Below, piece by piece: positions 1-64,000 of a DNA stretch of 64,000 bases (positions within the stretch are counted from its first letter, which is position 1; every line of letters begins with the position of its first letter). The notes under the pieces are model-generated. The model ran no database searches. It had not been told where the DNA came from and saw nothing but the letters and a program-made list of their open reading frames with translations. Position numbers and translations under genes: made by a program. The stretch lies in the NCBI GenBank assembly GCA_019058245.1, contig JAHPZJ010000014.1, forward strand, positions 1-64,000, written 5' to 3'. This stretch comes from Promethearchaeota archaeon. Its GTDB lineage: Archaea > Asgardarchaeota > Lokiarchaeia > Sigyniarchaeales > SOKP01.

Positions 1-339
1 CCTCTTGAATCTAGAATTGAAAATCTTAAAATTCTTAAAGATTCAGGAAGATTAGAAGAGTCAATATCATATTTATATAATGCAATTTATATGGATTTAA
101 TCAATGCAAAATATAATCGAAAAAGAAGTGTTAATGAAACTATTAGAGATTTTGCAATCATATCCGTAAAAGAATTGAAATTAACCCCTTCATCAATTTA
201 CCCCTTTATTCAAAAAGTTGAAGAAATAATATATGCAAAACCTTTTAAAATACTGGAACAAGATTTCTATAATACATGTGAATTATTTTCACCAATCTAT
301 TTTCAATTAACAGGATATAATTTTGTCTTAAATTTCTAA
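1..339 (+). CDS. C-terminal part of a DUF4129-like helical-domain protein (5' end lies outside the window)
   Basis: Frame 1 is open from base 1 (PLESRIENLKILKDSGRLEESISYLY...). It is clearly paralogous to 459..839 (ETIRDFAI/QTIREYAI, IYPFIQKVEEIIY/VYPFIKKIEDIIY). Confidence 0.6.
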   Translation, partial: PLESRIENLKILKDSGRLEESISYLYNAIYMDLINAKYNRKRSVNETIRDFAIISVKELKLTPSSIYPFIQKVEEIIYAKPFKILEQDFYNTCELFSPIYFQLTGYNFVLNF

Positions 340-458
340 ATTCAAATCTTATATAAAAATCAAAACTATTTAAAATTAAAATAAGTACAAAAAAATAAAT
401 GTTCAAAAAAAATTAATTAATAAATTAGTACAAAAAATTAAGACATAGGTAAGATAAA

Positions 459-839
459 ATGGCTAAAAATAAAAAAAAGAAACAAGCAGAACCAGAATTA
501 AATATTGGACAAAGGTTTGAAAATGTTAAAATTCTAGTGGATACCAATCGACCTAAAGAAGCTATTGCTTATATTTATCTTGTATATGATGATATTATCA
601 ATATTAAATTTAAAAAACCAAGATTAGCCCATCAAACCATTCGTGAATATGCAATCGCTTGTGTGAATGAACTAGAAAAAAGATTAAAACCAGAATCTGT
701 CTATCCATTCATAAAAAAAATAGAAGATATCATCTATGGTGGAATAGAACCAACGAATAAAGAATTAAATTTTACTATAGATCTATTTTCCAATATATAC
801 AATGAAATTACTGGAAAATCTTTTGTATTCAAATTGTAG
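459..839 (+). CDS. small DUF4129-like protein, paralog of the upstream C-terminal domain
   Basis: EAIAYIY...TIREYA...IEDIIYGG pattern; sits in a MoxR cluster, where DUF4129 is typical. Confidence 0.55.
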   Translation: MAKNKKKKQAEPELNIGQRFENVKILVDTNRPKEAIAYIYLVYDDIINIKFKKPRLAHQTIREYAIACVNELEKRLKPESVYPFIKKIEDIIYGGIEPTNKELNFTIDLFSNIYNEITGKSFVFKL

Positions 840-894
840 ATTTAACCATTTCATATATTTTTTAATATTAATAAATATTCAACAGTAAATTACA

Positions 895-2649
895 ATGGTA
901 AAACCTGGAAAAGCAACTCAAAAAAGTCTCAATATTTCAAAAGGTATAGTTTTAATATTTTTAACAATCTATCTCATAATTTTTGGAATAATAATTACTC
1001 ATTTTATTGATGAATTTCAGCAAATTAAACCAGAAGATTTACCTATATTTGTTACTTATATCCCCCTTTTAAGTTATTTGGGCTCTATTTTCAGTGGTTT
1101 AACATTTTTAGTATTTTTGAGAAATGCAACCTCTCAAAAAATGCGACAATCCCAATCCCGTAAAAAAGTTAAGGGAGGCTCTATATATAAACAAGCATTA
1201 TTTCTAATCATTGGTATCCTTGTATTTATTCCATTATTTTCCTTCGCAATTGATCATGGAACAAATAATCAGAATTTCTCAATATACAACACTGAAGGTT
1301 ATAATGGGGCTTCAAAATTCAAAGAAGCAATAGAAGATGCGGGTTATAAAGTAATGGCAGTACAATCTAGCCTGAGTGCTACTGAAAGACTTAATAAATC
1401 CATTTTATTAATTCTATTAGGCCCAAATCAATTTTATGACCCTATTTTTGAAGTACCATATTTTATCGATTTTTTTAATAGTTCAAATTCGCTTTTAATA
1501 TGCCATGATCATGGTTCTACAAGTACTTTATTATGGGAGATCCTTGTAGCAGGTGCATTTTCAGGGATTCAATTCCCTCTAACCATTTTTCCCGATGGGA
1601 TCCTACGAGATAACCTTTCATATCCAAATGATGCAACTCCAGAATTTCCTATTATCAGAGATTTTGCTGCTCATCCAACAACTACGGGTGTGGATGAAGT
1701 TATTCTTTCAAGAGCATCATGTGCGGTGGGTGGACCTTTTATAGAGGCTTTTGGATGGACATTAATAGGATCAACCACAGAATATGGCTTTATTGATAAA
1801 GATGGCAATAAAAGATATAATTCTCCTGAAGATGATCTTAATTTAGGTTTTATGAGTATCATGGCAGATAGCTTACCAATTCCATTTCCGACAAGTTTAC
1901 CTCTTGGAGGATACCCTCAAAGTGTATTTTTAGCACACGATAGTGGTAAACAGCGAACTTTTGCATGCGCAGATGCGAGCCTGTTTAACAATGAATTAAT
2001 TAAACCAGATTTAGGGTATGATAATTTACGATTTGGGATAAATATTATTGAGTGGTTGACATATGCCAATGAGGGAAGCCCTAAAGGGGATTGGATTGTA
2101 GTATTTGATGAGGCTCATATAAGACCAGAAAAATCAAGAGATCTTACGTCTGCGGGAATATTTGGTTATGTCATGCAGTATATTGTCCATTTATCTACAA
2201 ATCCTATCACAGCATGGATTTATCCTCTTCTAGCATTTTATACATTAAGAAAATATCTCCCGAAAAAAGATAAAAAGAAGGAAGAAGAAAAAATGGCTGA
2301 AGAAGAAGAAAAGAAAGAAGAAATGGCTAGATTTCGAACATCCTCATTCTTTGCTCAAAAGATTGAAGAATATAAAGATAAAATGAAATATAGAGATGCT
2401 CTAAAACTCCTGTATAGGCGATTAGAAAGAAAATTAAATACTCAATTGGGAGGTAGAAAAATTACTACTGAAAATGTAATTAATTTAGTCATTGCAAAAG
2501 ATCCTTCTACAACAAGATTAAAAATTCGAAGGTTAACTAGATTTATGGATAAGATTTTATTAATTAAAGAAGGTAAGTATAAAGTAAAAACTGAACAAGA
2601 TTTCGAGGAAATATTCTTCGAGATGGGTTGGACAGTTAATAATATTTAA
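895..2649 (+). CDS. membrane protein with DUF4350 / GldG-IFT52-like (GIFT) extracytoplasmic domain
   Basis: 3 N-terminal TM helices; NFSIYNTEGYNGASKFKEAIE, DASLFNNELI and VVFDEAH motifs; a further TM followed by a charged cytoplasmic tail; upstream of moxR. Confidence 0.65.
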   Translation: MVKPGKATQKSLNISKGIVLIFLTIYLIIFGIIITHFIDEFQQIKPEDLPIFVTYIPLLSYLGSIFSGLTFLVFLRNATSQKMRQSQSRKKVKGGSIYKQALFLIIGILVFIPLFSFAIDHGTNNQNFSIYNTEGYNGASKFKEAIEDAGYKVMAVQSSLSATERLNKSILLILLGPNQFYDPIFEVPYFIDFFNSSNSLLICHDHGSTSTLLWEILVAGAFSGIQFPLTIFPDGILRDNLSYPNDATPEFPIIRDFAAHPTTTGVDEVILSRASCAVGGPFIEAFGWTLIGSTTEYGFIDKDGNKRYNSPEDDLNLGFMSIMADSLPIPFPTSLPLGGYPQSVFLAHDSGKQRTFACADASLFNNELIKPDLGYDNLRFGINIIEWLTYANEGSPKGDWIVVFDEAHIRPEKSRDLTSAGIFGYVMQYIVHLSTNPITAWIYPLLAFYTLRKYLPKKDKKKEEEKMAEEEEKKEEMARFRTSSFFAQKIEEYKDKMKYRDALKLLYRRLERKLNTQLGGRKITTENVINLVIAKDPSTTRLKIRRLTRFMDKILLIKEGKYKVKTEQDFEEIFFEMGWTVNNI

Positions 2650-2717
2650 TCAAATTTATAATACTATATATATAATAAAAAATAATAAAAATAAAAAAAC
2701 AAAGAGGTTAAAAATAT

Positions 2718-3698
2718 ATGGAAACTCCTGACAAGGCAAAATATTACGACCATGAAGAGATAGACGTAACCCCTATAAGAGAAATAGCTCAAGAAGTATT
2801 AAGTGAAGTAAGTCGAGTAATAGTAGGATATGGGGAAATTCTGCAACAACTTTTCATAGCTCTGCTTGTGAACGGACATGTTCTTTTAGAAGGTGTCCCG
2901 GGACTTGGAAAGACCGTAATGGCTAAAACATTTTCTCATACTCTTGGAATATCGTTTCGGAGAGTGCAATTTACCCCTGATCTACTTCCTGCTGATATAA
3001 CAGGCACAAAAATATTTGATCAAAATGAAGGCGCCTTTGTGCTTCAAAAAGGACCTCTCTTTGCAAACACGGTTCTTGCTGATGAAATTAATCGAAGTGC
3101 CCCAAAGACACAAGCAGCATTACTAGAAGCTATGGCTGAACGTCAAATAACAATCGAAGGTCAAACATTACCCTTAGATAAACCTTTTATTGTAATTGCA
3201 ACTGAAAATCCTGTAGAAATGGAAGGTACATACCCATTACCAGAAGCTCAGGTTGATAGATTTCTTTTTAAATTATGGTTAGATTATCCAGAACAAGATG
3301 AAGAAGTTGAGATATTAAGAAGACAGATTTCAGGTGATTCACCTTCAGTCGAGGCTATAACAAATGGGGAAGAAATTCTTGCGGCTCAAAAGCTTATGAA
3401 TTTAGTATATATTGATGATAGAATTCTCAAATACATCAGAGATCTTATTATAAAAACACGAAATCATCCACAAATTGCTTTAGGGTGTGGACCAAGAGCA
3501 AGTTTAACTCTCATGAAATGTTCTAAAGCCCGTGCGGCAATCCTAGGACGTTCATACGTAACTCCCGATGACGTACGAGCTTTAGTTGGTCCCGCGTTAA
3601 ATCATAGAATTCTCTTAAAGCCAGAAGCAGAATTAGAAGGGCTTGATACAAAGAGTGTTCTTAAATCAATTACAGAGGAAATCCCAATCCCTATCTAA
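2718..3698 (+). CDS. moxR: MoxR-family AAA+ ATPase
   Basis: GHVLLEGVPGLGKT, RVQFTPDLLPADITG, LADEINR, NPVEMEGTYPLPEAQVDRF. Confidence 0.95.
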   Translation: METPDKAKYYDHEEIDVTPIREIAQEVLSEVSRVIVGYGEILQQLFIALLVNGHVLLEGVPGLGKTVMAKTFSHTLGISFRRVQFTPDLLPADITGTKIFDQNEGAFVLQKGPLFANTVLADEINRSAPKTQAALLEAMAERQITIEGQTLPLDKPFIVIATENPVEMEGTYPLPEAQVDRFLFKLWLDYPEQDEEVEILRRQISGDSPSVEAITNGEEILAAQKLMNLVYIDDRILKYIRDLIIKTRNHPQIALGCGPRASLTLMKCSKARAAILGRSYVTPDDVRALVGPALNHRILLKPEAELEGLDTKSVLKSITEEIPIPI

Positions 3699-3786
3699 AC
3701 AAGTTTTTTATCGAATATAGTTGTAATATTTTAGAAAAAGTAGAAAAAGTAAAAGGAAAAAAAAAAGGAAAAAATGGTGTAGTTCA

Positions 3787-5115
3787 ATTCTAGGTGGTAA
3801 AGGTAGAACTTTAATCTTATTTGCTGTGTTTTTTCTTACAGCTGGATTTGCATTTGTAAATTATTTTCTGATTTATTTTGCAGTTTTACTTTTATTTAGT
3901 ACAATTATTAGTCTCCCTATTTTCTATTATAAAATGAATATAGAGGAATTAAAAGTACATAGAGAACTTGAGAAGGAAAAAGTATTTAAGGATGATTTTG
4001 TTCATGTAAAAGTAGTAGTTGAAAATATTGGACGAAATAGCTTTGATTTCATCGAAATAAGAGACAACTATAATCCTCAATTATTTAGATTAATATTAGG
4101 TGAGAATTTTATTTCTACTAGAATTGGACCTAAAGCTACTATAAAATTTTCGTATGTTCTTGAACCAAAGGTTAGAGGTGAATATGCTCTTGGACCTTTA
4201 TCAACAATAGTAAAAGATCGATTAGGTTTTAATTCAGTTGAAAGAATTGTACCAGATAGTGTTACAGATATACTTGTATATCCTCCTTATGAAGACATCA
4301 AGAGAATTGAAATTCTAGGGTCAAAACGCTCTTTACAATTAAATTATGGAATACAGAGATCGAAACAAAAAGGACTTGGCTCAGAATTTTATGGGATGCG
4401 AAAATATGTTTTCGGAGATCAATTTAGATTGATAGATTGGAAAGCTAGTGCACGATCTCAAACTCTAATCGTTAAAGAATTTGAAACTGAAAGAGATGTA
4501 ACTGTAATGATTATAGTTGATTCTTCAGATACAATGGCCGGTGGTGCTATTGAAAATACAAAATTTGAATATGCAATAAGAGCTTGTATGTTATTAACAA
4601 AAGTCGCTTTGACCAGAAGAGATAATGTTGGAGTATTTACTTTTTCAGATAAAAAAAATCTAAATTTTTTAAAACCAGATAGTGGGGAAGATCACTTTTA
4701 TCAAGTTTTAGATTTTGTTGCAAGGGTTAAACCGCAAGGAAAATGTAAAATGATTGAAGCAATGGACCATTTTATAAAACGATTCCAAAAGCGTAGTCTT
4801 GTCTTTATTATTTCTGATTTAGAGGCAAACCCTAAAGATATTACACAAGCTATTAAAAAATTAGTTCCTTTTAATCATACAATAATTATCATTAATCCAT
4901 TCAGTCCATGGTTTGAAATTCATGAAATTGATCTCTCATCAACAGATAAAGCTTTGGCAGAAGCCATTAGTGAGGAAATGTTAGAACATATTTTAACTGT
5001 TAAACAAGATCTCCGTAATCTGGGAATAAGTTTAATAACATGTGGACCTGACGATATGATGAATCAAGTATTAAGCAATTATATGGAAGCAAAAAAGAAA
5101 GGGAGGGCATACTAA
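3787..5115 (+). CDS. DUF58 / VWA-domain protein with N-terminal TM hairpin (start uncertain: ATT 3787 or GTG 3826)
   Basis: GSEFYGMRKYVFGDQFRLIDWKASAR, MIDAS-like VDSSDTM, FIISDL; follows moxR. Confidence 0.85.
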   Translation: MLGGKGRTLILFAVFFLTAGFAFVNYFLIYFAVLLLFSTIISLPIFYYKMNIEELKVHRELEKEKVFKDDFVHVKVVVENIGRNSFDFIEIRDNYNPQLFRLILGENFISTRIGPKATIKFSYVLEPKVRGEYALGPLSTIVKDRLGFNSVERIVPDSVTDILVYPPYEDIKRIEILGSKRSLQLNYGIQRSKQKGLGSEFYGMRKYVFGDQFRLIDWKASARSQTLIVKEFETERDVTVMIIVDSSDTMAGGAIENTKFEYAIRACMLLTKVALTRRDNVGVFTFSDKKNLNFLKPDSGEDHFYQVLDFVARVKPQGKCKMIEAMDHFIKRFQKRSLVFIISDLEANPKDITQAIKKLVPFNHTIIIINPFSPWFEIHEIDLSSTDKALAEAISEEMLEHILTVKQDLRNLGISLITCGPDDMMNQVLSNYMEAKKKGRAY

Positions 5116-5118
5116 ACT

Positions 5119-6588
5119 ATGGCTCGATCATATTTATTAGTTTTAAAAATCATCAATATTATATTATATTCTTCAATAATAATTATTTTTTTAACATCAA
5201 TTTTTGATTTTGACATAATAATTGTTACAGCTGATGAAGAACTCGTAATATTAGCTTTTTTTAAAGCTTTAAAAAATGTATTTTCTTATTTAATTTACGG
5301 CGTAAGTTTACTTATTGCTTGGGGGTGTGCAAGTTTGATCTATAGTTTTGGTCAAAATGCTTACATGCTTGAATTTGTAAAAAGTTTTTTCGAGAGATAT
5401 CTAAGTAATTGGTTTTCAATCCCTCAACCAGAATTACAAAACATTCCTAATTTAATATTGGACGAACTAGGTGTGCTTTTTAATGATTTTTATTTGTTTA
5501 TTTTTCAAGTTTTATTTATTGTCTCTATAATTTATGCAATCAGAGCTTTTTATAAAAATGATCCAAAACATTCTCTTATTGCTATTGGGGCATTAATTCT
5601 TATGATAATTTTTCCACTTATGGTGATCGGATTAAATGATATGATGAATTTATTTTTAGGGAATGTGCCCGCACAAAATAGACCAGAGTATATGCAATAT
5701 ATTTATCAAATGGCTTCTACGAACCCCCTTAATGATAGTCTAAATCAAATACCTATGGATAATTTTTTCGCATTTATAACAAGTCCTTTTATTTTATTTG
5801 CAATTTGCACTTATATTTATTTAGAATTAGCTTTTCAAATTAATTATACTGATACAGTAACGAAACCTTCTATAGAAAGAAGTGATAGATTAGAAGCTCA
5901 ATTGAATATTCTTGCAAGGGAATCCCATTATGTTAATGCTAATATTGATAAAATAAAAGAAGAAGCCAAAGAGAGACTGAAAGAAATCGAAGCAGAACAG
6001 AAAGAGGGATTAGCTCTTGGTAAATTCTTTGCAAAAACAGGTAAGCGATTTTCCTATGTAAAAGAAATGATAGAAAAGAAAAAGTTAGAGGAAGAAGAAA
6101 AAAAACTAGTAACTGCGGCATCTAAGACAAGAAGACTGGGTCGATATATAGAACGTCTTTTCCGAGAAGATATTGAAGCCCAGGACACATTAACTGCTAG
6201 AACATCAGCCCCTCGAGCTCGAAACTTAGCAATTTCTACGATAATAAATTTTACATACCGTGTAGGGTTACTTTTAATCATAAGTTATATTATTATACAT
6301 CCACATTGGTTTCTCTATAGTGTATTACAATTACCTGATGCAATTACCGAAAGTGTAGCTATGTATTCTCCGGAAGTAATTATAATTATATTAGCTCCAA
6401 TCATGGTAATCTTTCCAGTGATATCTAAATTAATCTCATTTATCAAACATAGAAATTTAATACTCAGATTACAACAAGAAGGACGTATAAAAGAACTTCT
6501 TGCTTCTGTTGGGGATTACGTTAGAAAAGAAGAAATTGAAGTACCTACAGAAGAAAAAGCAGAAGAAATAGCGACAGAATCTACTTAA
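5119..6588 (+). CDS. multi-pass membrane protein with a long cytoplasmic charged/coiled-coil loop, unknown function
   Basis: About 7 hydrophobic segments and an E/K-rich loop; starts 3 nt after the DUF58 stop. Confidence 0.7.
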   Translation: MARSYLLVLKIINIILYSSIIIIFLTSIFDFDIIIVTADEELVILAFFKALKNVFSYLIYGVSLLIAWGCASLIYSFGQNAYMLEFVKSFFERYLSNWFSIPQPELQNIPNLILDELGVLFNDFYLFIFQVLFIVSIIYAIRAFYKNDPKHSLIAIGALILMIIFPLMVIGLNDMMNLFLGNVPAQNRPEYMQYIYQMASTNPLNDSLNQIPMDNFFAFITSPFILFAICTYIYLELAFQINYTDTVTKPSIERSDRLEAQLNILARESHYVNANIDKIKEEAKERLKEIEAEQKEGLALGKFFAKTGKRFSYVKEMIEKKKLEEEEKKLVTAASKTRRLGRYIERLFREDIEAQDTLTARTSAPRARNLAISTIINFTYRVGLLLIISYIIIHPHWFLYSVLQLPDAITESVAMYSPEVIIIILAPIMVIFPVISKLISFIKHRNLILRLQQEGRIKELLASVGDYVRKEEIEVPTEEKAEEIATEST

Positions 6589-6608
6589 TTTTTATTTCTC
6601 TTTTTTAA

Positions 6609-7538
6609 TTATAATTCCATAATAAATTTAGCTAATTCTATTTTTTTTCTTAAGTTTACCATTAACGTGTCAAAGCAATAGGTTTTTATTCCTAATTCTT
6701 CAATTTTTGGTTTTAAAATACAATCTTTATTATCAATTATAAAATGTCCTAAAAAGTCTTGATAAAATTTTGCTACTCCTATACATGAAACTTCTAAACC
6801 AATACATTTCATTAATTTATCTGCCGGTCCCTTAATTGTAGCTCCTTCTATAATTGGACTTACAGAATACGTTTTATCTTTAACTTTAGAAAGCGCTTTT
6901 TTAATCCCATTCACCTGAAGAATAGTTCCTATTGATACAATCGGATTTGATGGGCAAATAATGATCTTTTTAGCATTTTCTATATATTTTAATACATTTT
7001 CAACGGGTATTGAATTTTCAATGCCCTCAAAATGAATTTTTAAAACTTCCGGTTTACATTGATGTTTGATAAAATATTCTTCAAAATGCATTGTTCCTGA
7101 AGGAGTTGTAATAAATGTCTGAACATCTTCATTACACATTGGAATGAGATGAGATTTTACTCCTAAGTTTTGACATATCCTAGTGGTAATCTCATCTTTG
7201 CTAAACCCTTGTTTAAATAGATCAGTTCGATAAATATGTGTAGCTAAATCACAATCACCAGCATTAAACCATCCTGTATTATAATATCTCTTTAAAATAC
7301 TTAAACAATTAAAAGTTTCATTTTTAAATCCCCACCCCTTTTCCTTATCCACCAAGTTTGCTAATGTGTAAGTTATTATATCCAAGTCAGGACAGATTTT
7401 TAGTCCAAACAACTCAATATCATCACCTGTATTAATGATAATCTTTAATAATTCTGGGTCGACTACATTTGCTAAACCTTCAATTAGTTTTGCTGCTCCT
7501 ACACCTCCAGCTAAAATAACATAAAAATTCTTATTCAT
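6609..7538 (-). CDS. cofD: 2-phospho-L-lactate/PEP transferase (F420 biosynthesis)
   Basis: LAGGVGAAKL, NTGDD, ICPDLD, D.DLATHIYRT, HFEEYF, PSNPIVSIGTIL, GPADKLM. Confidence 0.95.
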   Translation of the reverse strand: MNKNFYVILAGGVGAAKLIEGLANVVDPELLKIIINTGDDIELFGLKICPDLDIITYTLANLVDKEKGWGFKNETFNCLSILKRYYNTGWFNAGDCDLATHIYRTDLFKQGFSKDEITTRICQNLGVKSHLIPMCNEDVQTFITTPSGTMHFEEYFIKHQCKPEVLKIHFEGIENSIPVENVLKYIENAKKIIICPSNPIVSIGTILQVNGIKKALSKVKDKTYSVSPIIEGATIKGPADKLMKCIGLEVSCIGVAKFYQDFLGHFIIDNKDCILKPKIEELGIKTYCFDTLMVNLRKKIELAKFIMEL

Positions 7539-7550
7539 AATTTTAAAGAT

Positions 7551-8963
7551 CTAAATATTAAGTTCATATATTATTTCTTTCAATTTTTTACGCTTTGGGG
7601 CTTTTACTGATTTAATTGGATATCCAACTGTAAAAAATGCTACAGGAATATAATTTTCTGGAAGTTTCAAATGTGTCTTTATTATATTCTCAGCAAAAAG
7701 TGGAGCACAATACCAACAGGCTGCAAGTTTCTCCATCTCGAGAGAAAGGAGTAAATATATTGCTGAGCTACTTATACTTTGTATTCCTAATAAAAATTCA
7801 TTTTTTCTTCTTTTAGAATCTGGATATTTTTCTAAATCTGAAGTATCCATACATAATAAAATTAAGAAGGGTGAATTTAAGAAATTATTTTTTGTTTTTT
7901 CTACTTTTAATTTAATGAACTCTTCTGATTTTCCATCTTTTTGTAGGTCAAATTTTAATTTTTCATTCATTTTACTTATTAAACTTTCACGAATCTTATC
8001 TCTTTCTAATATGATATATCTCCAAAATTGTCCATTATGAGCGCTTGGAGCCCATCTGGCAATTTCAATACATTCTTCAATAGACTTTTTATCCACATTT
8101 TGAGTTGAAAAAGGTAATTTATAGCTCCTACGCTTTTTTAAAAATCTTTTTATAACATCTTCTTCATTTTCTCTAAATAAATCAATTTCCTTATCTCTTA
8201 AAATAGAATTTATTGAAGTTTTCTTACTAAATTCAAAATTATAGCCTCTTATCAATACGATAGGAATACCCTCATTAGATTCTCCCATAACCAATTGTGC
8301 TGCAGCAGCTAAACTATCAACTTGTCCAATTAATGTTGTTTGGAGTTCCCTTCCAAATAAATCTCTTTTACCTCTCATATCCAAAATCGGATCTATACCT
8401 GAAACTCCAATAGCAGTTCCAATAGCTCCTAACCTAAAAGCCCTCCCAAACGAATCAGATATTATTACGGCGATTTCCTTATCAGTTTTTTTTTTTAATG
8501 CTATTCTTATCTTCTCAGCTTCTTTATCAGGGTTTTCTGGTAAAAGGGTTATGACACCTTCACCATTAACATTAGATTTATCTATTCCCGCATCAGCACA
8601 AATAAAACCATGTCTAGTTTCTGTTATTAGCACGTGCTGACTTTTTACAATTTGTCTAGATTCATCTAATATTGCTTGTACTAATTCTGGAGTTTTTTCT
8701 GGTAATCCATGAGTTTTTACTTTTGGAGTTATAGAGTCACATAAATTCAAAGCTTCATTACTTGGTATTATTTCATTCAAATTCCTGGTTCTACCAATGC
8801 TTTTTGAGATAATTGTCTGAGCAATCACGATTATATCTCCTTTTTCTAGTGCTAAACCATTATTTTCTAATGCCTTTATTATAATTGCAGGAACATTATC
8901 ACCCTTTTCAATTATTGGGATGCCCATCAATCCAATAATTTTAATTTCACTTTTTAAACTCAT
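7551..8963 (-). CDS. cofE: F420-0:gamma-glutamyl ligase fused to a C-terminal nitroreductase domain (FbiB-like)
   Basis: N-terminal GFICADAGIDKSN, ISDSFGRAFRLG, DLFGREL, GESNEGIPIVLIRG; C-terminal KRRSYK, ARWAPSAHNGQFWRY, ACWYCAPLF, VGYP. Confidence 0.92.
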   Translation of the reverse strand: MSLKSEIKIIGLMGIPIIEKGDNVPAIIIKALENNGLALEKGDIIVIAQTIISKSIGRTRNLNEIIPSNEALNLCDSITPKVKTHGLPEKTPELVQAILDESRQIVKSQHVLITETRHGFICADAGIDKSNVNGEGVITLLPENPDKEAEKIRIALKKKTDKEIAVIISDSFGRAFRLGAIGTAIGVSGIDPILDMRGKRDLFGRELQTTLIGQVDSLAAAAQLVMGESNEGIPIVLIRGYNFEFSKKTSINSILRDKEIDLFRENEEDVIKRFLKKRRSYKLPFSTQNVDKKSIEECIEIARWAPSAHNGQFWRYIILERDKIRESLISKMNEKLKFDLQKDGKSEEFIKLKVEKTKNNFLNSPFLILLCMDTSDLEKYPDSKRRKNEFLLGIQSISSSAIYLLLSLEMEKLAACWYCAPLFAENIIKTHLKLPENYIPVAFFTVGYPIKSVKAPKRKKLKEIIYELNI

Positions 8964-8974
8964 GATTGATCAAT

Positions 8975-10030
8975 TTAAATCTTTATATATCTTTTTATAT
9001 CTAATTTGTTACTTTCAGCAATCTTTTCTAACTTTTCCGGTATTGCACAACAAGCTGAAAAATACTTATATTGGATCTTTGAATTAAATTCTTTCAACCA
9101 TATTAAAGTCTCCCTAGATGGAATTTCAATTCGAGTGATACCTGCTTTAATAGCAAGTTTCTCAATGTCAGTCTTAATTTTTCCACGAGGTCTCATACAC
9201 CCTAACGATATTTCTGTCATAGGAAATACAATTCTTAAAAAACTTATCACTTTCGCAATATCTTCTGGTATAGGTAACTCAAATTTAATTTTGGAATCTT
9301 TGGGAGGAATTAAAACTATAATAACAATTAAGGAGGGATTAATATTCGTTTCTTTAATAAATCTAATAGAATCTAACTCTTTATGCAGTTTACCATAATG
9401 TAAACCAATACATATATGAGGGACTATATTCAATTTGTATTTTTTTAATAAATTTATTGCTCTTTTATATTCATTTAATTCAATATCTAAATGGTATATA
9501 TTCCTAACAACTTCTTTATCCATATTTATGTCAAAAGACACAATATCAACCTTAGCATCAGCAAGTTTCTTCGCTGTCGCTTCATTTAGTAAACCTGTAT
9601 GTGTATTTATAATCAATCTTGTTTCTTTCTTCACTTTTTTGATAGTATCTAAAAATTTTAATAATGGAACTGAACCATTTTCCATACTACCTCCTGATAT
9701 TAATGCCCCTACTCCACCTTTTTTATAAAGATCTAATAAAAATCTTTCTAGCTCTTTAGCTCTTACTATAGGTTTCATCCCTTTCAAATATTTCTTATTA
9801 CAATGTTCACATTCCAATTTACATTCATTTCCCGTAATACTAATAGCAGGAAATCTCTTTGTGGGAATGTAAATTTTAAGAACATTATTAAAGTTTTCAC
9901 GTGTAATTTCTTGAGTTATATCAAACAATTCATCTAACTGTTCTGACTCTAAGTTAAGAATAGTTGAAAAAACCTCCCATTCTTTTGATTGAGAAAGTAT
10001 CTTTTTCTTCAATAATTTAGCTTTAGTCAT
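8975..10030 (-). CDS. lipS1: radical SAM lipoyl synthase subunit, LipS1-type
   Basis: CKLECEHC (CX3CX2C), LGCMRP and C-terminal SACC motifs typical of Thermococcus-type LipS1; adjacent to a lipoate ligase. Confidence 0.8.
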   Translation of the reverse strand: MTKAKLLKKKILSQSKEWEVFSTILNLESEQLDELFDITQEITRENFNNVLKIYIPTKRFPAISITGNECKLECEHCNKKYLKGMKPIVRAKELERFLLDLYKKGGVGALISGGSMENGSVPLLKFLDTIKKVKKETRLIINTHTGLLNEATAKKLADAKVDIVSFDINMDKEVVRNIYHLDIELNEYKRAINLLKKYKLNIVPHICIGLHYGKLHKELDSIRFIKETNINPSLIVIIVLIPPKDSKIKFELPIPEDIAKVISFLRIVFPMTEISLGCMRPRGKIKTDIEKLAIKAGITRIEIPSRETLIWLKEFNSKIQYKYFSACCAIPEKLEKIAESNKLDIKRYIKI

Positions 10031-10802
10031 ACTTTTTTAACCAATTCAACGTTGAATATTTTGTGAGCACTAATTCTTCAGCTAACTTTATTTCTTCTTC
10101 TATAAAAGAACCTTCCTTACAATTGATTTTTAATGCATTCTCGAACCCTTTTTTTAATGAACCAAGTAATTTTCCTTCATCATAATTTTCTAGATTCTTC
10201 TTTATTCCTATACATTTTGCTCGAACTGATCTGACCATCCTAGATTTAGTTACATTTTTTGGAGTTTTTAGCACAGAATACATTAATTCAGGGTCAATGT
10301 CTAATAAAATTGTACCATGTTGAAGGATATATCCTTTTCTTCTTACTTGTGCATTCCCGGAAAATTTTTTTCCATCCAAAAGAATAGCAGGGCAATGGAT
10401 AATATCCTTTTCTGGTTTTAATCCAAAATAAGATACACCTGCAATTATTCCCAAGGTAATAATCTCAAACTGGTCTATTACCTTATTAGCACCTAATTTC
10501 TTAAGAAATTTAATAGGACATATAATTGAATAAGTTATTTCTCTGAATTCATCATGGAACACAGCTCCACCTCCAGTAATTCGCCTTACAACATTAAATC
10601 CTTTTTCTTTAGCAAATTGAACATTAATCTCATCTGTTAAACTTTGATTTCTACCGATACTTGCCGTTGAAGGTTTCCATTTATAAAATCTTAAGGTATT
10701 TGGAGATTTCTTTTCTATTGCTGCTTTTAAAATAGCTTCATCTAAAGCCATATTCCAAAAACCATTATTAACTGTTAGTGGTATAAATCTCCAAGCACTC
10801 AT
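10023..10802 (-). CDS. lplA: lipoate/octanoate-protein ligase catalytic domain (LplA-N/LipM-like)
   Basis: NMALDEA, SIGRNQ, VVRRITGGGAVFHD, GKKFSGNAQ, LQHGTIL; no LplB domain. Confidence 0.9.
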   Translation of the reverse strand: MSAWRFIPLTVNNGFWNMALDEAILKAAIEKKSPNTLRFYKWKPSTASIGRNQSLTDEINVQFAKEKGFNVVRRITGGGAVFHDEFREITYSIICPIKFLKKLGANKVIDQFEIITLGIIAGVSYFGLKPEKDIIHCPAILLDGKKFSGNAQVRRKGYILQHGTILLDIDPELMYSVLKTPKNVTKSRMVRSVRAKCIGIKKNLENYDEGKLLGSLKKGFENALKINCKEGSFIEEEIKLAEELVLTKYSTLNWLKKYD

Positions 10803-10815
10803 TTTTACTATTAAA

Positions 10816-11820
10816 TTATCTATTTACGAATTTATTTAACAATTCATATATCTCCTTTTTTTCTTTATCTGTAAGCGATCTAGGGAAATTATAAATTGGA
10901 CCTGATGGTTTTGAAGTATAAAAAGGACGATTACATCCAGGACATCCAGAAGTTAAGAAACAATCGGTCTCATTAACGAGAATCTTTAGTTCTTTTTTAC
11001 TAATATTAATATTTATTATTTCTCCTCTTGTGTTAAATGTAAAGTCTTTTAATCTTTTCTCTTTATTATAGATGAGAAATCTTCCTAACTGCAATTTTCT
11101 ATAACTTATAATATCCGGTTGCTGCATATTTTCAAATCTAGTACCTTTTATTGGGGTGAAAGCAAATAATGATACAATAATACCCAAATTGGATAATGTT
11201 TCTGTAAGTTTAATTACTTGTTTTTCTGTCTCTTTTAATCCTATTATAATGTGAGTACTTACAAATCCAGGAGAAAAAATTTCTAGTGCTTCATTTAACT
11301 TCTGAATATGTTCTTCCCAATTATAAGGGCCTTCAACATTCTTTCCCTTAATCATGTCAAAAACTTCAGGAGCAGCCCCATCTAACGCGATTCCCACTCT
11401 TTGTACATCCCTAATTTTTAATTCTTTTAATTTTTCTTTTGACATGGGTGGAATTGCCACTGATATTGGGATATCGATATATTTTTTAATCTGAGTTATA
11501 ATCTCTATTAAATCATTAAAATTTTCTGGGTAATTAAGTGTTTGAATGCAAATCCGTTCAAATTTTTTTGAAGATGGTAAATATTTTAATTTTGTGAGAA
11601 AATCCTTAAATGAAAAAATTGGCCAGTTAACACGAGATAGCTTATCAACAGAACTTTTTGATGATCTTGCTTGAGGACAAAAACCACAATTTGCTATACA
11701 ATGCCCCTCCTTGAATGTCATAAGATAACATGTAGTTGGAGGATTTTTAAAATGAGGCAACAATCCTAATTCTAAAACAGAAGCACTTCCAACAGATAAT
11801 CTTATTTTTTCTATTGTCAC
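10816..11820 (-). CDS. lipS2: radical SAM lipoyl synthase subunit, LipS2-type
   Basis: CIANCGFC (CX3CX2C), LSRVNWP, C-terminal TSGCPGCNRP (TxGCPxCNRP). Confidence 0.82.
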   Translation of the reverse strand: MTIEKIRLSVGSASVLELGLLPHFKNPPTTCYLMTFKEGHCIANCGFCPQARSSKSSVDKLSRVNWPIFSFKDFLTKLKYLPSSKKFERICIQTLNYPENFNDLIEIITQIKKYIDIPISVAIPPMSKEKLKELKIRDVQRVGIALDGAAPEVFDMIKGKNVEGPYNWEEHIQKLNEALEIFSPGFVSTHIIIGLKETEKQVIKLTETLSNLGIIVSLFAFTPIKGTRFENMQQPDIISYRKLQLGRFLIYNKEKRLKDFTFNTRGEIININISKKELKILVNETDCFLTSGCPGCNRPFYTSKPSGPIYNFPRSLTDKEKKEIYELLNKFVNR

Positions 11821-12016
11821 TATTCTCCCTAGTAAATTGGTAAAATTAAGTTTTATTGCTCATTTGTATATTTTTTTATATAATATAATTAATAGATTTT
11901 TTAAGAAATAATTAGATATTCCAATTTTAAATTACTACATAAAAAATTTATTGAATCGAATACTAAAATATTAAATCTTGTTAATAACCACTAATTTATG
12001 ATAAGTGTTAGATTTT

Positions 12017-14806
12017 ATGGTTGAATATTTTCCTGAAAAAATAGAGAAAAAATGGCAACAAAAATGGGAAAAGGATAAAATCTTTGAAGTTAAAACCGAT
12101 TCAAAGAAGCCTAAATATTACGTTTTGGAGATGTATCCGTATCCTTCTGGAAAGCTCCATATAGGACACCTGAGAAACTACACTATAGGAGATTGTTATG
12201 CTAGATTTAAAAGGATGAATGGCTTTAATGTACTTTATCCCATGGGTTATGATTCATTTGGAATGCCGGCAGAAAATGCAGCAATAGATCATGGTGCTAA
12301 TCCAGAAGAATGGACTAATATGAATATAAAGAAAATGAAAAACCAGCAAAAAAGAATCGGACTTTCATACGATTGGACAAGAGAAGTATATAGCCATAAT
12401 CCTAACTATTATAAATGGGATCAATGGTTTTTCTTGAAAATGTTAGAAAAGGGATTAGCATATAAACAAGAAAGTTATGTTAATTGGTGTCCTAAATGTG
12501 CTACGGTTTTAGCAAATGAACAAGCTCAAGGAGGAAAATGCTGGAGATGTAATACAGTCGTTGACCAGAAGTTTTTAACCCAATGGTTTTTTAAGATAAG
12601 AGATTATGCCAATGAATTGCTCGAGGGTTTAAAGCTCGTTGATTGGCCTGAGAAAGTCAAAATAATGCAACAAAATTGGATTGGAAGATCAGAGGGTACA
12701 ATTATAAAATTCCCCATTACGGGAGAAGATAGAACTATAGATATCTTTACAACTAGACCTGACACATTATATGGTGTAACATTTATGGTTTTTGCTCCTG
12801 AGCATCCTTGGGTTCATGAATGGGTAATTGGAACTGAATATGAGGATGATTTTAATAAGTTATATAATGAAGTAATGCATCAAGATAAATTTGAACGAAC
12901 TGATATTGAAATAACCAAGAAAGGTATGTTTATTGGAAAAAGTGCCATAAATCCAATTAATAATAAAGAAATACCTATTTTCATAGGTAACTTCGTAATT
13001 TATGAGTACGGAGCTGGTGCTGTCATGGCAGTACCTGCACATGATCAAAGAGATTTTGAATTCGCCAAAGAATATAACATTCCAATTAAGATTGTAATTC
13101 AACCACATAACTATGAATTGAATGTAGCAAAAATGACTCGTGCTTACGAAAGTGATGGGATCTTAGTAAACTCGGAAGAATTTAATGGTCTCGAGAATAA
13201 ATCCGCTAATTTTAAAATAACTGAAAAATTAACTGAAATTGAAAAGGGATATGCCACTATAAATTACAAATTAAGAGATTGGGGAATTTCACGTCAACGT
13301 TATTGGGGATGCCCAATACCTGTAATATACTGTGATAAATGTGGTATGCTACCCGTACCATATGAAGATTTACCTGTTTATTTACCAAAAGATGTGACTT
13401 TTACTGGAGTAGGTAATCCATTAAAAACAAGTGAAAGTTTTGTTAATACAAAATGTCCTAATTGTGGCAATAATGCTAAACGTGAGACAGATACAATGGA
13501 TACTTTTATTGATAGTTCTTGGTATTTCTTTGCTTTTTGTGATCCTCCCTCTGTAGAAGCAGATCTACCATATAGCAAGAAAATTGTAAATTATTGGGGG
13601 AACGTTGATCTTTATATAGGGGGTATCGAGCATGCAATACTTCATTTGATCTACGCGAGATTTTTTACAAAAGTAGCTAGGGATTTAGAACTCCATAAAT
13701 TTAACGAGCCCTTCCAGAAGTTATTAACTCAAGGAATGATCAATAAAGCACAACCATATTGCCCGAATTGTAATACCTTTCTTATGAAAGCCGAGTTAAA
13801 AGAAATGAAATGTAGAAAATGTGGCAATACCGATCTTATCCAAAAATCTGTAAAAATGAGTAAAAGTTATGGAAATACTGTTGATCCTGGAGAAATTATT
13901 GAGAAGTACGGAGCAGATGCAGCAAGATTCTTTATATTATTTGGAGCAAGCCCATCATCAGGATTAGAATGGTCTGAAGAAGGTGTTGATTATGCTTATA
14001 GATTTATTAGAAATACATTTAATTTGTTAATTGAATCTCCAAAAAAAAAACGTACAAATCCAACAATAAGAGATACTTTAATTCAATATTATCTAAATAA
14101 AACAATAAAAGAATTTACTGAGAACATGGAGAATCTTTCAATTAGAAATGCGGTAAATGATATAATACAATTTGTATCAGAGTTTGGGAAATACATAAAT
14201 GAAGGAATAGTCAAAGAAGTTTTTGATGAATGTAGAGAAAAAATAATCCTATTGTTCCACCCTATAGCACCCCACATGACAGAAGAAATTTGGGAACTGA
14301 TTGGTAATAAGGATTATGTAAGCTTAACTTCATGGCCTTCTTACACTAATGAATTAATTACACAGGAGGCTGATTATAAATGGAATCTGATGAATAATAT
14401 TTTGGACGATATTAGTAAAATAAAAAATGCTACAAAAAAAGAATCTTTACAAAAAATCTCTATAATAATAGCAGATCAGTGGAAATTGGATTTTTATTCA
14501 AAATTTATGAATATATTAGATGAAACAAAGAATCAGGGAGAAATAATGAAAAGACTTATGAAGGAGAGTGAGTTTAAAAAACATGGAAAAATCATAAGCC
14601 AAAGTGTTAATAGGATACTTAAAAATATAGGAAAGTACCCAAAATCAACTCTTAATTTGAATGAAGAGTTTCAATTTTTTGATGAAATAAAGCCCGTTTT
14701 AGAGAAAAAATTTGATTCTAAAATAGAGATAATATACGAAAAGGACTCCAATGAACAAAAAGCTGCTAACGCGCTTCCTGGTAAACCAGCAATCGTTGTT
14801 TTTTAA
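12017..14806 (+). CDS. leuS: leucyl-tRNA synthetase (bacterial-type core, archaeal-type C-terminal domain)
   Basis: MYPYPSGKLHIGH, FTTRPDT, GAVMAVPAHDQRD, DWGISRQRYWG, RETDTMDTF, KMSKS; ends ALPGKPAI. ATG 12017 preferred over GTG 12005. Confidence 0.95.
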   Translation: MVEYFPEKIEKKWQQKWEKDKIFEVKTDSKKPKYYVLEMYPYPSGKLHIGHLRNYTIGDCYARFKRMNGFNVLYPMGYDSFGMPAENAAIDHGANPEEWTNMNIKKMKNQQKRIGLSYDWTREVYSHNPNYYKWDQWFFLKMLEKGLAYKQESYVNWCPKCATVLANEQAQGGKCWRCNTVVDQKFLTQWFFKIRDYANELLEGLKLVDWPEKVKIMQQNWIGRSEGTIIKFPITGEDRTIDIFTTRPDTLYGVTFMVFAPEHPWVHEWVIGTEYEDDFNKLYNEVMHQDKFERTDIEITKKGMFIGKSAINPINNKEIPIFIGNFVIYEYGAGAVMAVPAHDQRDFEFAKEYNIPIKIVIQPHNYELNVAKMTRAYESDGILVNSEEFNGLENKSANFKITEKLTEIEKGYATINYKLRDWGISRQRYWGCPIPVIYCDKCGMLPVPYEDLPVYLPKDVTFTGVGNPLKTSESFVNTKCPNCGNNAKRETDTMDTFIDSSWYFFAFCDPPSVEADLPYSKKIVNYWGNVDLYIGGIEHAILHLIYARFFTKVARDLELHKFNEPFQKLLTQGMINKAQPYCPNCNTFLMKAELKEMKCRKCGNTDLIQKSVKMSKSYGNTVDPGEIIEKYGADAARFFILFGASPSSGLEWSEEGVDYAYRFIRNTFNLLIESPKKKRTNPTIRDTLIQYYLNKTIKEFTENMENLSIRNAVNDIIQFVSEFGKYINEGIVKEVFDECREKIILLFHPIAPHMTEEIWELIGNKDYVSLTSWPSYTNELITQEADYKWNLMNNILDDISKIKNATKKESLQKISIIIADQWKLDFYSKFMNILDETKNQGEIMKRLMKESEFKKHGKIISQSVNRILKNIGKYPKSTLNLNEEFQFFDEIKPVLEKKFDSKIEIIYEKDSNEQKAANALPGKPAIVVF

Positions 14807-14971
14807 ATAGGTTTATTGAAGTTATGTTCATTAATTATTTAATGGACTAAATTTCCCTGTGATTTTATTAATTTAAGATTAAATATATTATTATACATTT
14901 AAAGATATTAAAATTTGTTAAAAAAAGAATTGGATTAATTATAATAAGAAGGAAGAATATTATTAAAATAG

Positions 14972-15841
14972 ATGACAATCTACGTACTTAGTATTATATC
15001 CACTACTGGATTTCCTTATTTCAATATAATAGTTGGAACTGTGCCAGAAGGAGTAAAAATCTTTCTTAGATTTTTTGATTTTTCTAAAAGTATATCTTTT
15101 AATCAAGATCAATTAGATTTGGATTCAAAATTCGATCTTACTGCTGGTTTAATCTCAGCACTTTTTGAATTTGCTCGAAATATTGATAAGAAAATAGAAG
15201 TACTTGAATTTAAGCCTAAAAAACAAAAAGATACAATTGAAAATGAAAATGCAAATAGTAAAAATCAAGGAGATGTGTTAATCACAACCCAAACAGAATC
15301 CTTCCTTCTACATAGATCAGTTAGAGAAAAAATTAAACTAATTTATAACAACTTTATTTATTCGAAAATTCCTCTTGATTCTGCTAACAATGTTTATGAA
15401 AATGAAAAAAAAAAAATTATTGATATTCTAACAGATTCTAAGGCTAGAAGAAAAATCTCTGAATCTCATAATGAATTAAAAAACAGAGCAAATAAATTTT
15501 TGAATGAAATGAAAGATTATGGTTTATGGGGTATTTGTATAACATCTTTTGATCTATCACCAATAGTCAGTTTTGGGAAGAAATTCTCATTAGACAATGT
15601 ATACGATATTTTAAGGCATATTGGATATATACCAGAGATCATTCCATTGGAATGGATATACAGGCAATCTTTTATTTCTGATGAACCAATTCAGGTATGC
15701 ATTATCAAATCAGATATCGGACCTACAATTGAGAATGTTTTATTTGAACCATTCTTTTATTTGCTTTTTGCAGATCCTCAGAGTTATTTTGGTGAGTTTC
15801 CAGCAAAACTAACTTCCGCTTTTAATAATATTCTTGGTTAA
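14972..15841 (+). CDS. putative longin-like protein with a second roadblock/profilin-like domain
   Basis: N-terminal YVLSIISTTGFPYF and LTAGLISALFEFARNI resemble the longin beta1-beta2-alpha1 pattern; second half has LWGICITSFDLSPIVSF. Confidence 0.5.
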   Translation: MTIYVLSIISTTGFPYFNIIVGTVPEGVKIFLRFFDFSKSISFNQDQLDLDSKFDLTAGLISALFEFARNIDKKIEVLEFKPKKQKDTIENENANSKNQGDVLITTQTESFLLHRSVREKIKLIYNNFIYSKIPLDSANNVYENEKKKIIDILTDSKARRKISESHNELKNRANKFLNEMKDYGLWGICITSFDLSPIVSFGKKFSLDNVYDILRHIGYIPEIIPLEWIYRQSFISDEPIQVCIIKSDIGPTIENVLFEPFFYLLFADPQSYFGEFPAKLTSAFNNILG

Positions 15842-15901
15842 AAAAACATAAAAATTGATGATAATTTTAAGAAAATATGATAAATAAATCATAATTTTTA
15901 A

Positions 15902-16678
15902 TTATCCTGTTTTAATAGATTTATCAGCAGCTTTTATTATATGAGTTAATGAATCTGATTCTAGGGAGGCACCCCCAACTAATCCTCCATCGATATTTTC
16001 TTTATTGAATAAATCTTCAGCATTATTAGGTTTTATAGAGCCGCCATATTGTATTCTTATCAAGTCTGCAGTCTCTTCATCAAATTTTTTACTTAAAAGG
16101 CTCCGAATAAAAATATGTATTTCTTCTGCTTGTTCTGGAGTAGCTGTTTTTCCTGTTCCTATTGCCCATATAGGTTCATATGCTATGATTATTTTTATCA
16201 TTGCCTCTTTAGAAATGTCTTTAAATGTTTCATTAATCTGATGTTCAATTATTTCCTTTGTTTTTCCCATTTCTCTTTCTTCTAAGTGTTCTCCAATGCA
16301 AACAATCGGTTTTAAATCAGTCGATAATGCCTTCTTAAGTTTTTTATTGATTAAGGCATCTGTTTCTTTAAATATATCTCTTCTTTCACTATGACCAAGA
16401 ATAATATACTCAACTCCAATTTCTTTTAAAAATTCAGGTGAAATTTCACCTGTAAATGCCCCCTTATCTTCAAAATACATGTTTTGAGCCCCTAACTTGA
16501 TATTGGTATTTTTTAAAATCTCATATGCGGTAATTAGAGCTGTAAAAGGAGCAGCTATTACTATATCTACAGTATCAATTCCCACTACTAGTGGAATGAA
16601 TTTTTCCAACATTTCTTTTGTTTCAATAGGAGTTCCTCTATTCATTTTCCAATTTCCCCCAATTATAGGTTTTCTCAA
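15902..16678 (-). CDS. tpiA: triosephosphate isomerase, bacterial/eukaryotic long type
   Basis: IIGGNWKMN, GAFTGEIS, GHSERR, AYEPIWAIGTG, YGGSIKP, GGLVGGASL. Confidence 0.97.
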   Translation of the reverse strand: MRKPIIGGNWKMNRGTPIETKEMLEKFIPLVVGIDTVDIVIAAPFTALITAYEILKNTNIKLGAQNMYFEDKGAFTGEISPEFLKEIGVEYIILGHSERRDIFKETDALINKKLKKALSTDLKPIVCIGEHLEEREMGKTKEIIEHQINETFKDISKEAMIKIIIAYEPIWAIGTGKTATPEQAEEIHIFIRSLLSKKFDEETADLIRIQYGGSIKPNNAEDLFNKENIDGGLVGGASLESDSLTHIIKAADKSIKTG

Positions 16679-16811
16679 CTTTTTTTGCCTCTAAAATTAT
16701 GTAAATTTAAAACCATTAAATTTAGGCTATAATTCAATTATAGAATAAATCTATAAAATACTACCGAAAAATTATTTGTAAAATTTTATAGTAAAAATAA
16801 AGAAGAAAGAA

Positions 16812-17315
16812 TTAATCTGTTTTAGGAAGTTTTCCTGATAATTTTGTTGCTTCAAGTAATTTTTTTACTTCATTTACATCGGGATTCATAATTGCGGGTA
16901 ATCCTAATTGTGTACGGCGTCTCTCTATAGCGGGTTGCATAGGAATGGCTTTACCATGTTCCAAAACAGTTGAGGCTTGACCTGTGTAATGCGTTGGGGC
17001 TTCTCCGCGCTCCACACTCATATTCTTTAGAATTACGAAGATCTCTGTTAGTTCAACCTTTTGAGGACAAACTTCGTCACAAGTATCACACATTGTACAT
17101 CCCCAAATATTAAAAGCATTTTCTAGACCAAAGATCTTTTCTTTTAATCCCAATAAAGCATCAAGTATTAGTCTTCTTGGATTATATCTGCCTTCAGTAA
17201 CTTGTGCTACTGGACATGCACCGCTGCAAGTAGCGCACTGATAACAATATGCTAGTGTATTACCAATATCATTACCAAGAATTTGATTTCTGAAATTAAA
17301 ATCTATAGTTGCCAT
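16812..17315 (-). CDS. hdrC: heterodisulfide reductase subunit C-like 2x[4Fe-4S] protein
   Basis: CYQCATCSGACP, YNPRRLI, IWGCTMCDTCDEVCPQ, RRTQLGLP. Confidence 0.85.
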   Translation of the reverse strand: MATIDFNFRNQILGNDIGNTLAYCYQCATCSGACPVAQVTEGRYNPRRLILDALLGLKEKIFGLENAFNIWGCTMCDTCDEVCPQKVELTEIFVILKNMSVERGEAPTHYTGQASTVLEHGKAIPMQPAIERRRTQLGLPAIMNPDVNEVKKLLEATKLSGKLPKTD

Positions 17316-17555
17316 ATAATATGATCCTTTTGTATTAATATTATATAGTATAACTTATTGTCAATTTTAAAATTAATTCTTTTAAAAACAAGTTTTAAAT
17401 TTGGTGATTTTAGATGTATTTTTTATAGTAATTAATTTTTCGGTTTCATCCTATTTTAAAATGTAAATGAAATCAATAAAAGTAATTGAATATTTATACT
17501 CTCAATAATATTTTAAAATAATTTTAACTACAAATTATTTAAAAATTGAGATGAC

Positions 17556-17912
17556 ATGATAAAAATAGAGGAACTAAAAGAATTAGGGATCGAAATTACA
17601 GAGGATATGAAGCAAGGAAAAGTTATTATCGATGTGTATACTACATGGTGTGGTCCATGTCGTTTTTTAAGTCCATTATTAGAAAAACTGCAACAGGAAG
17701 GACTAATAAAATTAATAAAAGAAGATCTTGATAAGAACAGACCCCTTGGAGAAAAATTTGGAGTTACTGCAATACCTACACTCCTCCTATTTAATAATGG
17801 TGAACTCTTGAATCATTCCATAGAAGTCCAAGGGCAATTACTTGTAAGAAATGGAATTATGGTAGGTGCTGCAGGAGAACAAGTGCTTAGAGAAGTAATT
17901 GAAAAAATGTAG
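17556..17912 (+). CDS. trxA: thioredoxin
   Basis: WCGPC active site, FGVTAIPTLLLF. Confidence 0.9.
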   Translation: MIKIEELKELGIEITEDMKQGKVIIDVYTTWCGPCRFLSPLLEKLQQEGLIKLIKEDLDKNRPLGEKFGVTAIPTLLLFNNGELLNHSIEVQGQLLVRNGIMVGAAGEQVLREVIEKM

Positions 17913-18219
17913 TAAATAGCTTTATATTTAATACCTTTTCATAAAAAAAAATTTCCTTTTTCGTATAAATTTTGAAATATTAAATAATTCTTATAAAATA
18001 CTTTCAGATTTCTTAGATATTAATCTGACTTAGAATAATTATAATACTATTGGAAATTATCCTAATCAAGTAAAAAAATAAAAATCATATAAATTAAATG
18101 ATTTTCATAATTTAGAAATAATTTAGAAATCATACAAATAATCTATTAATCAGATTAAAAATTTTTTATTTAATGTATTTTTTCAATATTTAATTTATAT
18201 AAGTGATCTAAATAGAACA

Positions 18220-18732
18220 ATGAATTATTCTAGGAAAGATTTAGTTCAAACAGATGCAACTATGAATCAAATGCGAAATAGCATTCATATTCTAGCCAGC
18301 TTTATGAAGAACAACAGAGTTCTAAATCTGAAAGAAAAATTAAGAAATATGGGACAAAGTATCGCTAAAACATATATTCGATATTGGAAACCTACAGAAT
18401 CAGTTAATATTTCTAATTTGAAAGACGTAATGGCTACTATTTATCTGAAAGTGTTTAACAGTACTATTTCAATTGAAATAAATGATGACGAAAATTTAAT
18501 TGAAGTTCATGATCAAAGATGTGCTTTATGTAAATACCATTATGAAGATGTTGAAATCGCTGGTTGTGAAATAATATTAGGAATGGTCTCTGAAATAATT
18601 TCTCTAATCAATAAGGAATCTAATAATCCATCTTCTCTAATAATAGAACCATATAAAATAATAGAATCTCGAGCTATTGGAAATAAAAAGTGTATTCAAT
18701 TGTATAAATATAAATCTAGGAGGATTTCTTAA
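18220..18732 (+). CDS. V4R / Bet3 (TRAPP)-fold protein
   Basis: KLRNMGQSIA helix, IYLKVFN, CALC...GCEIILGMV...ESRAIGNKKC (V4R-type Cys set). Confidence 0.7.
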   Translation: MNYSRKDLVQTDATMNQMRNSIHILASFMKNNRVLNLKEKLRNMGQSIAKTYIRYWKPTESVNISNLKDVMATIYLKVFNSTISIEINDDENLIEVHDQRCALCKYHYEDVEIAGCEIILGMVSEIISLINKESNNPSSLIIEPYKIIESRAIGNKKCIQLYKYKSRRIS

Positions 18733-18734
18733 AA

Positions 18735-20207
18735 ATGGGAGCATTTCAATGGTTAATGAAAAAAATTACAAAAGTTTTTGGTCGTTCTACAAACGCCTTG
18801 TTTTATACTTTACTTTATAGGGAAACTCTTAAAGAGATTAATGAAATTACTAAGAATGAAGAAGAAAGCCTAATAATCCTTAGAGAAATAGGAAAAAGAG
18901 CCGCCTATGAATCTTGTGAACGTCACTCAAGTATTTTCAAATTTATGCCTGGCTCTCCTAAGAAAGTTCTAGAATATTTTGAGATTCTTTGGGTTGTTGT
19001 ATTTGGAAAAGAATTAGAAGATTATTCTTATGAAGAAATACAGAAAGTAGGATCAAAATATAATGATTATCTCTTAAAAATCAATCAATGTCCAATCTGT
19101 GCAGATTATGGTCAAGATAAGGAAGATACATTTACATTTAAAAGATTATTAGCTAAGGATACTGAGGGATTAGCTTGTGGTCTTTGTGGAATGCTTGAAA
19201 CAGTAGCAAATTTTATATTAAAGATAAAAAGAAATAATTATAGAATCCAAATAGTGGAACAAGCATGTATAGCTAAAGAAGGGGATTGTTTGAAGTTAAT
19301 CTGTAAAATCTATGATTTAAAAGAATGGAATGAACTAATAAGTTCAAAAGTTCAAGAAAATAAGATATTAAGTAAATACTTTGGAGATATTAGTGAAGAA
19401 GAAGAAATCGTTCAAGAAACAAAACTAGATATTATTGATAAACTACAAGATATTATATCAATTGACAAATTAGACGAATATCTGGATGAGCCTTTAGAAG
19501 GTATAAAAGAGAGAGTCTCTAATGTTATTAGAGATAAATTAAATATGGAACCTAAAAATTTCTTTGATTATTTTCGTAATTACGAGGACGATATGATTCG
19601 TATTATGGGGTACCTCGGAATTCATATCTTAAATGAATATGGAGGATTACTGAAAAAAATACTTAAGAATGAATGGTTTGCAAAAGTTTTTGGTTATATC
19701 TTTAAGCAATTTAAAGAAATGATATTATTATTTATTCCTTTGGATGTTATTCGCGATTATAATACATTACTCGTAAATTTCTTAGAAGGTTTAGCACCTC
19801 CAGAAATGGTTGAAAACGTGAAAACCTTTACTGGTAAAGATACAATCACTTACTTTTTTGATGGTGCTCAAATGGCTCTTGAAAATTTAGGAATTGATTT
19901 TTCTGAACTAAAAGATAATGTATGGGAAGAATTAAAAGCAGAACGTAAGGATGGATTAATTTCTTCAGAAACCTCTAATTTAGAGAGATCTCGTGAAAAA
20001 ATACCTCAAATCATTAATATCATTCAAGAATTATTAATGGTTTTAAATGATATTCTAACTTTACCCATAAGAGTCTTAATCTCAGAAAGTCATTATGGAT
20101 TAAAAACAGCAATTAATTCAGTAGTATCAGAAGAAGAAGGTTTATATGGTTCAATACGGGGGAGACTTGATAATATTTTTGACCAAATCCAAGAAATAAG
20201 AAAGTAA
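18735..20207 (+). CDS. Bet3/V4R-domain protein with a long helical C-terminal extension
   Basis: ALFYTLLY...NEEESLIILREIG, ILWVVVFGK, CPIC, CGLCGML and EQACIA align by eye to Bet3/TRAPPC3; about 280-aa helical tail. Confidence 0.7.
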   Translation: MGAFQWLMKKITKVFGRSTNALFYTLLYRETLKEINEITKNEEESLIILREIGKRAAYESCERHSSIFKFMPGSPKKVLEYFEILWVVVFGKELEDYSYEEIQKVGSKYNDYLLKINQCPICADYGQDKEDTFTFKRLLAKDTEGLACGLCGMLETVANFILKIKRNNYRIQIVEQACIAKEGDCLKLICKIYDLKEWNELISSKVQENKILSKYFGDISEEEEIVQETKLDIIDKLQDIISIDKLDEYLDEPLEGIKERVSNVIRDKLNMEPKNFFDYFRNYEDDMIRIMGYLGIHILNEYGGLLKKILKNEWFAKVFGYIFKQFKEMILLFIPLDVIRDYNTLLVNFLEGLAPPEMVENVKTFTGKDTITYFFDGAQMALENLGIDFSELKDNVWEELKAERKDGLISSETSNLERSREKIPQIINIIQELLMVLNDILTLPIRVLISESHYGLKTAINSVVSEEEGLYGSIRGRLDNIFDQIQEIRK

Positions 20208-20236
20208 AAACAAAATTTTTAACATCTTTTTTCTAA

Positions 20237-21685
20237 TTATTCGGTTAAATTGTCATTTATCTCTAATAATTTATTCTTCTTGTAGATTTCATAGAACCAT
20301 TTTACTATATTTTGAAAGAAAAAACGTTCACGTAGCACATCATAATGTGATTTACCTTTTAAACTTGTTAATTTTGCAATATCTTCGGATTTTATTTTAT
20401 CTTTTATTACTAAATCCATACGGGTTTTGAATTGATCTCTTAGCTCAATCCTCCTTAGGATAATTGAAATTGCATTTGAAATCTTATTTATTAATTTTTG
20501 AAGGTTAATTCTATTATCTTCTTCAAATTCTTTAAATTGTTCTAAAAATGTTCTAATTTTTTTTATAATTAAATCTTTTTTAGAATAACTAATTAATTCT
20601 TTCTGATTAAGAATATCTGATAGAAATTCTATAATCTCGTGTTTAACATTTTTATCAATACTAAAATTGTCTAATTCTCTCGCTAATTTTATTAAAAATT
20701 TCCTCTTTAAATATTGCTTGAATTTAATAATAAATGCTTTTGTTTCTTTTTGATCTGAACATATTTCAAGCACTTCTCCTTTAGGAGTTGAATATGTAAA
20801 ACCTAATCCTTGTGGTCCTAATCCTCCAAGAAGAACCATTGACAAATTATAAAAATTATAATTTTTTTTATCTATAATTTTATCAATATTTTTCATTATA
20901 TTTTTAGGAGAAACAAGATGTTTTTTGATCTCAAGATGCTCACGTTCTTCTTCAATACCATAATAAAACATTCTATACCTATAACTTATATTAAATTCAA
21001 TGAGTTTTTCGCTCTCACTGGTTTTCAGATATTCTTTTTTTCTAAATTGATTATCATAATGAGGGAAATTCTTTTTAAATTCCTTGATAAAATCATCAAT
21101 TGAGCTTAAATATCTAACACTTAGACCATAAATTGAATATTGATTAAAAAAAAAATTTGTGATGAAATTCATTAGATCATCTTGATCAGGAAAAAAGGAA
21201 ATTGAACTATTTATAAGGTAATTGTAAAGATCTAGGGGCATTACAGAATAAATATAAAAAATAAATGAATTTGATACACTACCAAATAAATCCTTTAAAT
21301 TTGTTCTAAATAAAATATCTTTTTTAAGATTTTTAAGAACTTTTTTCTCTGAATCACTTAGATCTCTCTCTAATAGACCATATTTATTACAAAATCGCAA
21401 AATGTCAATTATTTCTCCTAATGCTGAAGTTTGATATCCCGTAGATACTTTATCAGTACAATTTAAAAGTAATTTTGAAATAATACTAAATCTATCATGA
21501 ATTTTATTAATATCAAAAAAAAGATTGAATTCAACTGAAGCATTGAATAGTAACTCATAAACCTTAAATTGCCCGTTCCTAAGACATTTCGTAATTATAT
21601 CATAATATGTTTTCTCAAGTTCCTTTTCATCTTTTATCTTCACTAATTTTGTTTTATACTCAATAAAAAGTTGATTTGATATCAT
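20237..21685 (-). CDS. hypothetical protein
   Basis: 482-aa ORF; Gly-rich motif LLGGLGPQGLGFTYSTPKGEVLEICSD; no family recognised. Confidence 0.7.
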   Translation of the reverse strand: MISNQLFIEYKTKLVKIKDEKELEKTYYDIITKCLRNGQFKVYELLFNASVEFNLFFDINKIHDRFSIISKLLLNCTDKVSTGYQTSALGEIIDILRFCNKYGLLERDLSDSEKKVLKNLKKDILFRTNLKDLFGSVSNSFIFYIYSVMPLDLYNYLINSSISFFPDQDDLMNFITNFFFNQYSIYGLSVRYLSSIDDFIKEFKKNFPHYDNQFRKKEYLKTSESEKLIEFNISYRYRMFYYGIEEEREHLEIKKHLVSPKNIMKNIDKIIDKKNYNFYNLSMVLLGGLGPQGLGFTYSTPKGEVLEICSDQKETKAFIIKFKQYLKRKFLIKLARELDNFSIDKNVKHEIIEFLSDILNQKELISYSKKDLIIKKIRTFLEQFKEFEEDNRINLQKLINKISNAISIILRRIELRDQFKTRMDLVIKDKIKSEDIAKLTSLKGKSHYDVLRERFFFQNIVKWFYEIYKKNKLLEINDNLTE

Positions 21686-21755
21686 TTTATAACTATCAAG
21701 TCAAAAGTAATTTGAAAAAATAAAATTTTGTATAAACAAATTTAGTTAAATTACA

Positions 21756-22127
21756 TTAATCTAATAATTCCGCGATTTTCCTCGAAACACTTTGGATATT
21801 TAAGAAAACCATCCCTAATGAAGCATCACTTTTTGCAAGAGTACATAATATAGCATTTTCTCCTGCTTTTGATAAAATAATTATCCCATCAACACCTTCT
21901 ATTAGAATTCTTTTTAGATCCCCTCGGGCAAGTTCTTCTACAGCACGTTCTGAAACACTTAATATAGCGGCACTCATAGCACTTACGATCCCATCATTTA
22001 CATCTCTAGCTAAAACTGAACAGATAGGTAAACCTTGTACACTAACAATAGCACTTCCTTGAATATCTGAGTTTACTGCTTCCATTCTTCTTAAAAGGTC
22101 AATGAGTTCACTGATATTTTCGCTCAA
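21756..22127 (-). CDS. roadblock/LAMTOR2 (MglB-like) protein
   Basis: IQGSAIVSVQGLPICS, VSAMSAAILSVSERAVEEL.RGDLKRILIEG, ASLGMVFL. Confidence 0.92.
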   Translation of the reverse strand: MSENISELIDLLRRMEAVNSDIQGSAIVSVQGLPICSVLARDVNDGIVSAMSAAILSVSERAVEELARGDLKRILIEGVDGIIILSKAGENAILCTLAKSDASLGMVFLNIQSVSRKIAELLD

Positions 22128-22292
22128 AAATTTATCAACTTGAATAAATAGTAGGTTATTGATCTAATTAGATAATAATATAATAATATTATTTATATTT
22201 TTAATTTTAATCTAATTTTAATATAAACTTTATTAATAAAGTTAATACTTATTTAAAAAATATTTTTATCTATATCCACATTAGTAATTATA

Positions 22293-23270
22293 ATGACTGA
22301 AAATGAAAATTTAAAAAACGAGATTAAAGAAGAAAAAAGTAAGGAAGAGTTGGATAAAGAAAAAGGAGAAAAACTTGAAAAAGAATCACTTCAAAAAGCT
22401 GGGAACATTGCGAAAGCAGTAAAAAAGTATATTAAGCCAAAAATTAAAGGAGGAGCAAAAGTTTTCGATTTAATAACTGATACTGAAGCGAAAATTGAGG
22501 AATTAGGGGGATCATGTGCTTTTCCTGCAAATATCTGTATAAATAATATCGCAGCACATTATACATCTCCCATTAAAGATGATGGGTTAGAAATACAAGA
22601 AGGAGATTTAGTTAAAATTGATCTAGGTGTCCATATAGAAGGATATATCGTAGATACCGCTTTTTCTATAAATTTAAGTGAAGAAGAATCACTTGAAAAT
22701 ATAATACAAGCAATTGAAATAGCGCTTGATGCCGCAAAAATGTTATCCAAACCCAAAACTAATACTCGAGACATTGGTAAAAAAATTGAAGAAATTGTTA
22801 AAGGTTTTAAATACAACCCAATCAGAGAACTTGGTGGTCATCAAATTGAAAGATGGACTGTTCATGGTAAAAAACAATTGCCTGAATTAGGATCTCAAGG
22901 AGGTGATATAATGGAGATTAATGAGGTTTTTGCTATTGAAATATTTGCCAGTACTGGTAAAGGTTCAGTTCATAACACCCAATATTCATATATTTATGAA
23001 ATTAATCCTTACGCTGGTAGAGTACCACTGCGTAGAAAAACATCTAAACAACTTCTTGGCTTTATTAATAAAAATTACAAGACTCTACCCTTTGCCGAGA
23101 GATGGTTAGCAAAAGAATTTAGATTAGGAGTAGCTTTTGGACTTCAAGAACTAATACAACAAGGGAAACTACAGGTACATAATGTATTAGCTGAAAAAAA
23201 GGGAGTTAATGTTGCCCAAATCGAGGAGACCATTCTCATAACTGAAGAAGGATTTGAACAACTCACTTGA
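22293..23270 (+). CDS. map: methionine aminopeptidase type II
   Basis: AFPANICINNIAAHYT, KIDLGVHIEGYIVDTAF, LGGHQI, FAIEIFASTGKG, TLPFAERWL. Confidence 0.95.
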   Translation: MTENENLKNEIKEEKSKEELDKEKGEKLEKESLQKAGNIAKAVKKYIKPKIKGGAKVFDLITDTEAKIEELGGSCAFPANICINNIAAHYTSPIKDDGLEIQEGDLVKIDLGVHIEGYIVDTAFSINLSEEESLENIIQAIEIALDAAKMLSKPKTNTRDIGKKIEEIVKGFKYNPIRELGGHQIERWTVHGKKQLPELGSQGGDIMEINEVFAIEIFASTGKGSVHNTQYSYIYEINPYAGRVPLRRKTSKQLLGFINKNYKTLPFAERWLAKEFRLGVAFGLQELIQQGKLQVHNVLAEKKGVNVAQIEETILITEEGFEQLT

Positions 23271-23497
23271 AATAACTATAAATATTATTTAATGGGATTG
23301 TTATAGAAAAACCCATATTTAATGAAAATACTTAAAGTTTTCTTTATAAATATAAGTGAACTCGATTGTAAAAAAAAAGAATCAATTTATCACAAATTAA
23401 TATTCAATAAATAAAATATAAACAAATTAAACTTTAACATTAGAATTGAAAGTTAAAGTTATTTACTCAATTCAAATTAAATTTGAATAATTATTTC

Positions 23498-24616
23498 TTA
23501 TGTATTTTTTAATTTATTTTTTACAAATTCAAAACAAACATCATTTGGATTCTCAAATTGACTAATTTTTTCTTTAAATGAGCTTATTTTAAATCTTTTT
23601 GGAGTAGGTCCTTGATTAAGAAGTTCAATAGTTCTTTCAACAATTTTATTTGAATCTTGTAAGTGTTCTAAAGGAAATCCCTTCTTTATCAAAAATTTCT
23701 CTTGTGGTGCTGATTCTCCAGGATAAAATTCTATACTGGGTACGTCTAATAAACTTGATTCTCTCACAATCGTACCACCACCACTAATAACTAATGCCCC
23801 ATAAAAACATAAATCAACTAGATTAGGTAAATATCGTGTAATAATTATATTTTCCTCTTTACTAAGATTCTTTAATTCTTTCATAAGAAATTGTTCTTGC
23901 TTATCTGAGCGAACTAAAATCAAATATTTATAGTTTGGAAACTCTCTAAAAATTGGAGGTAAAAACTTACTTATCTGAGTTTCTTCTGGTTTAATTTTTC
24001 CTATTAAATAAGAGGCGTGAGAGGGTTCAGTCCTCATGATTAAAAATTTTCCTTTCTCTAAATTAAGTTTATTAAGGATATTAGGATTGGGAAAATATTC
24101 TGAAAGCCAAGCAATTTCATCTAAACCATTATATCTAATAATCTTTTCGGGATCAGCATGAAGCTGTATAAAAAATTCCTTAGGCACGCATTCAGGAGTA
24201 ATGATATTATCTATGAATGGATGAATTAATTTACATACTGCTTTATTCCTTGGTTCATCATTCATCCCTATAGATGGTATCTTCAATCCATAGGCAATCC
24301 TTGTACCTTCCACAGAGAGAAATGTAACAAAAAAATCTGGTGAAAATTCATTAATTATAGGAAAGAGTTGATTTAAACGATCTATATATGCCCTTAATTT
24401 ATCTTCTAATTTTTCACCACCATGCTGACCAATTTTCCTACAACTTATTTCAGAATTGTCTAAAATTTGATAAGTAGAATCGTAATCTCGAGCAGTAATT
24501 AATAGTTCTATATCCTTATTTTCAAACTTTTTTATTAATGAATTAAACATAATAGCAGTTTTAGGTTGTTCAATATCAATCCAAATTCTTTTTCCAGAAA
24601 GACTCATAGTAAGCAC
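23498..24616 (-). CDS. DUF354-family GT-B-fold protein
   Basis: IWIDIEQP, ITARDY, IGQHGG, YNGLDEIAWL, ISGGGTIVRESSLLDVPSI. Confidence 0.8.
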   Translation of the reverse strand: MLTMSLSGKRIWIDIEQPKTAIMFNSLIKKFENKDIELLITARDYDSTYQILDNSEISCRKIGQHGGEKLEDKLRAYIDRLNQLFPIINEFSPDFFVTFLSVEGTRIAYGLKIPSIGMNDEPRNKAVCKLIHPFIDNIITPECVPKEFFIQLHADPEKIIRYNGLDEIAWLSEYFPNPNILNKLNLEKGKFLIMRTEPSHASYLIGKIKPEETQISKFLPPIFREFPNYKYLILVRSDKQEQFLMKELKNLSKEENIIITRYLPNLVDLCFYGALVISGGGTIVRESSLLDVPSIEFYPGESAPQEKFLIKKGFPLEHLQDSNKIVERTIELLNQGPTPKRFKISSFKEKISQFENPNDVCFEFVKNKLKNT

Positions 24617-24732
24617 TTAAATGAGTATTATGTTTTAATTTTTTTTATAAATATAACTATCATTTATAGAAAATTTGACAATTTATTGGAATTTTAATTA
24701 ATTGAATAGTAGATTTCATGGAGTAAGAAAAA

Positions 24733-25026
24733 TTATTTCTGACAAATACAAGGATTTGATTTACACTTAATACATTTACCGGGATATTTTTTTAACAAAG
24801 CAGATTCGAGATTAATTTCTAATAAATTTGCCAGGGAACTTGTCCAAGCAATAATATCCGCTAATTCTTCTGAGGCATTTTGTCTGTTTAAAACCTTATT
24901 TCTCAATACTCGTGCAAATTCTCCAATCTCCTCGATTAACCAAATAAAAGTGACCTCAATGCCTCTATTTAGATCTCGCTTGAAATAAAGATCTTTAATT
25001 AAATTTTGAAATTCTGAGACTTTCAT
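24733..25026 (-). CDS. MazG-like nucleotide pyrophosphohydrolase
   Basis: WLIEEIGEFA, EELADIIAW, KKYPGKCIKC. Confidence 0.88.
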   Translation of the reverse strand: MKVSEFQNLIKDLYFKRDLNRGIEVTFIWLIEEIGEFARVLRNKVLNRQNASEELADIIAWTSSLANLLEINLESALLKKYPGKCIKCKSNPCICQK

Positions 25027-25081
25027 GTGAACTCCATTTTAAATTGTGTGATTTTTTTTTATTGATAAAACATTACCAATC

Positions 25082-25303
25082 TTATCCACCGCTAGGGGTG
25101 AATAACCATGAAAAAACTCCAGCCCAAGCTAATAGTACGATTAGGATTAAAGCAATAGATAAAATCACTGTAGTTATAGGGCCTACTTTAATCCCAACTG
25201 AGCTATCCTGGAAGAATCTCATTAATCCTGCTCCCGCCATAGGCATTGGAGCACTACCACTTCGTCTCTTTTTACGTCTTGATTGAGTCGTACGAGAAGA
25301 CAT
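25082..25303 (-). CDS. secG: preprotein translocase subunit Sec61beta
   Basis: Basic N-terminus, AGLMRFFQD...IKVGP followed by one TM helix. Confidence 0.92.
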   Translation of the reverse strand: MSSRTTQSRRKKRRSGSAPMPMAGAGLMRFFQDSSVGIKVGPITTVILSIALILIVLLAWAGVFSWLFTPSGG

Positions 25304-25457
25304 AACTAAAATTAGTACTGAAATATATAATAATTATATTTTAAGATAATTACTAAAAGCATTTAAAATTTTATTTTGGAATGTAGTACAAAATATAGAA
25401 AATTTTTTTATCTTGTTTTAATTATTTTTTGATAATTTTAAGAAGAAGTTATATAAT

Positions 25458-27299
25458 ATGTTGAAAAAAGTAAGAATAGTATTAATTCTTGTATTTTTTT
25501 TAGTATTTTTAGTTAATGTTTTATTTCTTCCGCATCTATTTAATTTCAATTATAATGTAAAAAATAATGAGATAGATCAACCAAAATATTCCGCGACTTT
25601 AGAAGGAGCAGAGAATATCGTAGTCACCAATCTTCTTAGAAACGTCACCCTAAGTGGTTATGGTTTCACCTCATTTGAAGACTCTTTATCATTTACAAAT
25701 TATAATAATAATCCTATCACCTCAATTTTTGTTGGAATCCCATTATCTCATTCGGATGATCTAATTTTTTATAAAACTACAGGAGATAATGGAAATACTT
25801 TACTTACTGAACGTTCCTATATGATAGTAAAAGATTATGAAATGATTGCAATATATTTTGACACCCCCTTATTACCTCAACAAACAAAAACCATCAAATT
25901 TTTTCATCAATATAAAAATCTTATTTCATATACTCAAATAGATAAACAATATCTTATTTATAAGGGGCTTGCTTTTCCAATCTTGCCATACAGAGCAGAA
26001 GGAGATATAGAAGCTGATTATTACGTACCAGAAGGATCTGAAGATATAGATGGTGGTTGGGGTTTTGAAGTGCCCAGTCCTGAACATTATGTGTCTTATC
26101 AAGTAGGTTATCTTGAAGAACCAATTGAAGATTTGATATTAACACCATATATGGAAAATTTAAATAACTCAAAGCTGATTACCATCACATTTTCTCACCA
26201 GGAATATTCAAATATACAAATCAAAGAACTTAACAGAGAGATTTATCTTTCACCATGGGGGATAATGAGAATTACCGATGATATTACAGTTGAAAATTTT
26301 GGTACTATCTCTTTTGGACATGTTTTGCTTGATATACCGTCTAATGCTAAGAATATAATTGTGTCAGATGACTTAGGAAAATTACTATTTAGTTCAAAAA
26401 ACAAAAACGGAATGAAGGAGCTAACTATCGCTTTCTCATTAACTCGTGTCGTTTTGATCCCTAGTTCTACTTATAACTTTAAAGTCGAATATGACTTACC
26501 CTTTGAGGATTATTATTCTGTAAATTGGGACAAAGGATCAATTCAACTTGATATTTTATTAACAAAATTTGAATATCTTGGAAGAGATCAAACAACTACA
26601 ATTATTATCGATGGATGCAATACAATTAATCATATAACTGAACCTCCAAAAGCCATAAAAGAATCACGGGGTACTATTATATTAACATATGAATCGGATT
26701 ATATTGCACCTTTTGAAAGTAAATTAATTCAATTTACCTTTATAATTGATTTCTTCAACTTACTTCTAAGACCAATAGTTTTTATACTTTTAATATCTTT
26801 TATTGCATCAATTTATGTTTTAATTGTTAAATCAAGAAAGGAAAGCAGTGATATATTTGTTTTAAAAAAGGAGTTAATCCCAGTTAATGAAATACGGGAA
26901 TTTTGCTCTTTATATGAAGAGAAAAATGCATTATTCTTAGAAATCAGACAAGCAAAAGAAAATGAAAGAAGAAAGAAAATTTCTAAAAATAATTATAGAA
27001 AAATTTTAGATAAGAACACATCAAAAATAGATGAAATACAAAGAGAATTAAATCCCTTTAAGAAAGTATTAGAAACAAACATCAACTTTGAAAATATTAT
27101 AAAAAAATTAGATCTTCTTGAAGCAGAGCAAACCAGTGTTAAAGATAGCTTAAATCTTTTAGAGTCCCGATATAAAAGAGGAAGGTTACCTTCTAAAGCT
27201 GCTTATCTTAAATTATCTGAAGATTTCAAAAAAAGAAGTAAAAAGATTGACAGAAATATTGATAAATTAATTCAACAATTAAGAAGTTACCTACTTTAG
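25458..27299 (+). CDS. ribophorin I (RPN1/OST1)-like oligosaccharyltransferase subunit
   Basis: N-terminal signal/anchor; two beta-rich luminal repeats (RNVTLSGYG..FEDSLSFTN and REIYLSPWGIMRITDDITVEN, compare RPN1 R.IEVSHWG); TM helix; about 150-aa helical cytoplasmic tail. Confidence 0.8.
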   Translation: MLKKVRIVLILVFFLVFLVNVLFLPHLFNFNYNVKNNEIDQPKYSATLEGAENIVVTNLLRNVTLSGYGFTSFEDSLSFTNYNNNPITSIFVGIPLSHSDDLIFYKTTGDNGNTLLTERSYMIVKDYEMIAIYFDTPLLPQQTKTIKFFHQYKNLISYTQIDKQYLIYKGLAFPILPYRAEGDIEADYYVPEGSEDIDGGWGFEVPSPEHYVSYQVGYLEEPIEDLILTPYMENLNNSKLITITFSHQEYSNIQIKELNREIYLSPWGIMRITDDITVENFGTISFGHVLLDIPSNAKNIIVSDDLGKLLFSSKNKNGMKELTIAFSLTRVVLIPSSTYNFKVEYDLPFEDYYSVNWDKGSIQLDILLTKFEYLGRDQTTTIIIDGCNTINHITEPPKAIKESRGTIILTYESDYIAPFESKLIQFTFIIDFFNLLLRPIVFILLISFIASIYVLIVKSRKESSDIFVLKKELIPVNEIREFCSLYEEKNALFLEIRQAKENERRKKISKNNYRKILDKNTSKIDEIQRELNPFKKVLETNINFENIIKKLDLLEAEQTSVKDSLNLLESRYKRGRLPSKAAYLKLSEDFKKRSKKIDRNIDKLIQQLRSYLL

Positions 27300-27323
27300 A
27301 ATATCGATCTTGTGGAAAAAATC

Positions 27324-27947
27324 ATGAAACCATGGTTATTTGATATATTAGCATGTCCCATTGATAAATCTTTTCCATTAAAATTATATATTTTTTCTTT
27401 TGAAACGAAATCTGAAGAATTTGATGTATTTCTCGATATCTACTTAAAGAGAGATTTATCCTATATAAATGAAGAAAAAGTAATTGAAGTTTCTAAAAAA
27501 AAAGATGTCATGTATATAAAAGATAATATAACTATTGAGTATTATCCGATAAAATCTTATCTTGAATTGATTATTTCAAGCATTAATGAATTAGACAATA
27601 TCTTTGACAAAACTAAAAATACAAATAGTAAAAAATGTTTAAATTTAATAAAGACAGAGATTAAACAAAAAGTTATAGAATTTTTAAATAAGAATGAATT
27701 TAGCAACCTTAATGATATTTTACCTGAATTATACTTTCTAAATAAAATAAAAGTAGAAACTGAAATTGAATCAGGTTTATTATTTTGCGATAAATGTAGT
27801 CGTTGGTATCCAATAATAGATACTATACCACAAATGCTTCCAGATAAATATAGAGATAAACAAAAAGAAATTGAATTCCTTAAAATCAATAAAAATTTAT
27901 TAGATGAAGAATTCTTTTTTCAAAATTTAAAACCATATAATTTATAA
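27324..27947 (+). CDS. trm112: Trm112-family methyltransferase activator with a large internal insertion
   Basis: MKPWLFDILACPIDK..PLKL and EIESGLLFCDKCSRWYPIIDTIPQMLPD. Confidence 0.85.
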   Translation: MKPWLFDILACPIDKSFPLKLYIFSFETKSEEFDVFLDIYLKRDLSYINEEKVIEVSKKKDVMYIKDNITIEYYPIKSYLELIISSINELDNIFDKTKNTNSKKCLNLIKTEIKQKVIEFLNKNEFSNLNDILPELYFLNKIKVETEIESGLLFCDKCSRWYPIIDTIPQMLPDKYRDKQKEIEFLKINKNLLDEEFFFQNLKPYNL

Positions 27948-27952
27948 AAAAA

Positions 27953-28054
27953 AGCCCGGTGGTGTAGTGGCCAAGCATTTGGGGCCTTGAACCCCGCGAC
28001 CACGGTTCGAATATTAACAAGTATGCTTGTTAATTGAAATTCCGTGCCGGGCTA
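27953..28054 (+). tRNA. tRNA-Gln(UUG) with a 29-nt intron at position 59/60 (28012..28040); no encoded CCA
   Basis: Acceptor AGCCCGG/CCGGGCT (A1-U72, archaeal Gln identity); D-stem GTGT/GCAT; anticodon stem TGGGG/CCCCG with loop CCTTGAA (TTG at 27987-89); T-stem CACGG/CCGTG; the BHB splice restores TTCGAAT. Confidence 0.92.
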
Positions 28055-28127
28055 TTTTTATATAAAGAAAAGGGGAAATGCTAAAATATATCATTAATCT
28101 AAGTAAATAAAAATATCCCGCAATACC

Positions 28128-29492
28128 ATGACTCTTATTACAGAGCTAAATTGGAATTTCTTTAAAATTCTTTATTTAATAATAATTTTCGTAATTGGGT
28201 TTCTAGTTACTTATAAAATCCTCCCTTTAATAATTAAATTCATGAAAAAGAAAGGTCATGTGGGGTATGACATACATAAAAACGCTCAGCCTGAGATTGC
28301 TGAATCTGGTGGAATAGTTTTAGTGATTGGTTTTGCTCTTGTTTCAATTTTCTTAATATTATTTTTTCCAAAAATATCTCATGAGACGCTCATCTTTCTT
28401 TTAACTGTTATTCTTGCGGGAGTCATAGGATTTATTGATGACCTAATAAAATTAAAATCGAGATATAAAATTATCCTTTCAATATTTTGTGGGGGCCCTC
28501 TTTTTTTTGCAAATATTTTAGGTTTTGTATCAATCTCTTCACCCACAATACCATTTTTAGATAAAACCAGATTAAATTTCATTTATCCACTTATGATACC
28601 TGTAATTATAGCTGTTTTTGTAAATAGTATAAATATGTTAGAGGGCTATAATGGAGAAGGTTCTGGTACTAGTTTAATTATAGTATCATTTCTGTTTATT
28701 TGTGGGCTATTATGGAATTCAGCTGAAGCAGTGTTTTTTACTATTCCTGTTATATCAATATTAATCCCATTTTTTATTTTTAATAAATATCCTGCAAAAA
28801 TCTTCCCTGGAGATGTAGGAACTCTAAGTATGGGAGCAATGATCGCTTGCATTATGCTTTTTAGTTCACTTGAAGTTGCTACGTTTTGTGCTCTTCTAAC
28901 TCATATTATTAATAGTTTCTATGTGATTAATTCTGTTCGCGGATTCTTTGAAAGTAGTGATATTCATAAAGAAAAAAGTGATATTATATTACTTAAAGAT
29001 GATCGAATACAAGCATCAGATAAAAGAGATGCGGCTTTAACCCTACCTCGGCTAATATTAGCAAAAGGTCCATTAACAGAACCAGAGTTAGTAAAAAATA
29101 TTTTCGCTATTTCAATGAGTTGTGGATTTTTTTCTATTCTCTCAATAATTTTCTTGCTTGTTTCTACAGGAAATCTTGAATTTATTGTTCTTGTGATTTC
29201 CGTTATTATACTTTTTATTCCTACCTGTTATATATTATATAAATTTCCCAGAATAAGAGGAATAATTGTACAAATGATAATTTTACTAGTTTCGCTAATA
29301 TTTTTCCTATTTATTATTGAAATCTTTATTATGCCTTTACCATTTGATGATATTAGTTTTTTTATATTTGAAATTCCAGTTAATCTTTTACTTTCTTTTC
29401 TCTTTCTTGTTCCTGGATTAGTAGTTTGGTATATTCTAACTATTAAATCCTTTTGGATAGTAATTGAGAAAATGAAAAAGAAAAAGGAATAG
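28128..29492 (+). CDS. aglH: UDP-GlcNAc:dolichyl-phosphate GlcNAc-1-P transferase (AglH/ALG7/DPAGT1 family) with extra C-terminal TM helices
   Basis: GYDIHK, AESGG, IGFIDDL, NSINMLEGYNG, FNKYPAKIFPGDVGTL, LTLPRLIL..GPLTEPELV. Confidence 0.88.
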   Translation: MTLITELNWNFFKILYLIIIFVIGFLVTYKILPLIIKFMKKKGHVGYDIHKNAQPEIAESGGIVLVIGFALVSIFLILFFPKISHETLIFLLTVILAGVIGFIDDLIKLKSRYKIILSIFCGGPLFFANILGFVSISSPTIPFLDKTRLNFIYPLMIPVIIAVFVNSINMLEGYNGEGSGTSLIIVSFLFICGLLWNSAEAVFFTIPVISILIPFFIFNKYPAKIFPGDVGTLSMGAMIACIMLFSSLEVATFCALLTHIINSFYVINSVRGFFESSDIHKEKSDIILLKDDRIQASDKRDAALTLPRLILAKGPLTEPELVKNIFAISMSCGFFSILSIIFLLVSTGNLEFIVLVISVIILFIPTCYILYKFPRIRGIIVQMIILLVSLIFFLFIIEIFIMPLPFDDISFFIFEIPVNLLLSFLFLVPGLVVWYILTIKSFWIVIEKMKKKKE

Positions 29493-29592
29493 ATATAAAG
29501 GTATAAGATTTTCTCTATTTTTTCTAAAAAAATTAATTAACTCTATTATTTATTATCAAAATAAAAATAAAGAGAAAAATGAGGTACTATAG

Positions 29593-32133
29593 TTGAAAAA
29601 ATTTTTTAGAACTATCCTATTTTTTTTATATATTTTTATATCGATCATATCATCTATTTTTTTGAATATATCATTTTTTCATTTTAATTGGACAAGACTT
29701 ATAGTAGATTGGAGTTTCTTAATAACAATTTTCTTATATTTATTAACAATTGAAGAATTTTATCATTGGGTTCAAAACAATGAAAGAAGTGAAATGAGTG
29801 ATATAATTGCAATAGCATTTTTCTTTTTCCTTATTTTTTTCTTTTCTAAGGATTTTTTAACTTCTTTAATGGGAGCATTTTCAATTTATCTGTGGATTGG
29901 AATTTTTGAATTACGAGAATATCCAATATTAAATAAAATATTAATAATTTCTTTAGTGACTTACAATGTAATATTTATCGCAGGTATTATTTCCTTCTAT
30001 CAAAATAATCCTTTTTTTATAAATACTGCTTTTGCTTTTTCATTTTGGATTATATTGATTATGGGATTTATCTTATTTGGAAGAAAATATTTAATTGTGT
30101 GGAGATTTATGAGTCCCGAATATTTAACACTATTATTATATATAATAGCTTGGTTAGCAGTTGCTATTCTTAATCAATACACACCACTCAACTTCATAAG
30201 CAATAAATCCTTGATTTTTAATCAATTTTCAATTATCGATTATTTTATGAATATATATTTTATCCTAATCTGTGTGAATTGGATAATATATTTTATTTCT
30301 GGTTTAATTCTAGATAAAATGCTTGGAATTAAGAGAGTAAAAGACAGTTCTATTTTGAAAAAAGTAAAGAAAGTAAAAGACGATATTGGAATTAAAGCTA
30401 AAGTGAAAGTAGGTTTTGGACAATACCCAATTTTAAATGCCATGGCTTATGGTTCTTTTCTTGATAAAAGAATTGCAATTATTGCTGAGGACATGAATCA
30501 AATTCCAAATGATGAATTAAATGGTATTTTGGCTCATGAATTGGCACACACAAAAGGAAACCACACTTTAATTTTAACAATTATTACAACTGGGGATTTA
30601 ATTGTTAGAATGATTTTGGGTATCCCAGCCACATTTTACGATTATACTTTTGGAAACCCTCGGATTCCTATGATTCTTTTTATTTTTTTGAATATAGTAA
30701 TATATATCCTTCTTTTTGTATTTGTAAGAATTTTAGAAGGAAAGGCTGATTTAAAAGCGAAAAAAGCGGGATATGCTGGTGAGCTAGTTAAAGCACTTTA
30801 TAATTTAGAAAGCTTCTATGCTACTGGAAGAGAAATAGGATTGAATACGATGTTATTATGCGAGGAAAAGATAACAAAAGATAATCAACTATTAGATTAT
30901 ATGAATACAGCCATTTATTTACATCGTTCTATGATTAAACCATCAAGAGGCTCCCTAATTTCAAATTTTATAAATTCTCATCCACCTAGTTATCATAGAA
31001 TTGCAGGATTATTAAGTGATGAGTTAAAACCCAGCAAAGAAGCAATCCTTCCTTTTATTTGTTTAAGAAAATCTAAACAAAAAAAATATGCTAAAAAATT
31101 TGAAATTGCAAGAGGGAAATTTAAATTGATAGCAAATGAAAAATTTAAAGAATTTTTTAGAATTGACGATATTTCTTCACTAATGGTCAAACTTAGAAGG
31201 AATGAATTATATAAATTTGATGTTCAGAAAGATTATATTTTTCGGAATCTAATTACAGATGAATTAATTCTTGGAAAACTAGACAATATTGAATTTATTG
31301 ATGATATTTCTGATCCAGTCCAATTTATAGTAAATAAAAAAAAAAATAACAATATCTGTCGTTTAAATTCATCAAATTATATGCGTATTCGATATGATTT
31401 AAACGCACAATATTTCTTACAGAAAGATCAACCCTTAACTTTAACTGATATTGTAATTTCCAATAAAAGTAAAAAACCATACTATCTTTTCATGGAAAAT
31501 GATATCACTGAAATCCAAAAGTCAATTTTAAAGATACATTTACCAATTTCAAGTGTTCAAATCGAATCTTTGAAAAATCAAGAGGTTTTTTTAAAAACTC
31601 AAGGAACTTTAAAAAGATTTAAATGCACAAATATAATTAAAGCAGATAGTCTAGACAATTTTCAAATTGAATTATATAGTAAAGAGAATACAGATAAAGA
31701 ATCAATCAAATACAATTTCAATCAATTAATAATTCGACCTAAAAAAATTTATTTGAATATTAGCAGAAAATCCAATTTTCGAGAATCTGAAGTAAATATG
31801 ATTAAATGGTTATCCACTAACAAAATTCAATCTTTTATTCACCTTAAGAAACCTGTGAATAATATAGAAATTGGTTATATTCAGAATATTGAAGGCAATT
31901 TACAAAAAAATTATGAAAAACATTCAATCAATAACAATAAGAATGGAAATCTTTTACTAATAATAAATAATATTTTTGGAAAGGAAGAGAAAATTCCTTA
32001 TAAACAAATAGAAGCAATTTATTTTGAATATGATAGTGCTGTAATACTAATTAAATCAGCGACAAGCTTCAGTAGTCGGTTAGGATATAAAATATTAAAG
32101 AAGTTCAAACCTGAAAGAATAATTATGACTTAA
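29593..32133 (+). CDS. large membrane M48 (HtpX-like) zinc metalloprotease with extra N-terminal TM domain and C-terminal soluble extension
   Basis: NAMAYG, GILAHELAH (HExxH), EGKAD, SHPPSYHRI; TTG start with GAGGT upstream. Confidence 0.85.
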   Translation: MKKFFRTILFFLYIFISIISSIFLNISFFHFNWTRLIVDWSFLITIFLYLLTIEEFYHWVQNNERSEMSDIIAIAFFFFLIFFFSKDFLTSLMGAFSIYLWIGIFELREYPILNKILIISLVTYNVIFIAGIISFYQNNPFFINTAFAFSFWIILIMGFILFGRKYLIVWRFMSPEYLTLLLYIIAWLAVAILNQYTPLNFISNKSLIFNQFSIIDYFMNIYFILICVNWIIYFISGLILDKMLGIKRVKDSSILKKVKKVKDDIGIKAKVKVGFGQYPILNAMAYGSFLDKRIAIIAEDMNQIPNDELNGILAHELAHTKGNHTLILTIITTGDLIVRMILGIPATFYDYTFGNPRIPMILFIFLNIVIYILLFVFVRILEGKADLKAKKAGYAGELVKALYNLESFYATGREIGLNTMLLCEEKITKDNQLLDYMNTAIYLHRSMIKPSRGSLISNFINSHPPSYHRIAGLLSDELKPSKEAILPFICLRKSKQKKYAKKFEIARGKFKLIANEKFKEFFRIDDISSLMVKLRRNELYKFDVQKDYIFRNLITDELILGKLDNIEFIDDISDPVQFIVNKKKNNNICRLNSSNYMRIRYDLNAQYFLQKDQPLTLTDIVISNKSKKPYYLFMENDITEIQKSILKIHLPISSVQIESLKNQEVFLKTQGTLKRFKCTNIIKADSLDNFQIELYSKENTDKESIKYNFNQLIIRPKKIYLNISRKSNFRESEVNMIKWLSTNKIQSFIHLKKPVNNIEIGYIQNIEGNLQKNYEKHSINNNKNGNLLLIINNIFGKEEKIPYKQIEAIYFEYDSAVILIKSATSFSSRLGYKILKKFKPERIIMT

Positions 32134-32171
32134 AAAAATTTAATATAAATGTGTCTTTCTAAAATTTAATT

Positions 32172-33113
32172 ATGGTAAGTAAAATTAAAAGCGTTATTCG
32201 ACTTCTACGTATTCGGCAATATTATAAAAACTTCATGATTTTTGTTGGGATTTTTTTCAGTGGTAGATTATTTGATTACTCCCTCTATTTTCCCCTCTTA
32301 ATTGGTTTTGCTTTACTATGTTCGGCTTCATCTTTTAATTATATTATCAATGATATTCGAGATATTGAAAATGACAAAAAGCATCCAGAGAAAATAAGGA
32401 AGAAACCTCTTGCTTCCGGAGATCTTTCAATTTCTTTTGCCGTGTTAGTTTTAATTATATTAATTGTATTTATAGTGTTAAGTTTGGTATTTATTATTCC
32501 AAAGAACTCTACTGTTGGGCTAACACTCATGATAGTCTTCATAATCGTAACAGGCCAGCTGTACAATCATATTTTAAAAAATTTTGCTTTTATAGACATA
32601 ATAATCTTATCTACGGGATATTTATGGAGAGCTATAGCAGGTTGTGTTATTATTGGAGAATATATTTCGGGCTGGTTATATTTTGCAATCTTTGAGATTG
32701 CTCTATTCTTAAGTATTGCAAAAAGAAAGAGTGATTTAGAATTACTTGGTAAAGAAAGAGCCATTGAACATAAAAAAGTATATGATCAATACTCCCAAAA
32801 ATTATTAGATCAATTTTATGTAATGATTGCCGTCTCCATTTTTATGACTTATTCTCTTTATCTCATCTTTAAATTTAATTTGTTTATTCCAGAAGAAACA
32901 AGCCTCAATGAGCTGTTTGTTGTCCTAACAATACCAATTTCACTATATATAATTATGAGATTTATGTATCTTACCTCTGCTAAGCCAGAAATCGCTCGTA
33001 GTACTGAAAAAGCATTTCTAGATAAAGGAATGATTATTGCTAGCTTAATTATGTTTATTATTCTCATTTTATCTTTTTATCTTGAAGAAATTGTTGAAAT
33101 ACTAAACCTCTAA
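32172..33113 (+). CDS. UbiA-family prenyltransferase, polyprenyl-phosphate phosphoribosyltransferase-like
   Basis: LLRIRQYYKN, YIINDIRDIENDKKHPEK..KPLASG, LFLSIAKRKSDL. Confidence 0.8.
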   Translation: MVSKIKSVIRLLRIRQYYKNFMIFVGIFFSGRLFDYSLYFPLLIGFALLCSASSFNYIINDIRDIENDKKHPEKIRKKPLASGDLSISFAVLVLIILIVFIVLSLVFIIPKNSTVGLTLMIVFIIVTGQLYNHILKNFAFIDIIILSTGYLWRAIAGCVIIGEYISGWLYFAIFEIALFLSIAKRKSDLELLGKERAIEHKKVYDQYSQKLLDQFYVMIAVSIFMTYSLYLIFKFNLFIPEETSLNELFVVLTIPISLYIIMRFMYLTSAKPEIARSTEKAFLDKGMIIASLIMFIILILSFYLEEIVEILNL

Positions 33114-33300
33114 AGGAGAACCCATTTTTTTCCCATTACATTGTTTTTTTTAATTGAGAATTAAAAATCAATTATGATTTGAGAAATTAATTAAAAAAAA
33201 AGGAAAAAACTTATAAGCTTACAAATTTAAAAAAAATTTAATAAATAATCTAAAAAAAATTATAAAATTACTAATTAAAAAAGTGTTGTGATTTTTTAAT

Positions 33301-35022
33301 ATGGAAATGGAAAAGAAAAACTTAGCAATTATAATTTTAGCCGTTGTTCTAGTCGTATCTGGTGTTGGAAATATTATCCTTGGAGTATTAGTTTCAGTAC
33401 CTCAAGCAGCATCACAAAATACCATAATTGCTGGGGAGATGTATGGTCCTGATAATTTAGATCCTCATGAGTTATGGGAGAGTGCAGGCTTCAATATAGA
33501 TCAGCAAATTTACGAAGGGTTATATCGATATGCAATCGAAGATTCAGATATTCCACTTGTTCCACAGTTAGCAAGCGCAATTGGTAATTGGTCATATGCT
33601 TCAGTAGATCCTGAACATAGTATTGCAAATCTAACCATTGCCCTAAGACATGACGTAACTTTCCATGATGGAACTCCATTCACCGCTGCTGCAGTTAAAT
33701 GGAGCTTCGATAGATTAGCATATTGGATGAATGTAACAGGTGACCTTCCTGCTACTGAGACAGTCGCTCAAATAGAATCCCTATATAGATGGCCTGATTG
33801 GACCCCAGTTATTAATGAAACTGTAGTTGTTGATGATTATACAGTTAAATTCGTATTAAATAGACCTTATGGAGTGTTCGATGCTCTCTTATGTTTCAGT
33901 GGTTCATTTATTATGAAACCCATAGATGCCCAGTTGCATTCGAGGATTCAAGTATCACAAGCTTGTGCTCCAGGTGGAAGTGGAGACCAAATCATTGGAA
34001 CTGGTCCTTTTATTTTTGAATCATATAGGGCTGGTGTAGAGACAAGAATGAAACGTAATGACGATTATTATCTAGAACCAGCAGCAGTTGAAAGAGTAGT
34101 TATCACTATCATTCAAGATGCAGATGCTAGAAATAACGCGATGTTAGCAGGTGATATTAATCTTTTAGAATCCCCACATCCTTCGTTCTATGATGAGATG
34201 AGAGCCTCTACTAAAGTTAATCTTGTAGAAGTAGACTCCCCTGCAAGTTCAATTACACAATATCTAGGATTCAATAACAAATTAATTAATAAAACATGGA
34301 GACAAGCAATGTCATGGGCAATTAATTACTCTTACATGATTAATGAACTTTTAGAAGGTTATGCTTTAAGATTAGAATCAGCTATTCCTATGGGAATTGC
34401 ATATGCTAACTATTCAAGTCATGAAGCAGTTTATAATGTTACTAAAGCAAGGCAAATCATGCAAAGCATGGGATTTGGGACTACCTTTACTACAGACACT
34501 CAATGGCAAGGAGCTACGTTTAGATCGGTAAATTATACATATAATATCGGTAATAAATTCCGAGAAGATATGTTGATCTTATTACAACAAAATCTCGCTA
34601 ATATTGGAATTAAAGTCACAGACAATGGTCAAGAATGGACTCCATACCTCGATTTAGTCTATAATAGAACAGCTCCCGGCTATGATGGATTGGAGCTCTG
34701 GTTTATTGGATGGATACCTGATTATAATGATCCAAGTAATTATGTTAATTCTTTGATGTCTAATGTATCATCTGGTAACGCAGCTCAAATTAACGATCCC
34801 ACGTTAGAAGGGCTGCTAAGAGCAGGTCTAGTTGAAACTAATACTACCCTAAGAGCGCAAATCTATAATGAGATGCAACAATATCTTTGCGAAGATCTCA
34901 TGCCATGGGCATGGGGTTATAGTTCCTTAAACAGAGATGCCTTTGCGCCAAATCTAAAAGGATTTCCAACTAACCCATGGGGCTATGTATATTTCTATCC
35001 TTGCTATTTTGTTGTAGACTAG
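33301..35022 (+). CDS. oppA: ABC peptide transporter substrate-binding protein (family 5), N-terminally anchored
   Basis: LDP, IYEGL, LRHDVTFHDGTPFTAAAVKWSFDR, IGTGPF, GWIPDYNDPSNY. Confidence 0.9.
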   Translation: MEMEKKNLAIIILAVVLVVSGVGNIILGVLVSVPQAASQNTIIAGEMYGPDNLDPHELWESAGFNIDQQIYEGLYRYAIEDSDIPLVPQLASAIGNWSYASVDPEHSIANLTIALRHDVTFHDGTPFTAAAVKWSFDRLAYWMNVTGDLPATETVAQIESLYRWPDWTPVINETVVVDDYTVKFVLNRPYGVFDALLCFSGSFIMKPIDAQLHSRIQVSQACAPGGSGDQIIGTGPFIFESYRAGVETRMKRNDDYYLEPAAVERVVITIIQDADARNNAMLAGDINLLESPHPSFYDEMRASTKVNLVEVDSPASSITQYLGFNNKLINKTWRQAMSWAINYSYMINELLEGYALRLESAIPMGIAYANYSSHEAVYNVTKARQIMQSMGFGTTFTTDTQWQGATFRSVNYTYNIGNKFREDMLILLQQNLANIGIKVTDNGQEWTPYLDLVYNRTAPGYDGLELWFIGWIPDYNDPSNYVNSLMSNVSSGNAAQINDPTLEGLLRAGLVETNTTLRAQIYNEMQQYLCEDLMPWAWGYSSLNRDAFAPNLKGFPTNPWGYVYFYPCYFVVD

Positions 35023-35285
35023 AAATAAATTAAGGAGGATACTTATAAACTAAAAATTAATCAATTTTTTTTTTTAATTTAAAAGAATATTTAATAATTT
35101 TTGAACAATAAAAAAAGGGGATAAGAGCAAATAAAGAAAGTTATATAGAAGAAACTCATTATTTAATGATTATTTTTTATGAAAAAATGTTATTTTAAAA
35201 TTAATAAAAAGACTATTATTTTCAAATTTAAAACAAAAACGATAAATTATTCAAATTAAAACAAATTATCTATAAAATAATCCTT

Positions 35286-35750
35286 ATGAGGACTAAAATT
35301 GATTTTGGCAGGCAAGGAAATTTTATTTTTACTATTCTCATGATCCACTTCTTATTTTTTGGATATATATGTAATGTGTATAAAAAATCAATAGGAGTAG
35401 ATATATTATATTTGCATAAAATTCTATTTAGTCCCTATTCTTTTATTTCAATCATTATTCTTTTTCTATTAGTGTTTATTATGGTATTCAGAGAACAATT
35501 TTTTGAATATGGGATTAGGAATAGTATTTGGCTTACTCCCATAATCATAGGACAATCGTGGTTTTGGTATATCTTTATTAATTATAAATTAGATATATTT
35601 ATCCAGATTGGACGATTTTTTATTAGTTATGAAGGATACCTCACAATTTTTTCAATATTGGGTATTAATTTATTAGCAGCAATTTTAGCTGCTTATGCTA
35701 GACAGAAATATAATGAATATTTTAGAACTACGAAAGAGATTCAAGATTAA
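35286..35750 (+). CDS. small four-TM membrane protein
   Basis: Hydrophobic segments; lies within the opp cluster. Confidence 0.7.
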   Translation: MRTKIDFGRQGNFIFTILMIHFLFFGYICNVYKKSIGVDILYLHKILFSPYSFISIIILFLLVFIMVFREQFFEYGIRNSIWLTPIIIGQSWFWYIFINYKLDIFIQIGRFFISYEGYLTIFSILGINLLAAILAAYARQKYNEYFRTTKEIQD

Positions 35751-35796
35751 AAAAAAATAACAACAAAAAATTATAAAAATTGGTCAGGGTTAAAAT

Positions 35797-36816
35797 ATGA
35801 GTATGCTTAAATATATATTACGAAGACTATTACAACTAGTACCTATATTATTTGGAGTTTTACTTATAACATTTTTCCTTTCTAGAGCAATGCCAGGGGA
35901 TCCCATTCAAGCGCACCTCCCACCAATATATACACAAGCACAATATGAAGCGAGAAGGCATCAACTCGGATTTGATTTACCTCTATGGCAACAATTTTTT
36001 ATATATCTAGGAAACTTATTTGCGGGTAATTGGGGTTATTCTATATCAATTAATAGAGGACAAGATGTCTGGGAACTTATCTGGGAAAGATTTCCAAGAA
36101 CTTTAGATATAGCAATATTATCAATAATTATTGCATCAATCGTAGGCATTAAAACTGGAGTAATATCAGCAACCCATAGAAATAAGGCAAAAGATACAAT
36201 ATTAAGGGGATTTGCTCTTGTGGGGGTGTCTATTCCGGTATTTTGGTTAGGATTACTCCTTCAATTCTTTGTAGCCTATAAGCTAGGTTGGTTACCAGCA
36301 ATCGGATATAAAGATATGAGATATAGTGATCCTCCACTAAGGACAGGTTTCATGGTAATAGATGCTATAATTGCAGGTCAAATGAATTTAGCGATAGACT
36401 ACTTAGTTCATTTGATTTTACCAGTATTATGCTTAGCATTTATATTTCTCGCAACATTCACAAGACAAACACGTTCAAGCATGCTTGAAATATTACAACA
36501 GGATTATATTCGAACCGCAAGAGCAAAAGGTTGTAGAGAAAAAGATGTAATAAAAAAACATGCTAGAAGAAATGCATTAATTCCTACCACAACTGTTATA
36601 GGATTAAGCATTGGTGGCTTATTAGGAGGGGCTATGTTAACTGAAATTACTTTTAATTTACATGGAATGGGTGAATTATTATTACGTGCTATACTTGATC
36701 GAGATTATTATGTCTTAAATGCGATCGTATTTATGACCACAATGATATTCATTCTTGTAAATTTATTTACTGATATGGCATATGCGTATTTAGACCCTAG
36801 AATAACATTTCAATAG
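35797..36816 (+). CDS. oppB: ABC peptide transporter permease
   Basis: YILRRL, PGDP, RSSMLEILQQDYIRTARAKG, YAYLDPRI. Confidence 0.95.
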   Translation: MSMLKYILRRLLQLVPILFGVLLITFFLSRAMPGDPIQAHLPPIYTQAQYEARRHQLGFDLPLWQQFFIYLGNLFAGNWGYSISINRGQDVWELIWERFPRTLDIAILSIIIASIVGIKTGVISATHRNKAKDTILRGFALVGVSIPVFWLGLLLQFFVAYKLGWLPAIGYKDMRYSDPPLRTGFMVIDAIIAGQMNLAIDYLVHLILPVLCLAFIFLATFTRQTRSSMLEILQQDYIRTARAKGCREKDVIKKHARRNALIPTTTVIGLSIGGLLGGAMLTEITFNLHGMGELLLRAILDRDYYVLNAIVFMTTMIFILVNLFTDMAYAYLDPRITFQ

Positions 36817-36885
36817 AACAGAACATAAAGGAATACAACTAAAAGGACGTGAAAAAAAATTAAACAAGAAACTTATCAAGAAAAA

Positions 36886-37869
36886 ATGGAAGGATTTATC
36901 GAAGAAGAAAAAAAAGTGGGTACTTTAAAAAACATAATCTTATGGATTTTTTCTAATATTAAATTTCTTCTTATACCTGGTTCTAGAATAGAAGAATTAT
37001 CACAGCGGGAATCTGACTATGAAAGAACGGTTAGTAAGAGAAAATTTATTCGGAGATTAAAATCACCCTTAACTATCATAGGAATTTTTATCGTTATTTC
37101 TATCATAACATTAGCAATTTTTGGACATTGGATTTCTCCCTATACCATTGAAGAAGCTGACGGAATGTTAGAGAATTCATGGGCGGGTCCATCTCCAGAT
37201 CATCCTTTAGGGCAAACAAATTTTGGGCGTGATATCTTAGCAAGAATAATATTTGGGGCAAGAAATTCCTTAACGATTGCACTACCTGCAATTACATTAA
37301 GTGTAGTTGTAGGTGTCATAATAGGTGTGATTGCTGCTTATTATGGTGGATGGATAGATACCATTTTAATGAGATTATGCGATATTTTTCTGGCATTTCC
37401 TGCATTGGTTTTTGCTATTATATTAGTGGGAATTTTAGGTCGAAGAATGGATATTATAATTTTAGCTTATGGAATTCTTGGTATACCTTTTTATTCACGT
37501 TTAATTAGGGGATCAGTATTACAGGCAAGAGCGTTACCTTATGTGGAAGCCGCAAGAGTATCTGGAGCAGGTAGTTGGAGAATAATGTTTAGGCATATCC
37601 TACCTAATTCTATACAACCAATCATAATTTCATTTACGTTCGATATTGGTGGAGTTATATTGAGTTTTGCAGGGTTAGCATTTTTAGGATATAGTGATCC
37701 TCACTTAATTGAATGGGGGAGAGACATCGATATTGGGCGTGGTCATCTCGTTAATGCCCCTTGGGCGGCATTATGGCCAGGATTAATGATATTGGTTACA
37801 GTATTGGGTTTTATGTTAGTTGGAGATGGATTAAGAGATGCTCTCGACCCAAGATTAAGAAATTTATAG
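36886..37869 (+). CDS. oppC: ABC peptide transporter permease
   Basis: HPLGQTNFGRDILARIIFGAR, YVEAARVSGA, GDGLRDALDPR. Confidence 0.95.
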   Translation: MEGFIEEEKKVGTLKNIILWIFSNIKFLLIPGSRIEELSQRESDYERTVSKRKFIRRLKSPLTIIGIFIVISIITLAIFGHWISPYTIEEADGMLENSWAGPSPDHPLGQTNFGRDILARIIFGARNSLTIALPAITLSVVVGVIIGVIAAYYGGWIDTILMRLCDIFLAFPALVFAIILVGILGRRMDIIILAYGILGIPFYSRLIRGSVLQARALPYVEAARVSGAGSWRIMFRHILPNSIQPIIISFTFDIGGVILSFAGLAFLGYSDPHLIEWGRDIDIGRGHLVNAPWAALWPGLMILVTVLGFMLVGDGLRDALDPRLRNL

Positions 37870-37916
37870 CGTTAGACTTATCTCTTGTATAAATTACTAT
37901 TGAGTTGACATAGAAC

Positions 37917-39200
37917 ATGAATTTAACAGAAAAAAAATATAGTAGTGAAGATATTAAAACAGATCAATTTAATTTAGATTTACAAAAGAAATCAGAAATA
38001 CTGCTTGAAGTTAAAAACTTAAAAACATACTTTTATACCGAAGAAGGTATTGTCAAGGCAGTTGATGGTATTTCATTTGATATATATTCAGATGAAGTAC
38101 TTGGTCTTGTTGGCGAAACTGGATGTGGGAAATCAGTTACAGCTCTCTCAATTTTACGACTTGTAAGGGATCCTGGAAAGATTATCGAGGGTTCAATTAA
38201 ATTCAATGGTATTAATATTCTGGCATTAACCGAACAAAAAATGAGACAATACCGTGGCAATCAAATTACCATGATATTTCAAGATCCTCTTAATTCACTT
38301 AACCCCGTAATGACAGTTGGTAAACAAATATCGGAAGTTTTTCTTTTACACCAAAAAGAAGAACTTAAAGAAATTTTAGACAACCGCCTTTTGGATAGGA
38401 GAAAGTTAATAGATGAAAAAAATGAATTAAAGAATGAACTAAAAAATAAAAAAAAGAATGGAATTATATCTGAAGAAGAACAGGAAAATCTTCAATCGCA
38501 AATTGATGAACTTAAAGCTAAAATACCGAAACTACCTATTTTAAAGCATATTGCATTGGAAAAAGCAGAAAAAATTATAAAGAGAGTAGGAATTGCAGAT
38601 GCAGATGGTATAATAAAAAGATATCCTCATGAGTTGAGTGGTGGTATGAGACAACGTATTATGATTGCTATGGCACTTTCATGTAATCCACTGCTTTTAA
38701 TTGCTGATGAGCCAACAACCGCCTTAGATGTTACTATTCAAGCTCAAATTCTTGATTTAATGCAAAAACTGAAGAAAAAAATGAGAACTTCAATCCTTCT
38801 AATAACTCATGATTTAGGAATCATTGCAGATACATGTAACCGAGTTGCTGTTATGTATAGTGGAAATATAGTAGAATATGCAACTGCTGAAGATTTATTT
38901 AAAAATCCTCGTCATCCATATACCAAAGGTCTAATAGCAGCTATTCCTAGTATTGAAACAAAAGACAAAAAATTAAAAACTATTCGAGGGATGGTTCCAA
39001 ACTTGATTTACCCCCCTTCAGGGTGTAGATTTCACCCAAGATGCGACAAGCGATTGGAAATCTGTGATAAAATCAAACCAACTTGGCTTGAAATAAGCGA
39101 TAAATATTTTATTGCATGTCATCTTTATGATCCTAAGTATAAAGATTCTCCGAAATATATGTGGGAAAATGAAGAAGTTGTTGAATCCCATAAAGTATAA
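37917..39200 (+). CDS. oppD: ABC peptide transporter ATPase with a coiled-coil insertion
   Basis: GETGCGKS, YPHELSGGMRQR, LIADEPTTALD, C-terminal Cys motif GCRFHPRC. Confidence 0.95.
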   Translation: MNLTEKKYSSEDIKTDQFNLDLQKKSEILLEVKNLKTYFYTEEGIVKAVDGISFDIYSDEVLGLVGETGCGKSVTALSILRLVRDPGKIIEGSIKFNGINILALTEQKMRQYRGNQITMIFQDPLNSLNPVMTVGKQISEVFLLHQKEELKEILDNRLLDRRKLIDEKNELKNELKNKKKNGIISEEEQENLQSQIDELKAKIPKLPILKHIALEKAEKIIKRVGIADADGIIKRYPHELSGGMRQRIMIAMALSCNPLLLIADEPTTALDVTIQAQILDLMQKLKKKMRTSILLITHDLGIIADTCNRVAVMYSGNIVEYATAEDLFKNPRHPYTKGLIAAIPSIETKDKKLKTIRGMVPNLIYPPSGCRFHPRCDKRLEICDKIKPTWLEISDKYFIACHLYDPKYKDSPKYMWENEEVVESHKV

Positions 39201-39236
39201 CATTAAAATTAAATATATATCAAGATAGAAAGAAAA

Positions 39237-40334
39237 ATGCAGATAGAAGAAGAAAAAATTGACAATGAGAGGAAAGGAAGAATACTTCTCTCTGTAAAAG
39301 ATCTTAAAACTTATTATCCTATATTAGGTGGGTTATTTAAAAGAAAAATAGGGGATGTAAAAGCAGTTGATGGAGTTTCCTTCAATCTTTATAAAAAAGA
39401 AACATTTGGGTTAGTAGGAGAAAGTGGATGTGGTAAAACAACTATTGGAAACACAATTCTAAATTTGGTACCCCCTACTTCTGGAGAGATTTATTTTAAT
39501 AATAAAAAAATACAATTAGTGAAAAAAAAAAAGAAGAAAAAAGGGGAAAGAAATAATGAAATAAAAACTTCAGAGGAAACAGCTAATATTGATGGAAACT
39601 CGACTATTAAATATTCCCAAGAACTCCGTAAAAAAATTCAGATGGTATTTCAAGATCCTGACTCTTCATTAAATCCTCGCTGGAAAGTGGTTAATATTAT
39701 TGGGGAACCTTTAAGAATTCTCCTAGGTATGAAAAAAAGAAGAGAAATTCGTAAACGAGTTCTTGAACTTTTAGAAGTAGTATCAATGAAAGTTGAGCAT
39801 TTAGATCGATATCCTCATGAATTCTCTGGTGGTCAAAAGCAAAGGATTGTAATTGCCAGAGCATTAGCTTGTAATCCTGAACTGATTATCTTGGATGAAC
39901 CAACTTCCGCTCTTGATGTATCTGTTCAAGCTCAAATCTTAAACTTATTAAAAGAACTTCAAGAAAGATTTGATTTATCTTATCTTTTTATAACTCATGA
40001 TTTAAGTGTGATACAACATATCGCTGATAGAATCGCAGTGATGTATTTAGGCAAATTTGTTGAAATAGGTTCAATTGATGAAGTTTTCTATAATCCAACA
40101 CATCCTTACACCAGAGCTTTATTATCAGCACGACCCACATTCGATCCTGGTTCAAGAGCAAACAGAATTATATTAGAAGGAGATGTTCCTAGTCCAATTA
40201 ATCCGCCAGAAGGGTGTCCTTTTTATCCTAGATGTCAAGAAAAAGATAAGCATGCAGGATGTGGTATTGAAAATCCTAAAACGATCCATCTAGGTGGAAA
40301 CCACTATATATCATGTTTACCTTTCAAGAAATAA
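39237..40334 (+). CDS. oppF: ABC peptide transporter ATPase
   Basis: GESGCGKTT, YPHEFSGGQKQR, LDEPTSALDVSVQAQ, GDVPSPINPPEGCPFYPRC. Confidence 0.95.
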   Translation: MQIEEEKIDNERKGRILLSVKDLKTYYPILGGLFKRKIGDVKAVDGVSFNLYKKETFGLVGESGCGKTTIGNTILNLVPPTSGEIYFNNKKIQLVKKKKKKKGERNNEIKTSEETANIDGNSTIKYSQELRKKIQMVFQDPDSSLNPRWKVVNIIGEPLRILLGMKKRREIRKRVLELLEVVSMKVEHLDRYPHEFSGGQKQRIVIARALACNPELIILDEPTSALDVSVQAQILNLLKELQERFDLSYLFITHDLSVIQHIADRIAVMYLGKFVEIGSIDEVFYNPTHPYTRALLSARPTFDPGSRANRIILEGDVPSPINPPEGCPFYPRCQEKDKHAGCGIENPKTIHLGGNHYISCLPFKK

Positions 40335-40452
40335 TATAAATCTTACATTAAAATAACATGAAAATTATTTTAGATTAATAATATTTTTTCTTCAAATATA
40401 ATAAATAATAATTAATTGAAAAATCTTATAATAATCAATCTTTAGATAGTGT

Positions 40453-41652
40453 CTATTCTAATTTTGAATCAATACTCTTTAAAGATTGGTAACAAATATT
40501 TAAACATCCATTCAGATTTTCAATAGAACATTTATCAGGGGTATCTTTCAAAGAGTGTATGAGATGTGAATCTTTATCTGAATGAAAACAGCTAATTTGT
40601 AATTTTTTCCTTGCACGATGAGCATATCTTTTGAACATTTTGTAATCACTTTTCGGTTTAATTGTTTTATCGAATTTAACTAATGGAATTTTTAACTGTT
40701 TTGCTGTTGCTTCAAAAACATCATTTAAATTATCATTTATTTTTCTCCTGAAAATAAATCCTGTTTTATTTAGAAGACCAATAAAGGATCCAACCATATC
40801 GATATTAATATAATAAGATCTATCTAAATTATATTCCTGGCTTAAATTATTGAGGTGATTTCTACAAAAATTTTTTGAGCCTTTCATACCCCATTCTTCG
40901 GCCCCTGTCCAGATAATTAAGAGATCCATGTTATTTAGAGGATTTTCATGAAATAATTTTGCCAGTTCAATTAAAATTGCAACTCCACTTGCGTTATCAA
41001 TTGATCCTGCTGATGGAGTTTGGATGAAAACCAAAAAAAGTATAGGAACTGAAACAAAAACTCCAGTGATTGATGTAAAAGTTATTAACACAATTACTAA
41101 ATTTGATAGAGGAACGATGTCCAAATAATCAAAAATAAAAATTGCTGAAAAAATTAAAATAATCAAACTATAGAATAAGATTACAATTCTATATATAAAA
41201 AATATCATAATTTGTAGTTTGTATGGAATATTCAGAGAAATCGAATCATAATGAGCTGTAAAAATAACTAATGGACGATCTGGAGATTGATCTTTAGATA
41301 ATATTCTGGTAAAGATATTTTTCGATTCCTCTTTTTCTATAAAAGATATATCTCGTGCTCTTTCAAAGAAATTCTTTATAATAAAATAGAGGATGATAAT
41401 TAAAAATAAGCGAAAAAGGATTAGATAGAATAAAATAAGAATATAGCTCATTCTCATCATTATCCTCATAGGACCTGTCCATTCAAAATGTTCAACTCTA
41501 GTTTTAATATTATACTTCTTTAATTCTTTTCCTATGTAATTCAATGCTTCTGTTTCTCCTGTAGTCGTGCTAGTTCGATTAAATGCTAAGGATTTTACAT
41601 GTTCAATAGTATCTGTTTTATTATATAGCTGTATATCTGAAACTGAAATCAT
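40453..41652 (-). CDS. membrane-anchored M28-family metallopeptidase
   Basis: AHYDS, GSIDNASG, GAEEWG, INIDMVG, SDY, IHSLKDT, with TM helices inserted. Confidence 0.85.
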   Translation of the reverse strand: MISVSDIQLYNKTDTIEHVKSLAFNRTSTTTGETEALNYIGKELKKYNIKTRVEHFEWTGPMRIMMRMSYILILFYLILFRLFLIIILYFIIKNFFERARDISFIEKEESKNIFTRILSKDQSPDRPLVIFTAHYDSISLNIPYKLQIMIFFIYRIVILFYSLIILIFSAIFIFDYLDIVPLSNLVIVLITFTSITGVFVSVPILFLVFIQTPSAGSIDNASGVAILIELAKLFHENPLNNMDLLIIWTGAEEWGMKGSKNFCRNHLNNLSQEYNLDRSYYINIDMVGSFIGLLNKTGFIFRRKINDNLNDVFEATAKQLKIPLVKFDKTIKPKSDYKMFKRYAHRARKKLQISCFHSDKDSHLIHSLKDTPDKCSIENLNGCLNICYQSLKSIDSKLE

Positions 41653-41891
41653 AATAAGATGTGTGCTTAATTTATTTTTTATTAAAAATTATAAGAGAAC
41701 AATTCTATTTTATTTTCTTTATTCAATTTAATTTGTCATAATATTTTGATTAATTCAGATGAATTATAAAAAATATAAAATTATGAATTAAAGCATTATA
41801 AATTCTTAATAGGAGGCATTAAATACTTATCTACGGTTATATTTCCGGAACAAAAAATTAAATATAAGATTTTTAATTTTCTAATTTATCT

Positions 41892-43091
41892 ATGAGTAAA
41901 AAATGCCAAATATTCATAATCAAAACATCTCCCAAAACTGTTCTTGAAGATTATAGTAAATTAATGCATTTATCTAAGTATCAAGAGCATTTTCCTAAAG
42001 TTCTTAAAACAATTATTAAACTTAATCTTAGTTGGTCGAAATTCTACCCTTCATGTTCTAGCCCTCCATGGCAAGTAGAAGGCGTTCTTAAAACCATGAT
42101 TGAGGATGGCTTTGATCCTCGTAACCTTTTTACAGCTGAAAACCGTACTGTTGTAACCAATATTTCAAAAGGAATTACTCAAAATCGCTGGAGTCCAATC
42201 ATTAAAAAATATGGTGCTTGGTTTGTGCCTTTAACAAAAGTTCCTTTTATTTCATATAATGATGATTTAAGATCAAAATTTGAGACCATAAGAGATAGAG
42301 AATTGCATGTATTAGATTCAAAAATTTTTCCAAATGGATTTAGCATACCTAAATTTTATTTAGGAAAGCCTATAATTCATCTACCAACCATGAAAACACA
42401 TGGACATACTGGTTCTGCTGGCGGATCATTAAAAAACACAAAAGATGAGGCGAAAAATGGAGGAATTACATGCGCTATGAAAAATGCTTTTGGAGGATTG
42501 TTAACCAAACGAAGACATTTTTCTCACCAATATATGAGTGAGGTACTAGTTGATTTACTGATAATCCAAAAACAGATACATCCTGAGATAATGTCAATTG
42601 TAGATGGAACAGTTTGTGGTGATGGTGCGGGTCCGAGAACCATGATACCACGGATTAAAAATTATTTACTTGCGGGCTATGACCAAGTGGCGGTAGATAC
42701 TGTTGTTGCAAAAATGTTAGGTTTTGAACCTTTAAAACTGCCTGCTATAAAAATTGCTCACGACGAAGGTTTAGGATGTGGAGATTTTGATCAAATTGAA
42801 ATTGTAGGGGAAGATATATCACATGTTGACTGGAAATTTAGAGTAAAAAGAAGTCTAGTAATTTGGGGTGATCAAATGGTAAGAAAAGGAAAACTCTCTT
42901 TTTTACATCCATTATTCCATAATAAAGTATTTATGGCGTTGCCCATTTTAAGTTCATTAATTTATCATGATATGTTTTGGTATCCTACAGTAGGTAAAAA
43001 AAGAATAAAAGAGTTTATGAAAACTGAATGGGGAAAAATGTTTGAAAATTACCCAGCTGAATCGTCAGGCACAATAAATAAATATAATTAA
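41892..43091 (+). CDS. DUF362 family (putative Fe-S) protein
   Basis: IIKLNLSW, HLPTMKTHGHT, TCAMKNAFGGL, VDGTVCGDGAGPR, DQVAVD. Confidence 0.85.
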   Translation: MSKKCQIFIIKTSPKTVLEDYSKLMHLSKYQEHFPKVLKTIIKLNLSWSKFYPSCSSPPWQVEGVLKTMIEDGFDPRNLFTAENRTVVTNISKGITQNRWSPIIKKYGAWFVPLTKVPFISYNDDLRSKFETIRDRELHVLDSKIFPNGFSIPKFYLGKPIIHLPTMKTHGHTGSAGGSLKNTKDEAKNGGITCAMKNAFGGLLTKRRHFSHQYMSEVLVDLLIIQKQIHPEIMSIVDGTVCGDGAGPRTMIPRIKNYLLAGYDQVAVDTVVAKMLGFEPLKLPAIKIAHDEGLGCGDFDQIEIVGEDISHVDWKFRVKRSLVIWGDQMVRKGKLSFLHPLFHNKVFMALPILSSLIYHDMFWYPTVGKKRIKEFMKTEWGKMFENYPAESSGTINKYN

Positions 43092-43870
43092 ATGATCTCT
43101 TTTAATATTTCTTCATAATCAAATTTCCCACTAATTCTATTAATTTTATAATAAATTATAAATTCAATGGAACCTCCTTTCCCTAAAATTGGAGATTTTA
43201 TTATTCCATATGGAAATATATCGTTTTTAATACTCCATTCTATCAATTCTTTTAATATATTACACATAATTTTTGATTCTCGAATAATTTTAAATTTCTT
43301 TTCTTTATGAAAATGATTCTCAAAAATAGGTTTTATTAACGCAATTATTACACCATCTGTTTTTACTAATTTTTTTACATTTGGAAGGATTTCTCTTAAG
43401 GAGGTGAAAGTAACATCAATTGTACAAATATCAACTTTTTCTTCTAATTCTATCAGATTACGGGCATCAATACCTAGCATTGGAATAACTTTTTTTCTCA
43501 TCTTTTCACATCTCAGTAAAGGATGCAATACATCAATAGCTTTGTCTATTGCATATACTTTAGAGGCTCCATGTTTTATTAAACAATCTGTAAAGCCTCC
43601 TACGGATGCACCAATATCTAAACATACTTCATCTTCAACTGAAATCGAAAAAATGTTTAACACAGCTTCCAATTTCAGACCACCCCGTCCGACATATGGA
43701 AACTCTTTTAACATTTGAATTTCATGAGAACGGTCGATTCTTTTTCCAGGTTTTATTACCTTCTTTCCATTAATAATTATATAACCATTCAAAATTAACC
43801 ATTGCGCTTTTGTTCTACTTTCTACCAAGCCTCTTTCTACTAGTAGAATATCAATCCGTTCTTTCATCAA
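43088..43870 (-). CDS. tlyA: TlyA-family rRNA 2'-O-methyltransferase (S4 + FtsJ domains)
   Basis: RIDILLVERGLVESRTKAQ, YVGRGGLKLE, LDIGASVGGFTDCL, IDVTFTSL, LIKPIFE, SPILG. Confidence 0.9.
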   Translation of the reverse strand: MMKERIDILLVERGLVESRTKAQWLILNGYIIINGKKVIKPGKRIDRSHEIQMLKEFPYVGRGGLKLEAVLNIFSISVEDEVCLDIGASVGGFTDCLIKHGASKVYAIDKAIDVLHPLLRCEKMRKKVIPMLGIDARNLIELEEKVDICTIDVTFTSLREILPNVKKLVKTDGVIIALIKPIFENHFHKEKKFKIIRESKIMCNILKELIEWSIKNDIFPYGIIKSPILGKGGSIEFIIYYKINRISGKFDYEEILKEII

Positions 43871-44984
43871 TTTTCTTATTTGCTAGAGTTATGATATATT
43901 TCTTCTCAATTTTCAATGACAATTTTCGACTTAATTTACTTATTTGTACTTTAATAGATGCAATTCCACCCCATTTTTTATAAATTGCTCTAAACAATAA
44001 ACCAATAATAATAAATGCAGCTAAGATAAAAAACCAAATATTTACAGCATTTAATCGATTTAAAAATAAAAAATACAATAAATTATGTGTAATGTATATA
44101 GTAAATGAATAATATGAATAATAGAATAAAAATCTATAACTTTTTTCTACTTTGGTTATTAAAAATATTTCAAATATTAATAACAGGGTAAATAATACTA
44201 GATCTATCCCTAAAGAATAAAGTATCCATGAAAAAGTTCTTCGTTCTAAGAATTGTGGAAAAATAAAAAATATCCCTAAAATAATTAAGAAAATTCCAAT
44301 GGCCATAAATGAAAATAAAAAGCTATACCTAAACGAGCGTTTCATGGTTTTTTCATTTTGATCTGAAAATAACGCATTAAAAAGAGTATCTCCAACCACA
44401 GTCCCAAATAGGAAAAAAGGGAAAAATGTTAATATTGGATCTTGGTGAATATTATGATATAAGAAGTAAAATATTAAACCGTATATATTTGTTTCACCTT
44501 CATATTGTAATAATACTGATACTAAAATTTGATTCAAGATTAAAACAAATAAACCAATCACAACCCTAAAAATCCTTGAAGTCTTTAAAAGAGGCCATGT
44601 TATAAAAAGAGATACAGCTGTAGTTAATAATACAAACCAGGTCCAGATCCAGGTTAGATTGTTCAGACTCAATGAAATTGATATATTATAAATAATTGCT
44701 ATTACAAAAATAAAAAAAGCTCGAAGGAGATAAGAATTTCTCACTATGCGTGGATTATAATCCCCAAATTGATTCACCTTAATAGTTCTATTCCTGAAAG
44801 ATAATGTAATACTTATTCCCGATACAAATAAAAAACCAGAGACCCCAATAGGATCTAATATCATTTTGGTAAGGCTATTTAACCAGGAATATTCACTTCT
44901 CAACCACCATTCAATTAAATGAGTTAAAATCATCCAAGCCATACATAATCCGCGAAAAATATCAATACTTTTTAATCTCTTCAT
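43851..44984 (-). CDS. DUF1624 / HGSNAT-like multi-pass membrane acyltransferase
   Basis: RLKSIDIFRGLCMAWMILTH, FLFVSGIS, about 9 TM helices. Confidence 0.75.
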   Translation of the reverse strand: MKRLKSIDIFRGLCMAWMILTHLIEWWLRSEYSWLNSLTKMILDPIGVSGFLFVSGISITLSFRNRTIKVNQFGDYNPRIVRNSYLLRAFFIFVIAIIYNISISLSLNNLTWIWTWFVLLTTAVSLFITWPLLKTSRIFRVVIGLFVLILNQILVSVLLQYEGETNIYGLIFYFLYHNIHQDPILTFFPFFLFGTVVGDTLFNALFSDQNEKTMKRSFRYSFLFSFMAIGIFLIILGIFFIFPQFLERRTFSWILYSLGIDLVLFTLLLIFEIFLITKVEKSYRFLFYYSYYSFTIYITHNLLYFLFLNRLNAVNIWFFILAAFIIIGLLFRAIYKKWGGIASIKVQISKLSRKLSLKIEKKYIITLANKKIDERTD

Positions 44985-45063
44985 AGATACTCCAAATTAT
45001 TGCGATATCGACTAATTAATATACAGAAAAATCAGGAAAAAATCATAAATTAATAAATTCTCC

Positions 45064-45912
45064 TTATTCTTTAATAATCTCATAAAGATTTGCTGATGAT
45101 TCACTAAGAGAAATTTCACCATCTAAAATTTTATTTATTAATTCCTGTAATTTGTCTAAGTAATTAACACAATTACCAATCTCTTTACTATTACTCCTAT
45201 TATCATTAGGCAACTTGCTCTGTTTAAATAATGTTAGATAATTTGATTTTGTTATTTCAACACCCCTCCTTAGTGCTAATATTAAAGCTGAGAGCTCATG
45301 CTTTGTTTTTACTCTCCTTTTATAATCCTTAATTTTAGTTTTTGATGATTTAGATTCATCAATTAGATAAAGTTTCATTTTTTTCCTTAAATGAAACAAA
45401 TCAAGGATACTTTCTATAAGTTCGAATGTCAAAGATAAAACCCCACTTCCAAACTTAAACTTTAACATCATCAAATTTGGATTATCATTTTGGAAATAAT
45501 ATTCTATATTTTTAATTAATTCTATGAAATCCTTTTTATCATAGAATGTTCGAGAAATTAAAAAAAAATCATCCAAAAATATCACTATTCCAATCTGTTT
45601 TGAACCGGGATCTACAGAAAATATTAATTCTGAATAACTATCTTTATATCCAACTCTATACGCGGCTAAAACTTTTAAAATATAATAGTGAAAATTAGTT
45701 TCTTCTGAACATGGGAGAATTTCTAATTTTTCTGGAATATTTACAAATTTCAATGCTTCCTTAGACGTGGTTAATATTAAAGAGGGAATTTTAGGATTTT
45801 TGATATTTAAATTTAAAATTTCAAACTTGATATTCAATCGATTTAATTCCTTATTTAATTTATAAAAAAAATTTAAATCCTCAGTACTAATATATAAAAT
45901 TTTATTTCTCAA
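45064..45912 (-). CDS. RNase H-fold YqgF/RuvX-like domain protein
   Basis: SVDPGSKQIGIVIF, FGSG, LIDESKSS, HELSALILA. Confidence 0.55.
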   Translation of the reverse strand: MRNKILYISTEDLNFFYKLNKELNRLNIKFEILNLNIKNPKIPSLILTTSKEALKFVNIPEKLEILPCSEETNFHYYILKVLAAYRVGYKDSYSELIFSVDPGSKQIGIVIFLDDFFLISRTFYDKKDFIELIKNIEYYFQNDNPNLMMLKFKFGSGVLSLTFELIESILDLFHLRKKMKLYLIDESKSSKTKIKDYKRRVKTKHELSALILALRRGVEITKSNYLTLFKQSKLPNDNRSNSKEIGNCVNYLDKLQELINKILDGEISLSESSANLYEIIKE

Positions 45913-45956
45913 ATTATAATTATAAATATTAGATAAAATTAATAATTTCTAAATAC

Positions 45957-46646
45957 ATGAAATTTCCAACATTAGAGTTAAATAAATATTTTGATTCCAC
46001 TGATTCTTTACAAGGTATTTTTTCTGTATTTGGGGATTTTGGTGTTGGAAAAACCACCTTTAGTCTCCAAACTGCTATAAATTCTACAAAAAGTGGTAAA
46101 TCTGTTATATATATTTTCACTAAACCTAATTTCCCTTATGAAAAGATTATGATGATAAGTAAATTCTCTAAATTTATTGAAAATAATATTCAATTTATTC
46201 AAATATTAAATTTTGTTGAATTATATCGCTTAATCTTTAATTTAGAATTTTTAATACTAGATTATTTGTCCCAGAATAAACCAAAATATAATTTAATCAT
46301 CATTGATTCAATTACTAATTTGTATAAATTAGAACTTAATAAAGATAATAAAGAAAAAAATTATAGCTTAAATTATCAATTAAATCAAATATTAGCTAAT
46401 TTAACTTATTTCAACAAAAAATATGAAATTGACGTTTTAATTGTTAATGAATTAAATAGAAAAATCATTGAAGATCAAATTATTGAGGTGCAAAGTGGTG
46501 GAAAAGTTATGGAATTTTGGGTAAAATATACCTTAAAAATAATTAAAACTGAAAAATTAAATGAGAGAAAATTTTTCTTTACAAATATTTCCCTACAAAA
46601 TTCAGTTGAATTTACCTCAAATTTGGGAGAACAAGGATTTCTGTAA
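45957..46646 (+). CDS. RecA-superfamily ATPase, RadB-like paralog
   Basis: GDFGVGKT Walker A, LIIIDSI Walker B, VLIVNE, SGGKVMEFW. Confidence 0.8.
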   Translation: MKFPTLELNKYFDSTDSLQGIFSVFGDFGVGKTTFSLQTAINSTKSGKSVIYIFTKPNFPYEKIMMISKFSKFIENNIQFIQILNFVELYRLIFNLEFLILDYLSQNKPKYNLIIIDSITNLYKLELNKDNKEKNYSLNYQLNQILANLTYFNKKYEIDVLIVNELNRKIIEDQIIEVQSGGKVMEFWVKYTLKIIKTEKLNERKFFFTNISLQNSVEFTSNLGEQGFL

Positions 46647-46698
46647 TATCCATTAATAAATATTACCTACCTCTAAAAAATTTGATTAATTTTTAACT

Positions 46699-47925
46699 AT
46701 GCTAAAAAAAAAATTAACTTTAATTAAAGAAGGTTCATCAGAATTTTATATTTATAACGTTGATCAAGGACAGATTCCTTCAAAATCAATGAATACATTT
46801 TATAATAAGAAAATGGAGATTAATCGAGATATATCATCTTTAGCCATTAATGCCTATACTGATTTATATGAACAACAAAAACTGATAATTATAGATTCTA
46901 TGGCTGCATCAGGGATAAGCTCTATAAGGATGATAAAGGAATGCAAAAATATTAAAAAAATTTTTATCAATGATATAAATCCTGAAGCTATCAAACTAGT
47001 AAAAAAAAATATAAAATTAAACAATCTGAATAAAGCACCGATTAAAATAATTATAACCCAAAAAGATGCGAATCTCTTATTTTCTGAAATTGCTGTTACA
47101 AAAAATAAAATTTCAAATGAAATACAAAAAAAACCAAATGTTATATCAATTGATCCATTTGGCACTCCTAACCTTTATATTGACTCTGCAATCAAAACAA
47201 TACAAAAAAAAAAAGGCTTATTGTGCATTACTGCTACAGATACAGCTGTTTTATTTGGAGTTCGTCCTAATGTTTGTATTAGGAAATATTTTGCTAAACC
47301 ACTTCATACGGAATATTCTAAAGAGATTGGAAGTCGAATTTTAATATATTTTATCTCTCGAATAGCTAACCTTAATAAGATTGGGATAATTCCTCTTTTG
47401 ACATTCTATTCAGGGCATTTTATTAGAATATTCTGTACAACTTTTAAAAATCAAGAAAAAATTACTAAATATTTTAAAAATATCGGTTACATTATCCACT
47501 GTAAAGATTGTGGACATCGATATTCTTTTGGAAATAATATTTTAGAGGTTTCAAATGAATGTCCTTTATGTAAACGTAAAAAAAATCTTGATTATGCAGG
47601 TCCCTTATGGATTGGTAAATTACATAAATTAAATTTTATCAATAAAATGGTAAATTTAAATAAAAATTCTAAATTTGCAAATAAAAAGAGAATAGAAAAA
47701 CTCTTGTCTTTTATTAAAGAAGAAAATAGTATGCCGATCTCATATTATAATCTTCATAAACTTAGCAAAAATTTGGGACTTAAGGCAGTTCCTAAAATTG
47801 AAGATATTATTAAAATAATAAAAAAAGAAGGGTATCAATGTTCTAGGACTCATTTTAGTTATTTATCAATAAAAAGTGATTTAGATTTATCCTCTTTAAC
47901 AAAAATTTTGATTGATTTAGAATAA
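46699..47925 (+). CDS. trm1: tRNA (guanine26-N2)-dimethyltransferase
   Basis: FYNKKMEINRDIS, DSMAASGI, NDIN, IDPFGTP, TATDTAVL, CKDC..CPLC, AGPLWIG, RTHF. Confidence 0.93.
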   Translation: MLKKKLTLIKEGSSEFYIYNVDQGQIPSKSMNTFYNKKMEINRDISSLAINAYTDLYEQQKLIIIDSMAASGISSIRMIKECKNIKKIFINDINPEAIKLVKKNIKLNNLNKAPIKIIITQKDANLLFSEIAVTKNKISNEIQKKPNVISIDPFGTPNLYIDSAIKTIQKKKGLLCITATDTAVLFGVRPNVCIRKYFAKPLHTEYSKEIGSRILIYFISRIANLNKIGIIPLLTFYSGHFIRIFCTTFKNQEKITKYFKNIGYIIHCKDCGHRYSFGNNILEVSNECPLCKRKKNLDYAGPLWIGKLHKLNFINKMVNLNKNSKFANKKRIEKLLSFIKEENSMPISYYNLHKLSKNLGLKAVPKIEDIIKIIKKEGYQCSRTHFSYLSIKSDLDLSSLTKILIDLE

Positions 47926-47942
47926 TTATAGATGACTATTAG

Positions 47943-48581
47943 ATGGCTAAAGATCAAGAATATCATAAAAAGGAAAGATTTTACAGGCAAGCTAAAAAAG
48001 AGGGTTATCGTGCAAGATCAGCATATAAATTATTTGATATTCAAAAAAAGTATAATATTTTTAAAAGAGCATTTTATATATTAGATATAGGATGTGCGCC
48101 GGGTTCATGGCTTCAGGTAATAAAAAAATTTGCTGAAGAGAATCTGGGTAAATATAATGATCAATATTATTACCGTGATCACTTTAAAATCATGGGTATA
48201 GATATTGTGAATACCTCACCTATAGAAAATGTTCATATAGTTAAGGCAGATGTCACAAAACCAGAAATCCAAGCAGAATTAGATGTTTTTTTTCATAGTA
48301 AATTAGATTTAATCGTATCAGATGTGTCAATAAAGAAAATTGGAAATAATTTCACTGACCATATAAGACAGTTAGCTCTATGTTATAAAATAATGGATTT
48401 AGTAAAAAGAAATTTAAAATTTAAAGGGAGTCTAGTAATCAAAATGTTCCAAGGTTCGGATTTTAATAAATTTTACCAAGAAATTAAACCAATATTCAGA
48501 ATTGTAAAAGCATATAAACCAATAACTTCAACAAAGAAGAGTAATGAGATCTACATAATTGGTTTACAAAAAAAAAATTAA
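47943..48581 (+). CDS. rlmE: 23S rRNA Um2552 methyltransferase (RlmE/FtsJ)
   Basis: AKKEGYRARSAYKL, LDIGCAPGSWLQ, VSD, KMFQG, SNEIY. Confidence 0.93.
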   Translation: MAKDQEYHKKERFYRQAKKEGYRARSAYKLFDIQKKYNIFKRAFYILDIGCAPGSWLQVIKKFAEENLGKYNDQYYYRDHFKIMGIDIVNTSPIENVHIVKADVTKPEIQAELDVFFHSKLDLIVSDVSIKKIGNNFTDHIRQLALCYKIMDLVKRNLKFKGSLVIKMFQGSDFNKFYQEIKPIFRIVKAYKPITSTKKSNEIYIIGLQKKN

Positions 48582-49189
48582 ATATCCTTTAATCGAGCTT
48601 CAATATCATCAAAATTTATTTTATATTTTTCTCCATTTGAAGTGATATTAATCCACTCTGTTAACCATTCACAATGTTGTGGATTGAAATTGTCAAGGTT
48701 AGTATCATTACACTTATCCCTAAAAGGGCATATGAAGCATGGTTGCCTAGAAAACATATTCCAAATAAAATCTTTATTATTTTTATTAATTTTTAGTTCA
48801 TTTACCTTAACGTCAATTTCTTCAAGTGCAAATATATGTTTGGTCCAAGAAGCATCAATTAATTCTCGAGTCATCTTGATTTTTGATTGTAATACTAAAA
48901 TATCTAAAATATTTTCTAATTCATTACGTCTCTTTTTGCTTAATTCCAAAAGACGGGTAAATAATATATCTTTTTCACGGTTTATTATATCTAGTATTAA
49001 TTTTTCATCTTTTTTTAGTGTGCGATTGAATTTTTTCTTTTTTTCTTCTATTCTTTCAATTCTTCTTTCCACATAAGATTTCTCTTCTAAAGGGCCTTCA
49101 ACATGCTCTTTTATTTTACATTTATGACGTGATAAATAGGCAAAACTTTTTCCACAATAAGGACAAACTTCTTTTTTTTTTTTTGCCAT
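48578..49189 (-). CDS. RPC34/TFE-beta-like protein (winged helix + C-terminal Fe-S motif) with an N-terminal C2HC zinc finger
   Basis: PCFICPFRDKC...NPQHCEWLTEWI matches the RPC34/TFE-beta 4-Cys motif; central wHTH-like region; N-terminal CPYCGKSFAYLSRHKC. Confidence 0.75.
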   Translation of the reverse strand: MAKKKKEVCPYCGKSFAYLSRHKCKIKEHVEGPLEEKSYVERRIERIEEKKKKFNRTLKKDEKLILDIINREKDILFTRLLELSKKRRNELENILDILVLQSKIKMTRELIDASWTKHIFALEEIDVKVNELKINKNNKDFIWNMFSRQPCFICPFRDKCNDTNLDNFNPQHCEWLTEWINITSNGEKYKINFDDIEARLKDI

Positions 49190-49376
49190 TGTAATGATTA
49201 GGTTTATTTTGATATGATATATTTAACTATTAAAATTAAATGGACAATGATATTATCAATATGAATAGTTTAAAATTAATTTTATGTTTTTTCAGGAATT
49301 AACTTAAATTTCTCATTAATTTTATATTGTTAATTTTAAATTGTATTTAAACTATTGAGTTCATTCATAAATAACA

Positions 49377-50204
49377 ATGACTATTAATAAATTATTAGGA
49401 ATTGGTAAAGATAAAATAATTAAATTACAAAATTTTTATAATCAATCTGCAGTAAAGAAAGAAAATCAGTATATTTTAACTTCAGGAGCTAAGAATTTTG
49501 ATGAAACTCTAGGAGGGGGTTTCTGTAAGGGTAAAAAATATTTGATATTTGGAGCAAATAAGACCGGCAAGACTCAATTGTGTCATCAATTATGCGTCCA
49601 AGCTTATTTCCAATTTTCTGAGTTAATTGATGAGCCTGGAATTGAGAATAAGCAGTTTATTTTTTATTTTGATACAGAAAATACGTTCCGTCCTGAAAGA
49701 ATTAAGGAACTTGCCATAAAATATGATTTGAAACTTGAAAAATTGTTAAAAAGTATTTTAGTATCCAAAATTATGAGCAACTCTGCTTTTTTGCTTTCTT
49801 TAGATGAACTTAAACATTATATAAAAGATAATTCTGTCAACATAATAATTATTGATACTATAAACAATTATTATAATTCTGATTTAGCACAAAAAGAGAT
49901 TACTAATAGTAAAGCAAAAGAAAACTTTTTTAAAATTTTAACAAAAATTAACGAATTATCATTACATAATAATGTCATTGTAATAGCAACAGCACAAATA
50001 ACTTCAAATTTGAATAGAAACGCCCCAATTAAAGTGATGCCTATTGGTAATTATATTTTGAATCATTTTTTTTCAGAGTATCTTTATTTAGATTATAAAG
50101 AACAGGATAAAAGATATATCCAATTAGTAAATTCATTAAATCTTCCCGAAAAAAAATTATTATACCAAATTTCTACTTCAGGAATTCAAGATTATAAAAT
50201 TTAA
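49377..50204 (+). CDS. RadA/Rad51-like paralog
   Basis: FDETLGGG, GANKTGKTQLCHQL, FDTENTFRPERI, IIIIDTI; short HhH-like remnant LLGIGKDKIIKL. Confidence 0.85.
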   Translation: MTINKLLGIGKDKIIKLQNFYNQSAVKKENQYILTSGAKNFDETLGGGFCKGKKYLIFGANKTGKTQLCHQLCVQAYFQFSELIDEPGIENKQFIFYFDTENTFRPERIKELAIKYDLKLEKLLKSILVSKIMSNSAFLLSLDELKHYIKDNSVNIIIIDTINNYYNSDLAQKEITNSKAKENFFKILTKINELSLHNNVIVIATAQITSNLNRNAPIKVMPIGNYILNHFFSEYLYLDYKEQDKRYIQLVNSLNLPEKKLLYQISTSGIQDYKI

Positions 50205-50206
50205 TT

Positions 50207-51079
50207 TTATTTTAGACAAACTTTAAAAAACTCTTCTATAGAAAGATATGTAAAATTATCCACAATAATATCAGAATTAACAAAATAAATTGGATTTATT
50301 ATCATTTTCTTTAACCATTGGATTAATTCTAACGCATATTGAAGCTTTTTTACTTTAATGGAATTTGCTTCTTGATTTTTTTTTATACTTATTTTAGAAT
50401 ATTTCCCGACAATCTTACCAAAATCCATTCCTATTAGAAATAATCTATGGAATGGAGCAATTAATGTCCGCAGAAAAAAAAGTATTCTATCACCATCAGT
50501 AAAACCACCTGGATTAATTATATTTGATAAGGGCTCAACTTGGGTGGTTCCTATAACATTTTCGAATTTTATTATATCATCTTTAAAATATCTTAGTTTT
50601 TTAATATTATCTCCATGAGCATGTATAATACTAAAACTAGGGTAATAAAATTCTTTTTTTGTAATTCCATCTAAATCTGTAAATATTGCATCAATTTTTA
50701 TTCCCTTTTCTCTTAATAAAACTGAAGCACCATCTGCGGCTAAAGTAATAAAATTTTCAAAAAATAATGATCCCTCTTTTTTAAAAATAATATCTACGGT
50801 TTTTTCTAATGATGGACCACATCCAAAAACTAGAAGTGATGGTTTTGTTGAAATATTTTTTTTAAATAGTTTTAATATATTATTTAACTTCCAATTTTGG
50901 CTTTTATTTAAAAATATAGTTGACAAATAATCACGAGCTTCACAGTCCTTATTATAGTCAAATTTGAAATCCTTTCTTATTTGTTCATATTTATATTTAA
51001 ATTCTTTATAAAAATTTAGTTGAACTTTTAGCTTAGAACTCATATTGCCAAAAAATTTTAATTTATTAAAATCAATCAT
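50207..51079 (-). CDS. mptE: 6-hydroxymethyl-7,8-dihydropterin pyrophosphokinase (DUF115)
   Basis: GCGPSL, AADGA, FTDLDG, HAHGDN, GTTQ, NPGGFTDGDR, LIGMDFG. Confidence 0.88.
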   Translation of the reverse strand: MIDFNKLKFFGNMSSKLKVQLNFYKEFKYKYEQIRKDFKFDYNKDCEARDYLSTIFLNKSQNWKLNNILKLFKKNISTKPSLLVFGCGPSLEKTVDIIFKKEGSLFFENFITLAADGASVLLREKGIKIDAIFTDLDGITKKEFYYPSFSIIHAHGDNIKKLRYFKDDIIKFENVIGTTQVEPLSNIINPGGFTDGDRILFFLRTLIAPFHRLFLIGMDFGKIVGKYSKISIKKNQEANSIKVKKLQYALELIQWLKKMIINPIYFVNSDIIVDNFTYLSIEEFFKVCLK

Positions 51080-51164
51080 AAAATTTTAAATTATTACCTT
51101 AATTAATAAAGACATACTAATCAATTCAATATTATTAAAATTCATAAATTTAGTAAAAAAGAGT

Positions 51165-51566
51165 TTGATGAAAATGACTAAATGGTTTACCAAAACACAT
51201 CAATGGTTTGATGATGCCACAAAAATGGTTGGAATTACTCCTTTTGCTGCAGAACAGCTTGGAGAAATTAGTTTTGTTGATGTAGAAGGCCTTGAAGGTG
51301 CTACTCTTGAACAAGTTAAAATGGATGGAGATGAACCTTCAAGTGACCCAATTGATTGTACTGTTGAATCAAGTAAAGCTGTTGGAGATATTTATTCACC
51401 AGTAAGTGGTAATGTAATTGAAGTTAATTCCGATTTGATGGATGAACCTGAGAAAATTAACGAAGATGCTTTTGCTGCATGGCTATTTAAAATAGAACCA
51501 TCAAATTGGGACGGTGAAAAAGGCAACCTATTAGATGAAGGAGCATATAACGCCCTAATAGGTTAG
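51165..51566 (+). CDS. gcvH: glycine cleavage system H protein (lipoyl carrier)
   Basis: HQW, VGITPFAAEQLGEISFV, VESSKAVGDIYSPVSG (lipoyl Lys), PEKINED...WLFKI. Confidence 0.92.
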   Translation: MMKMTKWFTKTHQWFDDATKMVGITPFAAEQLGEISFVDVEGLEGATLEQVKMDGDEPSSDPIDCTVESSKAVGDIYSPVSGNVIEVNSDLMDEPEKINEDAFAAWLFKIEPSNWDGEKGNLLDEGAYNALIG

Positions 51567-51768
51567 AATATAAAACTTATTATATCTTTTTTCTAATTTT
51601 TTTTATCTTTTTTTTCTTTTCTTAAATAATTCCAAGAGAATTTAATAATTTGAGTTATTAATAGCAAAAAAATATAGCTTTAATTTATCAAATAAATCTG
51701 AGAATTTTTTAAAAATTATTAACATATTAAATTAAAAGTGGAGAAAACGCCATTTTCCTATTTAAAGG

Positions 51769-52269
51769 TTAAATTTCACCCATTTTTACAGCTATCATAT
51801 ATTGGAGCATTATAAATGTTATAATAATCATTACCATTCCAATTACTAAAATCCAAACAGCCATTCTTTTATTATACACATATTTAGATGCTTGAAATAA
51901 TGCAATAAAACCAATAGAACAAAATAAAATTAAAATAGAGGCCACAATCCCTTCAATAATAAAACTTTCATGGATATCTTTATAGATAAGCACAGGATTC
52001 CCTTGGCTATCTCCCCCTATTGCAGGAGGGTCTCTAACCATAAAATAAACTACACCAGTTTGAAGGATAAATAATATTATTAAGATGGTAATTATACTTA
52101 GGGATCTTGAAGGTGATGGAAATGAAAGTCTTGGAAGTTTTAACTTAGGAAAATTAATCTTTGGTCTCCTTAATGATTTTCCAAAAACCCAAGGTGTTTT
52201 ATCTTTAATCTTCTCAAAAATAGTTTCAGAACCAATAATTTCCTCTTTTTTTGATCCTACTTTCTGCAT
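51769..52269 (-). CDS. OSTC/DC2-like (OST3/OST6 family, TM-only) oligosaccharyltransferase subunit
   Basis: Three TM helices; LQTGVVYFMVRDPPAIG and FIIEGIVASIL...IGFIAL resemble DC2 LITGGIIYDVIVEPPSVG and YIMEGLASSFL...LGFIIL. Confidence 0.75.
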   Translation of the reverse strand: MQKVGSKKEEIIGSETIFEKIKDKTPWVFGKSLRRPKINFPKLKLPRLSFPSPSRSLSIITILIILFILQTGVVYFMVRDPPAIGGDSQGNPVLIYKDIHESFIIEGIVASILILFCSIGFIALFQASKYVYNKRMAVWILVIGMVMIIITFIMLQYMIAVKMGEI

Positions 52270-52338
52270 AGGCTATGAAATAAATATTAAAATAAATTTA
52301 ATAAGTTTTTCAAAGAAGTTCAAAATTACTCGTGGAAT

Positions 52339-53835
52339 TCAATTTAATTTTCTGAGTAAATTAATTAACAAATCCCAGACTTTTGCAACTGACTTAATGA
52401 GTAAACGTTCATCTGGTGAATGCGCACCTTCATTTGTCGGGCCAATTGAAATCATTTCCATTTTAGGAAAAGTTTTTTTTAAAATTCCACATTCTAAACC
52501 AGCATGAATTGCTATAATCTCGAATTCTTCATTAAATAATTTCTTATATGTTTCATTATATTTTTTTAGTAAGTGTGATTGAAAATTTGGAGTCCATCCT
52601 GGATAATCAGAATCTTTTATAATCTTTATTTCTAAACCACTTAAATCTAATAAAATTTTTGTTTTTTCCCAAATTACGTTTTTAAAATATTCACTTAAGC
52701 TTCTTTGGCTTACTTTAAGTTCTATATCATCTTCTCTTGTTGTTATTGTACTAAAATTTGAAGAACTAAATACTAATCCTTCAATTCGAGGATGCATTGA
52801 TAATGGACCGTTAGGTATTAAGTACATTATATTTAATAGATTATCTTGAATATTTTTATTTAAAACCTTATTATTACTATGTGAATCTAATCTCTCTAAT
52901 GATAAAGTTAGATTGGGTTCAATCTCATCGAAAATTACCTTTATCTCAGTAAATAGAGTTTCTATAGAGGATATAATCTCTGAAGATTGATCTTGCTCAA
53001 CATATAATACAGATTCAACTTCTCTAGGTATAGCATTTGGTCTATTTCCCCCATCAATTGAACAAACATAAATTGAATATTGTTTATTTAATTTCCAAAG
53101 AAGTTGACCCATGATTTTTAACGCATTTCCCCTTCCTAAATGAATATCTCCTCCTGAATGACCTCCTCTTAATCCAGATATAAAAACTCTAATTGCTGTT
53201 AATTTTTGCTCTGGCAAGTTTAATTCTATCACATTTTTTTTTATTTCAATAATATGTACTAGACCACCTGCACAACCTATCGTTACTGCATTATCCTCTT
53301 CTGAATCGAGGTTTATCAAGAAATCCCCATCTAAAAACTCTTTTTCAACTTTAAATGCCCCTCTAAGACCCTGTTCTTCATCAACAGTAAATAACAAATT
53401 TAAATCTAATAAGTTAAAATTTAATTCCCTCTTACAAATCTTTTTCATCAAAGTTAAAATATAACATATTCCAACACCATCATCAGCTCCTAAAGTAGTT
53501 CCATCTGCTGTTAGCCATTTATCATTTTCTATTTCTTCAATTTTTAATTTTAATGGATCTCTTGAAAAATCATGAGATACTGATTCATTTTTTTCACAAA
53601 CCATATCCATATGACATTGTAATACAACGGTTGATTTTTGCTTTACTTTAGCAGGTACTATAACAACTAAATTTCCAACAGAATCAATTTTATATTTAAA
53701 TCCCAAACTCTCTGCTTCCTCCTTTATAAATGATCTTATTTTTTCTTCATGCTCAGAACATCGAGGAATTTTAGAAATTTTTTCAAAATAATCCCAAAAT
53801 TCAGAGGGTTCTCCTAAATCTTTTAAATTTAGCAA
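52339..53835 (-). CDS. pepD: aminoacyl-histidine dipeptidase (M20C)
   Basis: IPRCS, LQCHMDMVCEK, TTLGADDGVG, TVDEE, NLDSEE, GGHSGGDIH, IHAGLECG, HSPDE. Confidence 0.93.
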   Translation of the reverse strand: MLNLKDLGEPSEFWDYFEKISKIPRCSEHEEKIRSFIKEEAESLGFKYKIDSVGNLVVIVPAKVKQKSTVVLQCHMDMVCEKNESVSHDFSRDPLKLKIEEIENDKWLTADGTTLGADDGVGICYILTLMKKICKRELNFNLLDLNLLFTVDEEQGLRGAFKVEKEFLDGDFLINLDSEEDNAVTIGCAGGLVHIIEIKKNVIELNLPEQKLTAIRVFISGLRGGHSGGDIHLGRGNALKIMGQLLWKLNKQYSIYVCSIDGGNRPNAIPREVESVLYVEQDQSSEIISSIETLFTEIKVIFDEIEPNLTLSLERLDSHSNNKVLNKNIQDNLLNIMYLIPNGPLSMHPRIEGLVFSSSNFSTITTREDDIELKVSQRSLSEYFKNVIWEKTKILLDLSGLEIKIIKDSDYPGWTPNFQSHLLKKYNETYKKLFNEEFEIIAIHAGLECGILKKTFPKMEMISIGPTNEGAHSPDERLLIKSVAKVWDLLINLLRKLN

Positions 53836-53931
53836 TATCGTCCCTTATAATTAAAATATATATAATTATTCATTTATAATAATTATAAAATAACACAAAA
53901 TTCTTTATAACTTTAGTTAAAGGCTAATTAA

Positions 53932-55059
53932 ATGAGTTGGAAAGATCTATATTCAGAAGTAAAAAAACGTAAAATAGAAGCACTAAATAAAAAGGATGTT
54001 GTGCAAGCTGTTGAAAAACACGGAAAGATTCTAGCTGTAAGTGGAAGATATGAAAAGCCTAAAAAAGTAATTGAGCATATGTATGCATCCTTGAAGAAAA
54101 TTATCAGAGAAAAAGATATTATGAAAGAAGAGCTTTCTCAATATGATGTAGTGCTTATCGGGTGTCCGGGTAGTGATATTCCTTATGCCGCTCATCCAAA
54201 AGTTAGAGATTTTGTTATGAATGGTGGATGGTTGATAACCACAGACTGGGCTATACGAAGTATAATTGAAAATGTATTTCCGGGTTTTATTCGTTGGAAC
54301 CAAGCTAAAACTGCTGATGCCGTAGTTGCATGTCAAATTAATGAACCAAATCACCCGTTCTTAGAGGGTGTAATTAGTGAAATTCAACAAAGTAAATGGC
54401 AAAAACAATCCGCTAAAAATACAAAAAAAAATGAATTTCGTTGGTGGTTGGAGACAAAATCATTTCCTATTCAAATTTTAAATCATCAGGCTGTAAAAGT
54501 ATTAATTAGTTCATGGGAAATTCAAAATAAGTGGGGTGAATCCCCCGTACTTGTGGAATTTGATTACGGAAAAAGAGCTGGAAAAATAATCCACATGATT
54601 AGCCATACTCATTTACAGAAAGGTGGAGCTAAAGGTAAATATGCCTCTGCGTTAATTTTAACAAATATTCTAGATGAAAAGGTGTCTCAAAAAATGGGAA
54701 TAAAAGAAAAACCAACCTCTAGATATGTCTCAGATTGGCAACAAGTTCAGCCTCAACAGCAGTATAATCAACCGCCTTTAGAAGAACAATGGATTGCACC
54801 TCCATCACAATCAGAATACTTAACACCAGCTCCAGAAGGTAGTGGGTTGACAGAAACGTCCCAAATAATTGAGATTGATACAAATAATCCTAGCTTCTCA
54901 TTTACTAATAAGTGCATTTATTGTAATTATGATTTTACAGAATATAAGGGAACTATATTTGCATGTAATGCCTGTAAAACCTTATACCATGAGCATTGCA
55001 TTAATTCCCAAGTTAATGAAGGAATATGCAAAAAATGTAATAGAATATTATTATGGTGA
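53932..55059 (+). CDS. class I glutamine-amidotransferase-like domain + Q/P-rich linker + C4HC3 (PHD/RING-variant) zinc finger
   Basis: YDVVLIGCPG, FVMNGGWLITTDWA; QQVQPQQQYNQPP linker; CIYC-x13-CNAC-x4-H-x2-C-x9-CKKC. Confidence 0.6.
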   Translation: MSWKDLYSEVKKRKIEALNKKDVVQAVEKHGKILAVSGRYEKPKKVIEHMYASLKKIIREKDIMKEELSQYDVVLIGCPGSDIPYAAHPKVRDFVMNGGWLITTDWAIRSIIENVFPGFIRWNQAKTADAVVACQINEPNHPFLEGVISEIQQSKWQKQSAKNTKKNEFRWWLETKSFPIQILNHQAVKVLISSWEIQNKWGESPVLVEFDYGKRAGKIIHMISHTHLQKGGAKGKYASALILTNILDEKVSQKMGIKEKPTSRYVSDWQQVQPQQQYNQPPLEEQWIAPPSQSEYLTPAPEGSGLTETSQIIEIDTNNPSFSFTNKCIYCNYDFTEYKGTIFACNACKTLYHEHCINSQVNEGICKKCNRILLW

Positions 55060-55175
55060 TTGTCCTACAATTATTATTACTCTCTCATCCTTTCTTTTGC
55101 TAAATTAATTCTTTTAATAAATTAAAAATAGAGAATAAAAATAAAAAAAAGAAAAAATTTTTCTTGTTCTAAAAA

Positions 55176-55373
55176 TTAGTTTTCTATAATTTCAATAGCT
55201 TCTTCTGGACATTGAGTTTCACAAGCCCTACATCCTACACAGTCTTCCCTATTTTCTTCAATAACATTTACTTTCCCTCCCTCCGGTTCTCCAAAGCATT
55301 CAGAAGGGCATACTTCATAGCAAGTACCACAACCAGTACAAGCATCCATATCAATATTAATATCAAAGGACAT
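55176..55373 (-). CDS. 2x[4Fe-4S] ferredoxin
   Basis: CTGCGTCYEVCP and CVGCRACETQCP. Confidence 0.93.
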   Translation of the reverse strand: MSFDINIDMDACTGCGTCYEVCPSECFGEPEGGKVNVIEENREDCVGCRACETQCPEEAIEIIEN

Positions 55374-55554
55374 TGTTTTTTAACTCCTTTCAATTGTTTT
55401 TTCTTATGTTAAAAATTATGATTATTTAATAATAATACTAATTTTGATAATAATATAAAAAATATAAATTTCGTTTTTATTAGGAAAAATTATCAATTGA
55501 TTCTTACATTTTAGATTTAGTACAACTCTTTTAATAAAAAATAATTATTTAACA

Positions 55555-56673
55555 TTGAAAGCTAATAAACTTTGGAATTTTGAATACAACGCCCCTATTC
55601 TTGGAATTGAAGTAGTTGATATCAATAACAATGAACAATTAGAAATTATTGCTTTTACTAAAACTGGAAAGTTATTATTCATATCACTTGATGGTAAATT
55701 GTTACATCAAGAAGTAATCTCGGAGAATTCACCACTTTGGCATATGAGAATACATGATATTGATAATGATGGAAGATATGAAATAATAGTAGGCGGTATC
55801 GATGGGATCGTAAGAATTTTTAAATGCACATTTGCTTATAATTTAGAGCCTCTATGGACTCATAAATTTAATTCCTCTATTAGCGGAATTCTAATAGAAG
55901 ATATAAATAATGATAATATCAATGAGTTAATTATATTTTCACTTGATAAAACGCTACGGGTTTTAAATTCCTTAGATGGTAAGTTAATTTGGGCGCAAAT
56001 TTTTGAAGATGGTATAGGAGATGCTATCGTTTTTAAAAATAATAAAAAAAGTACAAGTAAAGAAGTACTAGCGTGTGGAAATGACGGAACTATAAGATGT
56101 TATGATGGGAAAGATGGAAACTTATTATGGTTCAAAAAATATTCTGAAAAATTGCGAGTTATTACTTATATGAACAGAATTAAGGAAATATTAGTATTAT
56201 CTGGAGGAGATGACAAAAAGCTACATTTTATAAACAAAACAACTCAAAATGAAATTAATACATTACAATTTAATAATTATGTATGGAACTGCGTATCATA
56301 TCCATTTCCAATCTTAAATAATGTTCTCGTCAGTTCTTATTCATTTGCTTTTTTTGATGAATCGACACTAATTCAAAATATTGAATTTACTTCGAAGTTG
56401 GTTTGTTTAAATGAGTCTTTTGAAATAAAATGGGAATTAAATGGATATAATATAGAATTTTTAAAGATAATAAAAATTAATAACACACTTCTTATTATTG
56501 CTGGTACTACTAAAGGTGAGCTTTTGATTATTGAAGAACAAACAGGAAAAGTAAAATTTTATAAAAATTTTAATTCTTGTATTAATATGTCTCAAGTGTG
56601 TATAGAAAAAAGGTTACTCTTTAGTTGTCATGATGATGGAACTATTATGGCCTACAAATTTCAAAAGATTTAG
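55555..56673 (+). CDS. beta-propeller protein (WD40/FG-GAP-like blades), no signal peptide
   Basis: Repeats DINNNEQLEII, DIDNDGRYEIIVGGIDGIVRIF, DINNDNINELIIFSLDKTLRVL, ACGNDGTIRCYD, SGGDDKKLHFI, SCHDDGTI. Confidence 0.8.
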   Translation: MKANKLWNFEYNAPILGIEVVDINNNEQLEIIAFTKTGKLLFISLDGKLLHQEVISENSPLWHMRIHDIDNDGRYEIIVGGIDGIVRIFKCTFAYNLEPLWTHKFNSSISGILIEDINNDNINELIIFSLDKTLRVLNSLDGKLIWAQIFEDGIGDAIVFKNNKKSTSKEVLACGNDGTIRCYDGKDGNLLWFKKYSEKLRVITYMNRIKEILVLSGGDDKKLHFINKTTQNEINTLQFNNYVWNCVSYPFPILNNVLVSSYSFAFFDESTLIQNIEFTSKLVCLNESFEIKWELNGYNIEFLKIIKINNTLLIIAGTTKGELLIIEEQTGKVKFYKNFNSCINMSQVCIEKRLLFSCHDDGTIMAYKFQKI

Positions 56674-56725
56674 TATGGTTAGATGTTCAAATTTGAAATA
56701 AAAAAAAGAAAAATATAATTAAAAC

Positions 56726-57055
56726 TTAATCTTCTGCCTCTTCAGCTTCTTCAGCAGCTAATTCCTCTTCAAGTTCTTCTAATGGGACAGGTGCGGGAGT
56801 TGTTAACATGCTGTAACCAATCCAAATAGCAATAATTGAGATAAGTAACACAAGAAGCCACATAGGTGCTACTACAAATAATCTCCAATCAAGCCAATCG
56901 ATTCCAAACAAATTAGTCCATGAATCCCATTCTCCAGTAGCGGGGGCCCAAATTGTAGTGAATAAGAGATCTAAGATTGAACCCATTGTATAAATTATGG
57001 CAATTAAAATGCCAACAATCATTACAATGGCACCAATTATTTTATCTTTTGCCAT
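56726..57055 (-). CDS. two-TM DPM2-like membrane protein with an acidic tail
   Basis: KDKIIGAIVMIVGILIAIIYT and APMWLLVLLISIIAIWIGYSMLTT resemble DPM2 TM1/TM2; ATG at 57055. Confidence 0.55.
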   Translation of the reverse strand: MAKDKIIGAIVMIVGILIAIIYTMGSILDLLFTTIWAPATGEWDSWTNLFGIDWLDWRLFVVAPMWLLVLLISIIAIWIGYSMLTTPAPVPLEELEEELAAEEAEEAED

Positions 57056-57088
57056 GGTTATAACCTTTCCTTTCAACCTTTTTTTTAT

Positions 57089-57108
57089 TTTAACAATATA
57101 TTGTTAAA
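57089..57108. promoter_or_regulatory. perfect 20-bp palindrome in a divergent intergenic region (candidate operator)
   Basis: TTTAACAATA|TATTGTTAAA between the DPM2-like gene and rbsK. Confidence 0.35.
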
Positions 57109-57266
57109 CATACAATATTATGCTTAATATTATTTTTAAAAAATTATTCAATTAAAACCATTCGATCATCCTATTTGATCATAAATAAAATATGTGGATG
57201 ATCCATAAATAAACTATATAGAAATATTAAAAATTATTAGAGATTAAAAAATCGAATACTCAATTT

Positions 57267-58235
57267 ATGTCTAAAAATACAGGATATGTTCTAATAATTG
57301 GTTCTAGTAATCTGGATTTCATGATTTATTCTAAAAGATTTCCAAATCCAGGAGAAACTGTTACTGGAGGATCATTTAAGCAATATTTAGGGGGAAAAGG
57401 AGCTAATCAAGCAGTAGCTTCGGTAAGATCAGGCTCTATGACTATTTTCATTGGAAAAATTGGAACTGATTTCTTTGGTGATCAAATGGTCTCTCAATTG
57501 ACAGATGAAGGAATTAATATGAATCATATTATCAGAGATTCCAAAGAACCAAGTGGAGTTGCTTTTATTTTAATTGATCAAAATGGTGAAAATATGATAA
57601 GTGTAGCACCTGGAGCAAATTTTAATCTGAAACCAGAAGAGATTAGATCTAGAGCTCAAATCATAAAAAATGCAAATTCCATCGTGGTTCAGATGGAAAT
57701 TCCTATAGAAACTATTCAGGAAATATTTAAAATAGCTTCTGAAGGGAATGCAATCAAAATTCTAAATCCTGCTCCCTTAAAACCCCTCCCAGTTGATATC
57801 TTTAGTAAAGTTGATATTATTATTCCTAATGAAGGTGAGCTTTTTCGTTTATATTCTCTATTAGGGTTTAAAGATATATTAGGGGAGAATACACAAAAAA
57901 TATTCCAAATTTCGAGGGATATAGCAAATTTAGGGTTAAAATTTATCATTACAACATTAGGAAATAGAGGATGCCTAATTTTTGATAAAAAAAATGATAA
58001 GTTTTATCAAGTGGCTACTCCAAAGGTTAAACCTGTAGACACTGTAGGGGCGGGTGATTGTTTTATAGGGGTTTTAGCTAGTCAGTTGAATAAAGGTATA
58101 GATATTGTAAATGCTGCTAAATTTGCCACGGTAGCAGCCTCTATTGCTGTTACTAGAAAAGGAGCGCAAGAATCAATGCCTTTTTCAAATGAAATTCATA
58201 ATAAATTAAAAGATTTGAATTTAAATAATAACTAA
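57267..58235 (+). CDS. rbsK: ribokinase (PfkB family)
   Basis: GSSNLD, PGETV, GGKGANQA, GEN.I.VAPGAN, LNPAP, PNEGE, DTVGAGDCF. Confidence 0.92.
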   Translation: MSKNTGYVLIIGSSNLDFMIYSKRFPNPGETVTGGSFKQYLGGKGANQAVASVRSGSMTIFIGKIGTDFFGDQMVSQLTDEGINMNHIIRDSKEPSGVAFILIDQNGENMISVAPGANFNLKPEEIRSRAQIIKNANSIVVQMEIPIETIQEIFKIASEGNAIKILNPAPLKPLPVDIFSKVDIIIPNEGELFRLYSLLGFKDILGENTQKIFQISRDIANLGLKFIITTLGNRGCLIFDKKNDKFYQVATPKVKPVDTVGAGDCFIGVLASQLNKGIDIVNAAKFATVAASIAVTRKGAQESMPFSNEIHNKLKDLNLNNN

Positions 58236-58243
58236 AAGGTTTA

Positions 58244-58924
58244 ATGAAGGTGTATACAGAATATATCCCCATTCAAAGAAGTACTTTGTTGAGGAAGACA
58301 GATATTAAGGAATTAGTAATTAAAATAGATCAAAAACATCTAAAGGATATATTCTTAATTAATGGTTCAAATTTTAAAACTGAAGCAATAAAAACTTCAG
58401 ATTTATTAATTAAACCTTATACTCATTACATGATAATAAATAGGGGAAAAGATATACTTGATATTCAATATAATCAAGACATCTTTGATCATCAAGTAAT
58501 ATATGATCCTTATAAATATGAATCATCCCAGAAGAAGTTTTTAGAACCAAATTGGTTTATAGAAAGATATAGTATCCCGAAAGGATATATTGATACACTT
58601 CCCAAGTGGTATAGCTTTAAATTTACTTATCCCGATTATAATTTGATATTTGTTCGACCAGAATTTGGGCTTTCCATCCAAATCCATAAACATAGAAATG
58701 AAACATGGGAATTATTAGAAGGTAAACCTATTATAATTACAGGAAATACCGTACATTATTTTGTTGAAACGGGCTTTATATGTCAAAATCATATTAATAC
58801 TTACCATTCTATCATTAATCCTAATAAAGAAGAAGATAAATATGTACTGATAAAAGAAAGATGGAACGGAGATTTTGATGAAAGTGATATAGATCGCGTT
58901 TTTAATCCAAATGAGTATCAATAA
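58244..58924 (+). CDS. cupin-domain protein (type II mannose-6-phosphate isomerase C-terminal-like)
   Basis: LSIQIHKHRNETWELLEG...YHSIIN...DESDIDR. Confidence 0.65.
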   Translation: MKVYTEYIPIQRSTLLRKTDIKELVIKIDQKHLKDIFLINGSNFKTEAIKTSDLLIKPYTHYMIINRGKDILDIQYNQDIFDHQVIYDPYKYESSQKKFLEPNWFIERYSIPKGYIDTLPKWYSFKFTYPDYNLIFVRPEFGLSIQIHKHRNETWELLEGKPIIITGNTVHYFVETGFICQNHINTYHSIINPNKEEDKYVLIKERWNGDFDESDIDRVFNPNEYQ

Positions 58925-59152
58925 TAAATTTCTACTAGTAAATGAAGTAGATAAAAAGGCGTTTCTTATTTTAGGAATAAACAAAAGTGAGATTTTCTTC
59001 AAAATTACATCTAACACTTATAAGTTTTATGATTTTTGCGTGCTTAACCTAAAAGTTAAAATTTAATTGAATACTAAAAACCTTATCGTAATATGATTTA
59101 TGAGAAAAAATTTACCAAATAATATTAATGGAATAAGTAGATTGGTTAAAAA

Positions 59153-59728
59153 ATGGCTCCAGAAGAAAAATTTGATGAAAAAAAATCTGAAGAAAAGGAA
59201 GAAACGTTAAATAATGATTTAGAAAAAGACTCAAATTCAGAGAAAGGCACTGAAACTGAATCTGAAACAGAATCAACAGAAGTATTAGAAGAAGAACGAG
59301 AATTAGACACAGAAGCAGAGTTAGATAGACTAAGATTCAAATATAGAGGGCATACCATTGATGAATTGAAGAAAATGAATATGGATCAATTCATACAATT
59401 ATTACCAGCCAGAGCCAGACGCTCATTAAAACGAGGCTTACCTCCTAGACAAAAAAAATTACTAGAAAGACTAAGACACGCATATCGTGCTAAAAAAAGA
59501 GGCAAGGATTTAACTACTAGAACACATGTGAGAGATATGATCATATTTCCTGAAATGGTTGGTCTCAAAATTGGTGTTTACAATGGTCGAATTTTTGAAA
59601 TTGTTGATATAAGACCAGAAATGATTGGACATTATTTAGGAGAATTCTCTCTTACAAGGAAAAGAGTACAACACGGTTCTCCCGGAATTGGAGCCACAAG
59701 AAGTTCAAAATATGTTCCGTTAAAATGA
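59153..59728 (+). CDS. rps19p: 30S ribosomal protein uS19 with an acidic N-terminal extension
   Basis: [54 protein letters not shown]. Confidence 0.97.
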
Positions 59729-59748
59729 TAATATAATAAACAAGTTGA

Positions 59749-60234
59749 TTGAAATTGCCTAATTGGGGTTATTCTTTTACAGAAGAGAAATATGATGCAG
59801 ATAGATTAGCAAAGGCATCGGGTAGAGATATTAGAATTAAACCAAAACATGCAAGAGAAATATGTGCTGTAATTAAAGGTATGAAAGTAGAACAAGCAAA
59901 ATCATACTTAGAGAAAGTAATCAGCTTAAAACAATCAGTACCTTTTAGAAGGCATAAGAAAAAAGTGGCGCATAGACATGATTTGAAACAATTTAAATGG
60001 TATGCTGGACGATATCCTCAAAAAGCAGCGGCCAGAATATTTGAAATTCTTACATCTGTTGAATCCAACGCAGAATATAAAGGTTTAGATATTGATTTAT
60101 GTAGGATTATCCATTCTGCAACGCATAGAGGTAGAATAATAAAAAGAAATATTCCTAGAGCACATGGTCGTAGCACAGCTAGAAATAAACATCTCTCACA
60201 TATAGAAATTATAATTTATGAGTTCCCTAGTTAG
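59749..60234 (+). CDS. rpl22p: 50S ribosomal protein uL22
   Basis: KHAREIC..IKGM, VPFRRH, GRYPQKAA, NAEYKGLD, PRAHGRST. Confidence 0.97.
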   Translation: MKLPNWGYSFTEEKYDADRLAKASGRDIRIKPKHAREICAVIKGMKVEQAKSYLEKVISLKQSVPFRRHKKKVAHRHDLKQFKWYAGRYPQKAAARIFEILTSVESNAEYKGLDIDLCRIIHSATHRGRIIKRNIPRAHGRSTARNKHLSHIEIIIYEFPS

Positions 60235-60284
60235 GTTAATTTATAATAGATTTAAAAGTATATTTTTAAAGATTTTGAAATAAA

Positions 60285-61076
60285 ATGAGTCCACTAGTAA
60301 AAAACTTTATTGAACAAGGGATTAAGTTGATGCAAATAAATGAATATTTGCGTTCAGAGCTAGTTCGTGCTGGATTTGCCGGAGTTGAATTACAACGTAC
60401 ACCACTAGGGGTACGAATAACGTTAAAAACGAGTCGTCCTGGATTAGTCATTGGAAAAGGTGGAAAGAGAATTCAAGAAATAACAGATGTTCTACAAGAT
60501 AGATTCGGCCTAGAGATGCCTCAGATTGAAGTTGAAGAAGTCACAGAGCCAGATCTTGATGCTCAGATTATGGCAGAAAGATTAGCTTATTCATTAGATA
60601 GGGGACGACATTATAGACGAGCGGGTTATTACATACTCAGAAAGGTAATGGATGCTGGGGCTCGCGGTGTAGAAATTATTATTTCAGGTAAAGTAACTTC
60701 CCAACGTGCTCGAGTTCAAATCTTTAGAGCTGGAACTATGTCCAAAAGTGGTCAAACTGCTCAAGAAGGTGTGGATAAGGGTGTTGCACAATGTATTCAG
60801 AAATCTGGAGTGCTAGGTATAATTGTAAAAATCATGCGAGCTAATACTAAAATGGGTGATGACATTAAAATTAGGGAAAATCTTTTAGCTAAAGCCCAAG
60901 CAGAAGAAGAAGCAAAATTAGCAAAGACACGAGCAGATTATATAATAGAAGAAGAAGAGGGTATTTTAAGTAAAGAGGAAAAAAAATTGCTTGATGAAGT
61001 AGATGAGGAGGATACATCTGAAATCTCATTAAATTCTGATAAAGAAATCGAAAAATTAGAATCAGATGAAGAATAA
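60285..61076 (+). CDS. rps3p: 30S ribosomal protein uS3
   Basis: TPLGVRI, RPGLVIGKGG, GARGVEIIISGK; acidic C-terminal tail. Confidence 0.97.
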   Translation: MSPLVKNFIEQGIKLMQINEYLRSELVRAGFAGVELQRTPLGVRITLKTSRPGLVIGKGGKRIQEITDVLQDRFGLEMPQIEVEEVTEPDLDAQIMAERLAYSLDRGRHYRRAGYYILRKVMDAGARGVEIIISGKVTSQRARVQIFRAGTMSKSGQTAQEGVDKGVAQCIQKSGVLGIIVKIMRANTKMGDDIKIRENLLAKAQAEEEAKLAKTRADYIIEEEEGILSKEEKKLLDEVDEEDTSEISLNSDKEIEKLESDEE

Positions 61077-61107
61077 CTAGTATATGATTAATAAAGAGTG
61101 ATAAGGA

Positions 61108-61308
61108 ATGGATATTATTACAGCCAAAAAAATCCGAGAAATGGATGATAGAGAAAGAGAAAGAACGTTAATGAATTTAAGAGAAGAATTGATGATGCTC
61201 TACTCAATGCAAACTGGTGGTGGACTTGCTGATAACCCTGCTAAAGCAAAATTATTAAAAAAACAAATAGCGAGAGTATTAACAGTAATAAATGAAGAGG
61301 AACGATGA
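61108..61308 (+). CDS. rpl29p: 50S ribosomal protein uL29
   Basis: KIREM, NPAKAKLLKKQIARVLTV; position after S3. Confidence 0.93.
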   Translation: MDIITAKKIREMDDRERERTLMNLREELMMLYSMQTGGGLADNPAKAKLLKKQIARVLTVINEEER

Positions 61309-61619
61309 TCGATCCAAAATATTTAATATATCATGACTTAATAGGGTTTTCTGCCTATATTAAGCCCAAATCAAAATTAAAAGACAGGGTTTTCTTAGAT
61401 ATAGGTGTTGTAATTAATGATACAAAAAATATGCTAATTACTGAAAAAAATAACAAAATTAAAAAATATATCAAAAAAGATAATATCTTTCGATTTAAGA
61501 TACCTAACTACAAAAGTGAAGAAGAAGAATACTATTTAGAAGTTCAAGGGAATAAAATTGTTGGGTCTCCTATAAATAGATTAAGAAGTTTAAAGAAAAA
61601 GAGATGGTTAAAAACATGA
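61305..61619 (+). CDS. rnp1: RNase P protein subunit Rpp29/Pop4
   Basis: LIYHDLIG, GVVINDTKNML, VQGNKIVGSPINRL; canonical position between L29 and S17. Confidence 0.85.
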   Translation: MIDPKYLIYHDLIGFSAYIKPKSKLKDRVFLDIGVVINDTKNMLITEKNNKIKKYIKKDNIFRFKIPNYKSEEEEYYLEVQGNKIVGSPINRLRSLKKKRWLKT

Positions 61620-61969
61620 GTGACAATATTGGTATTCCTGGTGTGGTTCCTCCAAAGATCAAACCTGGAGAATGCAAAGATCTTTCTTGCCCTTTTCATG
61701 GTAAAACAAGAATTAGGGGAAAAATTACTCAAGGAATCGTAGTAAGTAAAAAATCAAAAAATACCATCATTATAAGACGTGATTATGTTCAATTTGTTAA
61801 AAAATATCAAAGATATGAACGTCGTAATACACGCTTAGCATGTCATTTAACAGATTGTTTAAGTCATGAAATTCAAATTGGAGATTTAGTAAGAGTTGGT
61901 GAATCTAGAAAGATTTCGAAAACAAAAGCTTTTATCGTGTTAGAAAAAATTTCGAGTAAGGTGGATTAA
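61616..61969 (+). CDS. rps17p: 30S ribosomal protein uS17
   Basis: C.D.SCPFHG, RIRGK, KYQRYERR, ESRKISKTK; ATGA overlap with the rnp1 stop. Confidence 0.96.
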   Translation: MSDNIGIPGVVPPKIKPGECKDLSCPFHGKTRIRGKITQGIVVSKKSKNTIIIRRDYVQFVKKYQRYERRNTRLACHLTDCLSHEIQIGDLVRVGESRKISKTKAFIVLEKISSKVD

Positions 61970-62395
61970 ATGGGAACTAGAAGAAAATTGGGACGAAAAA
62001 CATATTCTAAACCTCGTACCAGCTATGGATTATGCAATGGATCTAAAATAAATATTGCTGATAATTCTGGAGCTAAAATAGCTCAAATAATTAATGTAGA
62101 CAGTTTCAAGACGAGATTGAGAAGATTACCAAAAGCCTCTGTTGGAAGTGTATGCACTGTAACAATAAAAAAAGGAAAACCTGAATTAAGAGGAAATGTA
62201 GTAAAAGCTGTAATTGTTAGACAGAAAATGATTTATAGACGTATAGATGGAACTAGATTATGTTTTGAAGATAATGCGGGTGTCATTGTCACCAAGGAAG
62301 GTGAACCTAAAGCTACAGAGATAAGAGGGCCTATTGCCCGAGAGGCAGCTGAAATGTTTCCAAGATTGGCATCAATTTCATCATTAATAATTTAA
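61970..62395 (+). CDS. rpl14p: 50S ribosomal protein uL14
   Basis: ADNSGAK, KKGKPELR, FEDNAGVIV, GPIAREAAE. Confidence 0.97.
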   Translation: MGTRRKLGRKTYSKPRTSYGLCNGSKINIADNSGAKIAQIINVDSFKTRLRRLPKASVGSVCTVTIKKGKPELRGNVVKAVIVRQKMIYRRIDGTRLCFEDNAGVIVTKEGEPKATEIRGPIAREAAEMFPRLASISSLII

Positions 62396-62409
62396 TCAAA
62401 GGTGTAAAA

Positions 62410-62838
62410 ATGAAAGTAAAATCAAAACAACCAAGAAAGCAAAGAAAGGCACTGTATAGTTACAAAAATCATCAACGGTCAAAATTACTGAGCACAAGGG
62501 TAGCAGATTTTCTTCGAGATGAATATGGAATAAAAAAACTTCCTCTCAGAGTTGGAGATCAAGTTCGAGTATGCAGAGGCGAATTTAGGGATTTTGAGGG
62601 TGAAGTAATTGAAGTAACCAATAATTTAAGATGTAAAATTAAAGAGTGTACATTTGAAAAAACAGATGGAACTCAATTTAATCCTGCTATTCATATTTCA
62701 AATTTAGTGATAACTAAATTTACTAAAGAAAAAAAAATGGATCCATGGCGAGCTAATATGATTGAAAGAAAAGCAATATATGGATTTTATGAAGAGGAAT
62801 TAAAAGCGCCAAAGAAGGAAAAAGAGGTGGAAAAATAA
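62410..62838 (+). CDS. rpl24p: 50S ribosomal protein uL24
   Basis: SKQPRKQRK, LPLRVGDQVRVCRG, IHISNLVITK. Confidence 0.96.
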   Translation: MKVKSKQPRKQRKALYSYKNHQRSKLLSTRVADFLRDEYGIKKLPLRVGDQVRVCRGEFRDFEGEVIEVTNNLRCKIKECTFEKTDGTQFNPAIHISNLVITKFTKEKKMDPWRANMIERKAIYGFYEEELKAPKKEKEVEK

Positions 62839-62841
62839 AAA

Positions 62842-63588
62842 ATGACGAGACATGGAGGTCAAAAAACGTTAAAAAGACTAAATACACCCGTTTTCTTACA
62901 AATTAAAAGAAAACATGGTACATTTTTTGTTAAACCAGCTGCAGGTCCACATCCTAGCAGATTTTGTTTACCACTTCTACATATTATTAGAGACATTCTC
63001 AAGATTGTTGAAAATCATAACGAAGCAAAAAAATTAATTGTAGCAGGACAGTTTAAAGTTGATGGAAAAGTAGTGAGAGATAAAGCTTATCCCCTAGGTC
63101 TAATGGATGTATTATCCATCAAAAAATTAAATAAACATTATAGAATATTACCAGATTCTCATCATGGATTAATTCTACATGAGATTTCTGAACAAGAGAG
63201 TGTTTTCAAATTGTGCAGGATAAATAATAAAAAAACTGTAAAGAGAGGACATATACAGTTAAATCTGCATGATGGAAGAAATATCTTGATTAAAATTAAT
63301 GATCCCAGAAATCCAAAAGAAGACACATATCAACGTATGGATGTCTTAAAGATTTCAATCCCAGATCAAGAGATTCTTAAAGTTTTAAGGTTTAAGGAAA
63401 ATAATAATGCAATTATTATGTCTGGAAAAAATATTGGTCAAGTTGGAAAAATTATATCCATTTTGAAAAGATTTGGACCAAAGGCTAGTACAGTTTCAAT
63501 TCAACATAACGGAAGTCATACTGAAACTCTATATGATTATACGTTTGTTTTAGGAGAAGACCAACTAGAAATTTCAATACCAGAATGA
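62842..63588 (+). CDS. rps4e: 30S ribosomal protein eS4
   Basis: LKRL, GPH, VDGKVVRD..YPLGLMDV, KLCRI, QLNLHDGRNI. Confidence 0.97.
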   Translation: MTRHGGQKTLKRLNTPVFLQIKRKHGTFFVKPAAGPHPSRFCLPLLHIIRDILKIVENHNEAKKLIVAGQFKVDGKVVRDKAYPLGLMDVLSIKKLNKHYRILPDSHHGLILHEISEQESVFKLCRINNKKTVKRGHIQLNLHDGRNILIKINDPRNPKEDTYQRMDVLKISIPDQEILKVLRFKENNNAIIMSGKNIGQVGKIISILKRFGPKASTVSIQHNGSHTETLYDYTFVLGEDQLEISIPE

Positions 63589-63851
63589 ATATATAAGAAT
63601 CAAAAGAATTTTAATTATTTATACAAATAAAAATATTTAATTTCCCTCCTAATAGGAATAACAAAAATATTTTTCCTATATTGCTTAAAAATATTAAAGT
63701 TATTTGAGGTAAACTAAAGGTTTATTATTAACCTAAAACTTATTATAGCATAATAATGAAATAAGGGAGGGCATTCCCAAAATCTATTCGAATTTTTACA
63801 GATATAGTATATTTATTCAACAAATTAATATTAATTTATGATAATTTCAAG

Positions 63852-64000
63852 ATGAATCATCAAAAAATAGGCAAATTAATTAATTATTCAAATAAAACCA
63901 TTGAGATTGAAAATAGTAACCGTATTGCTATTGTTAAGGTTAAGGATTATAATCCTGAAAATGTTCGAAGTGGATTATTAAGAATCATAGAATTGTTAAA
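63852..64000 (+). CDS. start of a probable DUF362-like protein (runs off the window)
   Basis: Open frame MNHQKIGKL...NRIAIVKVKDYNPENVRSGLLRIIELL resembles DUF362 N-termini; not ribosomal protein L5. Confidence 0.45.
   Translation, partial: MNHQKIGKLINYSNKTIEIENSNRIAIVKVKDYNPENVRSGLLRIIELL

Follow-up and report, generated by a model that had tools for sequence, protein, structure and literature searches.

We found that Ost1 (ribophorin I) of a Lokiarchaeial archaeon is encoded in a block of genes whose order is kept across its Loki-type relatives, next to the translocon subunit Sec61beta and to candidate enzymes of lipid-linked glycan assembly. The block lies in the window, a 64,000-nucleotide stretch of contig JAHPZJ010000014.1 (GCA_019058245.1, Promethearchaeota archaeon, SOKP01; assembly 76% complete), and consists of two divergent runs: a leftward run from sec61beta through the mazG-like gene to the DUF354 gene, and a rightward run from ost1 through trm112, tRNA-Gln, the aglH-type gene and the M48 gene to the UbiA-type gene (Table 1). 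It carries the sole Sec61beta, the sole PNPT-family transferase, the sole DUF354 gene and the sole Trm112p-domain match of the genome. We favor, as moderately probable on the sequence evidence, a reading of the block as a lineage-specific Loki-type neighborhood that would serve to start the lipid-linked N-glycan and to supply Ost1. The proteins are of already-known kinds, and their conserved arrangement is a modest new detail that is apparently unpublished. An earlier, sequence-only reading of this DNA had named the genes; all open reading frames were confirmed at the coordinates it gave, and matches to Pfam families, profiles or folds bore out each of its gene identities.

Table 1. Features of the conserved block and its left edge, in window coordinates
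Feature	Position	Strand	Evidence and place
Type II methionine aminopeptidase (M24)	22293..23270	+	Near left edge of conserved block
DUF354 protein, GT-B fold	23498..24616	-	Pfam DUF354 2e-49; last gene of leftward run
MazG-like nucleotide pyrophosphohydrolase domain protein, 97 aa	24733..25026	-	Pfam MazG 2.3e-7
Sec61beta, 73 aa	25082..25303	-	Pfam Sec61_beta 1e-10; first gene of leftward run
Divergent AT-rich spacer, 154 bp, between Sec61beta and Ost1 start codons	25304..25457		
Ost1/ribophorin I, 613 aa	25458..27299	+	PF04597, family profile, fold
Trm112, 211 aa	27312..27947	+	Pfam Trm112p 1e-9
tRNA-Gln(UUG), intron-bearing	27953..28054	+	ARAGORN after intron removal
AglH/ALG7-type polyprenyl-phosphate HexNAc-1-phosphate transferase (GT4), 454 aa	28128..29492	+	Glycos_transf_4 7e-30
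Membrane M48 zinc metalloprotease, 846 aa	29593..32133	+	Peptidase_M48 3e-18
UbiA-family transferase	32172..33113	+	Pfam UbiA 1e-16

The arrangement is far beyond chance, because the same gene order recurs in 80 related loci from about 80 species-level genomes. From methionine aminopeptidase to the UbiA-type gene, the members of the block are kept in 84–100% of Loki-type loci, compared to 32–58% for the flanking genes, so that the linkage in related genomes, on which the sequence-only reading had staked its case, is indeed present. Methionine aminopeptidase is in place in 60 of 68 Loki-type loci, the DUF354 gene in 66 of 70 and the MazG-like gene in all 74. Gaps within the runs are short (medians of 23, 43 and 125 bp), and the identity of Ost1 among relatives falls to 41% while the gene order stays fixed. 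The pairing of Sec61beta with Ost1 probably holds in Candidatus Prometheoarchaeum syntrophicum MK-D1 too, where the two proteins bear consecutive accession numbers (WP_147663064.1 for Ost1 and WP_147663065 for Sec61beta).

The homology of Ost1 is not apparent from a routine domain scan. With hmmscan, the protein gave no match to Pfam, even at E 10; a search of the genome with PF04597 (Ribophorin_I) gave 33.5 bits over model positions 2–228, or 41.7 bits when summed in frame, against a curated cut-off of 25 bits. For a single sequence this match is weak, and the homology becomes visible only by genome search with PF04597 and with family profiles; most close homologues of Ost1 do carry a precomputed PF04597 match. 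When searched against the PDB, a profile built from 76 Ost1 sequences matched 8WHN (E 1.4e-61), human RPN1 (6s7o_E, E 8.6e-39, residues 49–594 against 26–604) and yeast Ost1 (6c26_1, E 1.2e-17), and the tail of the protein, residues 462–613, matched 8WHN, the ribosome-binding domain solved for MK-D1 Ost1, by sequence at E 3.5e-31.

The AlphaFold (AF2) model of Ost1 (mean pLDDT 89.4) begins with an N-terminal helix, followed by a beta-rich outer domain with strands through 54–430, a membrane helix at 432–459 and a C-terminal four-helix bundle at 476–612 that is predicted to be cytosolic. In a Foldseek search of the PDB, the top eight matches to this model are all RPN1/Ost1 chains (E 3e-32 to 6e-21), and the first unrelated matches follow at E 1e-7. 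Superposed on 8WHN, the model gives a TM score of 0.87 and an rmsd of 2.0 Å at 47% identity. The ribophorin-I fold, whose absence would have spoken against the sequence-only reading, is thus recovered by both routes, and the protein is a true ribophorin I/Ost1 with a cytosolic four-helix bundle of the mammalian type. A complex prediction of Ost1 residues 420–613 with Sec61beta scored 0.00, below the mark, a result that weighs neither way.

Sec61beta scores 41.8 bits with PF03911 (cut-off 27) and 47.4 bits with the NCBIfam equivalog, under its cut-off of 55, and is the single match in a whole-genome search. It has a basic N-terminus, a conserved GAGLMRFF motif and a single C-terminal hydrophobic helix, as befits a tail-anchored topology. 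About 155 bp had been proposed to separate it from the divergent RPN1-like gene, in close agreement with the spacer in Table 1. Across 76 related loci this spacer is mostly 147–159 bp long, with a median of 152 bp and an A+T content of 87%. Position-specific profiles drawn from either start codon stayed below 1 bit per position and yielded no strongly conserved motif beyond A and T tracts; we make no promoter claim for the spacer.

Upon examination of the GT4 protein, we found the motifs of the PNPT family in its translation: IDD at 103–105, NSINMLEGYNG and FPGDVG. Members of the ALG7/AglH branch typically carry the second of these motifs in its xGxNG form. The Pfam Glycos_transf_4 match amounts to 104.5 bits, whereas in NCBIfam the protein finds weak MraY matches only; it resembles human DPAGT1 (1.2e-10) and MraY (9.4e-11) alike, and its orthologues in Jordarchaeia were named GPT by JGI. 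In each of five Loki-type genomes there is one PF00953 gene, always within the block. The protein ends in an extension of about 150 residues with, by eye, about four hydrophobic helices, and in three other families this tail is a separate small open reading frame. The UbiA-type protein scores 61 bits with Pfam UbiA (cut-off 34), and among NCBIfam models it scores highest with NF008977, decaprenyl-phosphate phosphoribosyltransferase (184.5 bits across residues 5–305), short of the equivalog cut-off of 234. It is a UbiA superfamily member nearest the NF008977 branch, and it is not to be filed as the same enzyme.

Because most Asgard archaea are without Alg13/14 (PMC8993221), we considered the DUF354 protein as an analogue of the missing Alg13/14 or of Agl24. 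Its gene is single-copy and, in two relatives, is the only match to Glyco_tran_28_C (26 bits); Alg14 was not found in the five genomes searched. The AF2 model (pLDDT 92) aligns best by VIA-align with UDP-GlcNAc 2-epimerases (Z 27.2–27.5), with GT-B transferases at Z 22 or less and MurG at Z 20.0, and Foldseek agrees in placing UDP-HexNAc 2-epimerases closest. The predicted epimerase-like fold weakens the reading of DUF354 as a second-step transferase of the Alg13/14, MurG or Agl24 type. Sulfolobus acidocaldarius, the source of Agl24, gave no DUF354 match, and a literature search on DUF354 returned only unrelated DUF354x families.

The other genes of the block range from tRNA to protease. Trm112, the only Trm112p match in the genome (38.4 bits, cut-off 22), scores 49.8 bits with NCBIfam Trm112_arch, under the cut-off of 77 and over its C-terminal half alone; an insert of about 125 residues parts the two halves of its zinc knuckle, and of the first cysteine pair only one cysteine is left. 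It starts 12 bp past the Ost1 stop; across 78 loci the median of this gap is 23 bp. Neither ARAGORN nor Rfam called a tRNA in the raw DNA of the window, but after a 29-nt T-loop intron (28012–28040) was cut out by hand, ARAGORN called a 73-nt tRNA-Gln(ttg), so that the tRNA placed in the rightward run by the earlier reading proved real; its exon 1 is present in 75 of 80 related loci. The MazG-like protein scores 31 bits (Pfam cut-off 22), and methionine aminopeptidase matches Pfam Peptidase_M24 at 5e-24 and NCBIfam met_pdase_II at 263 bits (cut-off 223). The M48 protein scores 66.6 bits with Peptidase_M48 (cut-off 20.3) and contains a HELAH motif that fits the HExxH zinc site. Its HtpX equivalog scores, at 27–41 bits, are far under the cut-offs, its long C-terminal region belongs to no recognised family, and by sequence it matched no solved structure.

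Outside the order the neighborhood looks different. In about 9 kb around Ost1 at 38 loci from 20 other Asgard families (some without assigned names), we detected no Sec61beta, and raising E to 50 gave nothing credible. In five genomes (Heimdallarchaeum, Hodarchaeales, Borrarchaeum, Atabeyarchaeia), Sec61beta lies 38 kb to 1.4 Mb from Ost1 or on another contig. Linkage of M48 and UbiA genes to Ost1 is likewise found within the Loki-type order only. In seven families, by contrast, no more than about 9 kb separates the GT4 gene from Ost1: the two are adjacent and divergent in Thorarchaeia and Jordarchaeia, 171–190 bp apart, and near each other in Helarchaeales, Atabeyarchaeia and Borrarchaeum. 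Within the same distance, Trm112 occurs in eight families, DUF354 in four, hexapeptide-repeat genes (acyl- or nucleotidyltransferase-type) in ten and group-1 glycosyltransferases in four; the sampled loci of Heimdallarchaeaceae and Hodarchaeales contained neither GT4 nor DUF354 near Ost1. On these loci, the pairing of Sec61beta with Ost1 appears to be a Lokiarchaeial innovation and not an ancestral trait.

The catalytic subunit of OST is also encoded apart. We found no STT3/AglB match in the window or in its genome, but at 76% completeness this does not show that the gene is absent; each of 25 relatives has a single STT3 gene, which sits away from Ost1, on another contig or at another position. 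The block is not an archaeal agl cluster built around aglB, and the earlier proposal that the locus couples glycan transfer to its other functions is not supported on this point, the catalytic core being encoded elsewhere in the relatives. An OST3/6-like gene lies 25 kb from the block in the same window, and a gene of SBP family 5 is a neighbor of the block.

How the parts might work together can be sketched from family resemblance. The GT4 enzyme would transfer HexNAc-1-phosphate onto dolichyl phosphate, the UbiA-type enzyme would form a lipid-linked pentose phosphate, and the DUF354 protein would act on UDP-HexNAc, either as an epimerase-like enzyme or as a transferase. Ost1 would be an accessory subunit that keeps AglB/STT3, whose gene lies elsewhere, at the ribosome-bound SecY-SecE-Sec61beta channel. 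The link of Ost1 with AglH, Trm112 and DUF354 would be the older and wider one, and the pairing with Sec61beta a later, order-specific arrangement that may give co-regulation. The N-glycan of MK-D1, in which a HexNAc-derived linking sugar is followed by a pentose (PMC11284389), fits a HexNAc-1-phosphate transferase together with a phosphoribosyl-type lipid transferase. It is tempting to go further and to regard the block as one regulatory unit, in which a bidirectional promoter of fixed length co-expresses Sec61beta and Ost1 and so keeps translocon and OST docking in step, and which encodes the first two residues of the MK-D1 N-glycan, namely the HexNAc-derived sugar through the AglH-type and DUF354 proteins and the pentose through a dolichyl-phosphate phosphoribosyl UbiA enzyme; we consider this extended version doubtful.

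Conserved order alone is no proof of shared function, because the MazG-like gene, Trm112, tRNA-Gln and methionine aminopeptidase, for which we know of no role in glycosylation, are equally conserved. The block could be a set of slowly rearranging, single-copy housekeeping genes that have stayed in order through common descent and tight packing and not through a shared pathway: these four are among the best-kept neighbors, the spacer is without a conserved motif, and the flanks are themselves kept in a third to half of the loci, so that background synteny in the order is high. Yet the block is clearly better kept than its flanks, and its order remained unchanged as Ost1 diverged as far as it did. 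Several classes moreover show the links of Ost1 to GT4, DUF354 and Trm112 in other orientations and at other distances, which is unexpected from one inherited arrangement, and chance alone would place one single-copy gene within 9 kb of another in only about 0.6% of genomes. We regard inheritance without shared function as unlikely, albeit an explanation of some weight. It is highly improbable that the GT4, UbiA-type and DUF354 proteins build another lipid-linked glycan, such as a surface polysaccharide or glycolipid, with Ost1 nearby only by descent. PNPT and DPPR-type UbiA enzymes do serve bacterial cell-wall polymers, the GT4 protein matches MraY as well as DPAGT1, and the UbiA-type protein stays under its equivalog cut-off; against this, the MK-D1 N-glycans contain just such a HexNAc-derived linking sugar and a pentose, and five Loki-type genomes have no PNPT-family gene besides GT4. 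If the linking sugar derives from HexNAc and is borne by a pyrophosphate carrier, GT4 is the sole candidate to attach it.

The sequence-only reading had suggested that the locus may be a co-regulated proto-ER module. In its full form this would be an ancestral unit in which Sec61beta provides for translocation, AglH for making the lipid-linked glycan, Ost1 for glycan transfer and M48 for proteolytic quality control, all coupled physically and genetically and foreshadowing the Sec61-OST-A translocon. The divergent pair, whose spacer hardly varies in length across about 76 species, and the OST3/6-like gene speak for it, and in other organisms Ste24- and HtpX-type M48 proteases deal with translocon and membrane proteins that are clogged or damaged. 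Ost1 also has, by sequence and model, the putative ribosome-binding bundle of mammalian RPN1 (PMC11417166 for the homologous domain). On the other side, the links to Sec61beta, M48 and UbiA are limited to one order, and neither Hodarchaeales nor Heimdallarchaeaceae, which stand closest to eukaryotes, show them; STT3 is encoded elsewhere. In addition, the face of eukaryotic OST-A towards Sec61 is formed by STT3A and DC2, not by RPN1. Since the pair is confined to one order and Sec61beta is distant from Ost1 elsewhere, the pair is not an ancestral proto-ER feature, and the proposed module, not borne out by the 38 loci of 20 families, strikes us as improbable.

Asgard Ost1 is treated as a hallmark of eukaryote-like protein processing, a putative role in the archaeon itself. 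The conserved order gives independent genomic support for Ost1 working with the N-glycan pathway, since several Asgard classes keep Ost1 linked to their sole initiating transferase. It also singles out concrete candidate enzymes for the unusual way in which the Lokiarchaeial N-glycan begins, with a HexNAc derivative and a pentose. Were the extended version correct, a cell that has no ER would tie glycan supply functionally to OST and to the translocon, and both DUF354 and a DPPR-like UbiA enzyme of archaea would gain a function.

The closest known counterpart of the window Ost1 is MK-D1 OST1 (WP_147663064.1; cytosolic domain PDB 8WHN), a protein of the same family and architecture from a different species. 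The cytosolic domain of MK-D1 OST1, a homologue of that in the window protein, binds ribosomes in pull-downs (Carilo 2024, PMC11417166), a property shown for the MK-D1 protein, whereas the window protein is known from sequence and model; the gene order around Ost1 is not mentioned in that paper. The glycoproteomics study of Nakagawa 2024 reports that agl genes are dispersed in the cultured strain MK-D1 and that Ost1 is missing from it. Eukaryotic RPN1/Ost1 (human 6S7O and 8B6L; yeast 6EZN and 6C26) is homologous to the window protein over nearly its full length at about 14% identity, with what the model predicts to be the same fold and topology, including the mammalian cytosolic four-helix bundle. 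Compared with eukaryotic OST and the Sec61-TRAP-OST-A assembly, the archaeon has no internal membrane system, and the eukaryotic genes are unclustered; of the OST subunits only Ost1 is inside the block, with the OST3/6-like gene 25 kb away and STT3 present in all 25 relatives. The window UbiA-type protein aligns end to end with the mycobacterial decaprenyl-phosphate phosphoribosyltransferase of the arabinan pathway (NF008977), which transfers phosphoribose from PRPP onto polyprenyl phosphate to give a lipid-linked pentose; the window protein falls below the equivalog cut-off, its lipid would be dolichyl phosphate, and it may account for the MK-D1 pentose. The agl clusters of Haloferax, Methanococcus and other archaea likewise group genes of lipid-linked glycan assembly, including the initiating transferase and sugar-nucleotide enzymes. 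Those clusters center on aglB, whereas the Loki-type block is without AglB and has instead a eukaryote-type Ost1 and a translocon subunit.

Our reading of this locus is a conserved gene neighbourhood that serves glycan initiation and also carries Ost1 (ribophorin I, RPN1). Its genes lie in two divergent runs, probably operons, whose starts are 154 bp apart, in agreement with the roughly 155 bp that an earlier sequence-only reading gave between Sec61beta and an RPN1-like gene. All ORFs named in that reading are present and carry the expected families. The products of the block, that is the gene set from methionine aminopeptidase to UbiA, would feed and position a separately encoded AglB (STT3) at the ribosome-bound Sec channel. 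The methionine aminopeptidase gene is convergent with DUF354 and encodes an enzyme acting on nascent chains at the ribosome.

Features of the Ost1 locus, with separate GT4-tail ORFs from loci of other Asgard families
Feature	Position	Strand	Remark
Type II methionine aminopeptidase (M24)	22293-23270	+	near left edge, inside conserved block
DUF354	23498-24616	-	ORF and family match
Small MazG-like protein	24733-25026	-	ORF and family match
Sec61beta	25082-25303	-	ORF and family match; sole copy in genome
Ost1, 613 aa	25458-27299	+	ORF; identity by Ribophorin_I model, profile, fold
Trm112, 211 aa	27312-27947	+	ORF and family match
tRNA-Gln(UUG)	27953-28054	+	missed by ARAGORN; found after removing 29-nt insert
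Glycos_transf_4 enzyme (GT4)	28128-29492	+	ORF and family match
M48 protease	29593-32133	+	ORF and family match
UbiA-family enzyme	32172-33113	+	ORF and family match
Family 5 solute-binding protein	33301-35022		directly after block
OST3_OST6-like membrane protein	51778-52113	-	42 bits, 167-aa frame
Separate GT4-tail ORF	L107:14051-14329	-
Separate GT4-tail ORF	L106:4862-5188	+
Separate GT4-tail ORF	L102:15334-15621	-

The RPN1-like gene of the sequence-only reading encodes ribophorin I. An hmmscan of the protein returned no match; in a genome search the Ribophorin_I model scored 33.5 bits on its frame (cut-off 25), and most close homologues bear a precomputed PF04597 match. Residues 462-613 match PDB entry 8WHN (E 3.5e-31), the cytosolic domain of OST1 from the cultured Candidatus Prometheoarchaeum syntrophicum MK-D1; ribosomes are recovered in pull-downs with that domain (Carilo et al. 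2024, PMC11417166). A profile built from 76 members of the family aligns nearly end to end with human RPN1 (E 8.6e-39) and matches yeast Ost1 (E 1.2e-17). The AlphaFold model (pLDDT 89.4) displays the ribophorin-I fold: the outer domain is rich in beta structure, there is a single membrane helix, and the cytosolic part is a four-helix bundle. RPN1/Ost1 chains take all eight top places among its PDB fold matches; unrelated structures come next, 14 orders of magnitude weaker. Ost1 is the fastest-evolving gene of the block, with a median identity of 49% versus 59-76% for its neighbours (window and related loci L010-L089). This fast evolution, together with compositional bias, probably explains both the hmmscan miss and two conflicting accounts of MK-D1: Ost1 was reported as absent in one paper (Nakagawa et al. 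2024, PMC11284389), yet a partial structure of it was determined in another. At one locus labelled Thorarchaeota (L099:7979-10960), the Ost1 homologue spans 993 aa, is annotated by NCBI as an FKBP-type peptidyl-prolyl isomerase, and may be Ost1 fused to a folding enzyme; its divergent neighbour is an AglH-type gene.

Scanning species-representative genomes, we recovered 80 Loki-type loci with an Ost1 relative (41-88% identity). The order methionine aminopeptidase, DUF354, MazG, Sec61beta, then divergently Ost1, Trm112, GT4, M48 and UbiA, recurs in nearly all loci that are long enough, bearing out the linkage first proposed from the sequence. Counting for each gene only loci with room for it, the block (21756 to 33113) is retained in 84-100% of loci, reaching 100% for MazG, Ost1 and Trm112, versus 32-58% for genes 5-10 kb to either side. 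Sec61beta adjoins Ost1 in 78 of the 80, the two exceptions being contigs that start at Ost1. Across 76 loci the spacer between them has a median of 152 bp and mostly measures 147-159 bp; it is 87% A+T and contains no strongly conserved motif. Inside each run the gaps are short, with medians of 23 bp (Ost1-Trm112), 43 bp (Sec61beta-MazG) and 125 bp (MazG-DUF354). Co-regulation with Sec61beta in Lokiarchaeia is plausible, if unproven. Ost1 and Sec61beta of MK-D1 bear consecutive accession numbers, suggesting the same pairing there; the MK-D1 OST1 paper is silent on gene order (Carilo et al. 2024, PMC11417166). The proteins of the locus were already known (Zaremba-Niedzwiedzka 2017, as cited in PMC8993221; Eme 2023, PMC10307638; Carilo 2024, PMC11417166), and we found no description of the gene arrangement in the searchable literature.

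The tRNA placed after trm112 proved real. ARAGORN and Rfam both missed it on the raw window; taking out a 29-nt T-loop intron (28012-28040) yields a canonical 73-nt tRNA-Gln(UUG), whose first exon directly follows Trm112 in 75/80 related loci. Because eukaryotic Trm9-Trm112 modifies U34 of tRNA-Gln(UUG), this adjacency may, by analogy, be non-accidental. The Trm112 protein itself carries a ~125-residue insert between its zinc-knuckle halves, and its first Cys pair is reduced to one Cys; lengths range from 90 to 250 aa across other Asgard families. In the genomes checked, no stand-alone Trm112 gene other than the Ost1-linked copy was found.

Of 301 genomes drawn from the whole phylum, 151 gave an Ost1 match to PF04597. 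Profiles derived from the Loki-type loci were then run on 40 loci belonging to 22 other families. Sec61beta adjoins Ost1 in just two families, that of the window and its sister within the same order; nothing credible appeared near Ost1 in the other families' loci, even at E 50, and in five of their genomes the Pfam-defined Sec61beta is separated from it by 38 kb to 1.4 Mb or sits on a different contig. M48 and UbiA likewise show no linkage to Ost1 in loci outside the order. The proto-ER module proposed by the sequence-only reading thus fails as an ancestral feature. In seven families GT4 occurs no more than ~9 kb from Ost1; it is directly divergent from Ost1 at 171-190 bp in Thorarchaeia and Freyarchaeota/Jordarchaeia and at 668 bp in Helarchaeota. 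Trm112 is the most widely conserved neighbour (eight families, including Hodarchaeales, Heimdallarchaeum, Borrarchaeum and Atabeyarchaeia), adjacent and convergent in Hodarchaeales and 6-8 kb off in Heimdallarchaeum. DUF354 and group-1 glycosyltransferases are each found near Ost1 in four families, and hexapeptide-repeat (acyl- or nucleotidyltransferase-type) genes in ten. That GT4, Trm112 and DUF354 recur in several families while the Sec61beta pair is confined to one order argues that the link of Ost1 to the glycan-initiating enzyme is the older and wider one; its pairing with Sec61beta seems to have arisen later, by rearrangement inside Lokiarchaeia.

STT3 was not found in the window's own genome (76% complete); in 25/25 complete relatives it is a single gene of ~1,300 codons away from Ost1. 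The OST3/6-like gene lies 25 kb downstream of Ost1, with a second such gene on contig C13.

GT4 contains Asp-Asp, NSINMLEGYNG and FPGDVG motifs, and its match to human DPAGT1 is no better than that to bacterial MraY, nor any worse. It is the sole PNPT-family gene, always inside the block, in five Loki-type genomes. Its last ~150 residues (about 300-454), comprising by eye some four hydrophobic helices, have no significant Pfam match; a homologue is encoded as a separate 93-109 aa ORF directly after GT4 in Borrarchaeum, Atabeyarchaeia and one further family. Judging from these ORFs, the tail is a gene fusion, or split, of a small membrane partner. DUF354 adopts the predicted GT-B fold in its model (pLDDT 92) and is clearly nearest to UDP-GlcNAc 2-epimerases (Z 27.2-27.5), ahead of glycosyltransferases (PglA 22.0, MurG 20.0). 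The UbiA enzyme, initially called a phosphoribosyltransferase, can be aligned over its full length with decaprenyl-phosphate phosphoribosyltransferase but scores under the equivalog cut-off. The M48 protein has a HELAH site and is assigned at the level of the family.

In MK-D1, whose agl genes have been called dispersed, the first N-glycan residue is a HexNAc derivative of 304.13 Da and the next a pentose, and a family 5 solute-binding protein dominates among the glycoproteins (Nakagawa et al. 2024, PMC11284389). Candidates for both steps would all be encoded in the block: GT4 as the sole candidate HexNAc-1-phosphate transferase for glycan start, the epimerase-like DUF354, which would act on UDP-HexNAc, and, for the pentose, a UbiA enzyme whose type produces lipid-linked pentose phosphate. 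In 36 of 46 related loci the gene after UbiA encodes a family 5 protein; because identity is low, these are probably paralogues. The window's copy, which bears a membrane anchor at its N-terminus, contains 12 N-X-S/T sequons, a density of 2.1 per 100 aa versus 0.3-0.8 in its neighbours. Its place next to the block, and its membership in the family of the dominant MK-D1 N-glycoprotein, may tie it to the glycan pathway.
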